From the NCBI GenBank assembly GCA_003506435.1, contig DOAQ01000043.1, positions 18,737 through 82,736 on the forward strand: a stretch of DNA of 64,000 nucleotides, read 5' to 3'. The notes under the pieces were generated by a model. The model was not told the origin of the DNA. It made no database searches and saw only the letters and a program-made list of their open reading frames with translations. A program made the translations under genes and the position numbers. The stretch is from Prolixibacteraceae bacterium (GTDB lineage: Bacteria > Bacteroidota > Bacteroidia > Bacteroidales > Prolixibacteraceae). Positions 1 to 64,000 of the stretch are shown here, one piece after another. Numbering within the stretch: the first letter of the stretch is position 1; each line of letters starts with the position of its first letter.

Positions 1-1
1 T

Positions 2-991
2 TCTTTCTCCCCCTCTTTCGGAGGGGGAAAGGGGGAGGCTTCTCACGCCATCGTTATTGACTTAGGCGGAACAATTATCAAGATAGGTCTCTTGCTTGGA
101 ACCCAGCTCATCGACCGCACGGAAGTAGTTGCACAATCGGCTTCCGGATTGAAATCGCAGCTTCCTGAACTGGAAACCACCATCGATAAAATGCTTTGTA
201 CCAATCGGCTATCGGCAAAAGATGTGTTGGGCGTTGGATTTTCGTTTGCCGGGCTGGTCGATTCTGTGGAAAACCGGATTTTATCAACAAATCAAAAATA
301 CGACGATGGACCGGATACTGATCTGGTTGGCTGGGCGATGAGGAGATGGAACTGGCCGCTTTTTGCCATGAACGATGCCCGCATGGCCTTGCTTGGCGAA
401 TGGCAGCATGGGGCAGGGCAGGGGTGTTCCGATCTGGTGATGGTCACTTTGGGCACCGGAATCGGAACAGCAGTTTTAATTGGAGGTGAGTTGTTGATTG
501 GAAAACATTTCCAGGCCGGAAACCTGGGTGGACACTTTGTTGTGAACCACAAAGGGACGGTATGTACCTGCGGAAATGTGGGTTGTGTGGAAGCAGAAGC
601 TTCAACCTGGCGGCTGCCTTCGTTGTTGAAAGAGCATCCGGAGTTCTCAAAAAGTCCGATACATGATGAAAAAGTTTTGGATTTTAAGGCTCTTTTTCAG
701 TATGCAGAAAAGAACGATCGGGTTGCTGCCGAAGTGCTGGACCATTGCCTTTCGGCGTGGGCTGCCGGAATCATTACCATGATTCATGCGTTTGATCCGG
801 AAATGATTATACTAAGCGGCGGGCTCATGAAAAGTTCAGCCATTATTTTGCCTGCCCTTCAGAAAAAAATAGATAGACTGGCCTGGACACCCTGGGGAAA
901 AGTGAAACTGGTTGAAGCTAAATTTCCGGATTCAGCAGCTTTATACGGAGCTGACTGGCTGGTGCGGTCGAAATTGAAAACTGGGAAATAA
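2..991 (+). CDS. ROK family sugar kinase or regulator, probably 5'-incomplete at the window edge
   Basis: The frame is open from nt 2. The N-terminal 'AIVIDLGGT' ATP-binding motif (nt ~47-73) lies upstream of the first listed start (TTG at 92). The ROK zinc motif 'GHFVVNHKGTVCTCGNVGCVEAEAS' is present. Confidence 0.8.
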   Translation, partial: SFSPSFGGGKGEASHAIVIDLGGTIIKIGLLLGTQLIDRTEVVAQSASGLKSQLPELETTIDKMLCTNRLSAKDVLGVGFSFAGLVDSVENRILSTNQKYDDGPDTDLVGWAMRRWNWPLFAMNDARMALLGEWQHGAGQGCSDLVMVTLGTGIGTAVLIGGELLIGKHFQAGNLGGHFVVNHKGTVCTCGNVGCVEAEASTWRLPSLLKEHPEFSKSPIHDEKVLDFKALFQYAEKNDRVAAEVLDHCLSAWAAGIITMIHAFDPEMIILSGGLMKSSAIILPALQKKIDRLAWTPWGKVKLVEAKFPDSAALYGADWLVRSKLKTGK

Positions 992-1012
992 CAGAACAGA
1001 TATATTAGGAAA

Positions 1013-2791
1013 ATGGAGAAAAGTTATTTAAAAAGATCTTCAAAATTCAACAACTTTCCTGTTGTTGAAATAAAGACGGAGGGATGGAAAGTTGAAAACG
1101 AATGGGAAGCTATTTGTGCCCGATTGAACAAAGAAATATCGCTCATAAAAGGAAAGAAAAAACGGGTGGTCATTGAAACCTATCAGGGAGTGATCCATGA
1201 GGAATTAATTACTAATTTGAAAAATGGATTGGATCATACTCATTTTATTCATGCTGAAGAATACATGTTGCCTGAAGATGAGATCAAAAAATTGGTGTTC
1301 CCGGATGTGACCAACGACCGGATTTTTGGTTTTTTGACACGTCTGACCATGGGTGCCTTTTTCGATACTGAAAAGGTAAAAACTATTCAAAATAAAATAG
1401 GAGCAGTAGAAGAAGGAATAATTGTAATTTACGGAAGCGGCGCTGCTCTGTTGTGCCCGGAACCTGATCTGCTGGTCTATGCTGATATGGCTCGTTGGGA
1501 GATACAACTTCGGATGCGTCAGCATTTGGTCGATAACCTGGGAGTTAAAAACCGCGAAACCGCCGACTGGATGTTACTCTACAAGCAAGGGTTCTTTGTT
1601 GACTGGCGTGTGTGTGACCGCTTGAAAAAGCAACTATTCGATCAATGGGATTTTGTGCTGGATACCAATAAAGCCGGTCGACCCAAATTGGTAGAGGGAA
1701 AGGCGGTTCTCGAAGGATTGAAAATCGCAAGTCAGCGACCATTTAGTGTGGTTCCGTTTTTTGATCCCGGGCCATGGGGCGGGCAGTGGATGAAAGAAGT
1801 ATGTAATCTGGACCCTGAATCACCAAACTATGCGTGGTGTTTCAACTGTGTTCCCGAAGAAAATAGTTTGTTGCTGAAATTTGGTGAAGATGTGGTTGAA
1901 ATTCCTTCTGTCAACTTGGTATTTCGCCATCCGCGCGAATTGCTTGGCGATCCGGTTCACGGACGTTTTGGTGATGAATTTCCCATCCGTTTCGACTTCC
2001 TCGATACAATGCAAGGCGGCCATCTGAGTTTGCAGGTACATCCGCTTACCGAATACATTCAGGAAAAATTTGGCATGCATTATACGCAGGACGAAAGTTA
2101 TTACATGATGGACGCAGAAGATGATGCAATCGTCTATCTCGGACTGAAAGAAGGAGTCTGCCCTACTGATATGATGCGTGAGCTGGAAGAAGCCCAGGCC
2201 GGTGGCCCTTCGTTCGATGCGGAAAAGCATGTGCAAACCTGGCCGGTAAAGAAACATGATCATGTGCTGATTCCTGCCGGTACGGTACATTGTTCAGGGA
2301 AAAATAGTATGGTACTCGAAATCAGTGCAACCCCGTATATTTTTACCTTTAAACTGTGGGACTGGGGACGGCTTGGAATGGATGGAAAACCCCGTCCGAT
2401 CAATATCGAACACGGAAAAAATGTCATTCAATGGGATCGTACAACAGAATGGACACGAAACAATCTGGTGAGCCGGATTGAAAAAATTGCAGAAGGCGAT
2501 GGTTGGTTGGAAGAACGCACCGGGCTGCACGAACGCGAATTTATTGAAACCCGGCGGCATTGGTTCACGAAAAAAACAGAACACCATACACGGGGAGGAG
2601 TTCATGTTATTTGCCTGGTTGAAGGTGACGAAGTGATTGTTGAAAGCCCTTCAAGTGCTTTTGACCCATTTGTGGTGCATTATGCTGAAGTATTTATTGT
2701 ACCGGCTTCGGTTGGGGAATATACCATTCGTCCGTATGGCGCAGGCGCAGGTCAAAAATGTGCAACACTGAGAGGACTTGTGAGATTTTAA
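1013..2791 (+). CDS. Class I mannose-6-phosphate isomerase-like cupin protein with a long N-terminal domain
   Basis: 592 aa. It carries 'GGHLSLQVHP', 'QDESYYM' and 'VLIPAGTVHCSG', which resemble type I PMI metal and active-site motifs. Confidence 0.6.
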   Translation: MEKSYLKRSSKFNNFPVVEIKTEGWKVENEWEAICARLNKEISLIKGKKKRVVIETYQGVIHEELITNLKNGLDHTHFIHAEEYMLPEDEIKKLVFPDVTNDRIFGFLTRLTMGAFFDTEKVKTIQNKIGAVEEGIIVIYGSGAALLCPEPDLLVYADMARWEIQLRMRQHLVDNLGVKNRETADWMLLYKQGFFVDWRVCDRLKKQLFDQWDFVLDTNKAGRPKLVEGKAVLEGLKIASQRPFSVVPFFDPGPWGGQWMKEVCNLDPESPNYAWCFNCVPEENSLLLKFGEDVVEIPSVNLVFRHPRELLGDPVHGRFGDEFPIRFDFLDTMQGGHLSLQVHPLTEYIQEKFGMHYTQDESYYMMDAEDDAIVYLGLKEGVCPTDMMRELEEAQAGGPSFDAEKHVQTWPVKKHDHVLIPAGTVHCSGKNSMVLEISATPYIFTFKLWDWGRLGMDGKPRPINIEHGKNVIQWDRTTEWTRNNLVSRIEKIAEGDGWLEERTGLHEREFIETRRHWFTKKTEHHTRGGVHVICLVEGDEVIVESPSSAFDPFVVHYAEVFIVPASVGEYTIRPYGAGAGQKCATLRGLVRF

Positions 2792-2799
2792 ACCTTTGT

Positions 2800-3582
2800 A
2801 TGATGGAATTTAATCCCGGATTTGATATAAAACCGACTGTAAACCCGATGGGGTTTCTTTATGGAAATGATGTATTTGGACCGCAGGTAGAGAACCGCAG
2901 GTTGGACGATATTCGCAAAAGTTTGCGCAATCCCGGCTGTGAAGGGCCGGAAACAGTGTATTCCATCGCAATGGATGTAGGAAAAAAGGAACATTTGAAA
3001 CGACTGGAAAAATTACACCTGTTGTTCGGGGTCGTTACTTATGCTGCCGGAAGGCTGGGCGATGAGCCGGTGCGTAGTCAGGGACACATTCATAAAGTGT
3101 CGCCGCTGAGCGGCTGGTCAACTCCAGAGGTTTACGAAATATGGTCGGGCAGGGCTATCATTTATATGCAGGAAACGGCAAAAGATAACCCTGGACACTG
3201 TTTTGCTGTGGAAGCTGGTCCGGGCGAAGTAGTTGTGGTGCCTCCGTATTGGGCACATGTCACCGTTAGCGCTGATGCGGAGCAACCGCTTACCTTTGGC
3301 GCATGGTGCGATCGCGCTTATGGGTTTCAGTACGATGATGTACGGGCGCACAACGGTCTAGCCTGGTTTCCGATAATTCAGGAAGACGGAACAATCGGGT
3401 GGTTACAAAATCCAGCATACAATGAGGGGGCGTTGCAAATTAAATCACCGTCTGATTATTCATTGCTGGGTATCGAAAAAGGAAAACCCATTTATACCCA
3501 GTTTGAAGAAGATGAATCGCGTTTTTTGTTTGTTCCGCATCCGGCCTTAAAAAGAACGGAGTGGAAGAGTTTTATTCCGTGA
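2800..3582 (+). CDS. Cupin-type glucose-6-phosphate isomerase family protein
   Basis: I start it at the ATG at 2800, just after the upstream stop. 'SQGHIHK...EVYEIWSG...VVVPPYWAH' is a cupin His/Glu metal-site pattern typical of archaeal-type PGI. Confidence 0.55.
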   Translation: MMEFNPGFDIKPTVNPMGFLYGNDVFGPQVENRRLDDIRKSLRNPGCEGPETVYSIAMDVGKKEHLKRLEKLHLLFGVVTYAAGRLGDEPVRSQGHIHKVSPLSGWSTPEVYEIWSGRAIIYMQETAKDNPGHCFAVEAGPGEVVVVPPYWAHVTVSADAEQPLTFGAWCDRAYGFQYDDVRAHNGLAWFPIIQEDGTIGWLQNPAYNEGALQIKSPSDYSLLGIEKGKPIYTQFEEDESRFLFVPHPALKRTEWKSFIP

Positions 3583-3788
3583 CAGTTTTTCACTGCCGCA
3601 ACTTTCTTCGGTTTCCCTTCCTTTTTTAGGTGATGTGGTTCCGGTGCAACAGGGACGGGTTGGTTTGTAAAATTTGCATTACCCAACAAAAAACTCCCTG
3701 AAAATCTTTGAATTATACCGGAATAGTTTTATTTTTGCCGCGCATTTTATAAATATAATGTCTAACTTATTAATTTTTTGATTATTAC

Positions 3789-5768
3789 ATGACAGAATTA
3801 CAAAACGAGAACCTTGAACCAAAGGAAGAACTCGAAACACAGGAAACCGCTCTGGTAACCGAAGAAGTTGTTGCTGAAGAAGCAGAAGTAAAAGAAGAAG
3901 CAGTTGCTGAAGAAGTAGCTGTAGATGAGGTTGAAGAAGAAGCTGCTGAAGAGGTAGTTGCTGAAAAACCTAAAAAAGCAGGCAAAGCAAAAAAAACAGT
4001 TGAAGTTGCCGCAGAATTTGACTGGAGCGCATTCGAAAAAGGGGATACCACCAGCGCTGCACACACCGAACTCGAAAACCTTTACAACAAAACCCTGACA
4101 ACTGTTCAGGAAAAAGAAGTTGTTAACGGAACCGTAATTTCGATGAACAAACGCGAAGTTGTTATCGACATCGGTTACAAATCGGACGGTATTGTTAGTT
4201 TGAACGAATTCCGCTACAATCCGGAACTGAAAGTGGGCGACAAAGTAGAAATCTACATTGAAAGCCTTGAAGACATTAAAGGACAGATGATTCTTTCGCA
4301 CAAAAAAGCACGTGCAATGCAATCGTGGGATCGCGTTAACCTGGCCCTCGACAACGACGAAATCATTAAAGGGTACATCAAATGCCGCACAAAAGGTGGT
4401 ATGATTGTCGATGTATTCGGAATTGAAGCGTTCTTGCCTGGTTCTCAGATCGACGTGAAACCGATCCGCGACTATGATGTATTTGTTGGAAAAACCATGG
4501 AATTCAAAGTGGTTAAAATCAACCATGAATTCCGTAACGTAGTTGTTTCGCATAAAGCGCTCATCGAAGCCGAACTGGAACAACAGAAAAAAGACATCAT
4601 TTCGAAACTCGAAAAAGGACAGGTACTTGAAGGTACTGTTAAAAATATTACTTCGTACGGTGTATTCATCGACCTTGGCGGTGTTGACGGATTGATCCAC
4701 ATCACCGACTTAAGCTGGGGCCGTATTTCGCATCCGAACGAAATCGTTGAATTAGACCAGAAACTGAACGTGGTTATCCTCGACTTCGATGATGACAAAA
4801 AACGTATCGCCCTTGGTTTGAAACAACTTACTCCTCACCCATGGGATAATTTAAGCGCCGGACTGAAAGTTGGCGACAGCGTGAAAGGTAAAGTGGTTGT
4901 TATGGCCGACTACGGTGCATTTGTTGAAATTGCTCCCGGAGTAGAAGGTTTAATCCACGTTTCTGAAATGAGCTGGTCGCAGCACCTGCGCAGCGCACAG
5001 GACTTCCTGAAAGTGGGAGAAGAAGTAGAAGCACAGATTCTTACATTGGACCGCGACGAGCGTAAAATGTCGTTGGGTATCAAACAACTTCGTCAGGATC
5101 CATGGGGAGACATCGACAACTTGTTTGGCCTTGGAAGCAAACACAAAGCAACGGTTCGCAACTTCACCAACTTTGGTGTATTTGTTGAAATTCAGGAAGG
5201 TGTTGACGGCCTGATCCATATTTCGGATTTGAGCTGGACGAAAAAAATCAAACATCCGTCAGAATTTACTTCAATCGGAGCTGAAATTGATGTAGTTGTT
5301 CTCGATATCGATAAAGAAAACCGTCGTTTGAGCCTTGGGCACAAACAGTTGGAAGAAAATCCATGGGATGTATTCGAAACTATTTTCTCGGTTGATTCAA
5401 TTCATGAAGGAACAGTAGTTGAGTTGTTCGACAAAGGCGCAACCATTGCTCTTCCATACGGTGTTGAAGGTTTTGCAACTCCGCGTCACCTTGTGAAAGA
5501 AGACGGATCGCAGGCTCAACTGGAAGAAAAATTGGATTTCAAAGTAATCGAATTCTCGAAAGCAGCAAAACGCATCATCCTTTCACACTCACGTGTGTTC
5601 GAAGATGAGAAAAAATCGGAAGAAGCTGCTGCCAAAAAAGTTCAGGCAAAAACAACCAAGAAAGTTGTAAAACAAGTGAAAGAAAACACGATGGAAAAAA
5701 CAACTCTTGGCGATATTTCTGAATTAGCAGCTCTGAAATCGCAGATGGAAGCTGACGAGAAAAAGTAA
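3789..5768 (+). CDS. rpsA: 30S ribosomal protein S1 with an acidic low-complexity N-terminal extension
   Basis: 659 aa with six S1/OB repeats ('G.V....V...G.FV.....EGL.H.SE.SW' recurs). The first ~80 aa are an E/V/A-rich extension. Confidence 0.95.
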   Translation: MTELQNENLEPKEELETQETALVTEEVVAEEAEVKEEAVAEEVAVDEVEEEAAEEVVAEKPKKAGKAKKTVEVAAEFDWSAFEKGDTTSAAHTELENLYNKTLTTVQEKEVVNGTVISMNKREVVIDIGYKSDGIVSLNEFRYNPELKVGDKVEIYIESLEDIKGQMILSHKKARAMQSWDRVNLALDNDEIIKGYIKCRTKGGMIVDVFGIEAFLPGSQIDVKPIRDYDVFVGKTMEFKVVKINHEFRNVVVSHKALIEAELEQQKKDIISKLEKGQVLEGTVKNITSYGVFIDLGGVDGLIHITDLSWGRISHPNEIVELDQKLNVVILDFDDDKKRIALGLKQLTPHPWDNLSAGLKVGDSVKGKVVVMADYGAFVEIAPGVEGLIHVSEMSWSQHLRSAQDFLKVGEEVEAQILTLDRDERKMSLGIKQLRQDPWGDIDNLFGLGSKHKATVRNFTNFGVFVEIQEGVDGLIHISDLSWTKKIKHPSEFTSIGAEIDVVVLDIDKENRRLSLGHKQLEENPWDVFETIFSVDSIHEGTVVELFDKGATIALPYGVEGFATPRHLVKEDGSQAQLEEKLDFKVIEFSKAAKRIILSHSRVFEDEKKSEEAAAKKVQAKTTKKVVKQVKENTMEKTTLGDISELAALKSQMEADEKK

Positions 5769-5816
5769 TTTGAAAAAGGGTATGGACAAATCCATAAGAA
5801 TTTCATAAATTGCATT

Positions 5817-6182
5817 ATGGATTTTGAAATTATAAAACAGGCAGATCACACCAGGGTGAAAGTCCTTAGCGATAAGCTGGACACCAACAATGCTCCTGAT
5901 TTGAAATCGGAGCTGGTAGTGACCACCGGGAACGGTGAACGGAACATCATTTTGGATGTCAGTAAATGTCGCTATTGCGACTCGTCGGGACTGAGCGCTA
6001 TTTTGGTAGCCAACAGGCTTTGCGAAGATGCCGGCGGAACATTTATACTGACAGGTCTGCAACCCGATGTGGAACAGATTATCCGCATTTCGATGCTGCA
6101 TACGGTGCTGAGTATTACCAAAACACCCGAAGAAGCCGAAACGCTGATGAAAGACAGAAGCGAACAATTGCCAAACGCATAG
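5817..6182 (+). CDS. STAS domain protein (anti-sigma-factor antagonist-like)
   Basis: 121 aa. 'ILDVSKCRYCDSSGLSAILVANR' matches the STAS/SpoIIAA phospho-serine loop pattern. Confidence 0.7.
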   Translation: MDFEIIKQADHTRVKVLSDKLDTNNAPDLKSELVVTTGNGERNIILDVSKCRYCDSSGLSAILVANRLCEDAGGTFILTGLQPDVEQIIRISMLHTVLSITKTPEEAETLMKDRSEQLPNA

Positions 6183-6189
6183 TTGCTAA

Positions 6190-7116
6190 ATGTCTTTTGA
6201 TCTGACCATATTAGGTAGTAATTCAGCGTTACCTACATCAAACAGATATCCAACCGCTCAGGTATTAACCGTACCTGGGCGGTTTTTTTTGATTGATTGC
6301 GGGGAAGGAACGCAGATGCAACTCCGTAAAAACCGCATTAGCTTATTGAAAATTGATCACATCCTGATCTCGCATACTCACGGCGATCATATTTTTGGAC
6401 TCATTGGCTTAATTTCAAGCATGGTTTTACTGGGCCGCAAGAAAGATCTCCATATCTTTTCGCATTCCGAACTGCAAAAGTTCATCCAGTTTCAACTGGA
6501 TTTCTTGTACCAGCAAGAGGCGCCTTTTCGCCTGGTATTTCATCCGCTGAGTTTCAAGTCGCCGCAAATAATTTATCAGGATAAAAAAGTCAGCATCACC
6601 TCTTTTCCTCTGAAACACCGTATTGCAACCTGTGGTTTTATTTTTCAGGAAATAGTCAAATTACCCAAGCTGAAAAAAGAAAAACTGGAAGAATACAAAA
6701 TTCCGATCCGCGACCGGCAAAAAATAAAGGAAGGCTCCGATTTTGTTTTATCCGACGGAAAGATTATCCCCAACAGCGAATTGGTAATTCCTGCCAACAA
6801 ACCGTGCAGTTATGCTTTTTGTAGTGATACAGCCTATCACGAAGAAATTATTGATACTATCAGAGGAACCGATCTATTGTACCACGAGGCAACATTTGCT
6901 GAAGAACATAAAATTTTGGCGGGTGAAACGTTTCATTCAACCGGAAAGCAGGCCGCAACAATTGCCCAAAAAGCGGGAGTGAAAAAGCTGATTCTTGGTC
7001 ATTTCTCAGCCCGTTATAAAACCAGTTCAATCATTTTGGAAGAAGCCCGCGAAATTTTTCCTGAAACGTATGCTGTCGAAGATGGCAATGTATATAAAAT
7101 AACCGGAGAAGAATAA
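6190..7116 (+). CDS. rnz: Ribonuclease Z (tRNA 3' endonuclease, metallo-beta-lactamase fold)
   Basis: 308 aa. Contains 'LILGSNSALP', 'FLIDCGEGTQ' and the 'ISHTHGDH' HxHxDH motif, with a C-terminal 'LGHFSARY'. Confidence 0.85.
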   Translation: MSFDLTILGSNSALPTSNRYPTAQVLTVPGRFFLIDCGEGTQMQLRKNRISLLKIDHILISHTHGDHIFGLIGLISSMVLLGRKKDLHIFSHSELQKFIQFQLDFLYQQEAPFRLVFHPLSFKSPQIIYQDKKVSITSFPLKHRIATCGFIFQEIVKLPKLKKEKLEEYKIPIRDRQKIKEGSDFVLSDGKIIPNSELVIPANKPCSYAFCSDTAYHEEIIDTIRGTDLLYHEATFAEEHKILAGETFHSTGKQAATIAQKAGVKKLILGHFSARYKTSSIILEEAREIFPETYAVEDGNVYKITGEE

Positions 7117-7144
7117 AGAACACATGAAAGACCAAACGCATCTT

Positions 7145-8497
7145 TTAATTGTATAATGCATTCGAAATCAGCATGTAAATAATCAGTCCGAGAATATCGT
7201 TCATGGTGGTGATAAACGGACCGGTTGCTAATGCAGGGTCGATTTTTAATTTATTCAGGACCAAGGGGATCAGCGTACCAAACGTAGATGCAAAAAGAAT
7301 GACAATAAACAATGAAAGGCTTACCGACAAGGTCAGGTTCATGCTTTCGTCCCTGAAAAAATTATAGTTGAAGATAAGTGTTGAGAAAAGAAGTGCCGTA
7401 ATCAGTGCAACCGAAAGTTCCTTTAGTAATTTCTGGCTCATTGAGTCGAAATCGCGACTACCGCTGGCAATGCTCTGTACCACGATTGACGACGATTGTA
7501 CCCCTACATTTCCGGCCATAGCGGCAATCAAGGGAATGAAAAACGCCACTTCCGGTATTTTTTTTAGCGATTCCTCGTGTGAACCCAGTACCAGGGCGCC
7601 GGTGATTCCTCCCAGCAATCCGATGAACAACCAGGGAATACGAGCCCTGGTGAGCTGCCATACCTTATCGCCGGATTCCACGTCGCCTACTAACCCCGAA
7701 ACCATCTGGTAATCTTTTTCCGCTTCTTCGCGAATTACGTCCACCACGTCATCAATGGTGATCCGGCCTTGTAATCGCCCGAGCTGATCAACAACAGGAA
7801 GGGCAACCATGTCGTATCGTTCCATAATCTGGGCAACTTCTTCCTGATCGGCATTTATGCTCACGGAATGGACTTCTTCTGTAACCAGATTTTTTATGAT
7901 GGCCTGGGTTGGTTGCAGTATTAGCTTTTTCAACGAAAGAAGCCCTTTCAGTATAAAATCGTCGTCAACTACATACACGTAGTAGATTTCATCAATATTC
8001 TCGGCTTGTTTGCTGATTTCTTTCAAACAGTTTTGCACGGTCCAGTTTTCGTTCACGGCAACCAGCTCTTTGGCCATAATCCCCCCGGCGGTATCTTCAT
8101 CGTAAACCAGCAGATCGGCAATGTCGCTGGCTTGTTCCTTGTCTTTTATTTCCTGAAGAACGGCTTCCTGCAGATCTTCTTCCATATCGGCAATCACGTC
8201 GGCAGCATCGTCCGAGTTCATGTGCTCGATAAAGCGGGAAGCAATAATTTCGGGAGGAAGCGCTTTCAGGAAACGTTTCCGGTCATCTTCCGGAATTTCA
8301 ACCAACACATCCGAAGCCTTTTCTTCGTCGAGCAGCATATAGAGGTATTTGGCCTCTTCCAGATTCAGCTCTTCCATAATTTCGGCAATATCCGTTGCAT
8401 GAAGGTCTTCAATCAGGTCAAGTACTTCCTGACCGGAGTTTTCTCCGATAAGCGCAATCAGATTGTCGATAAATTCCCTGGTAAGTTCTGATTTCAT
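7145..8497 (-). CDS. mgtE: Magnesium transporter MgtE
   Basis: 450 aa with an acidic N-domain, tandem CBS region ('ALPVVDQLGRLQGRITIDDVVDVI') and a C-terminal 5-TM MgtE domain. Confidence 0.9.
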   Translation of the reverse strand: MKSELTREFIDNLIALIGENSGQEVLDLIEDLHATDIAEIMEELNLEEAKYLYMLLDEEKASDVLVEIPEDDRKRFLKALPPEIIASRFIEHMNSDDAADVIADMEEDLQEAVLQEIKDKEQASDIADLLVYDEDTAGGIMAKELVAVNENWTVQNCLKEISKQAENIDEIYYVYVVDDDFILKGLLSLKKLILQPTQAIIKNLVTEEVHSVSINADQEEVAQIMERYDMVALPVVDQLGRLQGRITIDDVVDVIREEAEKDYQMVSGLVGDVESGDKVWQLTRARIPWLFIGLLGGITGALVLGSHEESLKKIPEVAFFIPLIAAMAGNVGVQSSSIVVQSIASGSRDFDSMSQKLLKELSVALITALLFSTLIFNYNFFRDESMNLTLSVSLSLFIVILFASTFGTLIPLVLNKLKIDPALATGPFITTMNDILGLIIYMLISNALYN

Positions 8498-8498
8498 G

Positions 8499-9281
8499 TT
8501 AGATATTTTTGGGCTGCTCTCTAATCAACCGGGTTAGTAATTCAAAATCGGAAACACTTAATTGTTCGGGGCGCAAAGCCAGAAGATCGCTGTGTTTAAG
8601 CGCTTCGTCAGTGATCATTGCTTTCAGTGAATTGCGCATGGTTTTTCGCCGCTGGTTAAACGCCATTTTTACGACCTGAAAAAATAATTTCTCGTCGCAA
8701 TCAAGGTGTTGCCTGTCATTTCTGGTCAGGCGGACTACTGCCGATTTTACTTTCGGAGGCGGTATAAAAACGTGTTCGCTGACAGTAAAAAGATATTCGA
8801 TATGGTAGAAAGCCTGGAGCAAAACACTCATTATTCCGTAGGTTTTCGATCCGGGGGGCGCAGCAATCCGTTCAGCAACTTCTTTTTGTATCATGCCCAC
8901 AACTTCAGGAATTTGCTCCCGGTTTTCGAGCACTTTAAAAAAGATTTGAGACGAGATATTGTACGGGAAATTGCCGATTACCGCAAATGGGCCGGAAAAG
9001 TATTTCTGAAGATTCAGCCGTAAAAAATCACCCGATATAATCCGATCCTGAAGTTGAGAAAAGTGGCTTTGCAGATATTCAACCGACTCGGTGTCAATCT
9101 CAATAACGTATGTTTGATAGCTTTTTTCAAGAAGAAATTGGGTGAGTACTCCCATTCCCGGCCCGACCTCCAAAACATTTGCGATTTGGCTGGCCGACAG
9201 GCTTTCAACAATTTTCTGTGCAATATTCTTGTCCTTCAGAAAATGTTGTCCCAGGTTCTTTTTCGCCCTTACAATGGTCAT
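8499..9281 (-). CDS. rsmA: 16S rRNA (adenine1518/1519-N6)-dimethyltransferase
   Basis: 260 aa. '[14 protein letters not shown]' and the SAM motif '[12 protein letters not shown]', plus 'GNFPYNISS'. Confidence 0.9.
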
Positions 9282-9468
9282 TACTTTCGCTGTCGTTCAT
9301 TTTTATTTCTCTGAAATATCGCGGAATCCCTTCCGTTTTTAAAACAAATATTTATTTTTGTCTATACTGCATACCCGTGAGAGGGCGCGCAAAGATAAAA
9401 AAGAATAGAGACGGTGCTTTATAAACGCATTTAAAAATAAAGCATTTTCACCAATAAACAAGCCGGAT

Positions 9469-10455
9469 TTGAAAGAGAAAATATTTAAAGTACTTAAGTT
9501 TATTGCTTTCCTTGCCCTTGGTATCGTAATATTCTGGCTGGTTTATAAAGACCAGGACATCCACCGCATCAAAAATATCCTGAAAAACGACGTGAATTAC
9601 TGGTGGATTATTTTTTCACTGTTTTTGGGTTTGCTGAGCCACATTAGCCGGACATTGCGCTGGAGTCTGATGATCGAACCATTGGGCAAAAAACCTCGGT
9701 TACTGAATACTTTTCTGGCTGTGATGGTAGGTTACCTGATGAATTTAGTTTTACCCCGGATGGGTGAAATCTCGCGCTGCGGGGTGCTGGCACGCTACGA
9801 AAAAATCTCGTTTACCAAACTGATCGGGACCGTAGTTACCGAACGCCTGATCGATATGATCATGCTGTTGTTATTGTTACTGCTGGTGATTTTTACCCAG
9901 TTTGGCAAGTTGCTGCATTTCATAAAAAATAATCCTGAAGTACAAGAAAAACTATCCGAAATTCTATTTTCTCCGTATCTGATTATTGGTGTCGTTTTTA
10001 TTTTGCTGATTATCTGGATTTGCCGGAGCAGAATAAAAGAAACCAAACTTTTCAAAAAGATAGTTGAATTCATGAAACAATTTGCCGAAGGGTTTCACTC
10101 GATAAAGAACATGAAAAATAAATGGGCTTTCGTAGGACATTCTGTCTTTATATGGCTGATATATTATGTGATGCTATACGTGGTTTTCTTTGCGTTCAAG
10201 TTTACCTCCGGGTTATCGGCCATGGCCGGGCTTACTACCTTTGTGCTGGCCAGTTTTGGAATGGTTGCCCCGGTACAGGGAGGAATCGGAGCCTGGCATT
10301 TCATGACTATTGAAGCGTTGACACTATATGGGGTCGATAAATCTGACGGAACCGTATTCGCCTTACTTGCCCACAGCAGCACCACCGGAATGCTGATTTT
10401 GCTGGGGTTGATTGCTTTGCTGGTTTTGCCGTTTATTAACCGGCGCGCCGAATAA
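9469..10455 (+). CDS. Flippase-like / lysylphosphatidylglycerol-synthase TM-region family membrane protein
   Basis: 328 aa polytopic membrane protein. 'RTLRW..M' and 'PRMGEISRCGVLAR' resemble UPF0104/LPG_synthase_TM. Confidence 0.55.
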   Translation: MKEKIFKVLKFIAFLALGIVIFWLVYKDQDIHRIKNILKNDVNYWWIIFSLFLGLLSHISRTLRWSLMIEPLGKKPRLLNTFLAVMVGYLMNLVLPRMGEISRCGVLARYEKISFTKLIGTVVTERLIDMIMLLLLLLLVIFTQFGKLLHFIKNNPEVQEKLSEILFSPYLIIGVVFILLIIWICRSRIKETKLFKKIVEFMKQFAEGFHSIKNMKNKWAFVGHSVFIWLIYYVMLYVVFFAFKFTSGLSAMAGLTTFVLASFGMVAPVQGGIGAWHFMTIEALTLYGVDKSDGTVFALLAHSSTTGMLILLGLIALLVLPFINRRAE

Positions 10456-10458
10456 TTT

Positions 10459-11733
10459 TTGCTTGTAATAACCAATTGTGTGAATACTGAACTTTTTATA
10501 GCCCGACGTATTTTTTCATCCGGTGAAGAATCACAGCAACTTTCGCAGCGGATAATAAGGTTGGCATTGCTGAGTATTGCATTGGGATTGGTGGTTATGA
10601 TCCTTTCTGTTGCCATTGTTTCTGGTTATAAAAAGGAAATAAGTGATAAAGTTTTTGGTTTCGGTTCGCACCTTCAGATTGTGAATTTCGACACCAACCA
10701 GTCGTATGCTACTGAGCCGATCAGCCAAAATCAACCTTTTCTTGAGGAACTGAAAAACCTCGGAGGCATAAAACATGTACAGTCTTTTTCGACCAAACCC
10801 GGTCTGATAAAAACCGACGATGAAGTACAGGCCATTAATCTGAAAGGGGTAGCCGCTGATTTTGACTGGGAATTTTTTCGGGAGAATAGGGTGGACGGTG
10901 AAATAATCGATGTTAGCGATTCTGTCCCTTCAAAAAGTATCTGGATTTCGCAACAGATTGCTTCGATGTTGAGGCTGAAACTGGGCGATGAAATTCTGAT
11001 GTTTTTTATCAATGAAAAAGAACGAATTCCACGCAACCGCATTTTTACCATTTCCGGAATATTCCAAACCGGGCTGGAAGAATTCGATAAAATGTTTGCC
11101 CTGGTTGATATGCGGCATATTCAACGGCTCAACAACTGGGAAAGCGACGAAATAAGCGGTTTCGAAATAATGCTCGATGACATTTCGACCATTGGCCTGC
11201 ACGAGATGCAGGTGCGCGATATGGTGGTCAACCACATGGTTGAGAATGCGCCGATCCTAAAAGTGGTCAATATCATTGCCAAATATCCGCAAATGTTTGA
11301 CTGGTTGCGGTTGCTCGATATGAACGTGTGGGTACTTCTTTCCCTTATTGTTGTTGTGGCCGGGTTCAATATGGTTTCAAGTTTGCTGGTCATCATTCTC
11401 GAACGTACCCGGATGATAGGCATCCTCAAATCGTTGGGACAACCTGACTGGAGTATCCGCAAAGTGTTTTTGTACCTTTCCGGCATGCTGATTTCACGGG
11501 CGCTTGTATGGGGCAACCTGCTGGGAATTGTCCTTTGTTTGCTGCAACAGCATTTCCATATAATACAACTCGATCCGGCGACATATTATGTTTCTGCGGT
11601 CCCCATAAACTTTTCGTTATTCCATTTGTTTTTGCTAAACATCGGTACGATAATCGTTACCATTCTGATGCTGATTGTTCCAACTTGGTTTATCACACGA
11701 ATTTCGCCTGAAAAAACAGTTCGGTTCGATTAG
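10459..11733 (+). CDS. FtsX-like ABC transporter permease (LolC/E-like)
   Basis: 424 aa. N-terminal 'ELFIARRI', a MacB-like periplasmic domain and a C-terminal FtsX 3-TM module ending '...RISPEKTVRFD'. The start is uncertain (TTG at 10459). Confidence 0.75.
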   Translation: MLVITNCVNTELFIARRIFSSGEESQQLSQRIIRLALLSIALGLVVMILSVAIVSGYKKEISDKVFGFGSHLQIVNFDTNQSYATEPISQNQPFLEELKNLGGIKHVQSFSTKPGLIKTDDEVQAINLKGVAADFDWEFFRENRVDGEIIDVSDSVPSKSIWISQQIASMLRLKLGDEILMFFINEKERIPRNRIFTISGIFQTGLEEFDKMFALVDMRHIQRLNNWESDEISGFEIMLDDISTIGLHEMQVRDMVVNHMVENAPILKVVNIIAKYPQMFDWLRLLDMNVWVLLSLIVVVAGFNMVSSLLVIILERTRMIGILKSLGQPDWSIRKVFLYLSGMLISRALVWGNLLGIVLCLLQQHFHIIQLDPATYYVSAVPINFSLFHLFLLNIGTIIVTILMLIVPTWFITRISPEKTVRFD

Positions 11734-12225
11734 CGGACAGTTTTTTTGAGAACAAAATTTTGACGAAATGTTTTTAACCGGTTTTTCAAGCCCTTTCATA
11801 TCAATCTTCCTGGCAATTGTTTTGCCATGGTTGCTTGTTTTTTTTGGAAAAGGCACCGCCCGGCAGATCATTCTCGATTCAAAAGAGATCTTCCATTTTC
11901 AGGAAAACCGTATTGAAAAACCAAATGATTCCGAAACATTTTCCTTCTCAAAAGCTGAAAAAGAACCAACAGATAAACGGTTTTTAGTTTTTATTGAGAC
12001 AGACAAAACCTGTTTTCTGTTTCTAAATGAACAACCGAAACACACGCATCCGGTAAGTAATGTAAGTTTAATCAGCCAGACGGTCAGTGTATCCGGAACC
12101 CGGGCGCCTCCGCAGATGTTTACAATTTAGCAAACGACCTTCGATTCAGGTAAAAACTATTTTCCTGTGTGTCGTCGGTCCCCCTAATCAACTAAAATTC
12201 ATTGTAAACATTAAAAAATTTAAAC

Positions 12226-14418
12226 ATGACTTTTTTAAAAAAGGCAGGTTTTATTGCACTTACTTTTTTATTTGCAATAAGCCTGAAAGCGCAATATTCA
12301 ATCTCCGGAAAAATTATGAATGCTGAAAACAGCGAAGCGCTCACCGGAGCCCATGTCTATTTGCAGGGAACCGCATTGGGCGCGGCCTCCGGCAACGACG
12401 GAGAATTTACCATTCAGGGGATTTCAGAAGGAAACTATATTGTAAGGGTCAGCTTCTTTGGATTCGAAACGCAGGAGCAAACACTCGAAATTACAGGCGA
12501 TATCAACGATTTCAAAAGTGAACTGAAACCAACCAGTATTGACCTGAATGCGGTGGTTGTTACCGGAACCCGTACGGAAAAAACCTTAAAAAACACTCCT
12601 GTTCTGACCCATGTGATTGGGAAAGATGCACTCGAATCGCAGGCCGTCACGTATCTTCCGCAGGTGCTGGCGCAAGGTGATGCGTCGTTTGAGATGTTCA
12701 GGGACAATACGGTAAACACGTTCAGTCTCGATGGCCTTGGCGCTGAATACATTTTATTTCTGGTTGACGGAGAACGTATCGCGGGCGAAACCAAAGGCAC
12801 TGTTGAAGTATCGCGTATTAACCCGGAAAATATAGAGCGGGTGGAAATGATCAAAGGAGCTGCATCAACACTTTACGGAAGCAATGCTATTGGCGGAGTG
12901 GTGAACGTTATCACTAAATCGGTGTCGCAACCGGTTGAGCTGCGTGCCGGTGTGAAAACAGCCCTGTTTACCGATCCGGCAGAAGATAAAGGACGGTCTG
13001 ATGATTATTATTTTGGCAACATCAACCTTTCCGGTAATAAACTTTCATCATTTACCGACTTCAAGGTAAATCATTACGCTCCGTACGATTTGAGCGAAGG
13101 AGCCGGTATTTACGGCATCATGACACAGGAAAAGGAAAATAACTTTGTAATTAATCAGAAACTGACTTACCGCGCCAGCGACAAATTTTCGGTTTCTGCA
13201 AAAGCATCGTTTTTTCAACTGAACACCGATTACAAGTTGGAAAATTATCCCGACAAGCTGAGCCGCGATTTCACATGGGGGGCAAAAGCCAGTTATTATC
13301 CGTCGGCAAAGGCCAAATACGAGTTGTCGTACAATTCCGACCACAATAAAATTTATGATGTGGAAAATGATGCCGATCACCTTGATTACGACAATCTTTA
13401 CAACAACCTGCGCCTTTTGTCTACTTTGAAACTGTTGAAAAACAATACACTTACCGGTGGTTTCGAGTATGTGAATGAAACGCAGTCGTCGGTTCAGAAC
13501 AATATTGACGACAAAACGCAGGACAATGTTATTCTCTACGCACAGGATGAATACGAGGTAAACGACCTGCTGACCCTGACCGGAGGCGCCCGCATGGAAT
13601 TTCATTCCGTTTACGGCGACCATTTCACACCGCAGATCAGTGCCATGCTGAGTCCCGGAAATTTCAAGGTTCGCGGCAGCTACGGGAAAGGTTTCCGTGC
13701 GCCAACTGTGAAAGAATTGTATACCGACCACTATCGGATACCGGTGCCCGGAGCGCCCTTCCCGATGTACCTTGATGGAAATGCCGACCTGAAGCCGGAA
13801 GAAAGCAATTACTATTCGGCTTCGGTGCAGTATGCGAACGAGAAAATAGATGTTTCTGCCATTTATTCGGTCAATGAGATTTCGAACCTGATTACCACCG
13901 ACTCGATTTACAAAGTAGTGATGGACTTTACTGTAATTCCGCCCAGACCTTCGGAAATTGACTACATGTATTCGAATGTTGAAGAAGCGCGAATTTCGAG
14001 CCTGAGCTTTTTGCTGAAATACCGGCTGACCGATGATCTGACTTTTTCCGCTTCGTTGAAATACAGTGACCCAAAAAATCTGACGACAGATGACGATTTG
14101 CTAAATATCAGGAAGAACAATGCACGTTTTAACCTCGATTACCGGAAAACCTTCGATAATTACCGGTTGGATGTAAATCTGAACAGCAGTTATTACGGAG
14201 AGAAAACAGTTGCTGATATTTACAGTCAGCAAGGTGGAATCAAAGAATTAGATGGTTTCAACCTTTGGAAACTGACAACCACTCACACGTTCAACAACCG
14301 TTTTACAGTCACTTTAGGGGTCAACAATATTTTTGATGTTACTGACGAAGAACCTAAATATTTTAACCTGACTACACCGGGAAGGATGTATGTTTTAGGT
14401 TTATCAGTGAACTTGTAA
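12226..14418 (+). CDS. TonB-dependent receptor with an N-terminal carboxypeptidase-regulatory-like domain
   Basis: 730 aa with a signal peptide, 'ISGKIMNAENSEALTGAHVYL' (CarboxypepD_reg), plug motifs ('IERVEMIKGAASTLYGSNAIGGVVNVITK') and a C-terminal beta-barrel ending in an aromatic-rich strand. Confidence 0.85.
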   Translation: MTFLKKAGFIALTFLFAISLKAQYSISGKIMNAENSEALTGAHVYLQGTALGAASGNDGEFTIQGISEGNYIVRVSFFGFETQEQTLEITGDINDFKSELKPTSIDLNAVVVTGTRTEKTLKNTPVLTHVIGKDALESQAVTYLPQVLAQGDASFEMFRDNTVNTFSLDGLGAEYILFLVDGERIAGETKGTVEVSRINPENIERVEMIKGAASTLYGSNAIGGVVNVITKSVSQPVELRAGVKTALFTDPAEDKGRSDDYYFGNINLSGNKLSSFTDFKVNHYAPYDLSEGAGIYGIMTQEKENNFVINQKLTYRASDKFSVSAKASFFQLNTDYKLENYPDKLSRDFTWGAKASYYPSAKAKYELSYNSDHNKIYDVENDADHLDYDNLYNNLRLLSTLKLLKNNTLTGGFEYVNETQSSVQNNIDDKTQDNVILYAQDEYEVNDLLTLTGGARMEFHSVYGDHFTPQISAMLSPGNFKVRGSYGKGFRAPTVKELYTDHYRIPVPGAPFPMYLDGNADLKPEESNYYSASVQYANEKIDVSAIYSVNEISNLITTDSIYKVVMDFTVIPPRPSEIDYMYSNVEEARISSLSFLLKYRLTDDLTFSASLKYSDPKNLTTDDDLLNIRKNNARFNLDYRKTFDNYRLDVNLNSSYYGEKTVADIYSQQGGIKELDGFNLWKLTTTHTFNNRFTVTLGVNNIFDVTDEEPKYFNLTTPGRMYVLGLSVNL

Positions 14419-14437
14419 GCTGGTATTTGTAGATTGG

Positions 14438-14500
14438 TTATCCTGAAATCAGTGAAGAATTTCAATAATTCTTCACTGATTTCAGGATAATACTTTTTTG
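14438..14500 (+). terminator. Intrinsic terminator downstream of the TonB-dependent receptor
   Basis: A perfect 24-bp inverted repeat, TTATCCTGAAATCAGTGAAGAATT (14438-14461) / AATTCTTCACTGATTTCAGGATAA (14467-14490), with a 5-nt loop, followed by TACTTTTTTG. Confidence 0.7.
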
Positions 14501-14605
14501 TATCAATTGCTGTTTGTCAAATAATTGCAAAGAATTCAGGGAGATGAACTCAGAAAATTGCACTCTCCGGCCAGCAATTGTTCTTTTGTTTTTTTATCTT
14601 TAATC

Positions 14606-15244
14606 ATGCTAAACGGGTTTGTAAAATTTTTAGCCGAAGCATTGGACGGTGAGCTTCCCGGAGTGAAAGCACACCGGAAACTGATTTCACCGGGACGTGA
14701 ACTCTCGTATCCGGCTGATGATGCTCCTGAAATAAAACACAGCGGAGTATTGTTCCTGCTTTTTCCCGACAAAGACAGGCTTTTTACCTGCCTGATAAAA
14801 CGTCCTTCAAGTATGAAACATCATCCGGGACAAATTGGCTTTCCGGGAGGGAAGGTGGAAAAAAACGATTCGTCGTCGCAGATGGCCGCCATGCGTGAAG
14901 CAGAAGAAGAGGTTGGCCTTACGTCCGGTTCGTACCGGATTATTGGTAAACTTTCCGATTTGTATATTCAAGTCAGCAATTTTATCATTCACCCTTACGT
15001 AGCGTGGGTGGACAGAAAACCGGTTTTTACGCTGAATAATTCGGAAGTGGAAGATATTATCCTTTTCCCGATTCAGGATTTTATGGAAAATGAGCATTTT
15101 GCTGAAACAGAAATAATGACCTTCACTGGTCTTGTGAAAGTGCCGTATTACCCCTTTAATGGTGAAATAATATGGGGTGCAACAGCAATGATTTTATCGG
15201 AATATTTCGAGATTATAAAGCACTATCAGTCAACTCCGGAATAG
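14606..15244 (+). CDS. NUDIX hydrolase (CoA pyrophosphatase-like)
   Basis: Nudix box 'GGKVEKNDSSSQMAAMREAEEEVGL'. I prefer the ATG at 14606 ('MLNGFVKFL...') over the TTG at 14525. Confidence 0.75.
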   Translation: MLNGFVKFLAEALDGELPGVKAHRKLISPGRELSYPADDAPEIKHSGVLFLLFPDKDRLFTCLIKRPSSMKHHPGQIGFPGGKVEKNDSSSQMAAMREAEEEVGLTSGSYRIIGKLSDLYIQVSNFIIHPYVAWVDRKPVFTLNNSEVEDIILFPIQDFMENEHFAETEIMTFTGLVKVPYYPFNGEIIWGATAMILSEYFEIIKHYQSTPE

Positions 15245-16646
15245 CATTTTTGTAATGCATGTAAATAGAAATCACGTTGTTTACAAAATTGTATGGCTCA
15301 CTGCCCTGACAATATCCCCATTTCACAGTTCGGTCTCTGTAAAATTTGGCAGATGATTTATTCAGCATGAAATAATCCACATTGTCGTCCCATTTTGCGG
15401 GGTCTTTATCGTATTTTTTTGCCAGACGCCGGGCATCTATAACATGGCCAAGTCCTACATTATAGGCTGCCAGCACAAATTTTATCCGTTCGGTCGAATC
15501 CGGTACGTCGGAGATAAACTGTTCATCGAGCCATTTCAGGTTTTTAATTCCTGCCCGGATGTTCATCCGGGGATCTTGAATGTCGCCGACGTTGTACGTT
15601 TCGGCAGTTTCGGGCATCAGTTGCATCAATCCGTAAGCGCCGGCCCACGATTGTGCTTCGGGATTAAATTGCGATTCCTTGTAAATGATGGCAGCAATCA
15701 GGCGCCAGTCGAACCCTGTTCCTGCACATTCTTCCTTTATCATATCATCGAATTCAGAAAACCGTCCTTTTAGCGAGTGATAATCGTTATTCACCATCAG
15801 GCTTGAGCGGCTGTTTTCGAAATATTTTTGGTAAAGAATGCGGAATTTGGATGTTCCGGAAAAATTAACGATCCACGCGTTCAGGTATTCCAGCCACCCT
15901 GATGAGCCTTTTCTGACAGCCCATGCAATGTTTTGCGGAAAGCTTACCGGGGTTTTCACATCCAGGTTGGGATAGTACGTCTGGTTCACCCTGGCCACAT
16001 TTTCGTCGCAAACTGTAAAATCGATTTCTCCTTTGGCAACCATTGCCACCAATTGTTCAACCCCGTAAATACTGTCCGGCTGAATGATTATATCTTCCCC
16101 GATTTCTTCCGAGAGATGGAGCATCCGCCGGTAATACGATGAGTTGTTCTGGACATGAACCGTTTTTCCGGCCAGATCAAGTTGGTTTCGTATCAGGTGA
16201 TTTTCAATACTCATTGCCGACATTTGCCTGTATTTTTCAGGTTTCCGCTGAACCAGCACCTGTCGTGTCTGCATCAGGGGAACTGTAAACTCGGCTGCTT
16301 CGAGGCGGGTTTTGGTGATGATCAGGTTTTTGGCAATAAGATCAAACTTTTTCCGTCGCAAACCGCGAAAAGTTTCATCCATGTTGTTGGTGACCATTAT
16401 TTCGAGTTTAACATGCATATCTTTGGCCAGCTCCTGCAACAGTTCGTATTGAAAGCCCATGGGATTGCCTTTGTAGACAAAATAGCTGGTCGAATTATAA
16501 TCGACCACGACCCGCAGCTTTCCTGATTCAAGAATTCGCTTTAATTCGTGGTCGCGAACTATATCTGCTTTGCTATCAATTTTTTCCCAGTTACAGGACG
16601 GGAAAAGAACAGTGATAAAAAGTATAAATATGAAAAAATTCTTCAT
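15213..16646 (-). CDS. MltF-like lytic murein transglycosylase (solute-binding domain + SLT domain)
   Basis: 477 aa with a signal/lipobox-like N-terminus, a type 3 SBP-like domain and a C-terminal SLT domain ('IIYKESQFNPEAQSWAGAYGLMQLMP', 'AYNVGLGHV'). Confidence 0.8.
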   Translation of the reverse strand: MKNFFIFILFITVLFPSCNWEKIDSKADIVRDHELKRILESGKLRVVVDYNSTSYFVYKGNPMGFQYELLQELAKDMHVKLEIMVTNNMDETFRGLRRKKFDLIAKNLIITKTRLEAAEFTVPLMQTRQVLVQRKPEKYRQMSAMSIENHLIRNQLDLAGKTVHVQNNSSYYRRMLHLSEEIGEDIIIQPDSIYGVEQLVAMVAKGEIDFTVCDENVARVNQTYYPNLDVKTPVSFPQNIAWAVRKGSSGWLEYLNAWIVNFSGTSKFRILYQKYFENSRSSLMVNNDYHSLKGRFSEFDDMIKEECAGTGFDWRLIAAIIYKESQFNPEAQSWAGAYGLMQLMPETAETYNVGDIQDPRMNIRAGIKNLKWLDEQFISDVPDSTERIKFVLAAYNVGLGHVIDARRLAKKYDKDPAKWDDNVDYFMLNKSSAKFYRDRTVKWGYCQGSEPYNFVNNVISIYMHYKNAIPELTDSAL

Positions 16647-16664
16647 TCAGATAATGGTTAATGC

Positions 16665-18734
16665 TTAGTTGTAAAACGACCAGGCGACACCAATCCGGTA
16701 TGTTCTTTTGTAGAGCGGATACGAAGGGGCAGCCCAGAAGTTACCATCCAGCAGGTCGGAAGTTACATTCATCAGGTTAAAAAATGCCCTCGTTCGTTTT
16801 AGTTTCAGGTTTACATGGAAATCCACAAAAGGGTAATTTCCTATTTTTTGTTCGTTCTGCAGGTAAAATCTGGCAGTGGAGGGTTCAAAAGCGTCGGCAT
16901 AAAATTCGGTTGTGTACCGGGTATCAACCCCCATCTGGAAGTGCATTACCTTCGAAATTACAGTTCTGTAATTCAGGCTCAGAAAGGCCGCAAAATCGGG
17001 TAGGTGGATGTAGTTGGTTTCGCTGGCTGACTGCCACAAAACACGTGAACGCACCAGCCAGTGGGTGCTTTCAAAATCCTTGTCGAGCCAGGCCGAAAGA
17101 ATCAGTAATTCGCCGTTGGCCTGAGATGGCAGCGCATTTTCATCATTGTAAATATAATTGCCAATCAGTGCATAGTTGGCGCCGAGGCTTGCCTTGTATT
17201 TTTTAGAATTAATTTTTCCGCGGATAATCATTTCGTTGATATTGTTGAAATGGTTCCTCCAGCGAAAATGGTTCGAGAAATAATTCTGTTCAAAATAATC
17301 GGGGACCAGTGTTTTCAGGCTTCCTTCAACCCGAAGCGAAGTGGTGTCGTTACCAATTTTCAAAGGTTTGTTGATGTAGCCTTCCAGCTCAGTCTGTCCG
17401 CTCCGGTAACCCGCAAAATACATTTTCCCGCTTGCGTTCCATTGCCAGAATTTTCCTTCCATACGATGAATGGCGCCACCCAGGTAACTGTTGCTTTGTT
17501 TGCGGTCGTAGCTGTATTTCACGCTCGGTGCAATATCCCATGTATATCCCGGAAGAATAAAACGCCCGTCCTGTAAATTGTACCGTTCGGGAAGCTCAAG
17601 AATAAACTCCTCTGAAACGTTGTCCATCTCCGGAAAACGGTACCACAACTGGTCGAAGCCAATAAAAGCCCGTTTGCCGAAAGTATATTTCCTGTCGGGT
17701 GCTTCGTGAAATTTAATCTGAAACACATTGGAGAGGCGTGAGTATTTTGTTTCGTCATCCGTTTCCGCTGCATTCAGGTATTTATTTTCGAAAAAGCCAT
17801 CCGTTACATCTGTTTTTTTGAAGCCGCGCTTGTTGCCTGAAAGTTCAAACTCGTAAATAAAACTGGTGCGCGGGATAAATTTTTCCGTAATATATTCTTC
17901 GTCCTCCTTATCTTCCACATATTTTCCGATACGGTACTCGCCGGAAAGACGAACGGTATTGTTGGTCAGTTCGCCATAAGCATCATCCATTCTCAGGTTC
18001 AGTTGTTCGTCCATCAGATTTTGTCCGGGCTCAACTCCTCCGTCTTCTTCCGTTTGTACTCGGTTGAAAATTACATTTCCGTGAACCACGACTTTATCAG
18101 CCTGATAACTTCCAAATAAGCCAACGTTATGGTATTTGCTGTCATCATCATCGCTATCGTAGAACCCTTTTGAACGGGCCTGATTATAGAAAAAAGCCAG
18201 ATTCAATTTTTCATTTACATTTTGCGAATGAAAAACATTAAACCGGGTTTCCGTTCGCAGGTTTTTATTTTCACTTTGGCTGTAATCGAGCAGCGAATAA
18301 GGGGTTGTAGTGTTGAAATATTGAATTTGTGAAGGAAGAATTGCGTATGCGTCGAAGGTGCGGAAAAAATAAAAATCGGAATTATACTTTCGCTTGAAAA
18401 AATCGTTTGAAATATAAGCCCCGCCAAGTATACCGGTAAATGTATTCGAAAAGCTGATTTTATTATACGGTTGATAATCCTGAAAAAAAGTCATGGCAGT
18501 ATCCAGTTCCGATTTTTCAAATGTTGCTCCGTAGTCGGACAGTTGCCAGTTTTTTATAATTGAAGGGACTGATTGTTTTTGCTGAATAGAGTCTTCATTC
18601 GCTATGCCTGTGGATTCAGGGCGTGTTGTCTCACTGAAGCCTCTGTCATTTGAACGTTTTAGTCTTTCCTGCGCCGACAGGAAACCGCAGGCAAATATCA
18701 GCAATATAATTGTATAGCTTAGTCTCTGAATCAT
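16665..18734 (-). CDS. Outer-membrane beta-barrel protein (putative porin family)
   Basis: About 689 aa from the 'MIQRLSYTIILLIFACGFLSAQ' signal peptide. It has alternating aromatic/beta-strand character and a C-terminal '...YRIGVAWSFYN'. No specific family could be confirmed. Confidence 0.5.
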   Translation of the reverse strand: MIQRLSYTIILLIFACGFLSAQERLKRSNDRGFSETTRPESTGIANEDSIQQKQSVPSIIKNWQLSDYGATFEKSELDTAMTFFQDYQPYNKISFSNTFTGILGGAYISNDFFKRKYNSDFYFFRTFDAYAILPSQIQYFNTTTPYSLLDYSQSENKNLRTETRFNVFHSQNVNEKLNLAFFYNQARSKGFYDSDDDDSKYHNVGLFGSYQADKVVVHGNVIFNRVQTEEDGGVEPGQNLMDEQLNLRMDDAYGELTNNTVRLSGEYRIGKYVEDKEDEEYITEKFIPRTSFIYEFELSGNKRGFKKTDVTDGFFENKYLNAAETDDETKYSRLSNVFQIKFHEAPDRKYTFGKRAFIGFDQLWYRFPEMDNVSEEFILELPERYNLQDGRFILPGYTWDIAPSVKYSYDRKQSNSYLGGAIHRMEGKFWQWNASGKMYFAGYRSGQTELEGYINKPLKIGNDTTSLRVEGSLKTLVPDYFEQNYFSNHFRWRNHFNNINEMIIRGKINSKKYKASLGANYALIGNYIYNDENALPSQANGELLILSAWLDKDFESTHWLVRSRVLWQSASETNYIHLPDFAAFLSLNYRTVISKVMHFQMGVDTRYTTEFYADAFEPSTARFYLQNEQKIGNYPFVDFHVNLKLKRTRAFFNLMNVTSDLLDGNFWAAPSYPLYKRTYRIGVAWSFYN

Positions 18735-18961
18735 GTTCGCGCAAAGATAATTAAAACTCAAAACCCGCGTTGTTATTAATTCTTAAAAAAACATAACCAT
18801 CTGTCTTTGCGCATTTTTTTTCTCAACAAACTACCGGACTGAAAGTCAAACCGTAGCGGTTTGGGCTAAAGTTTTCAACCGAAAGTTGTTAGTTTCTGCG
18901 CTTTAATGATAAATTGAAAAGCTTCTTATTTGATTATATTTGTGCAAATTGCAAAAAAAAT

Positions 18962-20794
18962 ATGACTCCAGAATACGACGAAGGATCGATTAGAACGCTT
19001 GATTGGCAGGAACACATCCGGAAAAGACCCGGCATGTACATCGGGAAACTGGGTGATGGTTCTTCCTACGACGACGGTATTTATGTTTTGCTGAAAGAAG
19101 TAATGGATAATTCCATCGACGAATTCATGATGGGAAATGGGAAGCGAATTGACGTACATGTGAGCAACGAACTGGTTTCAGTACGCGACTATGGCCGGGG
19201 CATCCCGTTGGGAAAGCTGGTTGATGTGGCCTCGAAAATGAATACCGGCGCTAAATACGATTCCAAGGTTTTTAAGAAATCGGTTGGATTGAACGGGGTG
19301 GGTATCAAAGCCGTTAATGCACTTTCTTCCAAATTCGTTATCAAAGCATTTCGTGAAGGCGAAGTAAAAGAAATTGAGTTCAGCAAAGGAATGATAACCA
19401 GCGAAAAAGAAGTGGTTGCCTCCGATGAACCAAACGGTACCTATGTAGGCTTTGTTCCCGATGCCGAGTTATTTAAAAGCTATCATTTCATCAACGACTT
19501 TGTGGTGAACATGATAAAAAACTATACTTTCCTGAATGCCGGGCTTGTAATCAGCATGAACGGGGAGAAGTTTCAGTCGAAGAATGGTTTGCTCGATCTT
19601 CTGGAAGACAATATGGAATCGGACCCACTTTATCAGATCATCCACTTGAAAAACGGAGATATTGAAGCGGCCATTACCCACGGCAACCAATACGGGGAAG
19701 ATTATTATTCGTTTGTAAATGGTCAACATACCACGCAGGGAGGTACCCACCTGATGGCTTTCCGCGAGGCATTGGTGAAAACCATCCGCGATTTCTACAA
19801 AAAAGATTTTGAACCGTCTGATATACGCGCATCTATCGTAGCTGCCATCAGCATTAAAGTGGAAGAACCGGTCTTCGAATCGCAGACCAAAACCAAGCTG
19901 GGCTCGAAAGATATTGGTCCCGAAGGTCCGAGCGTTCGGAACTTCATAATGAATTTCATTGCCAAGGAATTAAACAATTACCTCCATAAGAATTCAGATA
20001 TTGCTGAAGCTCTGCTTCACCGCATTCAGGAGTCGGAACGCGAACGCAAAGCCATTACAGGCATACAGAAACTGGCCAAGCAACGCGCCAAAAAGGCCAA
20101 TCTGCATAATAAAAAACTGCGTGACTGCCGCATCCATTATAACAATGGCGATGCGCAGAAAATGGATACCAGTATTTTTATTACCGAGGGAGACTCTGCA
20201 TCCGGGTCCATCACCAAATCGAGAGATGTGAACACACAGGCTGTTTTTAGCTTAAAAGGGAAACCTCTGAATAGCTATGGATTGACCAAAAAAATAGTAT
20301 ACGAAAACGAAGAGTTCAACCTCCTGCAGGCAGCGCTGAATATCGAAGAGAGCATCGACGATCTGCGGTACAACAAAGTAATTATCGCCACCGATGCCGA
20401 CGTCGACGGGATGCATATCCGCCTGTTGCTGATTACTTTTTTCCTTCAGTTTTTTCCTGAGTTAATCAGGCAGGGACATTTGTTTATTTTGCAAACCCCG
20501 CTTTTTAGGGTCAGAAATAAACAAAAAACAATGTATTGCTATTCCGATGAGGAACGCGAAAAGGCCATTGCTCAACTGGGGAAAAACCCGGAAATTACGC
20601 GATTCAAAGGATTGGGAGAGATTTCGCCGGATGAATTCAAAAACTTTATTGGCCCAGATATCCGGCTCGACCCGGTACGAATGAAAAAACACGAATCGGT
20701 ATTGCAAATGCTGGAATTTTACATGGGAAAGAATACCCCGGAAAGACAGGATTTCATTATCGACAACCTGTATGTTGAAAAAGATGAGTTGTAA
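18962..20794 (+). CDS. parE: DNA topoisomerase IV subunit B (type IIA topoisomerase ATPase/TOPRIM subunit)
   Basis: '[16 protein letters not shown]', 'EVMDNSIDE', 'GLNGVG', TOPRIM 'IFITEGDSA' and '[13 protein letters not shown]'. I call it parE rather than gyrB because it sits next to a ParC-like subunit A. Confidence 0.8.
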
Positions 20795-20823
20795 AATTCA
20801 ACAGGAAGATTCACACATAAAAG

Positions 20824-23463
20824 ATGACCGAAGAATATTTAAATGCAGAAGATTTCCAGAAAGAAGAGAAAATAGATAATATAAACTATCTCTCGGGAAT
20901 GTACAAGGACTGGTTCCTTGATTATGCTTCCTATGTTATTCTGGAACGGGCGGTGCCTTACGTTAACGATGGGTTGAAACCTGTTCAGCGCAGGATTTTA
21001 CATGCCATGAAAGTGATGGATGATGGTCGTTACAACAAAGTGGCCAACATCATCGGGCAAACTATGCAGTACCACCCGCACGGCGACGCATCGATTGGCG
21101 ATGCGCTGGTGCAACTGGGACAAAAGGATCTGTTGATTGATTGCCAGGGAAACTGGGGAAACATACTCACGGGAGACGGAGCTGCTGCGCCTCGTTACAT
21201 CGAAGCAAGGCTGTCTAAATTTGCGCTTGAAGTCCTTTTTAACCCGAAAACCACCAACTGGAAACTCTCGTACGACGGACGGAACAAGGAACCTATCACC
21301 CTGCCGGTGAAATTTCCGCTTTTGCTTGCCCAGGGAGTTGAAGGGATCGCTGTTGGTCTGGCATCGAAAATTCTTCCACACAACTTCATCGAACTGATTG
21401 ATGCCTGCATTGCTCACCTGAAAGAAGAAGATTTTGAAATTTTTCCGGATTTCCCGACCGGGGGATCAGCCGATTTTTCGAAATACAACGACGGATTGCG
21501 GGGTGGTAACGTGAAAGTGCGTGCTAAAATTGAAAAAAAAGATAACAAAACGCTGGTTGTTACTGAAGTTCCTTTCGGAAAAACGACCGGCTCGCTGATC
21601 GAGACAATTTTAAAAGCCAATGAGAAAGGCAAAATAAAAATCAGGAAAATTGACGATAACACGGCCGAAAATGTTGAGATACTGATTCATTTGGCTCCGG
21701 GAATTTCATCAGATAAAACCATTGATGCGCTTTATGCGTTTACTGATTGCGAAGTGTCGATTTCGCCGAACTGTTGCATTATTCGTGATGATAAACCGCA
21801 TTTTATAGGGGTCAATGAAATTCTGAGAATCAATGTTGACAATACTGTCCAGTTGTTGAAACTGGAACTCGAAATACGCAAATCGGAACTCGAAGAATCG
21901 TGGCATTTTTCATCACTCGAAAAAATATTCATTGAAGAACGCATCTACAAAGACAAAAAATTTGAAGATTCGGTAAATATGGACGCAGCCATCGATCACA
22001 TCGATGAACGGCTGGAGCCTTGGAAACCAAAGCTGAAACGGGACATTACCCGCGACGACATCCTGAAGCTGATGGAAATAAAAATGGCCCGCATCCTGAA
22101 ATTCAATAAGGACAAGGCAGACGAACATCTTCAGGCCATTGAGGATGAGATTGCGGAAATTGTTTTCAATATCGAGAACATTATTCCGTTTACCATCAAA
22201 TGGTATAAACAGTTAAAAAGCAAATATTCGAATGGCAAGGAGCGTCGTACTGAAATACGCAGTTTTGAAAATATTGAGGCTGTAAAAGTGGTGGTTGCCA
22301 ACGAAAAACTATACATCGACAGAGAGGAAGGTTTTGTGGGTACCGGGCTTAAAAAATCGGAATACATCTGCGACTGTTCCGACATCGACGATATCATCAT
22401 TTTTCGAAAAGACGGAACGTATGTGGTTGCCAAAGTTACAGAAAAGGCATTCTTCGGAAAAAATATTCTGCATGTCGCTGTATTCAAAAAGAACGACAAA
22501 CGCACAATATATAATATAGTTTACCGTGACGGGAAGAACGGGGTTGTTTATATGAAACGGTTCCCGGTAACCGGCGTCACCCGCGACAAAGAATACGACC
22601 TCACCCAAGGAACACCGGGTTCAAAAATCATGTATTTCAGCGAGAATCCCAATGGTGAAGCTGAAGTTTTGAAGGTTACCCTGAAGCCAAAACCCCGTAT
22701 TAAAAAGCTGGTATTTGAGGTTGATTTCGGCGATCTGGCCATCAAGGGACGGGCTGCCATGGGAAATATCCTTTCGAAAAACGAAGTGCATAAAATTGTT
22801 CTGAAGGAAAAAGGGGTCTCAACACTGGGTGGCCGGAAAATATGGTTCGACGAAGATGTGTTGCGCCTGAATTCCGACGGACGCGGAAAATTTCTGGGAG
22901 AATTTCTGGGAGAAGATTCAATTCTCGTACTTTATAAAAACGGCGAATATCAGTTGTATAATTTTGACCTGTCGAACCACTTCGACGACGGTATCCTCAT
23001 TATTGAGAAATTCGACCCGAGAAAAATTCTCTCTGCCATTTATTTAGACAATGAGCAGGGATTCTATTACGTGAAACGTTTCCAGGTTGAAGAAGGTCCG
23101 GGCAAACGGGTTAATTTTGTTGGTGAAGTTCCTGATAACAAACTGGTCAGCATTACCTGGGTACGGTATCCGAGGTTCGAAATCGAGTTTGGCGGGAAAA
23201 ACGGACAGCGCGAAAACGAGATCATCGAAGTGGATGAGTTTATCGGAATAAAATCGTACAAAGCCAAAGGCAAAAGGCTGACCAACTACGAAGTTGAGAA
23301 CATCAAGGAACTGGAACCTGTCATTAAGGACGAAGATATAAAAGAGCCCGAAGTGCCGGAAGAAGATGATATACCGGATAATGATATTGATGAAATTCCT
23401 TTTGAGATAAACCGTCCGAAAGACCATGGCCCGGAAACCCCTAACCAAATGTCATTATTCTGA
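20824..23463 (+). CDS. parC: DNA topoisomerase IV subunit A
   Basis: 879 aa. 'RAVPYVNDGLKPVQRRIL', 'YHPHGD' and 'AAPRYIEARL' (the active-site Tyr region). I saw no GyrA-box-like QRRGGKG. The C-tail is acidic. Confidence 0.8.
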   Translation: MTEEYLNAEDFQKEEKIDNINYLSGMYKDWFLDYASYVILERAVPYVNDGLKPVQRRILHAMKVMDDGRYNKVANIIGQTMQYHPHGDASIGDALVQLGQKDLLIDCQGNWGNILTGDGAAAPRYIEARLSKFALEVLFNPKTTNWKLSYDGRNKEPITLPVKFPLLLAQGVEGIAVGLASKILPHNFIELIDACIAHLKEEDFEIFPDFPTGGSADFSKYNDGLRGGNVKVRAKIEKKDNKTLVVTEVPFGKTTGSLIETILKANEKGKIKIRKIDDNTAENVEILIHLAPGISSDKTIDALYAFTDCEVSISPNCCIIRDDKPHFIGVNEILRINVDNTVQLLKLELEIRKSELEESWHFSSLEKIFIEERIYKDKKFEDSVNMDAAIDHIDERLEPWKPKLKRDITRDDILKLMEIKMARILKFNKDKADEHLQAIEDEIAEIVFNIENIIPFTIKWYKQLKSKYSNGKERRTEIRSFENIEAVKVVVANEKLYIDREEGFVGTGLKKSEYICDCSDIDDIIIFRKDGTYVVAKVTEKAFFGKNILHVAVFKKNDKRTIYNIVYRDGKNGVVYMKRFPVTGVTRDKEYDLTQGTPGSKIMYFSENPNGEAEVLKVTLKPKPRIKKLVFEVDFGDLAIKGRAAMGNILSKNEVHKIVLKEKGVSTLGGRKIWFDEDVLRLNSDGRGKFLGEFLGEDSILVLYKNGEYQLYNFDLSNHFDDGILIIEKFDPRKILSAIYLDNEQGFYYVKRFQVEEGPGKRVNFVGEVPDNKLVSITWVRYPRFEIEFGGKNGQRENEIIEVDEFIGIKSYKAKGKRLTNYEVENIKELEPVIKDEDIKEPEVPEEDDIPDNDIDEIPFEINRPKDHGPETPNQMSLF

Positions 23464-23465
23464 AT

Positions 23466-23969
23466 ATGAGGGTTTATCTGGTTGGATATATGGGCTGCGG
23501 AAAGTCGACCATGGGACGCAAACTTGCGTCCATTCTTGGCTCGACATTAATTGATCTGGACCATTATCTGGAACAGAAATATTTTAAAACCATACCGCAG
23601 ATTTTTGCTGAAGAAGGCGAAGATGGTTTCCGGAGAAAAGAGCAGGCTGTTCTACACGAAGTTTCAACATTCGATGATGTGATTGTGGCCACGGGCGGCG
23701 GCGCTCCCTGTTTTTTCGACAATATGGACGTGATGAACCGCACCGGCTTCTGCATTTTTCTGGATGTTGATACCGAAGAACTGGTTAACCGGTTGACAAA
23801 CGCAAAAACCGAACGACCCATTATAAAGGGAAAATCGCGCGAAGAACTGGCCGGGTTCATCGATGAGATGATGGAAAAGCGCAGGCCTTTCTACGAAAAA
23901 GCGAAATACATTCTGAGAGGAAAAAATATAACTCCTGCTCAGGTAATAAAAATTATCCGGGAACATTAA
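23466..23969 (+). CDS. aroK: Shikimate kinase
   Basis: 167 aa. Walker A 'GYMGCGKSTMGRKLA', 'VIVATGGGAP' and a lid region. Confidence 0.9.
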   Translation: MRVYLVGYMGCGKSTMGRKLASILGSTLIDLDHYLEQKYFKTIPQIFAEEGEDGFRRKEQAVLHEVSTFDDVIVATGGGAPCFFDNMDVMNRTGFCIFLDVDTEELVNRLTNAKTERPIIKGKSREELAGFIDEMMEKRRPFYEKAKYILRGKNITPAQVIKIIREH

Positions 23970-24045
23970 TGGGTGCGGCCCCGAAATCTCGGGGTTAATT
24001 CTCCGATATGGAAAGATGCGGTTAAAAACCGCAAACCCCTACTTC

Positions 24046-25221
24046 TCACGCCAAAAAACTGGCTGCAATGGCAAAGGTATCATCAAAAGCCTTGTCTACC
24101 TGCTCCTGGGTTTTGTTCTCTCTTACCGGAAACGGAGTTTCATGGGTGTATTTATATGGATAATCAAGTACCTCGACCGAAATTGGAATCGTGTTCCGTT
24201 TTCCTTTTAAAGTTCTTAAAACTGCAGCAGAAGGAATGACCCGGTCTTTGAGTAATGCAACAGCTTTTATTTGTCCGCTTAACTCTTGTAACCGCTCTTC
24301 CCTGAAATTTCTCATTCTTCTCATGCGTAACATCGACTGGAAAAAGCAACCGGCCTTGGTTTTCGTCACAATAGCCTGCAATTGCTGGTCTTTTTTCAGT
24401 TCCCTGTGAAACCTTCGTACAAAAAAGCGATGGAGGGTTTTCCCTGCTTGTTTATCAAGAATAAATTTTGAAGTGCCGTTCATTTTATCGAAAGTAGCTC
24501 CACCGCAAAACAGAAATGCTTTTGAGTTTTTGAAGTAATTCCGTGGGTTCGACATCATAATTAACTCGGTCAGAAAAGCGCCGATGGAATACGAGAAAAA
24601 GTTTATCCTGGTATTTTTCTCAAACAGAGGATGTTCCCCGTCAATAATTGTTTTGCTGAGATCAATAATATTGTAATAGCTTTCCAGTCCGGACACGAAA
24701 AACCGTTTCGGGTTCGAGTTAATGCGGTCGCTTAAAGCGGCATTCATGAAACTGTTTTCTTCGTTTTTTCGGAACAACCGTTTTCTTGCATTTGAAATTT
24801 GTTGCATCAGATAGCGGTTGTTCCACAAAACCGGACTACGGTTCATGTGGAATGATATCGGAAACAGGATGACCGGTTTCTTTGTGTGCCGGGTCAGATA
24901 GCTTGCCCATGGAAGGTATTTCGACCATTCCCGTTCGTTTAAGCCATGCAGCAGGATAATTGCTTCTTTGTATTTTTCTTGTGCATTTTCAACAAAAACC
25001 GAATATCTGAAGAACCTGTTTTCTGAAATAGAAGAATCCGGAAGCAAGGATATATCGTCAGATAAAAGAGAGGCCGACTCTTTTCTTCCCGGTAAAAAAT
25101 ATTGATGCAATGATTCGAAACTGAAATTGCGGATACCAATTCCCTGCTCAGACAGTTCAATCCAATCTTCCTGTTGATTAAACTTTTTGCGAAGCTGGTT
25201 ATACTCTGAAAAATAATTCAT
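24046..25221 (-). CDS. Hypothetical protein, possibly alpha/beta-hydrolase-like
   Basis: 391 aa. 'AIILLHGLNE' and 'FFSYSIGAFL' loosely resemble an oxyanion HG and a nucleophile elbow. No family was recognised with certainty. Confidence 0.4.
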   Translation of the reverse strand: MNYFSEYNQLRKKFNQQEDWIELSEQGIGIRNFSFESLHQYFLPGRKESASLLSDDISLLPDSSISENRFFRYSVFVENAQEKYKEAIILLHGLNEREWSKYLPWASYLTRHTKKPVILFPISFHMNRSPVLWNNRYLMQQISNARKRLFRKNEENSFMNAALSDRINSNPKRFFVSGLESYYNIIDLSKTIIDGEHPLFEKNTRINFFSYSIGAFLTELIMMSNPRNYFKNSKAFLFCGGATFDKMNGTSKFILDKQAGKTLHRFFVRRFHRELKKDQQLQAIVTKTKAGCFFQSMLRMRRMRNFREERLQELSGQIKAVALLKDRVIPSAAVLRTLKGKRNTIPISVEVLDYPYKYTHETPFPVRENKTQEQVDKAFDDTFAIAASFLA

Positions 25222-25333
25222 GTGTATTTTGGTATTAAGCAGGAAAATTATAAAAAAATTGTTTCTTTAGACTGATTTTACAGATTATTGACGATTAATA
25301 ATTCTGTTTTTCATTTTAACGATTCGAATTGCT

Positions 25334-26095
25334 ATGATTGAAATTTGTGCACTGGCATCGGGCAGTAATGGTAATTGTTACTATATTGGTAACCAGACGG
25401 ATGCCGTATTAATCGATGCGGGAATATCGGCGAAGCAAATTTTGCTCCGGATGGAACAACGGCAGCTCAATCCGGCTAAAATCCGTGCGCTTTTTATTAC
25501 CCACGAACATACCGATCATTTTCGGGGGGCCAGGGTGTTGAGCAAACGATTAGGTATTCCTGTATTTCTTACGCAAGGCACCTATTTATCGGTCAGTGCG
25601 GAAGAACGGCCTGCTTATGTTCTTTTATTTTCCCCGGGTGAAACCATCATCGCTGGTGAGTTCAGCATCCATTCGTTCCCGAAAAACCATGATGCGGCAG
25701 AGCCATGTTCTTTCCGTATAGAATACAGACAAACCAGTGTTGGCGTTTTTACTGATATAGGCGAAGCCTGCGAAAATGTTCAAACCAATTTATCGCATTG
25801 CCGCGCTGTATTTATCGAATCGAATTACGATGAACAGATGTTGTGGAATGGCCCGTATCCATATCCTCTGAAACAAAGGGTTGCTTCCAGTTTCGGGCAC
25901 TTGTCGAACGACCAGTCGCTGGAACTTGTCAGGCAACATGCCGGCGACAACCTTGAATATGTATTTCTGAGCCATCTCTCGAAAGAAAATAACACACCGG
26001 CAAAAGCATTTCAGAATTTTACTGAATTGAGAGCCCGTTTCAATGTACATTTGACTTCCCGCGAAGAAGCTACTGAAGTTTTTGTGCTAAGGTAA
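25334..26095 (+). CDS. MBL-fold metallo-hydrolase
   Basis: 253 aa. 'VLIDAGIS' and the 'ITHEHTDH' HxHxDH motif, plus a late 'GHLSN'. Confidence 0.8.
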   Translation: MIEICALASGSNGNCYYIGNQTDAVLIDAGISAKQILLRMEQRQLNPAKIRALFITHEHTDHFRGARVLSKRLGIPVFLTQGTYLSVSAEERPAYVLLFSPGETIIAGEFSIHSFPKNHDAAEPCSFRIEYRQTSVGVFTDIGEACENVQTNLSHCRAVFIESNYDEQMLWNGPYPYPLKQRVASSFGHLSNDQSLELVRQHAGDNLEYVFLSHLSKENNTPAKAFQNFTELRARFNVHLTSREEATEVFVLR

Positions 26096-26107
26096 ATGGT
26101 AGTATTT

Positions 26108-26141
26108 ACAAAGAAAAAGCCCTGTGGTTAAGACAGGGCTT
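26108..26141 (-). terminator. Intrinsic terminator after the antitoxin gene (minus strand)
   Basis: Stem AGCCCTGT/ACAGGGCT (26118-26125 / 26133-26140), followed on the minus strand by TTTTTCTTTG. Confidence 0.5.
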
Positions 26142-26161
26142 GCAAAAAGGTATCGATTTAT

Positions 26162-26461
26162 TTATCGAATGTTGAATGTAAGTTCCTTGCCTAAAGCACG
26201 AAGAACTTTAATAATTGTTTGAAGATTGACGTTTGGTGTGTTGGCTTCAATTCTTGATACCTGAGATTTAGTTACTCCAATTTTCTCTCCAAATTTTTCT
26301 TGAGTTAGATTTTGTTCTTTACGAATACATTTGATTGTGGCACCCAGCATTTCCACTTTTAACTCCAATTCATATGCATCGCGTTCGGGGGATCCCTTTT
26401 TACCAAGGAGATGATCCTTGGCTTCATCCATAGTCATTGGCTGTGTAAGTGATTTTCTCAT
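26162..26461 (-). CDS. XRE-family HTH antitoxin (HigA-like)
   Basis: 99 aa. 'IRKEQNLTQEKFGEKIGVTKSQVSRIE' is a classic XRE HTH. It lies downstream of a RelE/ParE-like toxin gene. Confidence 0.75.
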   Translation of the reverse strand: MRKSLTQPMTMDEAKDHLLGKKGSPERDAYELELKVEMLGATIKCIRKEQNLTQEKFGEKIGVTKSQVSRIEANTPNVNLQTIIKVLRALGKELTFNIR

Positions 26462-26584
26462 AGCAATTGTTTTTTTTAATGATTGTTATTTTATTGGCAA
26501 ACAACCTTGCCCTAATGAAAGTCTTTATTCTTTTTGTATATTCAGTTATCTGATTGTGTTTTTAAATCGAATAAAATCAAATAT

Positions 26585-26917
26585 TTATATTCCCCCAGAG
26601 AGATAATTATCTCTTATATTTTTCCCTTTTTTTATTTCCTTCTTCGGAGTTTTAACTGTCTTTTTTATAAATCCATGTGTCGAAATAACTAAGGCTCTTT
26701 GTTCCCTACTCCAGAATGCCAGCAATCGGTAATTTTGATTTTCGTATTTTGTTCTAAACTCCCACATTTCTCCACTCAGCTTTTTGAATAACTCCGGGTC
26801 TCTCGTCATTTGTGCTTTCTCAATGTTTTTTAAAATCTTCTCCTTTACAGCTCTTTCTAAATCTTCCAGAAATTCAATGGCTTCAGGCATAAATAAGACT
26901 TCAAAATTCTTTTTCAT
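26585..26917 (-). CDS. RelE/ParE-superfamily toxin (HigB / phage Gp49-like)
   Basis: 110 aa. '...LSGEMWEFRTKYENQNYRLLAFW...ALVISTHGFIKKTVKTPKKEI' matches the Gp49/HigB-type toxin pattern. The toxin-first order is typical of HigBA. Confidence 0.7.
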   Translation of the reverse strand: MKKNFEVLFMPEAIEFLEDLERAVKEKILKNIEKAQMTRDPELFKKLSGEMWEFRTKYENQNYRLLAFWSREQRALVISTHGFIKKTVKTPKKEIKKGKNIRDNYLSGGI

Positions 26918-27078
26918 TTTCTATATATTTAAGAAACATCTCAAAGATAGAAAATGTTGCATTATTTGTAAACATTTCTATTAAAAAGTTGCGCAATATA
27001 GAAACATTTCTCTAGTTATATAATAGTTTAACATGATTAGATGAATCCTATTAACAAAAATTAACGTGGCATACCACT

Positions 27079-27111
27079 ATAAAAAAGAAAAAGCCCCACA
27101 TTTTGTGAGGC
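27079..27111 (-). terminator. Intrinsic terminator after the cold-shock gene (minus strand)
   Basis: On the minus strand, GCCTCACAAAATGTGGGGC forms a 7-bp stem and is followed by TTTTTCTTTTTTAT. Confidence 0.6.
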
Positions 27112-27143
27112 TGCATTGAATTCTGTATATGAATACTTATTTT

Positions 27144-27332
27144 TTACGATAGTTTTACATTTACGGCATTCAATCCTTTTCTTCCTTCAGCAAGTTCATA
27201 AGTAACTTCGTCTCCATCCTTAACTTTATCGATAAGTCCGGAAACATGAACGAAATACTCTTCGCCTGATTGATCTTTAATAAAACCAAAACCTTTCGAC
27301 TCGTTGAAGAATTTTACTGTACCTGTTTTCAT
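27144..27332 (-). CDS. Cold-shock protein (CspA family)
   Basis: 62 aa. 'GTVKFFNESKGFGFI' (RNP1) and 'YFVHVSGL' (RNP2-like). Confidence 0.9.
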   Translation of the reverse strand: MKTGTVKFFNESKGFGFIKDQSGEEYFVHVSGLIDKVKDGDEVTYELAEGRKGLNAVNVKLS

Positions 27333-27415
27333 AATAAATTAAAAATATTTGATAATCATGTAAATATAGGGAAAAATGATATTCGACAAATCAAATAGGT
27401 AAAAAAAAGAATTTT

Positions 27416-28732
27416 TTAAACGTTTAACAGGTTGTCATTTAAGGCTTGCAATGTTTGTTTTTTTAGCGAAGTAGGTACCAGAATCGAAATATTGTGACGG
27501 CTGCCTCCGTACGAAATCATCCGGATGGGAATACCTTCCAGTGCGTTAAATATTTTGGCTGCAAAGCCTTTTTCCTCGGCAATCAAATCGCCAACAATAC
27601 ACACAATCGACTGATCGGTGTCGATTTCCACTTCACCATATTCCTGAAGTTCTCTTTTTATGTCCTCCAGATTACGTGTATCATCAATTGTCAGTGAAAC
27701 AGCAACTTCCGATGTTGAAACCATGTCGATAGGAGTTTTGAAAAACTCAAAAATTTCAAAAATGCTTTTCATGAAACCGTACGCCATCAACATGCGGTAT
27801 GAACGGATTTTTATAGCGGTGATGCCATCTTTGGCGGCAACGGCCTTGATGCCGCTTTCGCTTGAATTCGAAGCAATCAGTGTTCCGCTGTCGCTCGGGT
27901 TCATCGTATTTTTCAGACGGACCGGGATATTTTGCAATTTGGCTGGTAAAACAGTTAGCGGGTGCAGAATTTTTGCCCCGAAATAAGCCAGCTCGGCTGC
28001 TTCGTCGAACGACAGTTGTTCAATTTTTCGGGTTTTTTCTACAAAACGGGGGTCGTTGTTATGGAATCCGTCAATGTCGGTCCAAATCTGTACTTCTTCC
28101 GATTCGATGGCCGCCCCGATCAATGTTGCGGTGTAGTCGCTTCCGCCGCGTTGCAGGTTGTCGATTTCATCGTTGGCATTACGGCAGATAAATCCCTGCG
28201 TGATGTAATAATCGGCTTCACCGGCTTTTTCAATTACTCCGGGAATGGCTTCTTTTGTATAATATAAATCGGCAGCTTTATCAGCATCAATACGCATAAA
28301 ATCGAGGGCAGGCAAATAAACCGCTTTGTGCCCGTTTTCTTTCATCAGAATGACAAATAAAGCCGTTGAAATCAATTCGCCCTGGGCCAAAATAGTCTTT
28401 TCCCCGATTTCTTTAAAATCTCCTGAAGTAAACGATCGAATGGCGGTGAAACTTTCTTTCACCACTTTTATTCCTTCTATCTTACTTTCTGCTTTTTCAA
28501 AAAGATTGGCAACTACTTTTATGTATTTTTCTTCCAACTGGTTGATTACCATCCGGGCCGAGTCTTTATTCTTCTTATACAAATAATTCGAAATTTCAAC
28601 CAGGGAATTGGTCGTTCCCGACATCGCCGAGAGAACAACAACTTTTTGTTCTCCATCTGTTATCAGTTCCATTACAGCCCGCATGTTTTCGGTGCTTCCG
28701 ACTGATGTGCCTCCAAATTTTAAAACTTTCAT
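27416..28732 (-). CDS. lysC: Aspartate kinase
   Basis: 438 aa. 'MKVLKFGGTSVGS', 'VVVLSAMSGTTN', 'RGGSDYTA' and C-terminal ACT repeats. Confidence 0.85.
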   Translation of the reverse strand: MKVLKFGGTSVGSTENMRAVMELITDGEQKVVVLSAMSGTTNSLVEISNYLYKKNKDSARMVINQLEEKYIKVVANLFEKAESKIEGIKVVKESFTAIRSFTSGDFKEIGEKTILAQGELISTALFVILMKENGHKAVYLPALDFMRIDADKAADLYYTKEAIPGVIEKAGEADYYITQGFICRNANDEIDNLQRGGSDYTATLIGAAIESEEVQIWTDIDGFHNNDPRFVEKTRKIEQLSFDEAAELAYFGAKILHPLTVLPAKLQNIPVRLKNTMNPSDSGTLIASNSSESGIKAVAAKDGITAIKIRSYRMLMAYGFMKSIFEIFEFFKTPIDMVSTSEVAVSLTIDDTRNLEDIKRELQEYGEVEIDTDQSIVCIVGDLIAEEKGFAAKIFNALEGIPIRMISYGGSRHNISILVPTSLKKQTLQALNDNLLNV

Positions 28733-28836
28733 CGTTATATAAATGTGAATTATTTGTTATATAGCCGCAAATATGAAAAAAAACGTTGATATTGAAAACC
28801 TTTCCTGTCGAAATGGGTGTAATTATTCTTTGTTTT

Positions 28837-31338
28837 TTAATTCCGCTTTGCTTCCATGTAGTTCATTACGAACCGGATTTCAGAATAACTGTATTTTTCG
28901 CCAAGCATGTTACGGGCCTGGGAAGCGGGGCACAGTCCGTTTTTCCTGAAGAAATCGGTGATTGTTTCAATCTTTTCATCCGGAAGAAGGCCTTTCAGAG
29001 GGATTTCTCCCAGCCGTACGTAATGGGCCAGATGACCTTCAATGGTTGATGTCGCCATCATCCGTTCTTCAGCAATTTCAAAAATAGTTTTTCCGTTTTT
29101 GAACAGGTCAAGACTGATTTCTTTCGTGTCCATCGCTGCTTTTGCCGCTTCTTTTTCAGCCCCGAACGGAACTTCCATTCCTTTTGCGCGACGATAGGCA
29201 ATGGCCATTTCCAGTATCTCTTTACCAAACTGCTGCATTTTTTTACCGCCCATGCCTTTAATTTCTTTCAGTCCGGATGTTGTGGCAGGCACTTCCTGCG
29301 CAATTTCCAGCAAAGTGGTTTGCCTGATGATCCGTGCAATTTCCACACCCATCTGGTTCGCTTTTTTCAGGCGCCATTCTTTCAGTGTTTTAAAGAAATC
29401 GGGATGGATAGAGCTTAAAACTGCGGTTTCCTTGTTTTTTCCTTTTTGTCCGGATTGCGGCGCTTCAATATTGGCTTTTGCCCTGATTTCCATGTATCTT
29501 TTTACGGAGAACCCGTTTTTACATTCTTCCAGACATGCTTTTTTTATACCGGTTTCTTTCGTGAACCGCTCAATTGCAGCCGATAAAATTTTCCGGACTT
29601 CCCGGTTGTCGGTTTCGAAATCAAAATTTTCAATTGCATTATCAACAATAGTTACCAGTTTCTCAGAAAAATAAGTACTGGCTTTTTTTATCCGTTCCTG
29701 AAGCTGAGGATTGCCCTCTGCATCCATATTTTGATTCAAAAGATTGTTTAACTGAACCGAAAATTTATCGGAAACGGCAACTAATTCCTCTTTTATCGGA
29801 AGAATGAGGTTTTGCAGGCTTCCCGGTAAATTGCCAATCAGTTGGGACAGATGTTCGCTGCATAATTTCAGCAGGTATTGCGACATGCGCAGCGTTGGCT
29901 GAAAATCGAACAGTTCAGTGAGCAATTGTTGCTGGAAATCTTTTCGCGCCCGGTCGAGTTCCCGGCTTCCCGGTTGGGTACGTTCCACCTCGTCGGTAAA
30001 GCGGAGTACGGTTGAATCGCTCTTCACGCTTTGCAAAGCAATGGGCGAACTGAGTACCAGTCCTTCGAGGCTGCGGCAACGGCTCAGTGCAACATAAACC
30101 TGCCCATGTGCGAACGACAACCGTGCGTTGATGATGGCTTTGTCGAACGTCAGCCCCTGGCTTTTGTGAATGGTGATGGCCCATGCCAGTTTTAACGGAA
30201 ATTGCCGGAATGTGCCGATTACCTCTTCGTCGATCTCCTGCGTTACTTCATTCAGCGTGTACCGCGCATTTTGCCACTCTTCAGGCTCCACTTCAACAGC
30301 AAATGCATCGCCGGGGCAGGTCACTTCAACTGTTTTGTCGCCGATTGCTGTAATCTTCCCAATTTTCCCGTTGTAGTATCGTTTGTCGCCCGACGAATCG
30401 TTTTTTACAAACATCACCTGCGCGCCGGTTTTCAGCTTTAATTCGGCGTCGGTGGGGTACTGGTATTCCGGAAAATCGCCGGTTACTGTGGCCGTGAATG
30501 TATGAGGCCTGCTTTTCAATGCGCTGAGTTTTGCATCGTTAATTTCCTGCGACTGATAATTGTGAGTGGTCAGCGTGATATAGCCTTCTTTGTCGTCAGG
30601 ATTAAACCCCCGGATGTACCGTTGATTCAACTGCGACAAAGTTTCCTCGTCGATATTATTTTCGCGGACTTTATTCAGTAATTCGATGAATTTCAGGTCG
30701 CTTTGCCGAAATATTTGTGTCAGTTCAATGCCGACCCATTTTGAACGTTTCAGTGCGTGACTGCTGAAAAAGAAACAGGTTTCGTAGTAGTTTTTCAGTA
30801 AATCCCATTCATCGTCTTTCACAATGGGGGCGAGTTGTTGCAGATCGCCGATCATCAGAAGCTGAACCCCGCCAAAGGGTTTGTTCCGGTTCCGGAAACG
30901 GCGTAAAACCTCATCGATACCATCCAGAACATCGGCCCGCACCATGCTTATTTCGTCGATCACCAACAGGTCGAGGCTGCGCATAATGTTGATTTTTTCG
31001 CGGCTGAAACGTTTGATCCCGGCAGCTACATTGCCGTCGCCGGGAACCTGAACAGGCCGGGGCTGATCGGGATTTTGCGGTATCTGCGGCCCGAACGACA
31101 TCTGGAAAAACGAATGAATGGTCACCCCGCCTGCATTGATAGCCGCTACTCCTGTTGGTGCGACAACAATCATCCGTTTCGGCGATATTTTTCGCAGTTG
31201 GTGCAAAAAAGTTGTTTTCCCGGTTCCGGCTTTTCCGGTCAGAAAAATATGCTGGTCGGTATATTGCACAAAGTCGAAAGCCAGTTGCAACTGGTCGGTA
31301 GTTTGTAGTGTAGAAGGCTGGTTTTCTATTGAGTTCAT
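28837..31338 (-). CDS. PIF1/RecD-like SF1 helicase with a C-terminal HRDC and HTH-like region
   Basis: 833 aa. Walker A 'LTGKAGTGKTT', 'VVAPTGVAAIN', 'LLVIDEISMV', 'GDLQQLAP' and 'TIHKSQGLTFD'. An HRDC-like 'LKEWRLKKANQMGVEIARIIRQTTLLEIAQ...GMGGKKMQQFG' follows. Confidence 0.8.
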   Translation of the reverse strand: MNSIENQPSTLQTTDQLQLAFDFVQYTDQHIFLTGKAGTGKTTFLHQLRKISPKRMIVVAPTGVAAINAGGVTIHSFFQMSFGPQIPQNPDQPRPVQVPGDGNVAAGIKRFSREKINIMRSLDLLVIDEISMVRADVLDGIDEVLRRFRNRNKPFGGVQLLMIGDLQQLAPIVKDDEWDLLKNYYETCFFFSSHALKRSKWVGIELTQIFRQSDLKFIELLNKVRENNIDEETLSQLNQRYIRGFNPDDKEGYITLTTHNYQSQEINDAKLSALKSRPHTFTATVTGDFPEYQYPTDAELKLKTGAQVMFVKNDSSGDKRYYNGKIGKITAIGDKTVEVTCPGDAFAVEVEPEEWQNARYTLNEVTQEIDEEVIGTFRQFPLKLAWAITIHKSQGLTFDKAIINARLSFAHGQVYVALSRCRSLEGLVLSSPIALQSVKSDSTVLRFTDEVERTQPGSRELDRARKDFQQQLLTELFDFQPTLRMSQYLLKLCSEHLSQLIGNLPGSLQNLILPIKEELVAVSDKFSVQLNNLLNQNMDAEGNPQLQERIKKASTYFSEKLVTIVDNAIENFDFETDNREVRKILSAAIERFTKETGIKKACLEECKNGFSVKRYMEIRAKANIEAPQSGQKGKNKETAVLSSIHPDFFKTLKEWRLKKANQMGVEIARIIRQTTLLEIAQEVPATTSGLKEIKGMGGKKMQQFGKEILEMAIAYRRAKGMEVPFGAEKEAAKAAMDTKEISLDLFKNGKTIFEIAEERMMATSTIEGHLAHYVRLGEIPLKGLLPDEKIETITDFFRKNGLCPASQARNMLGEKYSYSEIRFVMNYMEAKRN

Positions 31339-31582
31339 CCGTATAAATTTTCAAAGTTGATCTGTATAATCTTCGTATCAACTTTCGCTTTCCAATTTAA
31401 ATATCAACGGTATGGAATAGCCATTTATACATTTTCGGTTGATGCGGACATTTGCACTCATGGCTATTTCATCGTTTTGTTTCCGGTTCTTTTTCGCTGT
31501 GGAAAAACGGAAGGCAAATTATTAAATAATCTGTTCAGAAGCAAATTAAGGATTGATTTTTCGGTTGTGAGAATTGTTAAAA

Positions 31583-31945
31583 ATTTAGTCACAGTTGACA
31601 GTCACAGTTTTCAGTGAACAGCCGTGGGGGAGTTGCGAGTCATGAGTCATGAGTTTCGAGTATCCAAATTCTGCCTTCTGTAATCGTAGCTGTTGTCTTA
31701 CTACTTACGACTAAATTGAGTTTCAGATTTTAATCTAACTCTACTATCTGGTAATTTTTCCTATGTGTCCTACTGTGTCTATTGTGGTTTTCTGAACAGC
31801 CGGATTAAACACAAAGACGCAAAGACACGAAGGAAAAAGTTTCTTTCTTCAGCATCCAGCTTTCTTCTGTCAGTCTTATCTCCTTCCGTCATTCCGGCGT
31901 AGGCCGAAATCTCATCGCACTGAGCCATACCAAAAAATGGTGGTT
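31583..31945. repeat. Direct repeat, copy 1 (~363 bp), bracketing the MNT/HEPN pair
   Basis: Near-identical to 32910-33330. The shared string is ATTTAG..CAGTTGACAGTCACAGTTTTCAGTGAACAGCCGTGGG.GAGTTGCGAGTCATGAGTCATGAGTTTCGAGTATCC...CACAAAGACGCAAAGAC...CATTCCGG.G.AGGCCG.AATCTCATCGCAC. Confidence 0.9.
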
Positions 31946-32062
31946 AAAATCCTGCAAACCTGCCGCATGCTGACCATGTATAAAGTAACGATCAGCCGAT
32001 AAGGTTATACATTCTTTAATTCATTTATTATTGTTCCTGATTATCTCGTTATAGACGGGAAA

Positions 32063-32468
32063 TTATTGAGTTTTTAAAATCTTGCCAATTTTTTCTTCGA
32101 CAAGTTCTTTCATCTCAAGTGCAATATTTTTGTATTCGATTGTTTCTTCTGCCGATGGGACGTACATAATCTCCCGGATATCTTGAATCAACTCCAAAAT
32201 CACTTAATACTTTTGGGTCAATGGACATAAAATCAGGGTCAATATCTGCACATTCCGACAGCAAATATTCGATATTATGAGTCTTCTTGATTTCAATTCC
32301 ATTAGAAATGAGAAAAGCTTTTAAAAATTTCTCAACAGCTTGTTGGCAGTGAAAGCAGACTGAAGCATTTGCAATTATTTCAAATTCAGTTAATTTTTCG
32401 ATAACTAATAAATCCTCGTTCGCTTTGGTCAGCCATTGTTTGATGAAATTAACTGTTTCATTGTTCAT
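32063..32468 (-). pseudogene. HEPN-domain protein of a MNT/HEPN pair, apparently frameshifted near its 3' end
   Basis: The ORF 32115-32468 ends '...SRYPGDYVRPIGRRNNRIQKYCT*'. Shifting the frame by +1 at about nt 32162 reads 'YVPSAEETIEYKNIALEMKELVEEKIGKILKTQ*' with a stop at 32063-32065. That is a typical HEPN C-terminal helix. Confidence 0.6.
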
Positions 32469-32785
32469 ATTGCGACCCCTTCTTTCATTACTTGTCTAAG
32501 AATGTGTCCGGTAATTTCCTTTTTTATTCGAATCTCTTCTTCACTCTGAATCAATATATCAGCAGGGATTTTATATTTTGCCAATTCCTTCCTCAATTGA
32601 GATTTCAGGAATCTTTTTTTGCGGATGTCAATAGTATCTCTGGTAATTATAAGAAAGTCATAATCGCTTTCATTTGAATTGTCATTTCGCGCACGGGAGC
32701 CAAAAAGAAGCACTTTGCAATCAGGGAATAAGCTGATTGCAGAGTTTCGTATTATAGAAAGCGCTTCCTTGTTATTATTAACCAT
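32465..32785 (-). CDS. Nucleotidyltransferase-domain protein (MNT-type partner of HEPN)
   Basis: 106 aa. 'LFGSRARNDNSNESDYDFLII' carries the GSxxxG...DxD polbeta-NTase motif. Its stop overlaps the HEPN start by 4 nt (ATGA). Confidence 0.8.
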   Translation of the reverse strand: MVNNNKEALSIIRNSAISLFPDCKVLLFGSRARNDNSNESDYDFLIITRDTIDIRKKRFLKSQLRKELAKYKIPADILIQSEEEIRIKKEITGHILRQVMKEGVAI

Positions 32786-32909
32786 TTTTTTATTTCAAAA
32801 TTACTCAATTTTTTGAAATGTGTATTCTTCTCCATTATTGCCTGTAATGGTGGTTGCGATTTGCAAATTACGATCAGAACAGCCGAACTCGCGCAAAGAC
32901 GCGAAGATA

Positions 32910-33330
32910 TTTAGTTGCAGTTGACAGTCACAGTTTTCAGTGAACAGCCGTGGGAGAGTTGCGAGTCATGAGTCATGAGTTTCGAGTATCCAAATTCTGC
33001 CTTCTGTTATCGTAGCTGTTGTCTTACTACTTACGACTAAATTGAGTTTCAGATTTTAATCTAACTTTACTATCTGGTAATTTTTATCCTATGTGTCCTA
33101 CTGTGTCTATTGTGGTTAATGAACAGCCGGATTAAACACAAAGACGCAAAGACGCAAAGGAAAAAATTTCTTCCATCAGCATCCTGTTTTCTTCCGTCAT
33201 TTCCGTTTAGCGTTCCTGTTTTCTTTCGCCATTCCTATTTTCCTTTTGTCATTCCTATCTTTCTTCCGTCATTCCGGTGCAGGCCGGAATCTCATCGCAC
33301 AGCGCCATACCCGAAATGGGTGAGGTGGTT
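32910..33330. repeat. Direct repeat, copy 2 (~421 bp, with an extra ~58 bp pyrimidine-rich insert)
   Basis: It aligns base-for-base with 31583-31945 (offset 1327 at the left end) apart from a few substitutions and an insert around 33190-33250. Confidence 0.9.
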
Positions 33331-33339
33331 ATCTCGTCA

Positions 33340-33890
33340 CAGACCAGAAATTGTGTACCCTTCGTTACCGCAAGCTCAAAGAAGGAGGAGAGGTGAGTTT
33401 CGACGAACGCATCCGAAAACTCAAAGAAGTTACCCAAGGCTGGCTCAATTACTTCCGAATGGCAAGTATTCATGGCAAACTGAAGGAACTGGACGGATGG
33501 CTTCGAAACCGGCTGAGGTACTGCATTTGGCATCACTGGAGGACCGACTGTTAAGAATTTGTCCGGTGGACAAATTTAAGGAGGGGCCAGGTTGCAGGGG
33601 AGGGAACCGAAAAAGGAAAAACCTGATTCAATTGGGAGTTGATCCGGAACATGCTTATCAATGGAGCAGAACCCGGATGGGTGGATGGGCAACGGCTCAA
33701 AGTCCGATTTTGGTTACTACCATTACCTTGGAACGTCTGCGTAAAAGAGGGTATGAGGCGTTGCTTACTTATTACGAGAAAATTGCCCCACATCTTAATG
33801 AACCGCTGTATACGAGAACCGTACGTACAGTGGTGTGAGAGGTGCTCCGGTGGGCTTAACCGCTCACCGGCCATCTACTCGATTATGGGC
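33340..33890 (+). mobile_element. 5'-truncated group II intron remnant (maturase X-domain/C-terminus fragments plus domain V/VI-like RNA)
   Basis: Frame a reads 'ERIRKLKEVTQGWLNYFRMASIHGKLKELDGWLRNRLRYCIWHHW', the GW.NYF maturase hallmark. Frame b reads 'KNLIQLGVDPEHAYQWSRTRMGGWATAQSPILVTTITLERLRKRGY'. A domain V-like hairpin CCGCTGTATACGAGAACCGTACGTACAGTGG sits at 33803-33833. No RT domain is present, and the ORF is frame-shifted and interrupted. Confidence 0.7.
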
Positions 33891-33898
33891 TGGCTTTA

Positions 33899-34306
33899 TT
33901 ATTTTTTGTCTATCAGGAACATGACTAAAATTGTGATTGCAATAAATATCCCATAAAAGGGAATTAGTGTTTTTGATAAAATCCCAGAAATCCATGTTCT
34001 TTTTCCCGAATTATAAGAACTTGCATTCATGTTATAGTCAATTGCATTTTCATTTTTTGCACTTACCTCGTTGTATAATTCTCTGTATTGTCTCTCTTGA
34101 GAAATATAAAAACCATCAAGAACCCAAAAAACAGGTATGGCAATATATGAAATCAATACATAATTTAGGTTGGAATCATTTGCAGCTAAAGCAAATAAGG
34201 CAGAAACTAAAGTAACAGCCCATCCCTTTAACAAGAATGAATTAGAGTTCATTCTTGTTATGACATTTTGAATAAACTCCAGGTGTTTTCTTTTATTTTC
34301 ATCCAT
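33899..34306 (-). CDS. Small multi-pass membrane protein, last gene of the TIR operon (candidate effector)
   Basis: 135 aa. It has an N-terminal amphipathic helix, then a tight TM hairpin ('WAVTLVSALFALAA' - NDSNLNY - 'VLISYIAIPVFWVLDGFYI'), a 'SQERQYRELYNEV' helix and a C-terminal TM ('LIPFYGIFIAITILVMFLI'). It starts 5 nt after the upstream gene. Confidence 0.6.
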   Translation of the reverse strand: MDENKRKHLEFIQNVITRMNSNSFLLKGWAVTLVSALFALAANDSNLNYVLISYIAIPVFWVLDGFYISQERQYRELYNEVSAKNENAIDYNMNASSYNSGKRTWISGILSKTLIPFYGIFIAITILVMFLIDKK

Positions 34307-34311
34307 ATTTT

Positions 34312-35115
34312 CTAATTGATTATTTCATTAATTGGAAATGTTATTTCATATAATTTATCTAATGCGTCTTCTGCTTTTGTAAATTTACCACTATTATACC
34401 ATTCAACTAGGTGTTCTGTATCTATATCCTTTAAATGCTTTGTGTTTGCATCATATTTGACTTTTAATCCTTTTTCTAACACTTCCAACTTCCCTTCACT
34501 AGAGAACGTTCTAGTTTCAGTAATTGTGCTACGTAGTCTTGCTGGTAAATTCATACGAACAGTTTCAGAAAAGGCAATCTCTGAATAAATCCAAGGTGAT
34601 TCTGTTTTGTCCTTATTTTCAAAGGATTGAATTGAATTTGGAGTATCGTAAAATATTAAACATTCAGTTTTGTCTATCATTGTATTCAAGGCTGTTGAAA
34701 GCATCATGTGAACATGACTTGTAGATACTAAAACTTTATTGTAATAATATATTTTATTTTTCTCATCCATCCAACTGTATTGATTATCCAAGATTTGGAT
34801 AAGGTCATTGCCATAACCCCAGACGCAGGAATCAATAAAGGATATAATATTAAATTTCTCATTTAACCAGCCAGCTAATGCAATTACTTCGTCTTCATCC
34901 TTATGTGAGTGTGAAATAAAAACATTAGCGTGTATTTCAGGAAACCATGAATTGACTATTTTACTTGCGTCTAACGATTTGTCACTTAAGAAAAACTCGT
35001 CAAGAGTTTTCTTTACGGTTCTTTTTTGTTGATTAAATATAGTTTGCCCTACATTTTTAAAATGACTAAAATTTTCATCAAAATCAACTTTACTCAATTT
35101 GTACCCTTTAAACAT
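34312..35115 (-). CDS. TIR-like domain protein (divergent, with insertions)
   Basis: 267 aa. 'NVFISHSHKDEDEVIALAGWL' looks like a TIR betaA-loop, followed by 'CLIFYDTPNS...SPWIYSEIAF', an SxWxxxE-type motif. Confidence 0.6.
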   Translation of the reverse strand: MFKGYKLSKVDFDENFSHFKNVGQTIFNQQKRTVKKTLDEFFLSDKSLDASKIVNSWFPEIHANVFISHSHKDEDEVIALAGWLNEKFNIISFIDSCVWGYGNDLIQILDNQYSWMDEKNKIYYYNKVLVSTSHVHMMLSTALNTMIDKTECLIFYDTPNSIQSFENKDKTESPWIYSEIAFSETVRMNLPARLRSTITETRTFSSEGKLEVLEKGLKVKYDANTKHLKDIDTEHLVEWYNSGKFTKAEDALDKLYEITFPINEIIN

Positions 35116-35136
35116 TTTATTTTTCTATTTTTAATA

Positions 35137-35706
35137 TTATGATAGTAGCCATTGTTCGAAAGAAATAGACTCTCCATCAGTTTTTTTTACATGAATATCA
35201 TTCAACGATAATGAATCCAGATTTTCGTTTTCAATCACCATTTCTGGATATAATTGAAGGTATTCATATCCAGACCAGTTTCCTGATTTGCTTTGAATAG
35301 GTAATATTGCTAGTCTGCTTTCCGATTTAAGTATGTCAGCAATTCCAATTTCCCAATTACACCATTTTGAACGTAATCCATGGTAAGTAGCTAGAAATAA
35401 GAAATGGTTACATTCCCGAATTTTATTTTTTATATTATCAGCGGTTATTTTATTCGTAGTTTCAGGAAGTGATTTATCCATCCAATCTACATATAGTTCT
35501 GCATCCAGTTTAGAAAATAATAAGCTTATTTTACTCACTATTGTTTTATCTAAATGGCTATGAGATGGAAATATAACTTTGCCGTTTGGTAAATCTTGTC
35601 CTTCTTTTCGTTTGCGCTTTACAAATTCTTGGATATCCTCTTTGCCACGGAATTTGGTTTCTTCCTTTAAAAATTGGTTTAAATTATTTTGGGATAGTCT
35701 GTCCAT
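35137..35706 (-). CDS. TIR-domain protein (paralog 2)
   Basis: 189 aa. 'VIFPSHSHLD', 'LYVDWMDKSLPETTNKITADNIKNKIRECNHFLFLAT' and 'SKWCNWEIG'. It is clearly paralogous to 35711-36262. Confidence 0.75.
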   Translation of the reverse strand: MDRLSQNNLNQFLKEETKFRGKEDIQEFVKRKRKEGQDLPNGKVIFPSHSHLDKTIVSKISLLFSKLDAELYVDWMDKSLPETTNKITADNIKNKIRECNHFLFLATYHGLRSKWCNWEIGIADILKSESRLAILPIQSKSGNWSGYEYLQLYPEMVIENENLDSLSLNDIHVKKTDGESISFEQWLLS

Positions 35707-35710
35707 TGTT

Positions 35711-36262
35711 TTAGTTTTTTAGCCATTCTGCGAGAGAAATTTTTCTACCTTCAAATTCGACATAATACGTTCCTGTTGTATAAGTGTAGGCAGAAGTTAT
35801 AATTGGATAAATTGCTAGATATTCACTTCCACTGAAGTTACCTCCCTCGGAATTGGTTATTGGCATAACTGCTATATCCTTGAAGTATTTTTGTGAGTCT
35901 CCATAGCCAAGTTCCCAGTTGCACCATTTTGACTGAATAGCTTGTTCCGTTGCAAGAAGAACAAATTTATCGCATTGCCTAATCTTTTCCTTTATTTTCT
36001 TTGCTGTTGTGCCATTAGTATTTTTAGGCATTTCAGAGTCTTGCCAATCTACATAAACACTAATACCCAACTTTTTGAAAAGTGCAATTGCTTGTTCTAT
36101 AATTTCTGTTTCATCGTGTTTGTGAGAAAGAAAAACCGAAACTTCAAAAGAGTATTTTTTCCTTTCTCTTGTTGTCTTAGCTTCTGAGAAAATTTTTATT
36201 GAATCAGTTATATTCTCACTTTTTGCTTTTGATAATAATTGTCTTGAGATTAGTTTTTCCAT
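35711..36262 (-). CDS. TIR-domain protein (paralog 1)
   Basis: 183 aa. 'VSVFLSHKHDE', 'VYVDWQDSEMPKNTNGTTAKKIKEKIRQCDKFVLLAT' and 'SKWCNWELG', the TIR SxWCxxEL motif. Confidence 0.75.
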   Translation of the reverse strand: MEKLISRQLLSKAKSENITDSIKIFSEAKTTRERKKYSFEVSVFLSHKHDETEIIEQAIALFKKLGISVYVDWQDSEMPKNTNGTTAKKIKEKIRQCDKFVLLATEQAIQSKWCNWELGYGDSQKYFKDIAVMPITNSEGGNFSGSEYLAIYPIITSAYTYTTGTYYVEFEGRKISLAEWLKN

Positions 36263-36571
36263 TGTTTTTTTATTTTAAGCTTGCCCATAACGAAGGCGTA
36301 TAATCACCTGCGTTTTTTTCTTTGTCATTATTAAAAGGTGCGTTTATTCCTCTTAAATGGTGGAATAAAAACAGGTTTCATCGTTCCTCTAAATACAATT
36401 CTCAATCAGCCTCTTAAAATTAGAACTATTTTTTGATACATGGTTCAAATAATCTGGATTTCAGCCTGTTTCTTTTATCGTTCAGATTTTTATCAACCAC
36501 AAAGCCGCAAAGTCTTTCTTCCGGAGAAATATCCTTTGTTTCGCGGCTTCGTGGTTTAGTAATCGCCGTGA

Positions 36572-37324
36572 TTATTTGGTTACCGGTTCTTCCGGTGCAT
36601 CGTTGCCGTTGCTGGTTTTAGCCACCAGCCGGGCATACTTGCTGCGCAGTTCGTCCATCTGGTTAAACAGGTTGAGCAGCGTTTCAGTCGATACAAGATT
36701 AATGGTTTGTTCCACGGCCATGCAAAACTGTTCGTAGCTTTTTATGGTTGCCGGTTTCAGGCTGCTGGCCGAAGGGGCGTCGTTGGCCGCTTCCTGGGCA
36801 TTGCGTGTTTTGTAGATGGTGTCGAACTCAATATTCGATTCCTCAAGTCCGGCAAGCATGGCGGTAATGCCAATGGTCACAGCTTGTTGTTTCAGGCTAT
36901 CCGAAGCATTCAGCTTTGCAATCATTTCGGCAAAAAGGGCTGTTTCGGTGTTTAACGCGGTCTTGTCGGTTTTCCAGTACGGGTCAAAAAACAGTTTCAT
37001 GTTTTCGCCAGCCACCTTTTTTGCATTGTCGAGGCTGATGCAGGCAGTGGTAATAGTGTGTTTAATCTCTGCAAAACGCTGGTCGCGTTCTTTGTCCTTT
37101 TCGGCCAGCGCTTTGGTAAAGGCGCTTTTCGAAGTCTTGTTTAACTGGGCGCCCATGGCGGCATTGTCGGTTTCGAGTTGCGCGAGGGCCGCTTTGGGCA
37201 AATCGCCGATCGATTCCTTTACAGGCAGGGCATAATCGATGGTTGACTTGCTCAACGAATACAAATCGGCAACTTTAAGCTGCTTTAAATTAATCGAACA
37301 AAATTTAACTGTCTCCATAAACAA
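36572..37324 (-). CDS. Hypothetical alpha-helical protein (possibly DUF6261-like)
   Basis: 250 aa, Ala/Lys/Glu-rich and predicted all-helical. It has normal GC, unlike its neighbours. The family assignment is from memory only. Confidence 0.4.
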   Translation of the reverse strand: MFMETVKFCSINLKQLKVADLYSLSKSTIDYALPVKESIGDLPKAALAQLETDNAAMGAQLNKTSKSAFTKALAEKDKERDQRFAEIKHTITTACISLDNAKKVAGENMKLFFDPYWKTDKTALNTETALFAEMIAKLNASDSLKQQAVTIGITAMLAGLEESNIEFDTIYKTRNAQEAANDAPSASSLKPATIKSYEQFCMAVEQTINLVSTETLLNLFNQMDELRSKYARLVAKTSNGNDAPEEPVTK

Positions 37325-37506
37325 ATATTTAAAAGTTAGTAAATAGTCAGGAGCATTGTCGTGCGAAGGTTAGTGCCAATACATTTCCGGTTTTCTTCCT
37401 TTGGGGCCTCAAAGTCCCCGGGAAAAAGCAGAGTATTCCGGTTAATTACAGGTTTCCTATTTCGAGAATACCGATGAAAACACTCGTCGGCAGCCTTTTT
37501 TGATTT

Positions 37507-37842
37507 TGGGAAAAGGTCCAAATCAACCGTCGGGAAGCTTTTCCTTTTTGGGAAAACGTCCAAACTGATCGTCGGGAACCTTTTTCCTTTTGGGAAAACG
37601 TCCAAACTGATCGTCGGGAACCTTTTCCTTTTTGGGAAAACGTCCAATCCGATCATCGGGAAGCTTTTCCTTTTTGGGAAAACGTCCAATCCGATCATCG
37701 GGAACCTTTTCCTTTTTGGGAAAACGTCCAATCCGATCGTCGGGAACCTTTTTCCTTTTGGGAAAACGTCCAAATCAATCGTCGGGAAGCTTTTCCTTTT
37801 TAGGAAAATCGTCAAAAACAACCGGAGACAAGCTTTTCCCTT
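37507..37842. repeat. Tandem repeat, 8 units of exactly 42 bp
   Basis: Units begin at 37507, 37549, 37591, 37633, 37675, 37717, 37759 and 37801. The consensus is TGGGAAAACGTCCAAWYYGATCRTCGGGAASCTTTTCCTTTT. The last unit is degenerate, and degenerate flanks extend to ~37465 and ~37850. Confidence 0.9.
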
Positions 37843-38924
37843 TTGGCATAGGTGTGAAAAATCAACTATCAGCTACAAACCGTACGCAAAACAATCTCCA
37901 AAAAGAACGTTCCATCCTGTTTCGCCTGTTCTTAATCTATTTTGCAGGGGTTTTCCTGTTTGTCCAACTTCACTTCAGGTGTAAAAATCATTTCTGAAAG
38001 CTAATTTAACAGAAGTAAAGTAAAAAAGCAATACCGGAAATAAAAAATTTAGCATAAATTTTGTCGTAACATAGTGAGAAACCTTCTCCTCGTTGCCACT
38101 GGATGGACAAGGTATCCTCTCTCTTTTGATTACCCCTCCAACCTCCCCCAAACAGGGAAGCTTTCGGCCTGTGACTATGCGATGGGTTTCAGAAAAGACT
38201 TTTGCATCCATAAAAATATTTATTTCCTCAATGTGTATAAAGAGTATCCGGTCAATGTTATTTTTTTGGAATAATGGCGGGTTGAAAAGCAAAAGAACAG
38301 AAGACGGATTAGGCCACTTCAGAAAGGTGGCAGGCCGTCTTCTGCTTTTAAGTTTTTCAAACTATCTTTTGTATTGGTACAAACGCAAACAAGGCTTTTT
38401 CTCCTCAGCGGCGGTTCTTTTTGGATACTTTTTCCAACTGAAGGGAAAAAGTATCAGCCAGTCCGGCTTTAGGACAGTAAAAAAAGTTAGTTATAACTTG
38501 GACTCCTATCTTTCGGGTGTTGAAATTCTTCTTTATCCCCCTAAAATATCAATTGATCCAAAAGGAAGGGACGGTTCGGCCTGAGGACGAAAAAGATTTC
38601 AGTTCGTACAAACTTTCTTTAAATGATGGTTGAAAAGTTATTATCACTGCAAAAAAACTCCCGTAAAAGAAAATTCTTTTCCATAGAAATTTTTAAAAAG
38701 CAATTTTCCTGGTCAGGGGTAGATTTGTTGCCTGTATGTTTAGTATATTTGATTTCCGGTTTTAATATAAAATAATCCAGATGAAACGATCATGCCACGG
38801 TGACGATTTTAAAGGTGGTGGCACAAAGGAACATGTAAATTTAGTGGGGACAGCCGTTCTTTTATGGCATGGAGTTCCATAAGTACGGGTCTAATATTCA
38901 ATAAATTAATATCGATATTTACTT

Positions 38925-39134
38925 ATGAAAAAGTGTATAAAAATCTTTTCGTTTTTACTCATTATAGGAGTATTGGTTGGTTCAAGTTCGTGTGCTACTT
39001 ATCGGAGGGCAGATAACGGCAACCATAAAGGTTGGTTTAAAAATACCCATAATCCGCATCATCCGTCTTCCAATAATCCGGGACATACAAAAGCAAAGGT
39101 TAAAATGCAAAAAGAGCATAAAAAGAACAAATGA
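38925..39134 (+). CDS. Small basic putative lipoprotein
   Basis: 69 aa. It has a signal peptide with a lipobox-like 'LVGSSSC', then a His/Lys/Asn-rich tail. No homolog was recognised. Confidence 0.4.
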   Translation: MKKCIKIFSFLLIIGVLVGSSSCATYRRADNGNHKGWFKNTHNPHHPSSNNPGHTKAKVKMQKEHKKNK

Positions 39135-39170
39135 TTTTGTTGGAAATAGTAAGGATGTAATTTTTATGTA

Positions 39171-40499
39171 ATGGATTTAATTTTTGGTATTCTGATACTT
39201 ACAGCAGGTGTTCTTGCAATAATTCTGCTTACTTCTGTTTTTAAATTCAATACGTTTCTTTCGCTGCTGCTGGTTAGCCTGGCAATGGCTGTTGTTTCAC
39301 TACCCGAGGCGTCCATTGTTCCGGTATTAAAAAAAGGTTTTGGAGGTACACTCGAATCCATAGGGTTGATTATTCTTTTGGGAACGATCATCGGGATCAT
39401 TCTTGATCAAAGCGGGGCAGCGCTGAGTATTGCCCGTTTTTTTCTGAAGCGCACCGGCGAGAAGAAAGCCCCGGCAGCCATGGGCGTTACCGGGTTCATG
39501 ACTGGGTTGCCAATTTTTTGCGATTCAGGTTTTATCGTACTGAGCGGTATCTGCCGTTCGCTTGCCCGCAGTTCAAAAACCGCGATAACCGTGATGGCCC
39601 CGGTACTGGCTATTTCGCTGTATGGCGTTCATTGCCTGGTGCCGCCTCATCCGGGAGCAACCGCCGCCGCTGGTATTGTTGATGCTCCCGTCGGCAATGT
39701 TATATTGCTGGGAGTTTTGGTTGCCATTCCTGCAATTATTGTAACCTACCTGTTTATCCGTCTGCGTTCACGTGGGGTAACGGCAGAGAATGAAACAGAA
39801 GAAATAACTTTTGCTGAAGAAATTTCGGTGCCTTCTGCGTTTCTTTCTTTTCTGCCTATTCTTGTACCGCTGTTGCTGATTACTTTTAAATCGGTACTTT
39901 TTATGGTGGCCAAATTTCCGGAAGGTTCTGTTCTGAAAAATATAATTGACTTTGCCGGTGATCCGGTAATTGCCCTTTTGACCGGGTGTTTTGTTGCCTT
40001 CCCGCTATTGCGTCATTTCCGCATGGAACAATGGAACAAGCTTTTTGATCTGGCTATTGAAAAAGCCGGACCTATCCTCATTGTAACTGCTGCCGGGGGA
40101 ACTTTTGGCGCAGTTATCAAGGAATCGGGTATTATTAACCAACTGGGAGAGTATGTTGCAACCCTCGGATTGGGTATATTTATTCCATATTGTATTGCTG
40201 TATTGCTGAAAACATCACAAGGTTCATCAACCATTGCTGTGATTACTGCGGCTTCCATTTCTGCGCCACTACTGGATAGCCTCGGACTCTCGGGCGAGTG
40301 GGGCAAAACGCTGGCTATTCTTGCCATGGGCGCCGGTTCCATGATGTTATCGCATGCCAACGACAGCTTTTTCTGGGTGATCAGCAAATTCTCAGGCATG
40401 ACGCCTTCCGAAACCCTGAAATACTATTCCTTACCCACAGTCATCCTGAGCTTGGTTTCCTTTGCAATGGTTGGTTTATTATCGCTTGTATTTTTGTAG
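39171..40499 (+). CDS. GntP-family permease (gluconate/glycerate:H+ symporter type)
   Basis: 442 aa polytopic membrane protein. 'LGTIIGIILDQSGAA', 'PIFCDSGFIVL' and 'HANDSFFWV' are GntP-family signatures. Confidence 0.85.
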   Translation: MDLIFGILILTAGVLAIILLTSVFKFNTFLSLLLVSLAMAVVSLPEASIVPVLKKGFGGTLESIGLIILLGTIIGIILDQSGAALSIARFFLKRTGEKKAPAAMGVTGFMTGLPIFCDSGFIVLSGICRSLARSSKTAITVMAPVLAISLYGVHCLVPPHPGATAAAGIVDAPVGNVILLGVLVAIPAIIVTYLFIRLRSRGVTAENETEEITFAEEISVPSAFLSFLPILVPLLLITFKSVLFMVAKFPEGSVLKNIIDFAGDPVIALLTGCFVAFPLLRHFRMEQWNKLFDLAIEKAGPILIVTAAGGTFGAVIKESGIINQLGEYVATLGLGIFIPYCIAVLLKTSQGSSTIAVITAASISAPLLDSLGLSGEWGKTLAILAMGAGSMMLSHANDSFFWVISKFSGMTPSETLKYYSLPTVILSLVSFAMVGLLSLVFL

Positions 40500-40502
40500 A
40501 AA

Positions 40503-41825
40503 ATGGAAAATTATCAGAAAATTGCCAGGGAAATATTTCTGGCTGCTGTAGAAAAGGTGAAACCCAACCGGCTGATTCGCGACAACGTGAAATTGAGCGG
40601 ACATTCGTTGCATGTTGCAGGAAAAGAATTTCCGTTACATCCTGAAGGCAGAATTGTAGTGACCGGCGCCGGAAAAGCAACGGCATTAATGGCCCGCGAA
40701 CTGGAAAATATTCTTGGAAAACAAATTTCCGGCGGACACATTGTTGTAAAATACGGACATTCAGTCTCTTTGAAATATATAACTTCTACTGAAGGCGGTC
40801 ATCCGGTGCCTGATGCAAATGGGATAGCCGGTACCCGGAGTGTGATACAGGTTATTTCCAGTTTGTCGGAAAATGATATTCATATTTGCCTGATATCGGG
40901 CGGAGGGTCGGCATTGCTGGCCGATGTTCCGGAAGGGGTAACTTTGGAAGAACTGATGCACCTGAACGGCCTTTTATTGAAAAGCGGTGCGGATATTTGT
41001 GAAGTAAACACTGTCCGCAAACATCTTTCAGCAGTGAAAGGTGGAAAATTGGCACAAATTGCGTTGCCTGCTCTTACCATCAGTTTGATTCTGTCTGACG
41101 TTGTGAATGATCCGCTTGATGTGATTGCTTCGGGTCCCACAGCCCCCGACAGTTCTACGTTTCAGGATGCGTGGGAAATACTGGAGAAATACCGGATTGA
41201 AGATAAAATATCCCATTCCATTCAGCAAATATTTGAAAAAGGACGGGAAGGGCAAATACCGGAAACACCCAAACAGGATGATCCGGTATTTGAACGTGTT
41301 CACAACTTTATTATCGGGAACAACCGGATTGCATTGGAAGAAGCAGCGTCGGTTGCGGTTTCCCGGGGCTTCAACACCCGGATTGTCACCAGTAGCATGG
41401 AAGGGAATTGTACAGAGGCTGCACAATTGATTGCAGAACAAATTCAAAAAAACGACAAGAAAGAAAAGATTTGTCTGCTTTTTGGGGGCGAAACAACCGT
41501 TGTGGTAAGCGGAAATGGCAAGGGAGGGCGTAACCAGCACCTGGCCTTGTTGCTGGCAAAAACATTGCATGAAAACCAGCCCCGTCAGAATGCAACTGTT
41601 TTGTGTGCCGGGACAGATGGTTCGGATGGCCCGACCGATGCAACTGGCGCTGTGGTTGATCAATCGACCTGGAGCAAAGCTCTTGCCCGGTCAGCCGACG
41701 TGGAAGGTTTCCTCGCCAACAACGATTCGTATAATTTTTTTAAGAATACCGAAGGGCATATTATTACCGGTCCAACCATGACCAATGTGATGGATATTGT
41801 GGTGGTACTGACAGAAAGAATTTAG
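40503..41825 (+). CDS. Glycerate 2-kinase (DUF4147/MOFRL family)
   Basis: 440 aa. 'VVTGAGKATALMA', 'GGHPVPD', 'LISGGGSALL', 'GGETTV...GKGGRNQ' and 'GTDGSDGPTDATGA'. Confidence 0.8.
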   Translation: MENYQKIAREIFLAAVEKVKPNRLIRDNVKLSGHSLHVAGKEFPLHPEGRIVVTGAGKATALMARELENILGKQISGGHIVVKYGHSVSLKYITSTEGGHPVPDANGIAGTRSVIQVISSLSENDIHICLISGGGSALLADVPEGVTLEELMHLNGLLLKSGADICEVNTVRKHLSAVKGGKLAQIALPALTISLILSDVVNDPLDVIASGPTAPDSSTFQDAWEILEKYRIEDKISHSIQQIFEKGREGQIPETPKQDDPVFERVHNFIIGNNRIALEEAASVAVSRGFNTRIVTSSMEGNCTEAAQLIAEQIQKNDKKEKICLLFGGETTVVVSGNGKGGRNQHLALLLAKTLHENQPRQNATVLCAGTDGSDGPTDATGAVVDQSTWSKALARSADVEGFLANNDSYNFFKNTEGHIITGPTMTNVMDIVVVLTERI

Positions 41826-41840
41826 AGAAAAACAAGATAA

Positions 41841-41927
41841 AAAGGCTGTCCAAAAAGTCTAGAATCGAGTCATCCCGAACTTGCTTCGGGATGACTCGAT
41901 TCTAGACTTTTTGGACAACCTTTTTGC
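41841..41927. repeat. Very long palindrome (32-bp perfect stem, ~43 bp with one mismatch) between convergent genes; bidirectional terminator or REP/MITE-like element
   Basis: GTCCAAAAAGTCTAGAATCGAGTCATCCCGAA (41848-41879), loop CTTGC, then TTCGGGATGACTCGATTCTAGACTTTTTGGAC (41885-41916). The flanking AAAGGCT/AACCTTT extends the stem. Confidence 0.85.
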
Positions 41928-41953
41928 AGTGTGTGCAATTAAATCACAAAATG

Positions 41954-42418
41954 TTATCCCTGTGTTCTCATATTGTGTCGCTTTCCCATGGGCGCTCTGT
42001 TGTGCATCATTTTTCCTTTCATCAGATCCATTTTCAGGCGTTGTTCTTCGGTCAACTGTGAACGCATTTCAATACGATGTTTTGCCTGAATTTTCGCCAT
42101 TTCAACTTTTAAAGCGCCAATCTTTTCAATGTTTTTGTTGATTGCTGCCATGTCGGGCTTTTCCGCAGTGGTCAATGTTTTTTGATGGGCTTCGGCTTCA
42201 CCTAACTCATTGCGGATGGGTTGCAATTGTTTCTGCACTTCCAGCATGCTTTGTTTAAATACTTCTTTTTGGGCATCGGTCAGGTTCAGTCTGTTTTCTG
42301 TGCGTATTTCACGTTCTGTTCCGCGAAAAGATTTCTTTTGACCATTTTCTTTTGGCTGGGCTGCCAAAACTGTTGTTAAGCCCATGAATACTACGAGAAT
42401 TAATACTTTTGCTTTCAT
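41954..42418 (-). CDS. Spy/CpxP-family periplasmic protein (LTXXQ-motif 'heavy metal sensor' type)
   Basis: 154 aa with a signal peptide. 'LNLTDAQKEVF' and 'QLTEEQRLKM' are LTxxQ motifs. Confidence 0.7.
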   Translation of the reverse strand: MKAKVLILVVFMGLTTVLAAQPKENGQKKSFRGTEREIRTENRLNLTDAQKEVFKQSMLEVQKQLQPIRNELGEAEAHQKTLTTAEKPDMAAINKNIEKIGALKVEMAKIQAKHRIEMRSQLTEEQRLKMDLMKGKMMHNRAPMGKRHNMRTQG

Positions 42419-42580
42419 AACTTTTAATTTTTAAAGTTTGTGTTTCTAAATTTTACTGAAATCTCTCTTTAGATTATACAGAAAGCAAAAGGTTTAATCT
42501 CTAACTAAATTTTAAGGGGTCTTTAAATCGTATTGAAAAATGATGAGGTTGTTTAAAAAGCCTGGAAGTCCGCAATTCGC

Positions 42581-42675
42581 GTCACCCTGAACTTGTTTCA
42601 GGGTCTGATTATTAGAAAGATGAGATCCCGAAGCAAGTTCGGGATGACTCTATTCAGGACTTTTGGGACAGCCTC
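42581..42675. repeat. Cluster of short palindromic elements related to the 41.85 kb palindrome
   Basis: It contains GTCACCCTGAACTTGTTTCAGGGTC, then ATCCCGAAGCAAGTTCGGGATGACTCTATTCAGGACTTTTGGGACAGCC. The second string matches the right arm of 41885-41927 with a few changes. Confidence 0.75.
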
Positions 42676-42724
42676 ATGACTCGGTCTTAGGCTTTTTAAG
42701 CAACCTCATCATCAAACGAATCCA

Positions 42725-43636
42725 TCAGAATAAACCTTCAATTGACAGGTATCGTTCGCCTGTGTCGTACGTGAAGGTCAGTATTTTCGCACCTTTGGGT
42801 AATTCTTTTATTTTCTTTGCCACGGCAGCCAGCGATGCCCCGGAGGAAATGCCAACCAGCAAGCCTTCTTCTTTTGCTGCCCGCTGTGTGTAACCAAATG
42901 CTTCATCTTTTGAAACCTGAATTGTTCCATCCAACAGAGAAGTATGTAAGTTTTCAGGAATAAAACCGGCGCCAATGCCCTGAATCGGGTGGGGGCCGGG
43001 CGTACCTCCGCTAATCACCGGCGATAATTCCGGTTCCACAGCAAAGACTTTCAGGTTCGGGTATTTTGCTTTCAGCTTTTCGCTTACTCCTGTAATGTGT
43101 CCGCCTGTTCCAACCCCGGTGATCAAATAATCGAAGCCTTCCGGGAAGTCGGTGATAATTTCCTGTGCCGTATTTTCCCGGTGCGCATCAATATTTGCGG
43201 GGTTATCGAATTGTGAGGGAATCCATGCTCCGGGAGTTTCTGCGGCAATTTCCTGCGCTTTCTGAATAGCTCCTTTCATTCCTTTTTCCCGGGGTGTCAG
43301 AATCAGTTCGGCGCCATAGGCGGTCAGTATTCGGCGACGCTCAATACTCATTGATTCGGGCATCACCAATATCAGCTTGTATTTCTTTACGGCTGCCACC
43401 AGGGCAAGGCCAATTCCTGTGTTTCCTGAAGTTGGTTCGACCAAAATACTTTCAGGCTTCAGTATACCTGCGGCTTCAGCCGCTTCTACCATCGAAAGGG
43501 CAATACGGTCCTTGATGCTTCCGCCCGGGTTGGTCTTTTCAACTTTTGCATAAACGTCATATCCTTCCGGATACAAATTGTTAATCCGCACCAACGGACT
43601 GTTCCCGATTGTTTCGAGAATGTTGTTTACTTTCAT
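42725..43636 (-). CDS. cysK: Cysteine synthase A (O-acetylserine sulfhydrylase)
   Basis: '[11 protein letters not shown]' (the PLP lysine), '[12 protein letters not shown]' and '[10 protein letters not shown]'. I prefer the ATG at 43636 ('[11 protein letters not shown]') because a terminator hairpin abuts the longer start. Confidence 0.9.
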
Positions 43637-43663
43637 CTTTCTGCTTTTTTTTGAGTTAAACAA

Positions 43664-43697
43664 AAAGGCCCTCCTGAATTTCAGGAAGGCCTTTGTA
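43664..43697 (-). terminator. Intrinsic terminator on the minus strand, immediately upstream of cysK
   Basis: On the minus strand, AAAGGCCTTCCTGAA-A-TTCAGGAGGGCCTTT forms a 15-bp stem with one mismatch and is followed by TTGTTTAACTCAAAAAAAA. Confidence 0.55.
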
Positions 43698-43888
43698 TAA
43701 TCTGATTAATAATTATTCTTCAATCGATTTCAAACAAAACAACTCCCTGTGGAAGAATTTCCACAGCAACATATAATCATGTATGCAAAGTTGTTTTTCA
43801 TTGAGTGCAATAATACAAAAAAATATAGAAAAATACGAATTAGTCTGTTATTTTTTTTCTGACGTTAATTTTTATTGAAAATGGATAG

Positions 43889-45235
43889 CTAATTTCGGTA
43901 ACGAAGCCATTTTATTATCTCTTTCATATTTACCTTTTTCCCATACATCAATATTCCTGTCCGGTAAATCTTGGCAGCCATCCAGATGGCTCCGATGATG
44001 GTGATAACCAATAAGAACATCGACAATGCGAGTTCCCACCATGGAATGCCATACGGGATACGGGCCAGCATGATGATCGGCGAGGTGAACGGGATCATCG
44101 ATGTCCAGAATGCCAACGGGCCTTCCGGATTTTTGGCGATAGGGAACAGCAGCATGATGGATAAAATAAGCGGCAATATAACAGGAAAAACCAATTGCTG
44201 CGAGTCTTCTTCGCTGTCGACTGCCGAGCCAACGGCTGCCAGCAAAGAGCTGTAAAGCAAATAACCTCCCAGAAAATAGAAAACAAACGAGAAAAGAATT
44301 GTGAAAACAGGCAAGGTTCCGGCCATTTCCATCATTTCCTGGTATTTATTTGCAGATCCAGAAGTAGCTAACTGAGCTGCATTGCCCATCATATCGGGGT
44401 TCATCAGGTTTTGTGCCTGTTGCATTTGCCCTGCATCAACTCCCAGAAACATTCCCAGTCCGGTAACAATAATAAATCCGAGAAGTATCCAGAGGGCTAT
44501 TTGCGTTAGACCGACCAAGGCAATACCTATGATTTTGCCAAACATTAGTTGTACCGGTTTCACGGAAGAAATGATAACTTCAACCACCCGGCTTGATTTT
44601 TCTTCCATTACGCCACGCATCACCATCATTCCGTACATGAACATGAACATGTAAATCAAAAAACCCATGATGTATCCCATCACTCCGACCAGGACAGAAG
44701 AACTTTCTTTTGCTTTTCCTTCTGCCTCAATTTTAAGAGTGGATAGTTTTATATCGGTACTGGTAGCAGCAAGTTTTTTCTCCAGATCGGGAACACCTGT
44801 TTCTTCGATGACTTTGTTGCGTTTATCACGTTCGATAATATCTTCAATCCGGTTCTCCAGTAAATTGGAAACATCAAAAGTGACCTGCTTTTCAGAAAAA
44901 AGCTGGGCCCGGTTGCTTACAAGTATATTTGCAGGAATGTATAACAGGGCGTAGTAAGCTGTTTCTTTTTGTTTCTTTTTAATTTGTTCGTATTCCTCAC
45001 GGGGCACAAAAACCAGTTTGGTATATTCGTTGCCTTTCAGTTGGTCGAGAAACAAACTGGATTCGTCGTATACGGCAATGGTTCGTTCTTTTTTATCGTC
45101 GCTCATTCCTAAATAAGTTGGAATGATGAATATTGCAGCCATGAGAACAGGCATTAACAGGGTGGTGACAATGAACGATTTTTTCTTGACCCGGGTCAGG
45201 TATTCACGTTTTAATACTAAAATTGCTTTATTCAT
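43889..45235 (-). CDS. ABC-2 type transporter permease (NatB-like)
   Basis: 448 aa with an N-terminal TM, a large extracytoplasmic domain and a C-terminal 5-6 TM ABC-2 domain. It lies directly downstream of an ABC ATPase. Confidence 0.75.
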   Translation of the reverse strand: MNKAILVLKREYLTRVKKKSFIVTTLLMPVLMAAIFIIPTYLGMSDDKKERTIAVYDESSLFLDQLKGNEYTKLVFVPREEYEQIKKKQKETAYYALLYIPANILVSNRAQLFSEKQVTFDVSNLLENRIEDIIERDKRNKVIEETGVPDLEKKLAATSTDIKLSTLKIEAEGKAKESSSVLVGVMGYIMGFLIYMFMFMYGMMVMRGVMEEKSSRVVEVIISSVKPVQLMFGKIIGIALVGLTQIALWILLGFIIVTGLGMFLGVDAGQMQQAQNLMNPDMMGNAAQLATSGSANKYQEMMEMAGTLPVFTILFSFVFYFLGGYLLYSSLLAAVGSAVDSEEDSQQLVFPVILPLILSIMLLFPIAKNPEGPLAFWTSMIPFTSPIIMLARIPYGIPWWELALSMFLLVITIIGAIWMAAKIYRTGILMYGKKVNMKEIIKWLRYRN

Positions 45236-45244
45236 AATCGTGGT

Positions 45245-46168
45245 TTATTTCTGGTTTGCCTGTTCAACTACTTTTATAAATACTTCGTTCATGCTCGGGA
45301 TAATTTCCTGAAATGAAATGATCTCAATCTGCTGCATCAGCTTTTGCAGCAGTTCATTATTCGACTTACCATTCAGATGCTGCACTTTCAATACATTGTT
45401 CCGTTCAGCCTGCCGGTGTTCAATAATCCTGAAGTCAGCTTCCAAAAGCCTTGTGAAGTCATAGGTTTCTCCTTTGTATTGAATTTCAAAAACATGGTTT
45501 TTGTAGTGTTCTTTCAATTCATGAATCGGGCCGTCTACAATTTTTTTCGATTTGTTGATCAGTGAAATATGATCGCATATTTCTTCAACCGAAGCCATGT
45601 TGTGGGTTGAAAAAATGATGGTTGCGCCTTCTTTCCGGAGGTTCAGTATTTCCTGTTTCAGCAAATTGGTGTTGATGGGGTCAAAGCCGCTGAACGGTTC
45701 ATCGAAGATCAGCAGTTTCGGTTTATGTACCACGGTGATGATAAACTGGACTTTTTGCTGCATTCCTTTCGACAGTTCTTCCACTTTTTTGTTCCACCAA
45801 GCCTGAATCTCGAATTTTTCGAACCACACTTTCAGGCTTTTCAATGCATCACGCTTCGAAAGTCCTTTCAATTGGGCAAAATACAGCGCCTGTTCTCCGA
45901 CTTTCATTTTTTTGTACAAGCCGCGTTCTTCGGGAAGATAACCAATCTGGTGAATGTCGCTGGCGCGCATCGGTCGTCCTTCGAAAAAAAGCTCGCCCTG
46001 ATCGGGTGCAGTGATCTGGTTGATAATGCGTATCAAGGTGGTTTTACCAGCCCCGTTGGGACCCAGCAGCCCATGTACCTGCCCTTCTTCAACCGAAATA
46101 CTCACCCTGTCGAGCGCCCGGTGGGCAGCATAATCTTTAATTACATCTTGTGCACTGAATAGTACCAT
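45245..46168 (-). CDS. ABC transporter ATP-binding protein
   Basis: 307 aa. Walker A 'GLLGPNGAGKTT', signature 'LSKGMQQKV' and Walker B 'LLIFDEPFSGFDP'. Confidence 0.9.
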   Translation of the reverse strand: MVLFSAQDVIKDYAAHRALDRVSISVEEGQVHGLLGPNGAGKTTLIRIINQITAPDQGELFFEGRPMRASDIHQIGYLPEERGLYKKMKVGEQALYFAQLKGLSKRDALKSLKVWFEKFEIQAWWNKKVEELSKGMQQKVQFIITVVHKPKLLIFDEPFSGFDPINTNLLKQEILNLRKEGATIIFSTHNMASVEEICDHISLINKSKKIVDGPIHELKEHYKNHVFEIQYKGETYDFTRLLEADFRIIEHRQAERNNVLKVQHLNGKSNNELLQKLMQQIEIISFQEIIPSMNEVFIKVVEQANQK

Positions 46169-46293
46169 ATACCAGAAGTTTTTGTTTCATAAATTTAGTT
46201 CGCCAACAAAGCTATTTGTTACAAATTGAAGGAAAAAAGAAATCCGGTAAAAGCAGGATTTCAGACTGTAAACGAAGAATACATCACGGTTAG

Positions 46294-46845
46294 CTACTTC
46301 TCAGATGACGGGCTATTCCGGAAAAAACTGAAATGAACACTTCCGTACCTGCGTAGTTCCCTGAATTGTGGGAGTTTTGAAAAATCGTATTCTCCCGAAT
46401 GTTCGAGAATGAATAAACCATCTTTCCTCAATAAATTGTTCCGGAAAATTAAATCGGGAACCTCGGAGAAGTTTCGCATGTCGTATGGCGGATCGGCGAA
46501 TATAAGATCGTATTGTTCTTTAAAATGTTCAGCAAATACAAAAGCATTGGTTTTCACCAACCGAATATTTGTTTCGTCCAGTTTTGCAATGGTTTCTTTT
46601 ATAAAATTGACGTGGTTGAAATTGATTTCTACCGTCGTAATGTTGGTACACCCGCGCGAGGCAAACTCAAAACTGATGCTTCCGGTGCCGGCAAACAGGT
46701 CAAGCACTTTTATTTCTTCAAAATCGATTGTATTCTGAAGAATGTTGAAAAGGCTTTCTTTGGCCATATCGGTGGTCGGCCTTGCCTTGAAACTTTTCCC
46801 GGGAGTGAAATGCCGACCTTTGTACTTTCCTCCTACAATACGCAT
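46294..46845 (-). CDS. rsmD: 16S rRNA (guanine966-N2)-methyltransferase
   Basis: 183 aa. 'RIVGGKYKGR', 'RPTTDMAKESLFNIL', 'DLFAGTGSISFE' and 'IFADPPY'. Confidence 0.85.
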   Translation of the reverse strand: MRIVGGKYKGRHFTPGKSFKARPTTDMAKESLFNILQNTIDFEEIKVLDLFAGTGSISFEFASRGCTNITTVEINFNHVNFIKETIAKLDETNIRLVKTNAFVFAEHFKEQYDLIFADPPYDMRNFSEVPDLIFRNNLLRKDGLFILEHSGEYDFSKLPQFRELRRYGSVHFSFFRNSPSSEK

Positions 46846-47678
46846 TTGTATGAATTAAATAATTCAGCAAAATAATGACCCGGTGTTTTTTCGAATGTAT
46901 AGCTGTAATGAAAATCCTGATCCGGTTTCAGCAAACTTACGTGCAATAGATATTTTTTTAATTGGCGAATATAATCCGAATCGTCGGCCACCATTCCGCC
47001 AATCAGTACTTCATCTTTTTCTGCATCAAATTCAAGGTTCTTGCAAATATTCAGTGTATGATACAGAAAGTCGGTTTCGGTTTTATAAAAGAAACTGTTG
47101 AACAACCGTATGTCTTTTTCAATAAAAACAATGTGGAAATATTTTTTATTGAAGTTCAGAATTATCGTTTTGCCTGCTTTCCCCTTTTGTTGAAGGGCTG
47201 CATTTAGCAAAGGGTATGTACTGTGAAAAAGGTGGTATTCCGAATATTTTGAATTAAAAAAAGTTCGCAATTCCTGCGGGTAAGAAAAAATAATGTCCTG
47301 AGAAAAACTTTTCACCTGACAGGCTGATGTTTCCTCATTTCTTTCAAAAGGCTGGTTTAGACTAATAATCTGTTTCAGTTGGTTCTCACTGGAAAACGAC
47401 GAGGGTATAATCGTGGCTTTTGGGTCGTTATAGCTGATCGTAACGGACTTGAAATTTTTATTCAGCGCTTCTTCTGTTTCGTAAATGTCTTTGATTTTGC
47501 CTGTTAAAAACTGAGATTTTTTAACGGCCAACGGTAAATGTCGCAACAATACATACTTTTTTTGTATTGTATCGAGTATACAAAAAGAAAATCCATCCAG
47601 GCTGACCTGGATGGATAGGTGATATTCTAAAATGAAGTTTAAATCAAATGTTTCGTCTACGTACGAAATTTCATGCAT
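46833..47678 (-). CDS. Hypothetical protein (DUF3822-like, by its position upstream of rsmD)
   Basis: 281 aa. Its 3' end overlaps rsmD by 13 nt. The family call rests on remembered Bacteroidota synteny only. Confidence 0.4.
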   Translation of the reverse strand: MHEISYVDETFDLNFILEYHLSIQVSLDGFSFCILDTIQKKYVLLRHLPLAVKKSQFLTGKIKDIYETEEALNKNFKSVTISYNDPKATIIPSSFSSENQLKQIISLNQPFERNEETSACQVKSFSQDIIFSYPQELRTFFNSKYSEYHLFHSTYPLLNAALQQKGKAGKTIILNFNKKYFHIVFIEKDIRLFNSFFYKTETDFLYHTLNICKNLEFDAEKDEVLIGGMVADDSDYIRQLKKYLLHVSLLKPDQDFHYSYTFEKTPGHYFAELFNSYKCVL

Positions 47679-47687
47679 ATCCCAGAT

Positions 47688-48320
47688 TTACTCCCAGTTT
47701 CCTGCATTATTGTTTGTTTCAGTAAGAGAGCCAACTTTAAGTCCAGGGTATTTCTGGTTGGTCCTCTTTTGGTCGTTCAGGTTGATTACCAACTGACGAT
47801 CGAGATTTATCAAAATGGTGTTGTTGTGTGCTTTTGCTTCGAAGACCGGAACATTGATGCCAGAACCTGTGGTAATGACTGTTGCTCCTAAATGGAACTC
47901 TGCAATCGTATCACTAACCGGAACATATTTTATTTTTTCGATTGGATACGATTTTCCAAACAATGAGTCCAATACGCTGACTTTAAGGGTATCCCTGATG
48001 ATCAACCCTTGTTTCAGGGCTTTTGCTTCGGTTAAGCCTGCGTCCAACATACTGTCGGTAAGCATACCGTATTTTTTAACAAGTATCAGCGAGTCTTTTT
48101 TTACAAAAGTAACTAATGAGTCCCAGTTACCTGTAAATTTTCCATTTACATCTTTATAAGCTAACTCTGCTTTACGAATGTCTTTCAACCTGGCGATAGT
48201 TGCTTCATACCTTGCACTTTTTGCTTTTTCAAAATCGATTGGATCTTGAATACTGGTATAAACAAGGTAAGCAATTAAAAGAGCAACAGCTATAAGGACG
48301 GTCTGGATTAATGTCTTCAT
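47688..48320 (-). CDS. Hypothetical membrane-anchored protein
   Basis: 210 aa with a single N-terminal TM ('LIQTVLIAVALLIAYLVYTS'). No family was recognised. Confidence 0.4.
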   Translation of the reverse strand: MKTLIQTVLIAVALLIAYLVYTSIQDPIDFEKAKSARYEATIARLKDIRKAELAYKDVNGKFTGNWDSLVTFVKKDSLILVKKYGMLTDSMLDAGLTEAKALKQGLIIRDTLKVSVLDSLFGKSYPIEKIKYVPVSDTIAEFHLGATVITTGSGINVPVFEAKAHNNTILINLDRQLVINLNDQKRTNQKYPGLKVGSLTETNNNAGNWE

Positions 48321-48411
48321 CTTATCAGTTTTAAGATTAATTTTTTGTTTGCATGCAAATTTATAAAAAAAATTAAATTCCCATCTTTGGAATTACTTAA
48401 TTTAGCTCTCC

Positions 48412-49839
48412 ATGATAAAAAATCACATACATTCAGAGATAATTCAGCATTTCAAATATATACCCACGTCGGGTCAGGAATTACTTGCCAAAAATCTTGC
48501 CACTTTTGTTGCCGAATCCGATGAAAATGCAGTTTTTATTTTGAAAGGATATGCGGGTACCGGAAAAACAACTATGTTGAGCGCTTTTGTGAAAACGCTG
48601 AAGAAATTTAAATTCAGTTCGGTTTTGCTGGCTCCTACCGGGCGGGCGGCCAAAGTACTTTCTTTCTATTGCCGGCAACCTGCTTATACCATTCACAAAA
48701 CCATTTACAGACAACAATCTTCTTCTGACGGGACAGGACGATTTGTTCTGAATAAAAATCTACTGAAAGATGCCTTTTTCATTGTTGACGAAGCATCAAT
48801 GATTTCGAATGAAAGTGCGGAAGCTTCTATCTTTGGGTCGGGACGTTTGCTTGACGATCTGGTTGAATTTGTTTATACAGGAATAAATTGCAAACTGATT
48901 TTAGTGGGCGACACGGCCCAGTTGCCCCCTGTGGGTCTCGATATCAGTCCCGCACTGTCGGCTCATGATGTTGAAATGTACGATTTGAAAGTAAAAGAAA
49001 TTGAACTGACAGAAGTGATGAGACAGGAGGAAAACTCGGGTATATTAAATAATGCAACAAGCATCCGCCAGATTATTACGGGAGGCGATTATTCCGGAAA
49101 TTATTTTCCAATTGAACTTGCCGGGTACAATGATATAAAACGAATCGGAGGGCAGGAGTTGATTGATGAAATTTCGACCTGTTACGACAAATACGGTGAA
49201 CAGGAAACCATGGTTGTTACCCGGTCGAATAAACGGGCCAACAAGTTTAATGAAGGCATCAGGAAGACTATACTTTATAAAGAAAACGAAATATCGGTCG
49301 GCGACCTTTTGATGGTTGTTAAAAACAATTATTTCTGGCTGAAGGAAAATGAAAATATCGATTTTATTGCCAACGGCGATATTGTTGAAATCACGGCGAT
49401 TGGCAAATACGAAGAATTGTACGGGTTTCGGTTTGCCAATGTCAGTCTGAAGTTTGTTGATTATAAAGATATGGAACTCGACTGCAAAATTTTCCTTGAT
49501 ACGTTAACTATCGAAACGGCTGCAATGGGATCGGATGACAACCGGAAATTATTTGAAGCCGTTGCGGAAGACTATATGGACATCCGTAGTAAGAAAAAAC
49601 GCTGGGAGAGAATCAGGGAGAACGAGTATTTTAATGCACTTCAGGTGAAGTTTGCGTATGCTGTCACTTGCCACAAAGCACAGGGAGGGCAATGGAAGGC
49701 TGTATTTATTGACCAGGGGTATCTGACTGAAGGTATGCTGAATGTAGAATATCTACGCTGGATGTATACTGCTTTTACCCGTCCAACAGAAAAACTATAT
49801 CTGGTGAATTTCAATAAAGAATTTTTCGGGGAGGAATAA
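48412..49839 (+). CDS. RecD-like SF1 DNA helicase (AAA_30/UvrD_C type)
   Basis: 475 aa. 'LKGYAGTGKTT', 'LLAPTGRAAKVL', 'FIVDEASMI', 'LVGDTAQLPPV' and 'YAVTCHKAQGGQW'. Confidence 0.8.
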   Translation: MIKNHIHSEIIQHFKYIPTSGQELLAKNLATFVAESDENAVFILKGYAGTGKTTMLSAFVKTLKKFKFSSVLLAPTGRAAKVLSFYCRQPAYTIHKTIYRQQSSSDGTGRFVLNKNLLKDAFFIVDEASMISNESAEASIFGSGRLLDDLVEFVYTGINCKLILVGDTAQLPPVGLDISPALSAHDVEMYDLKVKEIELTEVMRQEENSGILNNATSIRQIITGGDYSGNYFPIELAGYNDIKRIGGQELIDEISTCYDKYGEQETMVVTRSNKRANKFNEGIRKTILYKENEISVGDLLMVVKNNYFWLKENENIDFIANGDIVEITAIGKYEELYGFRFANVSLKFVDYKDMELDCKIFLDTLTIETAAMGSDDNRKLFEAVAEDYMDIRSKKKRWERIRENEYFNALQVKFAYAVTCHKAQGGQWKAVFIDQGYLTEGMLNVEYLRWMYTAFTRPTEKLYLVNFNKEFFGEE

Positions 49840-49911
49840 AAAGAAACACCTGCCAATAAAAAAGGAACCTTTTCAGGCTCCTTCTTCAAGAAATATGCGA
49901 TCGGTTAATTT

Positions 49912-50472
49912 TTAGAGTGTTGTTACAGATTCGAGCAACTCGTATCCTTTTTGCACGGCTGCCAGGTTCAGCGGGATCAATTTGTGATGGCGTGCCGGAA
50001 GCGACTGTTGTAATCCCTTCTCCACGCTGTCGATATTGACCACGGGTTTGGCTTTCAGATAAGCGCCGAGTACTACCATGTTAAAGATTTTTACATTTCC
50101 CAGGTCGGCGGCAATTTTTGTCCCGTCAATTTTAAAAAGATTGATGTCGGTACGTTCAGGATTCCGGGTAATACCATTTGGGTCGTAAAGAAGAGTGCCG
50201 CCCGGTTTTACCATTTTTTCGAATTTATCCATCGATTGCTGGTTCAAAATAATGGCCGTATCAAACTCATTAATGATCGGAGAACTGATTCGTTTGTCGC
50301 TCAAAATAACAGTTACGTTGGCTGTTCCTCCACGCATTTCCGGTCCGTACGACGGGAACCAGGTAACTTCCTGACCAGCCATAACGCCCGAGTACGCGAG
50401 TATTTTTCCCATTGAGAGCACACCTTGTCCGCCAAATCCGGCTATGATTAATTCTTCTGTCATAACATTCAA
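49912..50472 (-). CDS. 2-oxoacid:ferredoxin oxidoreductase gamma subunit
   Basis: 186 aa. 'IIAGFGGQGVLSMGKILA' and 'PSYGPEMRGGTA'. Confidence 0.85.
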   Translation of the reverse strand: MNVMTEELIIAGFGGQGVLSMGKILAYSGVMAGQEVTWFPSYGPEMRGGTANVTVILSDKRISSPIINEFDTAIILNQQSMDKFEKMVKPGGTLLYDPNGITRNPERTDINLFKIDGTKIAADLGNVKIFNMVVLGAYLKAKPVVNIDSVEKGLQQSLPARHHKLIPLNLAAVQKGYELLESVTTL

Positions 50473-50474
50473 AT

Positions 50475-51269
50475 TTAGTTTTGTTTAAAACTTGCAGGGT
50501 CAGCTTTCGAACCGTCTTTTATATCGCCGGGAGGATAGAACGGGAACATGTTTTCTTCCATCCACTGATTGGCCTGAACGGGGGTCATTTTCCAGTTCAT
50601 GTTACAGGTTGATACTACCTCAACAAACGAAGTTCCTTTTTTATCCATAGCTGCTTCGAATGCCTTTGTAATTGCCTTTTTACACCTGCGGATAGCTGCC
50701 GGTGTATGTACCGACTGCCGCGTGACATAGGATGTACCCGGTAGTTGGGCGATCAGTTCGGTGATTTTCAATGGGTAACCATTGCGTTCGGCATCGCGTC
50801 CGTAGGGAGTTGTTGCAGTAACTTGTCCGAGTAGGGTAGTAGGGGCCATCTGTCCTCCGGTCATCCCGTAAATTCCGTTATTGATAAAAATGACCGCAAA
50901 ATTCTCTCCCCGGTTGCAGGCATGCATAATTTCGGCAGTACCAATTGATGCGAGGTCGCCGTCGCCCTGATAAGTGAAAACTATTTTGTCAGGATTGGTG
51001 CGGGAGATGCCCGTTGCCAGGGCAGGAGCGCGCCCGTGGGCAGCTTCTTGCCAGTCTATATCAATGTAATTGTATGCAAATACTGAACAACCAACAGGAG
51101 CAACCCCGATAGTTTTTTCCTGAATGCCAAGATCTTCTATGATTTCAGCAATGAGTTTATGTACCACACCGTGACTGCAACCCGGGCAATAGTGCATCGT
51201 ATTGGCGGTAAGCATGCCAGGTTTCTCGTAAACCAGATTTTCCGGTTTGATAATATCTTTTACATCCAT
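50475..51269 (-). CDS. 2-oxoacid:ferredoxin oxidoreductase beta subunit (TPP-binding)
   Basis: 264 aa. 'YCPGCSHG', 'GDGD...IG' and 'NNGIYGMTGGQ'. Confidence 0.85.
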   Translation of the reverse strand: MDVKDIIKPENLVYEKPGMLTANTMHYCPGCSHGVVHKLIAEIIEDLGIQEKTIGVAPVGCSVFAYNYIDIDWQEAAHGRAPALATGISRTNPDKIVFTYQGDGDLASIGTAEIMHACNRGENFAVIFINNGIYGMTGGQMAPTTLLGQVTATTPYGRDAERNGYPLKITELIAQLPGTSYVTRQSVHTPAAIRRCKKAITKAFEAAMDKKGTSFVEVVSTCNMNWKMTPVQANQWMEENMFPFYPPGDIKDGSKADPASFKQN

Positions 51270-51272
51270 TGT

Positions 51273-52367
51273 TTACCCTCCTATTAATTTTTGTTCCAGT
51301 GCCTGCACTACTTCCGAAGGAGTTGGAATAATTCCGCCCATCCGTCCAAAATATTTTACAGGGACAGCACATCCGGCGCAGCCAACAGATAACTGAACGT
51401 CTTCAATCATTTGTCCTGCATTCATTTCAACAGTCATAAAGCCTTTTACCCTTTTCGCCATTTCGCCAATTATTTGCTTCGGAAAAGGAAATAAGGTAAT
51501 AGGTCTGAGCAAACCAACTTTCATTCCTTTTTCGCGTGCAATATCAACAGCTTTTTGGCAGATTCTTGAAGAAACGCCAAAAGCTACTAAAATGTATTCA
51601 GCATCGTCGCACCGGATTGTTTCATATAGAACATCTTCGGCTTGCATTTTTGCATATTTTTCCTGAAACCGTTTGTTATTGGCTTCCATTTTTGCTGAAT
51701 CCATTTCCAGTGAAGTGGCGATGTTTCGTTCTCGGTTTGGTTTCTTTCCGTTGGTGGCCCAGCTTCCGTATTTTGCATCAATTTCCTCAGCAGTCATTCG
51801 TGGTTTAAAATCAGACAACTGCACTTTTTCCATCATTTGCCCGATGGCTCCATCGGCTAAAATCATGGACGGATTACGATATTTGAATGCCAGTTGAAAA
51901 CCCAGATCAACAAAATCATTCATTTCCTGAACGGAAGCAGGCGCCAAAACAATCAAATGGTAGTCGCCGTGTCCACCGCCTTTTACCGATTGGAAATAAT
52001 CGGCCTGCGATGGCTGGATCGTACCCAGACCGGGGCCGCCGCGTTGTACGTTTACGATTACGCAAGGCAATTCGGCACCGGCAATATACGAAATTCCTTC
52101 GGCCATCAGGCTGATACCTGGGCTCGAAGAAGAAGTCATCACTTTTTTACCGGTGGCGGCAGCTCCATACACCATGTTAATCGATGCTACCTCACTTTCG
52201 GCCTGCAATACCACCATGCCTGTTTCGTTCCAAGGTTCGCGGGCCATGAGGGTTTCCATCACTTCACTTTGAGGAGTTATCGGGTACCCGAAGTAACCGT
52301 CGCATCCACAACGAATAGCCGCTTCAGCAATAACTTCGTTTCCCTTCATTAATTTTAATTCTCCCAT
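51273..52367 (-). CDS. 2-oxoacid:ferredoxin oxidoreductase alpha subunit
   Basis: I start it at the ATG at 52367 ('MGELKLMKGNEVIAEAAIRCG...YPITPQSE'). The longer ORF to 52580 overlaps the ferredoxin gene and its extra residues look non-coding. Confidence 0.85.
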   Translation of the reverse strand: MGELKLMKGNEVIAEAAIRCGCDGYFGYPITPQSEVMETLMAREPWNETGMVVLQAESEVASINMVYGAAATGKKVMTSSSSPGISLMAEGISYIAGAELPCVIVNVQRGGPGLGTIQPSQADYFQSVKGGGHGDYHLIVLAPASVQEMNDFVDLGFQLAFKYRNPSMILADGAIGQMMEKVQLSDFKPRMTAEEIDAKYGSWATNGKKPNRERNIATSLEMDSAKMEANNKRFQEKYAKMQAEDVLYETIRCDDAEYILVAFGVSSRICQKAVDIAREKGMKVGLLRPITLFPFPKQIIGEMAKRVKGFMTVEMNAGQMIEDVQLSVGCAGCAVPVKYFGRMGGIIPTPSEVVQALEQKLIGG

Positions 52368-52396
52368 GTATTGAAAGTTTTTAATGTTAGCTACTC

Positions 52397-52621
52397 TTAA
52401 ATTTTTACACGATAAACAGTGATACAAGTATCCGGACAAACAATTGCACAATTTGAGCAGCCGATACAGTTTTCCGGGTTTTTCATGAACGAAAAATGGT
52501 ATCCCCGGCTGTTCACCTGTTTGTTCTGTCCAAGAACATCGTGCGGACAGGCAACTACACAAAGTCCGCAACCTTTGCATTCTTCATTGTCGACTACGAC
52601 CGCGCCTCTTACTTTTGCCAT
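52397..52621 (-). CDS. 4Fe-4S dicluster ferredoxin (oxidoreductase delta subunit)
   Basis: 74 aa with two CxxCxxCxxxCP motifs ('CKGCGLCVVACP' and 'CIGCSNCAIVCP'). Confidence 0.85.
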   Translation of the reverse strand: MAKVRGAVVVDNEECKGCGLCVVACPHDVLGQNKQVNSRGYHFSFMKNPENCIGCSNCAIVCPDTCITVYRVKI

Positions 52622-52741
52622 GATAATTTGTTTTTATATATGTGCGTAACCACTATTAATCAAGTGAATATCCTCTTGCTGAACAGGGTTATTGCAAATC
52701 TATTGGTTTCATTTTTTTCTTTGTGCAACAAAAGTTGCAAA

Positions 52742-53308
52742 TTATAATTTGTTCAGGACCCGGGTGAAAATATTCCTATGGATTCCCAGATACGATGCTA
52801 TATGTTGCCGCTGTACCCTGGATGCAAGTTCTCCATGTTCGGAAAAAAACTTTTTAACCCGCTGAAAAGCGTTTAACGACTGGAATGAATAAACCCGTTT
52901 TAATGTCTGAATATAGCTTTCTTCGGCCATTACCCGTACCATGTGTTCCAGTTGCGGGTCTTTCCTGACCAGGATATCGAATTCACTTTTCTGTATAAAA
53001 ATTAAAATTGAATCTTCGTAAGCCCTGATTGCTTCACCCGATTTTTTTCCTCTCAGAAAACTTTCGTAGCTGGTAATGATCGCATGGTTGGGCGGATAAA
53101 AAAAATTCGATATCCATTCTTTTCCGTTTTCGGAAATGTAGGATGAATAAAGTAATCCTTCCAGAACAATTCCCAGCTTGCCCGATGGGTCGTCATAATC
53201 GATAAAAGCTTCTCCTTTTTTCAAAGTACAGGGACTTTTTTTTGCAAAAAATTCCTGAAGTTGAATCAAGGTAGAATTGTAAGCTGTTACCAGATTATTG
53301 GCTCCCAT
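52742..53308 (-). CDS. Crp/Fnr-family transcriptional regulator
   Basis: 188 aa with a cNMP-binding-like beta-roll and a C-terminal HTH ('QRQHIASYLGIHRNIFTRVL'). Confidence 0.7.
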   Translation of the reverse strand: MGANNLVTAYNSTLIQLQEFFAKKSPCTLKKGEAFIDYDDPSGKLGIVLEGLLYSSYISENGKEWISNFFYPPNHAIITSYESFLRGKKSGEAIRAYEDSILIFIQKSEFDILVRKDPQLEHMVRVMAEESYIQTLKRVYSFQSLNAFQRVKKFFSEHGELASRVQRQHIASYLGIHRNIFTRVLNKL

Positions 53309-53326
53309 AGTTTTGTTTTATAATCG

Positions 53327-54637
53327 TTATCCGAAGTTCTCACTGAACATTTTCAACCGTTTTTCAAGATCGCCAAACTGATCGCGACCAACATGTGAAA
53401 CACAGGCCCGAAGCCCTTCTCGTTCACTGCCGGTATTTTTCAGTGAGATGGCGCTTATTCCGTAGTAAAGAATATTTGCAAGAAGTTCTTCTCCTGTCAT
53501 ACCCGGATACTGGATGGTGAAATAGAACCCGTTGGCAATGGGTTCGTCGCCGTCTTTTTCGTACACAATTTTAAACCCGTTTTCGGTGAACAGTTTTTTC
53601 ATGATCCGGGCTTTTTCACCGTATTCCTTTACTTCTTCCACAAAATTAAACTTCCCGTCGTTTGCTGCCTTGAACATAGCTGCCAAAGCAAACTGCGCCG
53701 AGTGGCAGGTACCGGAAGAAAGTGCGTAAAGTACGCGCAGTACAACCGTGTGTCCAAAAGCATGGCTTTGGAAACGTGTTTTCAGGTTCTCGTATTTGCG
53801 GTTGAAAAGGGCGTCGGAAATGACCATCATGCCGATGCGCTGGCCTGCGTACGAGAATATTTTCGAGCTTGAAATAAATAATACGTAATTGTCTGTATAT
53901 CGTGCAATGGTTGGCTGGAAAGGAGGCTGGCCGGGAGTATACAGATTTTTACGGAAATCCATGGCAAAATAGGCCAGGTCTTCCATGATAGTCACATCGT
54001 ATTTTGTCGACATTTCTCCAATGATCTGCAATTCCTCTTCAGTCAGGCAAATCCAACTGGGATTGTTCGGGTTCGAATAGATGATGCAACTGATATTTCC
54101 TTTGGAAAGATACGACTCCAGTTTTTCGCGCAGTTTTTCACCCCGGTAGTCAAACACATCGAACGATTCGTACGGTCTGCCCATGACCATCATTTGTTGT
54201 TTCTGAACCGGAAATCCCGGATCAATAAACAGCACCGTGTCTTTCTTTTTGTCGGCATTGCTGGAAACGAAAAGAGCTGCATACGTCCCCTGCATTGATC
54301 CAACGGTGGGGATACAACCTTCCGGCGAAACGTCAATGTCAGTAAATAGTTTGACAAATCGTGCTGTTTCTGCTTTTAACTCCGGATGTCCTTCCATCAT
54401 CGGGTATCTTGCGGCAACTCCCGATTTCAGCGCTTCGATTTCGGCTTTGGTACCTACTTCGGCAGGCGGCAGACCGGGAACACCCATTTCCATACGGCAA
54501 TACCGGATGCCGGTTTCTTTTTCAACTAAATTAACCAGCGCTACAATCTCGCGGATAGAGGCATTGCCAATATTTTCAATTTGTAAACGTTTTACTAAGC
54601 GGTCAACTATTGTGCGATCTATTGGAGTCTGTTTCAT
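53327..54637 (-). CDS. PLP-dependent aminotransferase (class I/II)
   Basis: 436 aa. 'NPNNPSW' and 'SSSKIFSYAGQRIG' (the PLP-lysine region). Confidence 0.8.
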   Translation of the reverse strand: MKQTPIDRTIVDRLVKRLQIENIGNASIREIVALVNLVEKETGIRYCRMEMGVPGLPPAEVGTKAEIEALKSGVAARYPMMEGHPELKAETARFVKLFTDIDVSPEGCIPTVGSMQGTYAALFVSSNADKKKDTVLFIDPGFPVQKQQMMVMGRPYESFDVFDYRGEKLREKLESYLSKGNISCIIYSNPNNPSWICLTEEELQIIGEMSTKYDVTIMEDLAYFAMDFRKNLYTPGQPPFQPTIARYTDNYVLFISSSKIFSYAGQRIGMMVISDALFNRKYENLKTRFQSHAFGHTVVLRVLYALSSGTCHSAQFALAAMFKAANDGKFNFVEEVKEYGEKARIMKKLFTENGFKIVYEKDGDEPIANGFYFTIQYPGMTGEELLANILYYGISAISLKNTGSEREGLRACVSHVGRDQFGDLEKRLKMFSENFG

Positions 54638-54931
54638 TCTAAAAATACTTGTATCCGGTCGGTTTTATTCTTTGTTCGAGACAGGAAATTGAAAATATAC
54701 CGTGTGTTTTTCCGTTCCTTATCGGATCAAAGAAATTGAAAAAATACTTAAAAGCAGCATATTATCTGCGATTTTTCAGAACGACCGGATGTGTTATTAA
54801 ATTTGTTTTTCAAATCAGAAAATCATTCGATCAGAAAAAATCAAACTGAAAGAATTCCCCTTTTTTAACTTAAAATTCAATGCAAAAATGGGGATTTCTC
54901 TGACCATGAATTTTATCATTTATTTCGGGTA

Positions 54932-55456
54932 TCAGAACCCGAAATGAGGTTTTAAGTCGTTCAGCCAGGCAGTAATTCGTTTATTCGTCTGTTCCGGTTC
55001 AAAATCTTCATCAATCGGCAACCCGATAAATTTTCCGTCAATCAGGGCTTCCGAATCATCGAATTCGTAACCTTCGGTTGCAACCTGCCCGACAATCGTT
55101 GCGTCTTTTTTCATGATTTCTTTGGCGAGCATACCCATGGCATTTACAAAATGACCGGGATAGGTGATATGGTCGCCCAATCCGAAGATGGCTACGATTT
55201 TATTGGAATAGCTGGCGCTGGCTGCTTTCGGGAAAAACTTACTCCAGTCGGTATTTGAATATTCCGAGTCCCAGGTTTCTTTTCCAACGGTCGATATTCC
55301 AAAAATGATTTTATCGAAGCGTTCGATATCAGATAAATCAGCATCTTTGACAGGGATCATTTCCACTTTATCGTTGCCAATGGCATCTTTAATTTTATCA
55401 GCTACCCGATGTACCGAACCTTTCGAGGGGCCGAAAAATAATCCTATTTTACTCAT
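54932..55456 (-). CDS. fldA: Flavodoxin (long-chain)
   Basis: 174 aa. 'KIGLFFG', 'IIFGISTVGKETWDSEY' and 'VAIFGLGD'. Confidence 0.75.
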   Translation of the reverse strand: MSKIGLFFGPSKGSVHRVADKIKDAIGNDKVEMIPVKDADLSDIERFDKIIFGISTVGKETWDSEYSNTDWSKFFPKAASASYSNKIVAIFGLGDHITYPGHFVNAMGMLAKEIMKKDATIVGQVATEGYEFDDSEALIDGKFIGLPIDEDFEPEQTNKRITAWLNDLKPHFGF

Positions 55457-55470
55457 AACAGTCGTATTTT

Positions 55471-56307
55471 TTAGTTTTGAATGTCGATCTCGCCGCGAAC
55501 ATATTCGCCCAAAATTGACAAGCTGGATACATTCTTTAGTATTGCATGAATGGCACGTTCATAATTGACAATATCGTCCCATTCAACATCCACATGCATG
55601 GTATATTCGTTGGGTTTGCCCAAAATGGGTACCGACTGAATTTTATTTAAGTTGATTTTGTTTTCAGCAAAAATATTCAGTACCCGGGCCAGTGCGCCGT
55701 AATAATGTCCGACTTCGAAACAAAGAGAAGCTTTGTTGTTCAGGTCGCTTTGGTTCGAATGTTTGGATAGAATCCAGAAACGTGTATAATTCTTTTTATT
55801 GGTCTCAATATTGGTTTCAAGCACATTCAGTCCGTAGATTTCGGCGGTACGCAGGTTCCCGATTGCCGCGGCATTCATCAGGTTTTCCTCTACGAGTAAT
55901 TTGCCGGAAGCTGCTGTGTCCTGATTCTCGCGGATTTTTGCCTCCGGAAAATATTTTTCAATGTATTCGACGCACTGGCGAATTGCTATCGGATGCGAAT
56001 AAATGGTTTTGATATCTTCTTTTTTTGCACCGGGAAGCATCATCAGGTTCATTTGAATATGAATGTATATTTCTCCGATCACCCGAAGGTGGAAATCGCG
56101 AATGAGCGAATAATTCTGCAAAATGCTACCAGCTATCGAATTCTCAATGGCCATCACGGCAATGTCAACTTTGTCGGCATCAATTAGTTCGCAAACGCTT
56201 TGGAACGACCGGCATTCGATTACTTCAATTTCTTCATCCCCGAAATATTTCCGGGCAGCATCTTCGTGAAACGATCCGGCGATTCCCTGTATTGCAATTT
56301 TTTTCAT
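55471..56307 (-). CDS. pheA: Prephenate dehydratase
   Basis: 278 aa. 'KIAIQGIAGSFHE', 'ENSIAGSI', 'NYTRFWIL' and a C-terminal ACT region. Confidence 0.85.
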   Translation of the reverse strand: MKKIAIQGIAGSFHEDAARKYFGDEEIEVIECRSFQSVCELIDADKVDIAVMAIENSIAGSILQNYSLIRDFHLRVIGEIYIHIQMNLMMLPGAKKEDIKTIYSHPIAIRQCVEYIEKYFPEAKIRENQDTAASGKLLVEENLMNAAAIGNLRTAEIYGLNVLETNIETNKKNYTRFWILSKHSNQSDLNNKASLCFEVGHYYGALARVLNIFAENKINLNKIQSVPILGKPNEYTMHVDVEWDDIVNYERAIHAILKNVSSLSILGEYVRGEIDIQN

Positions 56308-56495
56308 TTTGTATTACTTGGTTTCAAAATAGAGCAGGACTATTTTGTTTGCAATTTTTCCTGCCGAGTACAAAATTATAACAATAAATCAATAATGCTG
56401 GTTTTTCGCAGCCAGTATACTTTTTACCAGTTATTCTTAATAAATGGTTTTCGTTTGTTTTCTGCTGAAAAAATTTCTATCGGTTCCCGCGTTTG

Positions 56496-56924
56496 CTAAA
56501 TCTTGTACAGGTCGCTTGCTTTCACCAAATCCAACTGATGGTCGCTCAAAACTTTAATGCACTTCTGTATATCGGTTGGTTTCAGCATGATATTCGCAGC
56601 TTTTCCTTCATTGGAATAGGCATATAAATATTCAATAAACACACCTTCGTCGGCCAGTATGTTGAGCGCTTTTGCCAGTGCTCCCGGTTGGTTGGGGGTG
56701 CTGAGGCAAATAACGTCGGTGAGGCTCACCGAGAAGCTGGCTTCTTTTAAAACTACCAGCGCTTTTTCAGGATCAGAAACGATCATGCGAAGAATTCCAA
56801 ACTCCGATGTGTCGGCAATATTAAAAGCAGAAATGTTGATTTGGGCTTCGCCCAGCAGGCTGGTAACTTCGTTCAGGCGGCCTGTTTTATTTTCAAGAAA
56901 AACTGATAATTGTTTGATAATCAT
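56496..56924 (-). CDS. ACT-domain (amino-acid-binding) protein
   Basis: 142 aa with a tandem ACT-like fold ('QLSVFLENKTGRLNEVT', 'NQPGALAKALNILA'). It lies downstream of paaK, as in known ior/paaK clusters. Confidence 0.7.
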   Translation of the reverse strand: MIIKQLSVFLENKTGRLNEVTSLLGEAQINISAFNIADTSEFGILRMIVSDPEKALVVLKEASFSVSLTDVICLSTPNQPGALAKALNILADEGVFIEYLYAYSNEGKAANIMLKPTDIQKCIKVLSDHQLDLVKASDLYKI

Positions 56925-56936
56925 GATTGGTGCCTC

Positions 56937-58235
56937 CTATAATTTTCGGTTGTCGATTACCCGTTTGGCTTTGCCCGCAGTCCGTTCAATGGTTTTGGGT
57001 TCAACCAGTTTTACATTTACTGAGATGCCCAGTGTGTTATGTATTTTCTGTGTGATTTTTTTACGCAGCGCTTCCAGTTGCCTGATTTCATCAGAGAAAA
57101 ATTGTTCCTGAACTTCAACCATCACATTCAGAATGTCGAGATTGTCTTCACGTTCAACCGTGATCAGGTAGTGGGGGGCAGTTTCGCTCATTTCGAGCAG
57201 CACGCTTTCAATTTGCGACGGAAATACGTTCACTCCGCGAATGATCAGCATATCGTCGGAACGTCCGGTACATTTTTCCATGCGTACCGTCGTGCGGCCG
57301 CATTCGCATTTGTCGTAGATGAGCCGGGTGAGGTCGCGGGTCCGGTAGCGGATCAGCGGAATACCTTCTTTGGTGATGGTTGTGAAAACCAGTTCGCCCC
57401 GTTCACCGGCCGGTAGTGGTTGCAGTGTTTCAGGATCGATAATTTCCGGCACAAAATGATCTTCGTTGATGTGCATCCCGCATTGGTACTCGCATTCGCA
57501 GGAAACTCCCGGACCAATAATTTCGCTCAATCCGTAAATATCGATTGCTTTCAGTCCCAGTTTTAATTCTATTTCGCGGCGCATATTTTCGGTCCATGGT
57601 TCGGCGCCAAAAATACCTACCCGCAGCTTCAGGTTTTCCTTTTTTATCCCGGCCTCGGCAATTGCTTCCGACAAATACAAGGCGTATGAAGGAGTACAGG
57701 CGATAACCGAAGTTCCGAAGTCTTCCATCAATTGAAGTTGTTTTGCAGTATTTCCTCCTGAGATTGGGATGACGGTTGCACCGAGGTTTTCGCACCCGTA
57801 ATGCAGTCCGAGTCCGCCGGTAAACAAGCCGTACCCGTAAGCAACCTGTACAATATCGTGCTGGCAAACACCTGCCATACACAATGAGCGGGTAACCACT
57901 TCTGACCACGATTGGAGGTCTTTCCGGGTGTATCCCACAACAGTTGGTTTTCCGGTTGTTCCGGAGGAAGCATGAACGCGGACAATTTCGCTCATGGGTA
58001 CGGTGAACATGCCAAAAGGATAATTATCGCGGAGGTCGGCTTTGGTAGTAAAAGGCAATTTATGCAAATCGTCGATGCTTTTTATATCGCCGGGAACCAG
58101 GTCGGCAGCCTGCATTTTTGCCCGGTAAGTGGGCACATTGTGATAAATACGCTGTACGGTTTCAATCAGTCGTTTCGACTGGATTGCTTTCATTTCATCG
58201 CGTCCCGCACATTCAATTTTTTCGTTCCAGATCAT
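56937..58235 (-). CDS. paaK: Phenylacetate-CoA ligase (PaaK family adenylate-forming enzyme)
   Basis: 432 aa. '[11 protein letters not shown]', '[10 protein letters not shown]', 'YGLSE' and '[15 protein letters not shown]'. Confidence 0.85.
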
Positions 58236-58460
58236 TTTATTAACAGGTTAAAGTCAGCCAATAATTTTTGATTTTTATTTTGAGGCTAAAACTAATATCA
58301 ATTTGATAGATTTGATCACTTTTTTTAATAAAATTTACGCAAATTAAAGATTACGGACGATAATTCATTACTTGATAATGATGCAGGTGAATCGGGTTTG
58401 TGGTTTTAAAAGATTGAATCAATCGGACTGGGAACAGAAGTATTATAATCAGAAAAAAAT

Positions 58461-58658
58461 TTATTCCGGAATGATATTTTTCACTCTGCCAACTTCTCCT
58501 GTAGCCAGTTTTACTTTTATGCCATGCGGATGAAAAGCTGCATTGGTCAGTATTTGCTTCACAAATCCTTCAGTTAGTTCGCCGCTTTGCTGATGCTGTT
58601 TCAGCACAATCTCCACCAGTTGTCCGCTTTCTATATTTTTCCGATACCTGCCGTCCAT
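58461..58658 (-). CDS. YwbE-family small protein (DUF2196)
   Basis: 65 aa. '...SGELTEGFVKQILTNAAFHPHGIKVKL..G.VGRV' matches the YwbE pattern. Confidence 0.7.
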   Translation of the reverse strand: MDGRYRKNIESGQLVEIVLKQHQQSGELTEGFVKQILTNAAFHPHGIKVKLATGEVGRVKNIIPE

Positions 58659-58661
58659 TTT

Positions 58662-59723
58662 TTATTTCCAGATTTTATTTTTATTGAGCGCTGCCTGGTA
58701 TTTCCGGGCATTTTGGTTGTGTCCGTCGAGAGTTACTGCAAAATTGTGATACCCGGAAAAATCTTCTTTTGCACACATATACATGTAATTGTGTTTTTCG
58801 GCATTCAGAACCGCCTCGATGCTCGAAATTTCAGGAAAATTGATGGGGCCGGGAGGCAAACCCGCATATTTGTAAGTGTTGTAGGGCGAATCGATCAACA
58901 GATATTCATTCAATACGCGCCGGATGGTAAAATCGTTCAGTGCAAATTTTATGGTCGGATCAGCCTGAAGCAACATGCCTTTTTTCAAACGGTTCAGATA
59001 CAATCCGGCAACAATGGGTTTTTCTTCATTTTTCACCGTTTCTTCCTGAACGATGGATGCAATCGTGCTTACCTGTTCGGGTGTCAGTCCCTTGGCTGTC
59101 GCTTTTGCTTTCCGGTCATCAGTCCAGAACCGTTTGTATTCGGCAGCCATCCGGTCGGTAAACTGTTCAGGAGTAGTTGTCCAGTAAAATTCGTACGAAT
59201 TCGGGATGTACATGCAGGGAATGGTTCGTTCCGTAAAACCATATTTCGCATACATGGTGGTATCAGTGAGTCTTTGCAGCAACAGCAGCGAATCCGGTTC
59301 AATATATTTGGAAATAGCAGCAGCCAGTTGCTTGAAATTCCGGATGTTGTTGAATGTAACAACTACCGGCTCCTGGCTTCCCGATCTCAGCATATTCACA
59401 ATCTGGTTGGTATTCATACCACTGTCGAAAAGGTATTTCCCCGGCTTGATGCTGTTGGAATATTTTTTCCGTTTTGAAACCCACTTAAACGCTTTGTTAT
59501 TGATTAGAATATCGTGTTTTTTTAATGAGTCGAGTACCTGATTAAAGTTGGCTTCTCTAGAAATAATAATACTTCCCGGTGTTTTTACATTGATTTCGAA
59601 AATATATTTGAACAACTGATATCCCCTGATTCCTGTTATAACAAATGCAATGGCAACAACAATAATGATGATTTTATTGATGCGGGGGAAAAGCATGATT
59701 TTATTTTCGGGTTTAAATTCCAT
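58662..59723 (-). CDS. mltG: Endolytic murein transglycosylase MltG (YceG-like)
   Basis: 353 aa with an N-terminal TM. 'ASIVQEE', 'LQADPT' and 'SPYNTYKYAGLPPGPI'. Confidence 0.85.
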   Translation of the reverse strand: MEFKPENKIMLFPRINKIIIIVVAIAFVITGIRGYQLFKYIFEINVKTPGSIIISREANFNQVLDSLKKHDILINNKAFKWVSKRKKYSNSIKPGKYLFDSGMNTNQIVNMLRSGSQEPVVVTFNNIRNFKQLAAAISKYIEPDSLLLLQRLTDTTMYAKYGFTERTIPCMYIPNSYEFYWTTTPEQFTDRMAAEYKRFWTDDRKAKATAKGLTPEQVSTIASIVQEETVKNEEKPIVAGLYLNRLKKGMLLQADPTIKFALNDFTIRRVLNEYLLIDSPYNTYKYAGLPPGPINFPEISSIEAVLNAEKHNYMYMCAKEDFSGYHNFAVTLDGHNQNARKYQAALNKNKIWK

Positions 59724-59880
59724 CCTGAAAAGTTTTTTGCAAAAATAAGTTTTTCGCCGGATTTATGCGATTGTGAGAAAAAGCTTAAATGTTCCTGAAA
59801 ATGACCGGCACGGATAAAAGGATTGGCTGAAAATACCTATTTTCGTGCCTGAAAATAATTGAAAACTAAAAACGATAGAT

Positions 59881-61068
59881 ATGCACCACGTTAAATTAGC
59901 CGACAATATTTATTATTTGGGGTACAACGATCGCCGCACGCATTTATTTGAGAATATTTGGCCTATTCCGCATGGGGTTTCGTATAATTCATACTTGATA
60001 GATGATGAGAAAATTGCTTTGGTAGATACCGTCGAACGTCAGTTTATCGACGACTATCTCGATGACATTCATTCCATCATTGGTGACAGAAAAGTCGATT
60101 ATTTGATCATAAATCACATGGAACCCGACCATTCGGGAGCTTTAAAAGCAATCGTGGCCAAGTATCCTGATATTATTTTGGTTGGCAATAAAAAGACGTT
60201 CGGGTTTGTGGAAAGCTTTTATATGAAGCCGGTAAATACGCACGAAGTATATGATGGTCATGTTTTGGAACTTGGAAAAACCCGGGTTCAGTTTCAGGCA
60301 ATACCCATGGTACACTGGCCCGAAACCATGGTGTCTTTCGAAGAAACGAACCAAATTTTATTTTCGGGTGATGCTTTTGGCAGCTACGGAACGTTGGACG
60401 GCGGTATCTTTGACGATGAAATTAATCTCGACTTTTACGAGATTGAAGTCATGCGGTATTTCACCAATATTGTCGGGAAATATTGTCCGCATACCCAGCG
60501 TGCCATTAAAAAACTGGCAGGTCTCGATATTAAAATGATTGCTGCTACACACGGTCCGATCTGGCGCAGCGACCTGAACTGGGTATTGAGCCGTTACGAC
60601 AAATGGAGTTCCTATACTTTCGACAATGGGGTGATCATCGTTTACGGCTCGATGTACGGAAACACGCAGAAAATGGCTGAAGTAATTGCCCGCCAGCTTT
60701 CTGTTCGCGGAATCAGGGACATCCGGGTGTATGATGCTTCGAAAACGCATTCTTCATATATTATTAATGATATTTTCAAGTACAAAGGTTTTATTGTCGG
60801 AAGTTGTGCGTACAACAATTCACTTTTCCCGAATGTCGAAACCTTATTGTCGACCATCGAGCACATGGGTATAAAAGATCATTATCTGGGCGTATTTGGC
60901 AATTTTTCGTGGAATGGAGGAGGCGTGAAAAACCTGATGAAATTTGCCGAAACAATTAACTGGGATTTGGTTTACGAACCGGTTGAAGAAAAAGGCGCTC
61001 TCAAAAAAGACAAGTTTGAACAATGTATTGCACTTGCCAATGCCATGGCTGATAAGTTGCTAGGGTGA
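59881..61068 (+). CDS. FprA-family A-type flavoprotein (flavodiiron; MBL + flavodoxin domains)
   Basis: 395 aa. 'SYNSYLI', 'INHMEPDHSG' and a C-terminal flavodoxin-like 'IVYGSMYGNT'. Confidence 0.85.
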   Translation: MHHVKLADNIYYLGYNDRRTHLFENIWPIPHGVSYNSYLIDDEKIALVDTVERQFIDDYLDDIHSIIGDRKVDYLIINHMEPDHSGALKAIVAKYPDIILVGNKKTFGFVESFYMKPVNTHEVYDGHVLELGKTRVQFQAIPMVHWPETMVSFEETNQILFSGDAFGSYGTLDGGIFDDEINLDFYEIEVMRYFTNIVGKYCPHTQRAIKKLAGLDIKMIAATHGPIWRSDLNWVLSRYDKWSSYTFDNGVIIVYGSMYGNTQKMAEVIARQLSVRGIRDIRVYDASKTHSSYIINDIFKYKGFIVGSCAYNNSLFPNVETLLSTIEHMGIKDHYLGVFGNFSWNGGGVKNLMKFAETINWDLVYEPVEEKGALKKDKFEQCIALANAMADKLLG

Positions 61069-61092
61069 AGAGGTTTTTAACCGCATTTTGCC

Positions 61093-61293
61093 ACAATCAT
61101 TTTATTGTTGGAGATTACGTTCCTTCTATAGGTTCTACAATATGTGATAATACATTTTGAATTTATAGAAAATCTCTGTTTGATTATTTCGGACAGAGAT
61201 TTTTGTTTTAACAATGATTTTATTGTTAAAAAATTTGACAATGGTTTTATTGTTATTTATATTTGGCAATAAATTCATTGTTAAAAGTATTGT
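61093..61293 (+). promoter_or_regulatory. Four operator-like palindromes ACAAT-N6-ATTGT upstream of the ATPase pair
   Basis: Sites are ACAATcattttATTGT (61093-61108), ACAATgattttATTGT (61211-61226), ACAATggttttATTGT (61238-61253) and gCAATaaattcATTGT (61266-61281). A further ATTGT (61289-61293) abuts the ATG. The function is inferred. Confidence 0.4.
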
Positions 61294-62463
61294 ATGAAAA
61301 AATGGAAACATCCTCACACAATAACCGGAGATGCAGTTTCCGGGGAAAGTTATTTAAGAAGGCCAAAAATTAATGATTTGTTCTGGCATTTTGTTGAGAA
61401 GGGATCTGATGTCCTTTTTACTGCACCCCGCAGGGTTGGAAAAACTTCTATAATGAAAGATATTGAAGCTAATACTCCTAAGGATTATTGGTGCATATAT
61501 AAGGATGTTGAAGGGGCAACTAATAAAGATCAATTCTATCAGAGAATTTTTGAGATGCTTATTGAACGGTTGAGTTCATTGAAGAAAGCAAAAACATTAT
61601 TTCGAAAATGGATCAAAAAATATGGTATCGAAAAGATTGGGAAAGATGGCTTGAAAATCGGCAGATACCCTTCAGATTATTACAGTGAGGTGGTTAATTT
61701 ATTGGAAGAGTTAGCGAAACAAGATATTGCTATTGTCTTACTGATAGATGAGTTTGTCGAAGTTATTCTTAATTTGAAAAATGCAGGGAAAGTTGAAGAT
61801 GCAATTAGTCTTCTCCATGAATTGAGAGAAATCAGGCATAAACCAGAGTTGAAAAAAATAATTTTTGTGTATGCGGGTTCTATTGGGTTACATTCTGTTG
61901 TTAAAGAAATAGGACGTCCAACACTTATAAACGACATAGAACTTCTTCCGATAGATAAGCTTAGTGAACCGGAGTCAAAGCAATTGATACGACAACTAAC
62001 AGCAGAAGCAACAATTCAGTATTCTGAAGAACTGGAAGATTATCTTATTTTAAAAATAGAACATCTTCTACCATACTTCATTCAGTTAATGATTCAGGAA
62101 ATTGACCTAATTGCTTTTAAAAGAGGACAAGGGACAGCCGACATGGAAATCATTAACGAAGCATTCAATAGCGTGGTGAAAAATACAGCTAATTTTGATG
62201 ACTGGATAAAACGATTAAGGGACTACTTAGGCGGCAACTTCCAGTTTGTGAATCAGGTGTTGATCCATTGCGCGCATAAGGGGAAAATAAATATTCAGGA
62301 AGTATACGACTTAGCCGTTGATGCGGGAAAAACAGACGTTTATAAAGATCTACTTGATGAACTTGAACGTGATGGATATTTAATCGAAGACAGAGGGAGT
62401 TATCGTTTTATTTCTCCATTTATAAAATCGTATTGGTTACACAAAAATCCTGTACTCAAATGA
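61294..62463 (+). CDS. ATP-binding protein (Arch_ATPase/STAND-like P-loop NTPase with a C-terminal wHTH-like region)
   Basis: 389 aa. Walker A 'APRRVGKTS' and Walker B 'VLLIDEF', with a C-terminal 'ELERDGYLIEDRGSYRFISPF' wHTH-like segment. Confidence 0.7.
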   Translation: MKKWKHPHTITGDAVSGESYLRRPKINDLFWHFVEKGSDVLFTAPRRVGKTSIMKDIEANTPKDYWCIYKDVEGATNKDQFYQRIFEMLIERLSSLKKAKTLFRKWIKKYGIEKIGKDGLKIGRYPSDYYSEVVNLLEELAKQDIAIVLLIDEFVEVILNLKNAGKVEDAISLLHELREIRHKPELKKIIFVYAGSIGLHSVVKEIGRPTLINDIELLPIDKLSEPESKQLIRQLTAEATIQYSEELEDYLILKIEHLLPYFIQLMIQEIDLIAFKRGQGTADMEIINEAFNSVVKNTANFDDWIKRLRDYLGGNFQFVNQVLIHCAHKGKINIQEVYDLAVDAGKTDVYKDLLDELERDGYLIEDRGSYRFISPFIKSYWLHKNPVLK

Positions 62464-64000
62464 ATGATCATAAATCTTTAAGTTTTCAATATTATCAGTC
62501 CGCAAACGAAGATGATTGTGGGCTTATAAAAAGAAATTTCATTGTCAGGAAAAAGGAACTTGGATTGATTCTGGCAAATCTGGAAAAAGAGCCGATGAAG
62601 AAATCGGTACAACATTTCCTGATTTTAGGAAGACGAGGGAGTGGAAAATCGACCTTATTAAAAAGAATAGAATGTGAAGCTACTGAGAATGAAAAGTTGA
62701 AAAATAAATTCGTTGTTGTTAATCTGGCAGAAGAGCAAGGAAGTATTCATCGTTTATTTGACTTATGGGAAGAAGTAATTAAAGCATTGAGAGGCTTTGG
62801 TTATGACGATTTACCTGACACTGACTCTTTGGATATTCCTGAAGATTTTGGGGAATATTCCCGGCAACTATATAAATCGATACAAACTTCATTAAAAAAG
62901 AACTCAAGAAAGCTATTACTACTTGTTGATAATATTGATAGAATCTTTTTGTCGTTTAAAAATGACGCTCAATTGTTGCGTGAGATACTTTTAAATTACG
63001 ACGATATTAAAATCATTGGAGGAAGCACAGAAATGAGTGAGCATTTCTGGCAGCACAGTTCTCCTTTTTATCAGTTCTTCAGAATTATCCGATTGGAAGC
63101 TTTAAGTTCAAAAGAAATAAAAAAGTTACTCATGGCTTGGGCTTTCCACATGGAGGAAAAAGGGATTAAAGATTTTATCAGGAAAAACCCCGGGCAATTG
63201 GAAGCTATACGGATTTTAACCGATGGGTTGCCCCGTACTTTGCGTTTTTTCATTGATTTATTAATTAACCGGCCTCAGCAAAACGGATATGCCTATATAA
63301 AGAAAATAATGGATACAGTAACTCCGCTGTATCAGGAACGTTTGGGGGCGCTGACTCCCATTGGGCAAAAAATTGTGATGAAACTTGCATTCTTCTGGGA
63401 TGCTGTTAGTATAAAAGATTTGGTTAAGCCAACGAAAACTGAAAGCAAATTACTATCTGCAATTCTTAAAAAGTTAAATGATATAGGAATTGTTGATAAG
63501 ATTGAAACTGGGACAAAAAATCATTTATACCGATTGTCGGAACGTTTCTTTAATATGTGGTTAATTGTAACCCAGGGAAATCCTGTTGACAAGCGAAAAG
63601 CAAGATGGTTGACTGTATTTTTAGAAAACTGGTATAACGAAAGAGATATAAAATTGTTGATCAGGCAGCATTTGAACGATTTGGAAAAGTGTGATAAAGA
63701 CCTTGACCATTTAACCCTTATGACAAAGGCCATTGCCCAGTCAAGGTACACAAGTTTAAAAGAAAGAGAATTGCTGATAACGAAAAACTTGTCTGTTGAA
63801 TCTTTAAATGCGGAGCTAAAATCAAGTCTTCCTCTCACTTCTTCTGAAATTTTTGAGAAAATCATACGATTAATTAAGGAAGAGAAGTTCGATATGGCTT
63901 TATTAGAAGTCCAGCACATTCCGAATGAAGTTGGTGGAGATAAAGATATTTTATTAGGTCTTATTTACAGACAATTAAAAAATAATTCAGAAGCGGAAAC
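62460..64000 (+). CDS. Second P-loop ATPase with wHTH and TPR-like C-terminal region; 3'-incomplete (runs off the window)
   Basis: It is absent from the ORF track because it has no stop. The ATG at 62460 overlaps the upstream TGA (ATGA). I read the frame as open to nt 64000. Walker A 'GRRGSGKST' and Walker B 'LLLVDNID'. wHTH-like 'LNDIGIVDKIETGTKNHLYRLSERFF', then helical repeats ('GLIYRQLKNNSEAE'). Confidence 0.65.
   Translation, partial: MNDHKSLSFQYYQSANEDDCGLIKRNFIVRKKELGLILANLEKEPMKKSVQHFLILGRRGSGKSTLLKRIECEATENEKLKNKFVVVNLAEEQGSIHRLFDLWEEVIKALRGFGYDDLPDTDSLDIPEDFGEYSRQLYKSIQTSLKKNSRKLLLLVDNIDRIFLSFKNDAQLLREILLNYDDIKIIGGSTEMSEHFWQHSSPFYQFFRIIRLEALSSKEIKKLLMAWAFHMEEKGIKDFIRKNPGQLEAIRILTDGLPRTLRFFIDLLINRPQQNGYAYIKKIMDTVTPLYQERLGALTPIGQKIVMKLAFFWDAVSIKDLVKPTKTESKLLSAILKKLNDIGIVDKIETGTKNHLYRLSERFFNMWLIVTQGNPVDKRKARWLTVFLENWYNERDIKLLIRQHLNDLEKCDKDLDHLTLMTKAIAQSRYTSLKERELLITKNLSVESLNAELKSSLPLTSSEIFEKIIRLIKEEKFDMALLEVQHIPNEVGGDKDILLGLIYRQLKNNSEAE

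Follow-up and report, generated by a model that had tools for sequence, protein, structure and literature searches.

The window analyzed here, a 64,000-nt stretch of a Bacteroidota (Prolixibacteraceae) genome, contains four packed minus-strand genes at 33899-36262, and the question they raise is whether three TIR-domain proteins and a small membrane protein make up an uncharacterised defense system, as the earlier note had proposed, or a member of a family that is already defined. From its homologs, we judge the operon to be a real anti-phage defense locus that belongs to a recently defined, experimentally validated family and not to an uncharacterised system. In particular, it is probably (roughly 0.85) an anti-phage system of Thoeris type V, in which three ThsB sensors are combined with a single ThsF effector. 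The features of the locus are as follows.

36263..36571, minus strand: intergenic upstream region of 309 nt (GC 0.35), the presumed operon promoter region and the sole sizeable gap 5' of the four genes
35711..36262, minus strand: thsB-1 (TIR1, 183 aa), short-form TIR protein, sensor and synthase of the signal, with the predicted catalytic glutamate E117
35137..35706, minus strand: thsB-2 (TIR2, 189 aa), paralog of thsB-1 with the predicted catalytic glutamate E119
34312..35115, minus strand: thsB-3 (TIR3, 267 aa), long-form ThsB extended by helices at its N-terminus and also extended at its C-terminus; predicted catalytic glutamate E179
33899..34306, minus strand: thsF (135 aa), predicted type V Thoeris effector, a membrane protein with three helices

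In type V Thoeris, TIR proteins act as the sensors and ThsF, a small membrane protein with three helices, as the effector (Yirmiya et al., bioRxiv 10.64898/2025.12.03.692087). According to that source, type V systems protect B. subtilis, the TIRs of both validated systems produce 3'cADPR upon infection, 3'cADPR is toxic only when the type V system is present, and the Tad1 sponge lowers the defense; 3'cADPR on its own had no toxic effect with the type V variant of Bacillus sp. 1NLA3E. ThsF is described there as a protein with three transmembrane helices, modeled by AF3 as a ring with positive pockets, and DUF2270 is the label used for the type V effector. The same source reports that Bacteroidota are enriched for type V, in line with the origin of the window, and the DefenseFinder rows of its Table S3 include a Thoeris_V system with ThsF and two ThsB.

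The 135-aa membrane protein shares 43% identity over residues 3-129 (E 2e-38) with the product of a 141-aa gene, BtThsF, located 14 nt downstream of thsB in B. thuringiensis DAR 81934, and a family HMM made from the relatives of the window ThsF scores BtThsF at E 2.2e-55. It also matches all four PADLOC PDC-M50A models, with PDLC04686 as the best (E 6.8e-56, residues 1-131). PDC-M50 (PADLOC-DB v2.0.0) is itself only a computational candidate, and our search of the literature on PDC-M50 and 8xMP found nothing relevant. Three hydrophobic segments start near residues 24, 47 and 108, and the AF2 model (pLDDT 96.4) places helices at residues 3-44, 48-83 and 114-134. Three transmembrane helices are therefore predicted and not two, which makes the likeness to predicted 'TIR + 2TM effector' systems, drawn by the earlier note, a loose one. 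Foldseek found no match for this model in the PDB at E <= 0.001, and the predicted fold is one without a solved relative. NCBIfam gave nothing for ThsF. The Pfam model PF10028 (DUF2270) did not match the window ThsF at E <= 1; it likewise did not match the validated BtThsF and is hence non-discriminating with the Pfam copy used, in which 21 of 76 diverse ThsF relatives matched it, all below threshold (best 1.4e-5).

PADLOC ThsB models recognize all three TIR proteins (E 1e-43 to 5e-76). TIR1 and TIR2, called paralogs from a shared motif that is indeed present in both, are 40% identical (E 9e-38); both pass the Pfam TIR_2 gathering score of 28 (41.5 and 30.9 bits), and their PADLOC matches are PDLC00423 (E 1.2e-55) and PDLC00436 (E 1.2e-43), respectively. 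TIR1 in addition matches the crystal structure of BcThsB (8btn, E 1e-14). TIR3, described beforehand as a divergent TIR-like protein, contains NVFISHSHKDEDEV and SPWIYSEI and is matched over its full length by PDLC00430 (E 4.5e-76), while its TIR_2 score of 18.6 bits lies below the gathering score. The AF2 model of TIR3 (pLDDT 80) gave no significant Foldseek match in the PDB, TIR structures appearing only with E > 0.1; because of this, it is sequence profiles and homology that identify TIR3 as a TIR protein. The three divergent ThsBs fall in two clades. The sole NCBIfam match, far below cutoff, linked TIR1 with ThcB4, a type III protein, and PADLOC reported weak similarity to SAVED_TIR in the TIR part only.

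The glutamate that the earlier note had seen in all three TIRs is found at conserved columns as E117, E119 and E179. The Glu of the W-x-x-E motif is invariant, and E117 of TIR1 and E119 of TIR2 align with the Glu in RWVRYEI of B. cereus MSX-D12 ThsB, which we equate with the catalytic residue E85 described by Ofir et al. In 42 relatives of TIR3, neither E179 nor the FISHSH motif varies.

The closest comparison is with the type V system of B. thuringiensis DAR 81934, for which we used a ThsB that is a 100% match to the sequence of Yirmiya et al. To this ThsB, a 3'cADPR maker, TIR3 shows 41% identity along the whole protein (E 3e-65), and the two systems share a homologous long-form ThsB, a homologous effector (43% over the full length) with three transmembrane helices, the thsB-thsF order with tight spacing and the conserved catalytic Glu. 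They differ in that B. thuringiensis has one thsB whereas the operon here has three, from two clades; the host here is a member of the Prolixibacteraceae, and the identity of its signal is inferred. With the TIR domain of the validated type V ThsB of Bacillus sp. 1NLA3E, TIR1 shares 39% and TIR2 32% identity. Both fall in ThsB cluster 2612357774 of Yirmiya et al., which has type V ThsBs among its members. An entry that they list as 'DUF2270 - Type V', IMG 2595641543, has a TIR domain with 64% identity to TIR1. The 1NLA3E variant thus has its TIR clade in common with TIR1 and TIR2, and its effector carries the same label; it has a single ThsB, however, and its effector is reported not to be activated by 3'cADPR alone. 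On the effector and TIR3 identities to the B. thuringiensis proteins, the locus matches a family already defined, and the term 'uncharacterised' no longer fits it, while its reading as defense-related is supported by homology to validated type V Thoeris.

We also considered other systems. The earlier note had listed no ThsA-type partner and had set the locus apart from type I and type II Thoeris; SIR2, SLOG, Macro, STING, caspase and nuclease domains were indeed not found in the operon. Type I was rejected as SIR2 or SLOG was not found in the four proteins or the scanned neighbors, and type II as Pfam gave no Macro domain match in the four proteins. Type VII was rejected because SLATT, a family proposed earlier for a profile check of these proteins, was not among the Pfam matches at E <= 1. 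The membrane-disrupting effectors of types II (the Macro-TM protein ThsC) and VII (the SLATT protein ThsH) resemble the present case in responding to a TIR-made signal, but they use other signals (His-ADPR and canonical cADPR, respectively), and Macro and SLATT domains were not detected here. CBASS or Pycsar with a TIR effector was rejected since no CD-NTase or pyrimidine cyclase matched in the operon. The '3TM' category in Table S1 of Yirmiya et al. was rejected as well, its TIRs sitting in other clusters.

The gene context of ThsF-like genes was surveyed in 80 species genomes that carry one. A TIR gene lies on the same strand within 150 nt of the ThsF-like gene in 71 of them, and this TIR-ThsF adjacency is conserved across phyla. 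The loci contain no TIR in 8 cases, one in 45, two in 20 and three in 7, so that two or three TIR genes are present in 27 of the 80. In 12 other genomes, the gene immediately before thsF is TIR1-like. The thsB-3/thsF pair is found again elsewhere at 90% nucleotide identity, in a different context and without thsB-1 and thsB-2; the pair is the mobile core, and thsB-1 and thsB-2 are add-ons. The TIR3-like genes looked at on B. cereus and Priestia plasmids, by contrast, have SIR2 or Macro neighbors and not ThsF. The ThsF-like family comprises 4313 clusters at 50% identity, and conjugative plasmids from Klebsiella and E. coli carry such genes, as does a Vibrio phage-like element.

The most likely mechanism follows by homology from the validated Bacillus systems. 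Phage infection would activate at least one ThsB, and active ThsB would convert NAD+ to an isomer of cyclic ADP-ribose, which is most probably 3'cADPR. This molecule may then bind to positive pockets in a ring-shaped ThsF homo-oligomer; the conserved N-terminal helix on the cytoplasmic side (K5, H8, R18, K27) and the E71-R72-Q73-Y74-R75 stretch presumably make up these pockets. Signal-bound ThsF would disrupt the membrane and lead to a growth stop or cell death before phage progeny mature. In a two-ThsB type I system, multiple thsB genes give additive phage specificities under OR logic (Ofir et al. 2021). That type I system, B. dafuensis ThsA with TIR1 and TIR2 (Ofir et al. 2021), is similar to ours in having several divergent ThsB sensors for one effector, but its effector is the SIR2-SLOG NADase ThsA, whereas here it is a membrane protein without SIR2 or SLOG. 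The three ThsBs of the window, too, are most likely sensors that work in parallel, differ in phage specificity and share one common effector, giving a broader phage range.

Other ways of combining the sensors can be envisaged. The three-helix module of ThsF is also found as a C-terminal fusion partner of SLOG and HIT domains and of an 8xMP membrane domain, and it is conceivable, though doubtful, that ThsF integrates two structurally distinct ThsB clades, either through different ADPR-derived molecules or by their joint action, and that the module is a portable membrane output unit of several Thoeris types; if so, a single effector chassis would underlie types that are at present counted apart, namely V, XI and the putative '4TM SLOG'. 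It is likewise unlikely that the molecules made by the two ThsB clades differ and that ThsF needs a combination of them, as in an AND gate, or a signal other than 3'cADPR, with the TIRs interdependent and not redundant. Such a scheme would accommodate the 1NLA3E variant, whose ThsB is of the TIR1/TIR2 clade and which is reported not to be made toxic by 3'cADPR, as well as the frequent occurrence of TIR1-like together with TIR3-like or other ThsBs around thsF. However, the 45 single-TIR loci carry a TIR of either clade, so a single ThsB suffices as partner, the thsB-3/thsF pair recurs without the other two genes, and the TIRs of both validated type V systems are reported to make 3'cADPR.

The composition and surroundings of the operon bear on whether it is still functional. 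The four genes are separated by gaps of 4, 21 and 5 nt, as first described, the last of which lies between thsB-3 and thsF. The GC content of 33899-36262 is 0.310, the minimum among all 2364-nt segments of the 64 kb (mean 0.417, sd 0.029), and that of the flanking genes is 0.47-0.49, close to the earlier hand count of about 30% against about 50%. The neighbors are those named before, a PIF1-HRDC-HTH_40 helicase, a HEPN and nucleotidyltransferase pair and a group II intron remnant (GIIM domain, E 6.5e-14; RF00029, 39.6 bits). The defense-island reading attached to them finds weak support, since PADLOC showed toxin-antitoxin-like pieces and partial helicase matches in the vicinity and no second complete defense system. 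A sigma-70 scan gave 14 sites, not above the 11.6 expected from shuffled sequence, with a model ill-suited to Bacteroidota; the full TAnnTTTG motif is absent upstream of the operon, and no terminators were found at it. A low-GC island that adjoins a broken group II intron and has no recognizable promoter or terminator in such a scan could be a decaying or inactive remnant, silenced for example after horizontal acquisition. We consider this very unlikely, as the four ORFs are intact and of full length relative to homologs, catalytic and conserved residues are kept, and an independent MAG has the same locus at 99.6-99.8% identity with the ORFs unchanged.

Scarcely credible is the idea that the TIRs are NAD+-depleting effectors, as in CBASS, Pycsar and SPARTA, with an accessory or unrelated membrane protein: bacterial TIRs are able to act as NADase effectors, a caveat that Yirmiya et al. 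raise only for putative types not verified there, but cyclase, Argonaute and STING partners were not found (Pfam, PADLOC), TIR3 is homologous to a 3'cADPR-making ThsB and the membrane protein to one rendered toxic by 3'cADPR, and the membrane-protein family adjoins TIRs in 71 of the 80 genomes.

Under the type V assignment, a locus flagged as possibly new is now filed under an existing validated family, to which it would add a Bacteroidota (Prolixibacteraceae) example with three sensors. The Pfam DUF2270 model misses type V effectors, the validated one included, and they will hence be overlooked in Pfam-based annotation; they are detectable by the PADLOC PDC-M50A models or by a dedicated ThsF profile. 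The size of the ThsF-like family and its carriage on plasmids and a phage-like element are relevant to surveys of resistance in phage therapy.

The earlier note had read four closely spaced minus-strand genes as an operon of three TIR proteins and a small membrane protein, and its ORF coordinates match ours exactly. The intergenic gaps are, in gene order, 4, 21 and 5 nt.

35711-36262, minus strand: ORF, thsB-1 (TIR1), 183 aa
35137-35706, minus strand: ORF, thsB-2 (TIR2), 189 aa
34312-35115, minus strand: ORF, thsB-3 (TIR3), 267 aa
33899-34306, minus strand: ORF, thsF, 135 aa

The GC content of the operon (0.310) is the minimum among all 2364-nt windows of the 64 kb (mean 0.417, sd 0.029), and it contrasts, as had been noticed, with that of the flanking DUF6261 (0.485) and PIF1 (0.468) genes. 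The proposed paralogy of TIR1 and TIR2 also holds (40% identity, E 9e-38), and the motif quoted for the pair is present in both.

Thoeris types V-XI were defined in a December 2025 preprint (Yirmiya et al., bioRxiv 10.64898/2025.12.03.692087). According to this preprint, type V combines ThsB, the TIR sensor and signal synthase, with a three-helix membrane protein, ThsF, labelled DUF2270 by the authors, and two Bacillus type V systems protect B. subtilis. When the ThsB sequence of B. thuringiensis DAR 81934 from its Table S1 was searched against the protein collection, we found a 100% identical protein (P0271), and the next gene on its contig, 14 nt downstream, encodes 141 aa. Because the corresponding IMG gene numbers in Table S2 of the preprint are consecutive, this gene is the type V effector (BtThsF). 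The window ThsF is 43% identical to this 141-aa protein over residues 3-129 (E 2e-38), and an HMM of the window protein's relatives matches BtThsF across the entire model (E 2.2e-55). On the ThsB side, TIR3 shares 41% identity with the validated B. thuringiensis ThsB along its full length (E 3e-65) and 43% with IMG 2515616423, an entry given as 'DUF2270 - Type V'. TIR1 shares 64% identity with the TIR domain of IMG 2595641543, also a type V entry, and 39% with the validated ThsB of Bacillus sp. 1NLA3E. The homology of both components to validated or listed type V proteins therefore gives the operon the sequence-level hallmarks of type V Thoeris, and by this homology we assign it as an additional member. 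The earlier observation of a real defence operon was correct and careful, but the system it called uncharacterised fits an already defined type.

The PADLOC ThsB models match TIR1 (E 1.2e-55), TIR2 (E 1.2e-43) and TIR3 (E 4.5e-76) strongly, with most or all of each protein covered. TIR1 (41.5 bits) and TIR2 (30.9 bits) pass the Pfam TIR_2 cutoff of 28, TIR3 stays below it at 18.6 bits, and an NCBIfam search of the operon proteins gave nothing useful. At the sequence level, TIR1 matches the BcThsB crystal structure 8btn (E 1e-14). Alignment to ThsBs of types I, III, IV, V and VII leaves just F44, S46, W113 and E117 (TIR1 numbering) as invariant residues. E117, equivalent to E119 of TIR2, shares its column with the Glu of the RWVRYEI motif in B. 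cereus MSX-D12 ThsB, which we take to be E85. The E85Q substitution in ThsB abolishes signal production and defence (Ofir et al.). In TIR3, E179 and the FISHSH strand show no variation among 42 relatives; the predicted TIR3 model has a pLDDT of 80, and Foldseek returned no significant match for it, with TIR structures appearing only at E > 0.1.

The window ThsF matches the PADLOC candidate family PDC-M50A (E 6.8e-56). Its AF2 model, of very high confidence (pLDDT 96.4), comprises two long helices (3-44, 48-83), one short helix and, at 114-134, the third transmembrane helix, and none of the solved structures compared with it is alike. Across the family, R18 and D64 are invariant and K5, H8, Q13, K27, W29, W61 and E71 nearly so; the conserved basic residues are predicted to lie along the cytoplasmic N-terminal helix. 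This placement is consistent with the positively charged inter-protomer pockets that AF3 ring models of ThsF predict, according to the preprint (Yirmiya et al., bioRxiv 10.64898/2025.12.03.692087).

In a survey of 80 ThsF-like loci from 80 species genomes (Bacteroidota, Verrucomicrobiota, Planctomycetota, Cyanobacteria, Patescibacteria and Proteobacteria), a check that the earlier note had called for, a same-strand TIR ORF lies within 150 nt of the ThsF-like gene in 71. The number of TIR genes per locus is zero in 8, one in 45, two in 20 and three in 7, with split genes apparent in two of the last group. Three ThsBs per ThsF are uncommon, yet not new, and multi-ThsB type V loci are also recorded in the preprint of Yirmiya et al. 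(10.64898/2025.12.03.692087). In 12 other genomes, the gene immediately before thsF is TIR1-like, which makes TIR1 and TIR2 plausible partners of ThsF rather than bystanders.

The anatomy and homology of the operon are observed; for its mechanism we draw on the Bacillus work, by analogy with which ThsB would sense phage infection and make 3'cADPR, this signal would activate ThsF, and the activated ThsF would damage the membrane and abort the infection. With three ThsBs, the system probably senses a broader range of phages, an effect shown for two ThsBs in the type I Thoeris of B. dafuensis (Ofir et al.). According to the preprint, 3'cADPR alone gave no toxicity with the 1NLA3E type V variant (10.64898/2025.12.03.692087), whose ThsB falls in one clade with TIR1 and TIR2, so 3'cADPR is a tentative signal for these two.

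A Prolixibacteraceae MAG (GCA_003524645.1) matches the window at 99.6-99.8% identity over 11 kb with the same gene order. The metagenomic contig L089 (locus at 1667-4241) shares only the thsB-3/thsF pair (90% nucleotide identity, window 33883-35122; ThsF 96% identical), which marks this pair as the mobile core. There, the place of thsB-1/thsB-2 ahead of the pair is taken by an IS110 transposase and a SIR2_2 protein of 410 aa, and L089 may be a hybrid locus in which one signal serves two effectors. The homologous stretch stops exactly where a degenerate group II intron remnant has its 3' end (33883), and the thsF stop codon lies 16 nt away.

33351-33551, plus strand: group II intron 3' part, GIIM maturase domain (E 6.5e-14)
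33801-33883, plus strand: group II intron domain V/VI RNA, RF00029 (39.6 bits; gathering score 40)

Near the operon, the reported helicase (PIF1-HRDC-HTH_40) and HEPN/nucleotidyltransferase pair were confirmed, and PADLOC gave only partial or candidate-level matches for the operon's neighbours. A direct repeat of ~290 bp (31583-31872 and 32909-33199, 93.8% identity) flanks the nucleotidyltransferase/HEPN pair (32115-32785) and may be a duplication from insertion of this cassette or of the intron. Between the DUF6261 gene and the genes that follow it, a 42-bp tandem repeat (37504-37817, 7.5 copies, 90% matches) accounts for the repetitive ORFs seen on either strand. A Gp49 (HigB-like) and HTH pair (26162-26917, minus strand), located in another low-GC patch (about 0.30, 26250-27500) downstream of the aspartokinase and cold-shock genes, forms a second toxin-antitoxin-like module close to the Thoeris locus.

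ThsB and ThsF-like pairs also occur beside the integrase of a 14-kb tectivirus-like element, Vibrio phage 10N.286.55.A5_PE002 (L093), and on conjugative IncF-type plasmids of Klebsiella/E. coli (141 plasmid records in total), including the Klebsiella plasmids L094 and L005, in the latter of which thsF is truncated by an IS3 element. In addition, some larger proteins carry the ThsF-like three-helix module at their C-terminus. The domain preceding it is SLOG (LD_cluster2) in P0168, which P0144 resembles without a Pfam match, the membrane domain 8xMP in P0124, and HIT in a Mycolicibacterium plasmid protein (L092:2099-3067) that adjoins a ThsB_TIR gene and resembles the type XI effector. This suggests a membrane output module common to several Thoeris types.

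The large ThsF-like family has 1360 members in the protein collection clustered at 90% and, at the 50% identity level, 4313 clusters (E <= 1e-3). In the Pfam copy used, PF10028 (DUF2270) matched neither the window ThsF nor the validated BtThsF (L006:4773-5198), whose sole, weak Pfam match is PF24838 (8xMP; E 0.012, whole length). Among 76 diverse ThsF relatives, 21 matched PF10028 below threshold (best 1.4e-5) and 26 matched DUF3278. Type V membership is better judged by homology to a validated protein than by Pfam label, and annotation relying on Pfam will overlook the ThsF family.

Follow-up and report, generated by a model that had tools for sequence, protein, structure and literature searches.

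The window analysed here, a stretch of 64,000 nucleotides from contig DOAQ01000043.1 of the Prolixibacteraceae bacterium assembly GCA_003506435.1, contains an operon in which three genes for TIR-domain proteins are followed by a gene for a 135-residue membrane protein. The question raised by this locus is what the small membrane protein does beside the TIR proteins. The original prediction held that it is a membrane-disrupting executor of the SLATT/DUF4231 type, paired with TIR enzymes that generate a nucleotide signal, and offered a role as anchor or sensor as the alternative. The identity of the protein, its kinship to the SLATT families and its likely mode of action are considered here in turn.

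Layout of the protein and its genomic setting

The gene is an uninterrupted reading frame of 135 codons, from ATG to stop (thsF in Table 1). A search of a database clustered at 90% identity returned 1360 homologues at E≤1e-3, most of those listed being 70-80% identical, while a profile search against 1.84 billion representatives of 50%-identity clusters returned 4837 clusters at E≤1e-3 and 2925 at E≤1e-10. Since homologues are so numerous, the reading frame represents a genuine gene rather than a chance ORF.

The encoded protein starts with an amphipathic N-terminal helix (residues 7-21, KHLEFIQNVITRMNS) that precedes a first membrane helix (residues 29-42, WAVTLVSALFALAA). A loop of seven residues (43-49, NDSNLNY) leads to a second membrane helix (residues 50-68, VLISYIAIPVFWVLDGFYI), which is followed by a charged helix (residues 69-81, SQERQYRELYNEV); beyond this point the chain is polar to approximately residue 105 and then enters a C-terminal hydrophobic segment. 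These elements correspond to the arrangement originally described, in which an N-terminal helix and a hairpin of two membrane helices are followed by a charged helix and, after a polar linker, by a third membrane helix, and all of the strings quoted for it are present in the translation. Kyte-Doolittle analysis in 19-residue windows revealed three hydropathy peaks above 1.6, at residues 24-42 (1.86), 50-68 (1.88) and 114-132 (2.67), with which the helices of an AF2 model agree. The numbers of Lys plus Arg residues, five in the N-terminal segment, none in the loop, five between residues 68 and 104 and two at the C-terminus, fit a predicted three-helix topology with the N-terminus inside and the C-terminus outside, a topology that draws on hydropathy, the positive-inside rule and the AF2 model.

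The AF2 model, which is of the monomer and was built with 30 homologues as input, displays a mean pLDDT of 87.6 and a pTM of 0.73, and contains helices at residues 3-44, 47-83 and 114-134. In the first of these the amphipathic N-terminal helix is continuous with the first membrane helix, while in the second the membrane helix is continuous with the charged helix. Neither an enzymatic motif nor a Macro or other globular domain is evident from Pfam or from the model. The Foldseek comparison proposed with the original prediction, carried out with the AF2 model against PDB and BFVD, identified no significant structural relative in either database (no match at E≤0.001), the best matches being generic helical hairpins. 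Searches of Pfam with the window protein yielded only sub-threshold noise (DUF3784 and DUF3278), and NCBIfam yielded nothing.

The operon is read from the minus strand in the order thsB (183 aa), thsB (189 aa), thsB (267 aa) and thsF (135 aa), so that thsF is the last gene, and the successive intergenic gaps are 4, 21 and 5 nt. The 189- and 183-residue TIR proteins are ∼40% identical to each other, and the 267-residue ThsB shows just a weak match to Pfam TIR_2. Inspection of the sequences indicated that the glutamate of the TIR catalytic motif is kept in all three ThsB proteins (WCNWELG, WCNWEIG and SPWIYSEIA), the 189-residue protein retaining the WxxWE glutamate as WCNWEIG. The GC content of the operon is 29-33%, compared with 43-50% for its flanks. 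The same arrangement occurs in a Prolixibacteraceae MAG, GCA_003524645.1, where the TIR proteins are identical to those of the window and the 135-residue protein is 99% identical.

Several other features lie close to the operon (Table 1). On the opposite strand, and convergently abutting the 3′ end of thsF, is a segment that looks like a degraded group II intron remnant; ORFs near the one with the maturase-domain match are frameshifted, and Rfam at the gathering threshold returned nothing between positions 30000 and 39000, including no group II intron RNA. Downstream of the operon, overlapping genes for a nucleotidyltransferase and a HEPN protein make up a predicted MNT-HEPN module of the toxin-antitoxin type beside the Thoeris operon. 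Immediately upstream of the three thsB genes, and in the same orientation, is a DUF6261 gene. The near-identical MAG contig has this gene too, but ThsF homologues elsewhere lack it as a neighbour, and it is therefore probably not part of the Thoeris system. Upstream of the DUF6261 gene is a tandem repeat that gives rise to spurious repetitive ORFs on both strands, and a helicase gene is located near the island. A scan for sigma-70 promoters and terminators performed no better than on shuffled sequences, and Bacteroidota would not be expected to follow this consensus.

Table 1. Position of the type V Thoeris genes and of neighbouring features in the window
Feature	Position	Strand	Basis
thsF, 135-aa effector with three membrane helices (probable type V Thoeris; PADLOC PDC-M50A)	33899..34306	-	ORF, hydropathy, AF2, PADLOC, homology
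thsB long form, 267 aa, TIR-like	34312..35115	-	PADLOC ThsB E 4.5e-76; stop 5 nt ahead of thsF start
thsB short form, 189 aa, TIR	35137..35706	-	Pfam TIR_2 E 4.3e-07; PADLOC ThsB E 1.2e-43
thsB short form, 183 aa, TIR, first gene of operon	35711..36262	-	Pfam TIR_2 E 2.1e-10; PADLOC ThsB E 1.2e-55
Apparent group II intron remnant	33110..33956 (especially 33351..33554)	+	67-aa ORF matching the group II intron maturase domain GIIM, E 6.5e-14
Predicted MNT-HEPN module	32115..32785	-	Nucleotidyltransferase (NTP_transf_2/Polbeta, 106 aa) and HEPN protein (117 aa)
DUF6261 gene	36572..37324	-	DUF6261 E 3e-25
Tandem repeat	37504..37817		42-bp unit, 7.5 copies, 90% matches
PIF1-family helicase gene, 833 aa	28837..31338	-	HRDC and HTH_40 (Pfam hits on the identical MAG gene)

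Relationship to type V Thoeris

Type V Thoeris has been described as a system composed of ThsB and ThsF (Yirmiya et al., bioRxiv 10.64898/2025.12.03.692087). In that work ThsF is a protein with three predicted membrane helices that is labelled DUF2270 (PF10028) and is especially enriched in Bacteroidota. Two of the TIR proteins of the window are contained in Table S1 of the same paper: the TIR domain of the 183-residue protein is an exact match to IMG 2709405277 (cluster 2612357774), and the 267-residue TIR is an exact match to IMG 2709405279 (cluster 2734579397), both assigned to ‘DUF2270 - Type V'. The two IMG gene numbers are two apart, in agreement with the gene order of the window, and the 135-codon ORF is the sole membrane-protein gene in the window that adjoins the TIR genes listed in Table S1. 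In PADLOC-DB v2 the 135-residue protein matched the PDC-M50A model PDLC04686 over its full length (E 6.8e-56), with weaker matches to three other PDC-M50A models. PDC-M50A is a computational ‘defence candidate' label only, and a search of the literature found no paper that uses the name ‘PDC-M50'.

A link to a validated system that is independent of the DUF2270 label was made through a locus from the Bacillus cereus group (L056, GCA_900108905.1). The validated type V systems are those of B. thuringiensis DAR 81934, which defends B. subtilis and responds to 3'cADPR, and of Bacillus sp. 1NLA3E (bioRxiv 10.64898/2025.12.03.692087). At the B. cereus group locus the gene directly upstream of that for a 141-residue protein, P0407, encodes a product identical at 251 of 251 residues to the ThsB of B. 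thuringiensis DAR 81934, and P0407 is therefore taken to be the validated ThsF or an identical allele. The window protein displays 43% identity and 67% similarity to P0407 over 129 residues (E 2e-38). The TIR partners tell a similar story, as the 267-residue ThsB is 41% identical to the DAR 81934 ThsB over its full length (E 2e-65), while the 183-residue ThsB and the TIR domain of the 1NLA3E type V ThsB share 39% identity. A genome scan with the 1NLA3E TIR domain returned only relatives at 71% identity and not the 1NLA3E genome itself, and in Exiguobacterium and Thalassobacillus the genes for ThsBs 71% identical to the 1NLA3E protein are followed by genes for 135-residue proteins that are 46-48% identical to the window protein.

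[quoted passage not shown] The originally proposed role of membrane executor paired with TIR signal generators is supported, in that the protein is a homologue of ThsF from an experimentally validated type V Thoeris system. Together, the four genes make up a complete type V Thoeris system within an island of low GC content. Like the validated systems, that of the window has a ThsF of the same length class (135 compared with 141 residues) and three-helix topology, and its ThsB partners come from both ThsB clusters of the validated systems. It differs from them in combining three thsB genes from two clusters with one thsF gene, whereas the validated systems are two-gene operons, and in deriving from a member of the Bacteroidota (Prolixibacteraceae-like), where it is known here from sequence. 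His8, which is near-invariant in the ThsF family, is replaced by Tyr in the B. thuringiensis protein. ThsC of type II Thoeris is likewise a membrane effector that is triggered by a TIR-made ADPR derivative; however, ThsC senses His-ADPR via a Macro domain, which the window ThsF lacks.

The association between ThsF and TIR proteins extends well beyond the window. In all of the 18 fetched loci that bear a ThsF homologue a TIR gene lies alongside it; these loci derive from Flavobacterium and other Bacteroidota, Methylococcales, plasmids of Klebsiella, Priestia and Terribacillus, a Streptomyces plasmid, Exiguobacterium, Thalassobacillus and Citricoccus. The adjacency is thus found in Bacteroidota, Bacillota, Pseudomonadota and Actinomycetota, and also in a prophage, while tblastn detected ThsF homologues on haloarchaeal plasmids. 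In the B. cereus and Priestia plasmid loci that were fetched via the B. thuringiensis ThsB (H1 and H2), no ThsF adjoins the TIR gene. The breadth of the association bears on the view that the 135-residue protein is a small membrane protein of some unrelated kind, such as a holin-like or housekeeping protein, whose gene neighbours the TIR genes by chance. Such a view accords with the lack of any Pfam or NCBIfam annotation and with the name ‘hypothetical protein' used by the sources, but TIR adjacency in 18/18 loci across phyla, the 5-nt gap that separates the gene from the preceding thsB and the match to PADLOC defence-candidate models render it extremely improbable.

Across the loci ThsF is 72-76% identical, while the adjacent TIR proteins are 40-52% identical and the adjacent long ThsBs 40-46% identical to that of the window. 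This contrast is the pattern that would be expected of a constrained effector combined with diversifying sensors. Among 146 diverse members of the ThsF family the near-invariant residues are K5, H8, L9, Q13, R18, S23, F24, K27 and W29, together with F60, W61, L63, D64, L68, E71, R75 and L77. The N-terminal helix, the helix after the hairpin and the first membrane helix are highly conserved, while the outer loop, linker and third membrane helix show little conservation. In two proteins, P0168 and P0152, an N-terminal SLOG domain precedes a complete ThsF module (LD_cluster2 E 1.7e-15 in P0168), and these fusions indicate that the ThsF module serves as the output domain for a nucleotide sensor. 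In another protein, P0125, the ThsF module follows an 8xMP membrane domain.

Individual loci display further variation in organization. The Vibrio phage 10N.286.55.A5_PE002 (PQ189363.1, L055) carries between positions 1347 and 2635 a gene annotated as ThsB whose end is overlapped by a ThsF-like gene. This element, which is 14 kb, PM2-like (Vinavirales) and temperate, has the two genes right after its integrase gene, and the pair is a putative prophage-carried Thoeris pair. In a Klebsiella plasmid (NZ_AP021974.1, L007, 3270-5049) the thsF homologue, which lies by a long ThsB gene, is itself truncated at codon 89 by insertion of an IS3-family transposase. A Streptomyces plasmid (NZ_CP108986.1, L010, 2447-4902) encodes a ThsF homologue and a 510-residue TIR protein with a HIT-domain gene between them; as type XI Thoeris has a HIT hydrolase for its effector (bioRxiv 10.64898/2025.12.03.692087), this cluster may combine two effector types. 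At three loci (L049-L051) a ThsB/ThsF pair is followed by genes for DUF1599, a second ThsB_TIR protein and Nmad2, and thymidylate-synthase-like and HMUDK_hel genes adjoin, a context associated with nucleotide modification.

SLATT, DUF2270 and other membrane-protein families

The original prediction placed the 135-residue protein in the SLATT/DUF4231 family, which would make it a two-helix effector homologous to the SLATT effectors of CBASS and type VII Thoeris and would imply SLATT-type oligomerisation. The proposal has some attractions. The succession of helix, membrane hairpin and helix is superficially similar in the two groups; SLATT effectors do partner TIR proteins in type VII Thoeris; and the three TIR genes of its operon associate the protein with a generator of nucleotide signals, although this last feature is common to many unrelated effector families. 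At the level of sequence, however, neither the window protein nor its 145 relatives matched Pfam SLATT_1-6 or DUF4231 at E≤1, and validated ThsF is likewise without a match to these models. The search was informative, as a positive control, the 290-residue effector of type VII Thoeris, was recognized by SLATT_3 (3e-46), SLATT_1 (6e-40) and DUF4231 (4e-16). Metagenomic sequences closely related to a validated type VII Thoeris operon supplied a 34-sequence SLATT alignment covering SLATT_3, SLATT_1 and DUF4231, against which hhalign gave two profiles of the ThsF family probabilities of 0.3% and 0.4%. BLASTP revealed no similarity between the window protein and the type VII SLATT effector. In addition, the strongly hydrophobic third membrane helix (the C-terminal peak described above) is part of the conserved ThsF module, whereas the SLATT core has two membrane helices, and the published classification separates ThsF (type V) from the SLATT protein ThsH (type VII) (bioRxiv 10.64898/2025.12.03.692087). 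Membership of the SLATT families is thus very improbable; the assignment is refuted at the sequence and profile level, and the resemblance appears to be one of layout with no detectable homology.

The likeness in layout has a functional counterpart. ThsH and the SLATT proteins of CBASS are, similar to ThsF, small membrane effectors whose activating signal is nucleotide-derived and made by a neighbouring enzyme, and they share with it a membrane hairpin flanked by cytoplasmic helices and probable oligomerisation in the membrane. ThsH differs from ThsF in its length of 290 residues, its two SLATT modules, its response to the canonical cADPR signal and in being modelled as a filament rather than a ring.

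The label DUF2270, under which ThsF entered the literature, was also evaluated. Pfam describes DUF2270 (PF10028) and DUF3278 (PF11683) as predicted integral membrane proteins, and weak matches to both are scattered through the ThsF family. PF10028 was matched at E≤1 by 30 of the 146 members (best 1.4e-05) and at E≤1e-3 by only one; the corresponding numbers for DUF3278 are 53 of 146 (best 6.3e-07) and four. None of the 146 reached a Pfam gathering score. With hmmscan the window ThsF did not match PF10028 at E≤1, nor did validated ThsF at E≤10, and as validated ThsF itself is without a match, a match to PF10028 by hmmscan is not discriminating. In the fold search of BFVD the only named family, at a TM-score of ∼0.53, was represented by a DUF2270 protein, with a non-significant E-value of 2.9. 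The ‘DUF2270' label would therefore reflect at best a remote relationship, and the ThsF family is without a Pfam model of its own in the Pfam copy used.

A relation to 8xMP was considered and rejected: weak Pfam matches to 8xMP occur in nine of the 146 members and in validated ThsF, while hhalign against the 8xMP half of P0125 gave a probability of 0.2%. A literature search for ‘8xMP' returned irrelevant papers only.

Proposed mechanism and significance

The activity of ThsF may be viewed in the light of experiments on the validated systems. [quoted passage not shown] These observations are relevant to the proposal that the 135-residue protein anchors or scaffolds the TIR proteins at the membrane, or senses infection for them, with the TIRs themselves acting as NAD+-depleting effectors. 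That certain bacterial TIRs act by themselves as NADase effectors (bioRxiv 10.64898/2025.12.03.692087), and that the 135-residue protein has no enzymatic motif, can be cited in its favour. The proposal is nevertheless improbable, since in the validated systems a lone ThsB both senses and signals, and the signal is toxic only where the system is present. Furthermore, the SLOG-ThsF fusions put the module downstream of a ligand sensor, and the effector is far better conserved than the TIRs, the opposite of what would be expected of a protein that senses phage. The role of anchor or sensor, held out as the alternative in the original prediction, is accordingly unlikely, and ThsF is considered below as the effector.

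By analogy with its homologues, phage infection would lead at least one of the ThsB TIR proteins of the window to convert NAD+ to a cyclic ADP-ribose isomer, most probably 3'cADPR. ThsF would reside in the inner membrane as a ring-shaped homo-oligomer, possibly the heptamer modelled in the published work, in which AF3 arranges seven ThsF protomers as a channel-like ring with inter-protomer pockets that are positively charged (bioRxiv 10.64898/2025.12.03.692087). Binding of the signal in these pockets, on the cytoplasmic face, would induce a conformational change in ThsF, and the activated protein would compromise the membrane so that the cell arrests or dies before phage replication is complete, an abortive infection. 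Formation of a pore or channel by ThsF is a model that rests on the AF3 prediction and the toxicity data. The response is not uniform across the family with respect to the 3'cADPR ligand and its sufficiency, as the Bacillus sp. 1NLA3E system is not intoxicated by added 3'cADPR and a Vibrio cholerae type V system provides no defence in E. coli (bioRxiv 10.64898/2025.12.03.692087).

Within ThsF, the two cytoplasmic helices next to the membrane likely form the pocket, namely the amphipathic helix at the N-terminus and the extension of the second membrane helix. It is placed there because nearly all of the near-invariant polar residues, K5, H8, Q13, R18, S23, K27, D64, E71, R72 and R75, are located in this region. 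The clustering of conserved basic residues on the cytoplasmic helices is compatible with the ring pockets modelled in the published work.

The system itself is already known. PADLOC included the family among its defence candidates in 2023, and its description, name and validation as the type V Thoeris effector came with a preprint of December 2025 (bioRxiv 10.64898/2025.12.03.692087). Little of the present identification is new, as the preprint that defines type V Thoeris already lists TIR genes of the window operon itself. The analysis settles the annotation of four genes of the window and corrects a SLATT assignment that was plausible but wrong. Its residual value lies in the description of a family without a Pfam model, in the conservation of ThsF far above that of the TIR proteins, and in the variants fused to SLOG domains.

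A more specific view of the family may be put forward tentatively, as one that is possible although somewhat short of an even prospect. ThsF may be a minimal, self-contained ligand-gated pore, in which adjacent 135-residue protomers form the pocket for cyclic ADPR with their two juxtamembrane helices only (K5, R18, K27, D64, E71, R72 and R75). Such a pore, without a fold relative in the PDB or a Pfam model, would be represented by ∼4,800 clusters at 50% identity and would occur also in fusion with SLOG domains, and in the window three divergent ThsB sensors would converge on one channel. If this is true, the convergence of three ThsB proteins on a single ThsF channel would widen the range of phages sensed.

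What the first reader, a model, noticed from the sequence alone, without database searches (positions are those of the whole stretch)
61294..64000. Translationally coupled pair of STAND/AAA-like ATPases in an AT-rich patch; the second carries wHTH plus TPR-like repeats and is cut by the window
Gene 1 (389 aa) has Walker A 'APRRVGKTS', Walker B 'LLIDEF' and a wHTH-like tail. Gene 2 starts at an ATG overlapping gene 1's TGA (ATGA at 62460-62463). It is open for at least 513 codons to the window end. It has 'GRRGSGKST', 'LLLVDNID', a wHTH-like segment and then helical TPR-like repeats.

The ORF track does not list gene 2. A sampled line of gene 1 is about 33% GC.

P-loop NTPase + wHTH + repeat-sensor architecture is the hallmark of prokaryotic STAND/Avs-like immune sensors. 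However, no effector domain is visible in the part I can see.
Basis: partly seen in the sequence, partly recalled or inferred. Interest (0 to 1): 0.6.

Follow-up and report, generated by a model that had tools for sequence, protein, structure and literature searches.

The report
Self-regulated mobile pair of STAND-like ATPases
Two overlapping genes for related ATP-driven switch proteins, one carrying a repeat "sensor", form a horizontally mobile cassette that brings its own triple DNA operator and is conserved across bacterial phyla; it looks like an immune-receptor pair, but it has no recognisable killing domain and its function is unproven.

Summary
Gene 1 (61294-62463, 389 aa) overlaps gene 2 at an ATGA. 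Gene 2 is 865 aa once completed from the contig.

Gene 1 is an ATPase_2-type P-loop NTPase with a winged helix. Gene 2 is a remote paralogue of that module. It adds a DNA-binding-type winged helix, a 96-nt-period TPR array and a conserved TPR-like cap. Neither protein has an enzymatic effector.

In 80 loci across Bacteroidota and Chlorobiota, 77 keep the pair intact; the other three end at a contig edge. No third gene is conserved. The cassette was not found in four same-genus genomes and occurs in about 2% of sampled phylum genomes.

The main new result concerns the palindromes upstream of gene 1. Three of them, 27-28 nt apart, overlap the promoter. The same array recurs in 74 of 79 family loci (two or more elements each), and on a Moraxella plasmid (three sites) and a Clostridium plasmid (two). 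Half-sites change symmetrically between loci. The phased array is unique in this genome.

My reading is an autoregulated, self-contained STAND sensor/partner cassette, most likely a conflict or defence module. However, PADLOC finds nothing, the neighbours are not defence genes, and the output is unknown.

The scan holds no note of this pair on other DNA.

The parts
61093..61108 (+). Distal palindrome O0 (ACAAT-N6-ATTGT). It starts 4 nt after the last base (61089) that aligns with same-genus genomes.
61169..61203 (+). Perfect 11-bp-stem hairpin between O0 and the proximal operator array. It lies inside the inserted DNA. Role not tested.
   Evidence: I11
61211..61226 (+). Operator O1, ACAATGATTTTATTGT, upstream of the -35-like hexamer.
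61235..61265 (+). Promoter-like site. TTGACA (61235-61240), a 17-nt spacer, then TATATT (61258-63), which extends to TATATTTG (the Bacteroidetes TAnnTTTG type). It scores 11 of 12, the best in the region. O2 fills the spacer.
   Evidence: sequence. The Bacteroidetes consensus is from my own knowledge.
61238..61253 (+). Operator O2, ACAATGGTTTTATTGT, 27 nt after O1, between the -35 and -10 elements.
61266..61281 (+). Operator O3, GCAATAAATTCATTGT, 28 nt after O2, at the predicted transcription start or leader. It ends 12 nt before the ATG.
61294..62463 (+). Gene 1, 389 aa: short ATPase_2-type NTPase (P-loop domain, helical domain, winged helix) with no sensor repeats. Walker A is at 61423-61449, Walker B LLIDEF (D152-E153) at 61738-61755, and the winged helix at about 62281-62445.
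62460..64000 (+). Gene 2, 865 aa, cut by the window; it continues to window-equivalent 65057. Walker A is at 62628-62654. Walker B is D157-N158 (from 62928). The DGLPRT (GxP-like) motif is at 63222-63239. The TPR array begins at about 63948 and runs to about 64619. The conserved cap domain is at 64605-65054.
63345..63560 (+). Winged helix-turn-helix of gene 2 (residues 296-367). K330 (63447-63449) lies at the start of the predicted recognition helix. Of all columns in both proteins, this one tracks operator half-site position 2 best.

Best explanation
This is a self-contained, horizontally mobile, autoregulated two-gene cassette. It encodes two paralogous STAND/ATPase_2-type NTPases.

Shown. 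Gene 1 is a bare nucleotide-binding module (P-loop, helical domain, winged helix) with a canonical Walker B (DE). Gene 2 has the same module with a DN Walker B, followed by a variable TPR array and a conserved TPR-like cap. The two genes overlap and always travel together. They carry a promoter embedded in three palindromes phased 27-28 nt apart. That phased array is the only one in the genome.

Inferred. A cassette protein binds the palindromes as dimers and represses its own operon. The most likely reader is the winged helix of gene 2. The TPR and cap region of gene 2 senses a protein or peptide ligand, probably from an invading element. Ligand binding drives nucleotide-dependent co-assembly with the gene 1 protein, as in sensor/helper NLR pairs.

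The output is unknown. With no enzymatic effector, it would have to be DNA binding, transcriptional control, nucleotide consumption or recruitment of a host factor.
For: Anatomy. The gene 1 model has pLDDT 89. Its best folds are the ATPase_2 proteins 2fna and 2qen, followed by ORC/Cdc6, Avs3 and a plant resistosome. Gene 1 and the gene 2 N-terminus align profile to profile over 293 columns (91% probability, E 1e-6).

Pairing: gene 2 lies immediately downstream in 77 of 80 loci, and the other 3 are cut by contig ends. No third gene is conserved; the next largest cluster occurs in 5 loci. Start and stop overlap in 60 of 77 loci, and the gap is 20 nt or less in 15 more.

Mobility: not found in 4 same-genus genomes. 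A match at E <= 1e-40 in 7 of 400 sampled phylum genomes, G000 apart. The site is empty in same-genus genomes. GC is 0.28-0.37 against 0.42 for the genome. Relatives at 23-30% identity sit on Clostridium, Moraxella and Segatella plasmids, again followed by a partner gene. On the Clostridium and Moraxella plasmids the partner is 35-36% identical to gene 2 over the nucleotide-binding module and has the cap. On Segatella it is a weak match (22%, E 5e-7) covering the Walker B to winged-helix part only.

Operators: 201 elements in 79 loci against about 7 in shuffles (maximum 21) and 12 in a distal control. Spacing is 28 nt in 97 of 123 adjacent pairs. Positions cluster at -77, -49 and -21. The Moraxella plasmid carries the same triple array; the Clostridium plasmid carries two sites 27 nt apart. 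The phased array is unique in the 6.03-Mb genome. The best promoter-like site has O2 in its spacer.

Reader: gene 2 K330 is the top column among all aligned columns of both proteins for half-site position 2. Phi is 0.88 against 0.65 for the next column, and all 49 loci with A at that position have K330.

Sensor variability: gene 2 ranges from about 590 to 1160 aa through its TPR number. The local array has 4.8 copies of a 96-nt unit.
Against: No effector domain was found. The cap matches only TPR-like solenoids, the best being 6mfv at Z 8.0, which is within the range common for helical repeats.

PADLOC gives no hit for gene 1 and only P-loop-level hits for gene 2. The 148 immediate neighbours show no enrichment of defence, integrase or transposase genes. 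By the criteria of Lee et al. 2026 (bioRxiv 10.64898/2026.01.04.697583), defence neighbours or a defence effector, this clade would not be called defence-associated. In that study only 198 of 589 STAND clades are.

There was no hit in 50,697 phage records.

The K330 link rests on 4-5 independent changes (sign test p 0.25). DNA binding, repression, ligand sensing and hetero-oligomerisation are all inferred, not shown.
Confidence: 0.45

Rival explanations
1. A non-immune signal-transduction switch of the MalT/LAL type. The STAND protein with its TPR sensor binds a cellular or environmental ligand and acts as a transcription factor. Its targets would be its own promoter and perhaps single sites elsewhere. 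Gene 1 would be a co-regulator.
For: The architecture is a nucleotide-binding module plus TPR with a DNA-binding-type winged helix, and the operators overlap the promoter. The neighbours are ordinary metabolic genes. Most STAND clades are not defence-associated (paper 10.64898/2026.01.04.697583, section 4). The cap's best fold match is the TPR end of the STAND protein in PDB entry 6mfv.
Against: No neighbouring operon is conserved that it could regulate. The phased array occurs only at its own promoter. Single 5+5 sites elsewhere are few (33), and the one with the same T-rich spacer lies inside a coding region. There is no LuxR-type or other C-terminal DNA-binding domain. A sparse cross-phylum distribution, with plasmid-borne members, is unusual for a physiological regulator.
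Confidence: 0.25
2. A selfish addiction or maintenance module. It would resemble a toxin-antitoxin pair in logic: tightly autoregulated by operator binding, and harmful to the cell when the balance of the two products is disturbed.
For: It is a solo two-gene cassette with overlapping genes and a multi-operator autoregulated promoter. It is scattered between unrelated housekeeping genes and also sits on plasmids.
Against: Both proteins are large NTPases with no known toxin fold. The variable TPR sensor is not explained. No toxicity data exist.
Confidence: 0.1
3. An ORC/Cdc6-like initiator pair. It would bind iteron-like repeats to replicate or partition a small mobile element.
For: Gene 1's fold matches ORC/Cdc6 after the ATPase_2 proteins. 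The phased repeats lie next to the gene in AT-rich DNA, as archaeal origins lie next to orc1/cdc6 (that comparison is from my own knowledge). Relatives occur on plasmids.
Against: The TIGR02928 orc1/cdc6 model scores 18 bits against a cut-off of 181. The repeats are palindromes that overlap the promoter. Chromosomal copies are solo, with no helicase, integrase, relaxase or other element genes nearby. The TPR sensor is not explained.
Confidence: 0.05

Closest known systems
ATPase_2 (PF01637) 'archaeal ATPase' family, with solved examples SSO1545 (2fna) and PAB2304 (2qen)
   Same: Gene 1 passes the Pfam cut-off (33.5 against 33.2 bits). Its model superposes best on these two proteins (Foldseek E 4e-13 and 7e-12, TM 0.61-0.68). 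Both have a P-loop AAA+-like domain, a helical domain and a C-terminal winged helix.
   Different: The margin over the cut-off is tiny. The family has no established function. The obligatory partner gene and the operator array seen here are not described for those proteins, as far as the papers I could search show.
Avs/AVAST and bacterial NLR-like STAND defence proteins
   Same: P-loop STAND-type module, then a winged helix, then a TPR sensor. Avs3 (8dgc) is among the fold matches of gene 1. Distribution is patchy and horizontally transferred.
   Different: Avs proteins are single polypeptides with an N-terminal nuclease, protease or other effector. Here there are two NTPase genes and no effector. 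No PADLOC Avs or NLR model matches.
Predicted two-gene system in which both genes encode a novel STAND NTPase (nSTAND2; Kaur et al. 2021, eLife 10:e70394, Figure 6C)
   Same: A counter-invader system was proposed from two adjacent genes that each encode a STAND NTPase.
   Different: It is a different NTPase clade. Gene 2 is nearest nSTAND_NTPase5 but falls below its cut-off. That system was noted in connection with GT4 effector domains. No operator array is mentioned in the passages I read.
MalT/LAL-type STAND transcription regulators (my own knowledge). The STAND-TPR protein of PDB entry 6mfv is the fold match; its relation to MalT is also from my own knowledge.
   Same: A nucleotide-binding module plus a TPR-like sensor that controls transcription. 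The best structural match of the gene 2 cap is the TPR end of 6mfv (Z 8.0, 141 residues aligned).
   Different: There is no C-terminal LuxR helix-turn-helix and no adjacent regulated operon. There is a second NTPase gene. DNA reading is assigned to the winged helix inside the module.
Paired sensor/helper NLRs of plants (my own knowledge)
   Same: Two adjacent paralogous NLR-type genes. One carries the recognition part and the other is a plainer partner.
   Different: This is an analogy only. No homology beyond the STAND fold was shown (a wheat resistosome, 9h2l, is among the fold matches), and no interaction was shown.

Membership tests
STAND NTPases (Leipe et al. 2004; definition from my own knowledge) | P-loop NTPase with Walker A and Walker B | tested here: met
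   Gene 1 has an invariant GK[TS] and D152-E153. Gene 2 has an invariant GSGKS and D157-N158-x-D160.
STAND NTPases | Helical domain with a GxP-type motif, followed by a winged helix after the NTPase core | tested here: met
   The gene 1 model shows the P-loop domain, a helical domain and a winged helix. Gene 2 has an invariant D255-G256-x-P258-R259. It aligns to gene 1 through the winged helix and has weak ArsR-type HTH hits at residues 315-361.
STAND NTPases | C-terminal repeat (sensor) domain | tested here: met
   Gene 2 matches TPR_1 at 95.6 bits, with repeats over residues 525-720. Gene 1 has none.
nSTAND_NTPase5 (PF25199) | Score at or above the Pfam gathering cut-off (34 bits) | tested here: not met
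   The score is 31.7 bits for the window-truncated protein and 30.0 for the full-length one. The match covers profile positions 11-69 of 145. The family is, however, listed among the precomputed domains of most homologues, so this is a near neighbour.
ATPase_2 (PF01637) | Pfam gathering cut-off (33.2 bits) and the fold of solved members | tested here: met
   Gene 1 scores 33.5 bits, and its best folds are 2fna and 2qen. Gene 2 scores 27.5-28.8 bits, below the cut-off.
Avs/AVAST | An effector domain (nuclease, protease, SIR2 and the like) fused to the STAND-TPR protein, and a match to Avs profiles | tested here: not met
   Pfam finds no effector. The C-terminal domain is TPR-like. No Avs model appears among the PADLOC hits.
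Any system in PADLOC-DB v2.0.0 | A significant full-length profile match | tested here: not met
   Gene 1 has 0 hits. Gene 2's best hit is mad8 at 9e-6, over the P-loop region only. DefenseFinder and later databases could not be run.
Defence-island association | Enrichment of known defence genes among the neighbours | tested here: not met
   In 148 neighbours, the most frequent families are adh_short, rhodanese, radical SAM and sigma-70. PADLOC hits are sporadic. Only distant plasmid relatives sit near a QatD gene of a Qat system, or near DUF262 and WYL genes.
MalT/LAL regulators | C-terminal LuxR-type helix-turn-helix | tested here: not met
   No such Pfam hit. The C-terminus is a TPR-like cap.
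Orc1/Cdc6 initiators | TIGR02928 at its cut-off (181 bits) | tested here: not met
   18.4 bits. Fold similarity only.
Autoregulated operon with a multi-operator promoter | Sequence-specific binding of a cassette protein to the palindromes, and repression | not testable with these tools
   Supported indirectly by conservation, phasing, uniqueness and promoter overlap, and by the covariation of K330 with half-site position 2.

The most novel reading that the evidence does not exclude
This is an undescribed class of bacterial NLR-like system: a sensor/partner pair of STAND NTPases with no enzymatic effector. Its own winged helix is a sequence-specific DNA reader that co-evolves with a triple, 28-nt-phased operator (gene 2 K330 with half-site position 2). 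Detection of an invader would then be converted directly into DNA binding or transcriptional control, rather than into nuclease, NADase or protease activity. The cassette moves as one unit (operators, gene 1, gene 2) across at least four phyla.
Probability: 0.3. Interest if true: 0.75.

Novelty: new variant of a known kind. Interest (0 to 1): 0.6.

Why it matters
STAND/NLR proteins are central immune switches in all domains of life. Almost all characterised bacterial ones carry a fused enzymatic effector. A widespread cassette of two paralogous STAND modules with no effector would show a different way of wiring such switches, whether or not the function turns out to be defence.

It also offers a rare, directly testable pair: a protein residue and an operator base that appear to co-evolve inside a STAND winged helix. 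And it would give a first functional handle on the large, uncharacterised ATPase_2 family.

Tried and rejected
- Phage collection: no tblastn hit for gene 1.
- Fused gene 1-gene 2 forms: none found among longer proteins. This is weak evidence.
- Profile searches of gene 1, the gene 2 N-terminus and the cap against PDB sequences gave nothing meaningful.
- Foldseek on the cap gave no match at E <= 0.001. VIA-wide gave only TPR-like solenoids at Z of 8 or less.
- Literature searches for nSTAND5, for PF01637 with defence, and for STAND/winged helix/TPR/autoregulation found no description of this pair.
- A permissive palindrome score (5 of 6 pairs) was useless in AT-rich DNA: 311 hits against 112 in shuffles. 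I replaced it with a core pattern.
- Plain mutual information between operator type and protein columns was dominated by clade signal, so only the tree-aware result is used. No residue could be tied to half-site positions 5 or 6.
- An RNA-hairpin reading of the palindromes was considered, because T-G combinations are frequent. I set it aside because the first two elements lie upstream of the predicted start and overlap the promoter hexamers.
- The one extra genomic site with the same T-rich spacer (C10:30207) lies inside a coding region and is taken as chance.
Full report
**Observation**

Gene 1 occupies 61294-62463 on the + strand. It encodes 389 aa with APRRVGKTS and LLIDEF. The ATG of gene 2 at 62460 overlaps gene 1's stop as ATGA, and the frame stays open to the window end.

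The window is G000:C50:18737-82736. On the contig, gene 2 ends at window-equivalent 65057, giving 865 aa.

GC is 0.28-0.37 from about 61000 to 65250, against 0.41-0.49 in the flanks and 0.421 for the genome.

The TPR matches lie at residues 525-720, beyond the window end.

**What the proteins are**

- **Gene 1, profile matches.** It just passes Pfam ATPase_2 (33.5 against 33.2 bits) and has no NCBIfam or PADLOC hit.
- **Gene 1, structure.** Its AlphaFold model (pLDDT 89.4, pTM 0.87) shows a P-loop domain, a helical domain and a winged helix.
  - The best matches are the archaeal ATPase_2 proteins SSO1545 (2fna) and PAB2304 (2qen).
  - ORC/Cdc6, Avs3 and a wheat resistosome follow.
- **Gene 1, conservation.** In 28 homologues the Walker A, D152-E153, an AGSxG motif, R208 and the C-terminal DGY...Y.F.SP..W segment are invariant.
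- **Gene 2, domains.**
  - The N-terminal NTPase matches AAA_22 above its cut-off. nSTAND_NTPase5, ATPase_2, AAA_16 and NACHT match below theirs.
  - A winged helix follows, with weak ArsR-type hits at residues 315-361.
  - Next is a TPR array (TPR_1, 95.6 bits).
  - The last 150 aa are unassigned by sequence.
- **Gene 2, conservation.** In 30 homologues the N-terminal 470 aa are 60% identical per column. GSGKS, D157-N158-x-D160, DGxPR (a GxP-like motif) and the ERFFNxW wing are invariant.
- **The two modules are paralogues.** The gene 1 family aligns with the gene 2 N-terminal module over 293 columns (hhalign probability 91%, E 1e-6). One module has a DE Walker B and the other DN.
- **The cap of gene 2.** The C-terminal domain is conserved across the family (36 sequences; W47, Q81, F89 and E128 invariant). 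It folds with pLDDT 89.3 into nine helices.
  - Foldseek gives nothing at E <= 0.001.
  - VIA-wide gives only TPR-like solenoids. The best is the TPR end of the STAND protein 6mfv (Z 8.0, rmsd 4.0, 141 residues aligned), within the range common for helical repeats.
- **TPR array at DNA level.** It consists of 4.8 copies of a 96-nt unit at 77% identity.

So the completed pair contains no recognisable enzymatic effector.

**The pair is a conserved, mobile cassette**

- **Family size.** Gene 1 has more than 150 homologues of about 390 aa. Gene 2 has more than 700, ranging from 700 to 1160 aa.
- **Co-occurrence.** A scan of one genome per species found 253 relatives, and 80 loci were fetched. They span Chitinophagaceae, Saprospiraceae, Flavobacterium, Chryseobacterium, Bacteroidales, Prolixibacteraceae, Balneolales, Chlorobiota and one bin labelled Gammaproteobacteria.
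  - In 77 of the 80 a gene 2 homologue lies directly downstream on the same strand.
  - The other three loci end at a contig edge.
- **No third gene.** Clustering all neighbouring ORFs found none; the next largest cluster occurs in five loci.
- **Coupling.** The predicted gene 2 start overlaps the end of gene 1 in 60 of 77 loci and lies within 20 nt in 15 more.
- **Sensor length.** The distance between the N-terminal module and the cap varies from almost nothing to about 1.4 kb, so the number of TPRs is the variable part.
- **Prevalence.**
  - Not found in four same-genus genomes; only weak paralogue hits elsewhere in the family.
  - Found in 7 of 400 sampled genomes of the phylum at E <= 1e-40, one copy each.
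- **Insertion site.** In same-genus genomes, homology stops at 61056-61089. In two of them it resumes at 68278. This genome therefore carries extra DNA here: the pair plus uxaA and uxaB.
- **Plasmid relatives.** They occur at 23-30% identity on Clostridium, Moraxella, Segatella and other plasmids. In the three I inspected, an overlapping partner gene follows.
  - The Clostridium (530 aa) and Moraxella (699 aa) partners are 35-36% identical to gene 2 over the nucleotide-binding module, and both have the cap.
  - The Segatella partner (298 aa) matches only weakly (22%, E 5e-7), from the Walker B region through the winged helix.

**The cis element**

I tested whether they belong to the cassette.

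- **Frequency in the family.** In the 120 nt before gene 1 in 79 loci, the core C[AT][ACG][TC]-N6-[AG][TCG][AT]G occurs 201 times.
  - Shuffles give about 7 (maximum 21). A distal control gives 12.
  - 74 loci have two or more elements.
- **Phasing and position.** Adjacent elements are 28 nt apart in 97 of 123 cases and 27-29 nt apart in 113. Positions cluster at -77, -49 and -21 (sequences).
- **Symmetric variation.** Half-sites differ between loci in a symmetric way: ACAAT/ATTGT, ACAGT/ACTGT, ACAAC/GTTGT, ACTAT/ATAGT and GCAAT/ATTGC. This is what a dimeric reader co-evolving with its site would produce.
- **Other phyla.** The Moraxella osloensis plasmid copy has three ACTAT-N6-ATAGT sites 27 nt apart. 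The Clostridium tagluense copy has two GACAA-N8-TTGTC-type sites 27 nt apart. The Segatella copy has a different upstream sequence.
- **Uniqueness in this genome.** A pair of such palindromes spaced 26-30 nt occurs only at this locus. The exact T-rich-spacer form occurs four times, three of them here. The fourth lies inside a coding region.
- **Promoter overlap.** The best sigma-70-like site of the region (11 of 12) is TTGACA at 61235, a 17-nt spacer, then TATATT at 61258, which extends to TATATTTG. O2 fills the spacer and O3 covers the predicted start.

This is the layout of an autorepressed promoter. Repression itself is inferred.

**Which protein reads the operators**

- Gene 1's winged helix has an acidic third helix (consensus DYMDLxDxL).
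- Gene 2's has Ser, Lys and Gln in the corresponding helix and a basic wing (KKNHLYR).
- On a tree of 66 cassettes, half-site position 2 (A against C or G) changes five times.
- Of all aligned columns of both proteins, gene 2 K330, at the start of the predicted recognition helix, tracks it best. Phi is 0.88 against 0.65 for the next column.
  - All 49 loci with A at that position have Lys.
  - 14 of the 17 others have Asn or another residue.
- Among four independent pairs, K330 goes the same way in about three and never the other way. The sign test gives p 0.25, because there are too few pairs.

This is a lead, not a result.

**Function**

For a conflict or defence role:
- the NLR-like architecture;
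- the variable sensor;
- the sparse, cross-phylum and partly plasmid-borne distribution, with low GC;
- the self-containment, with autoregulation of itself only;
- the position of distant relatives next to a QatD gene of a Qat system, or near DUF262 and WYL genes.

Against it:
- there is no effector;
- PADLOC finds nothing;
- there is no phage hit;
- 148 immediate neighbours from about 70 loci are ordinary genes with only sporadic PADLOC hits.

Lee et al. 2026 (bioRxiv 10.64898/2026.01.04.697583, section 4) call a STAND clade defence-associated when it has defence neighbours or a defence effector. Only 198 of their 589 clades qualify, and this family would fail both tests.

A plain transcription-factor reading is weakened because there is no regulon other than the cassette itself. 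A prior prediction of a two-gene system with two STAND NTPases exists for nSTAND2 (Kaur et al. 2021, PMC8195603). I found no description of this family or of its operator array.

**Verdict**

The anatomy is well supported: a mobile, autoregulated pair of paralogous STAND/ATPase_2 NTPases with a TPR sensor. The biological role is open.

| Reading | Confidence |
|---|---|
| Sensor/partner conflict module | 0.45 |
| Non-immune STAND regulator | 0.25 |
| Addiction-like module | 0.10 |
| ORC-like replication module | 0.05 |

The remainder is left for something not considered here.

Noticed in passing
window 61090-68277 (beyond 64000: L002 3238-7514): In same-genus genomes G003 and G002, homology to the window stops about 20 nt past the flavoprotein gene's stop codon (at 61089). 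About 46 nt later it resumes with the homologue of window 68278 onwards (a 179-aa ATPase and a GDSL-type lipase). This genome therefore also has uxaA and uxaB, of native GC, at this site. G001 and G004 diverge at the same point. It is a variable hot spot.
   Followed up: partly
L002 4307-4333 (window-equivalent 65070-65096): A GC-rich hairpin (GCCACTG...CAGTGGC) followed by a T-rich run lies between the convergent gene 2 and uxaA. It is probably a bidirectional terminator that closes the cassette.
   Followed up: no
window 62928-62939 (gene 2 residues 157-160): The Walker B of gene 2 is D-N-x-D, invariant across 30 homologues. Gene 1 keeps D-E. The pair may combine a hydrolysing and a poorly hydrolysing module, as some heteromeric AAA+ assemblies do.
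   Followed up: partly
L002 3374-3831 (window-equivalent 64137-64594): The TPR array is a 96-nt (32-aa) tandem repeat, 4.8 copies at 77% identity. The number of repeats differs widely between homologues; the Clostridium plasmid homologue has none.
   Followed up: partly
L099 (Moraxella osloensis plasmid pNP7-2) 1-7295; L098 (Segatella copri plasmid) 737-8042: Distant homologous pairs on plasmids sit in defence-like surroundings. One follows a QatD gene of a Qat anti-phage system, a protein kinase and a transposase. The other follows DUF262 and WYL-domain genes.
   Followed up: partly
L086 and L045: In these loci the gene 2 homologue appears as two consecutive ORFs (631+311 aa and 693+255 aa). 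This may be a frameshift or a split within the TPR region.
   Followed up: no
window 61294-61390 (gene 1 residues 1-32): A conserved N-terminal extension precedes the P-loop domain (W4, P7, T9, G12, Y20 and R23 invariant or nearly so; consensus W.xPxTITGDAATGxxYLRR). It has no assigned role.
   Followed up: no
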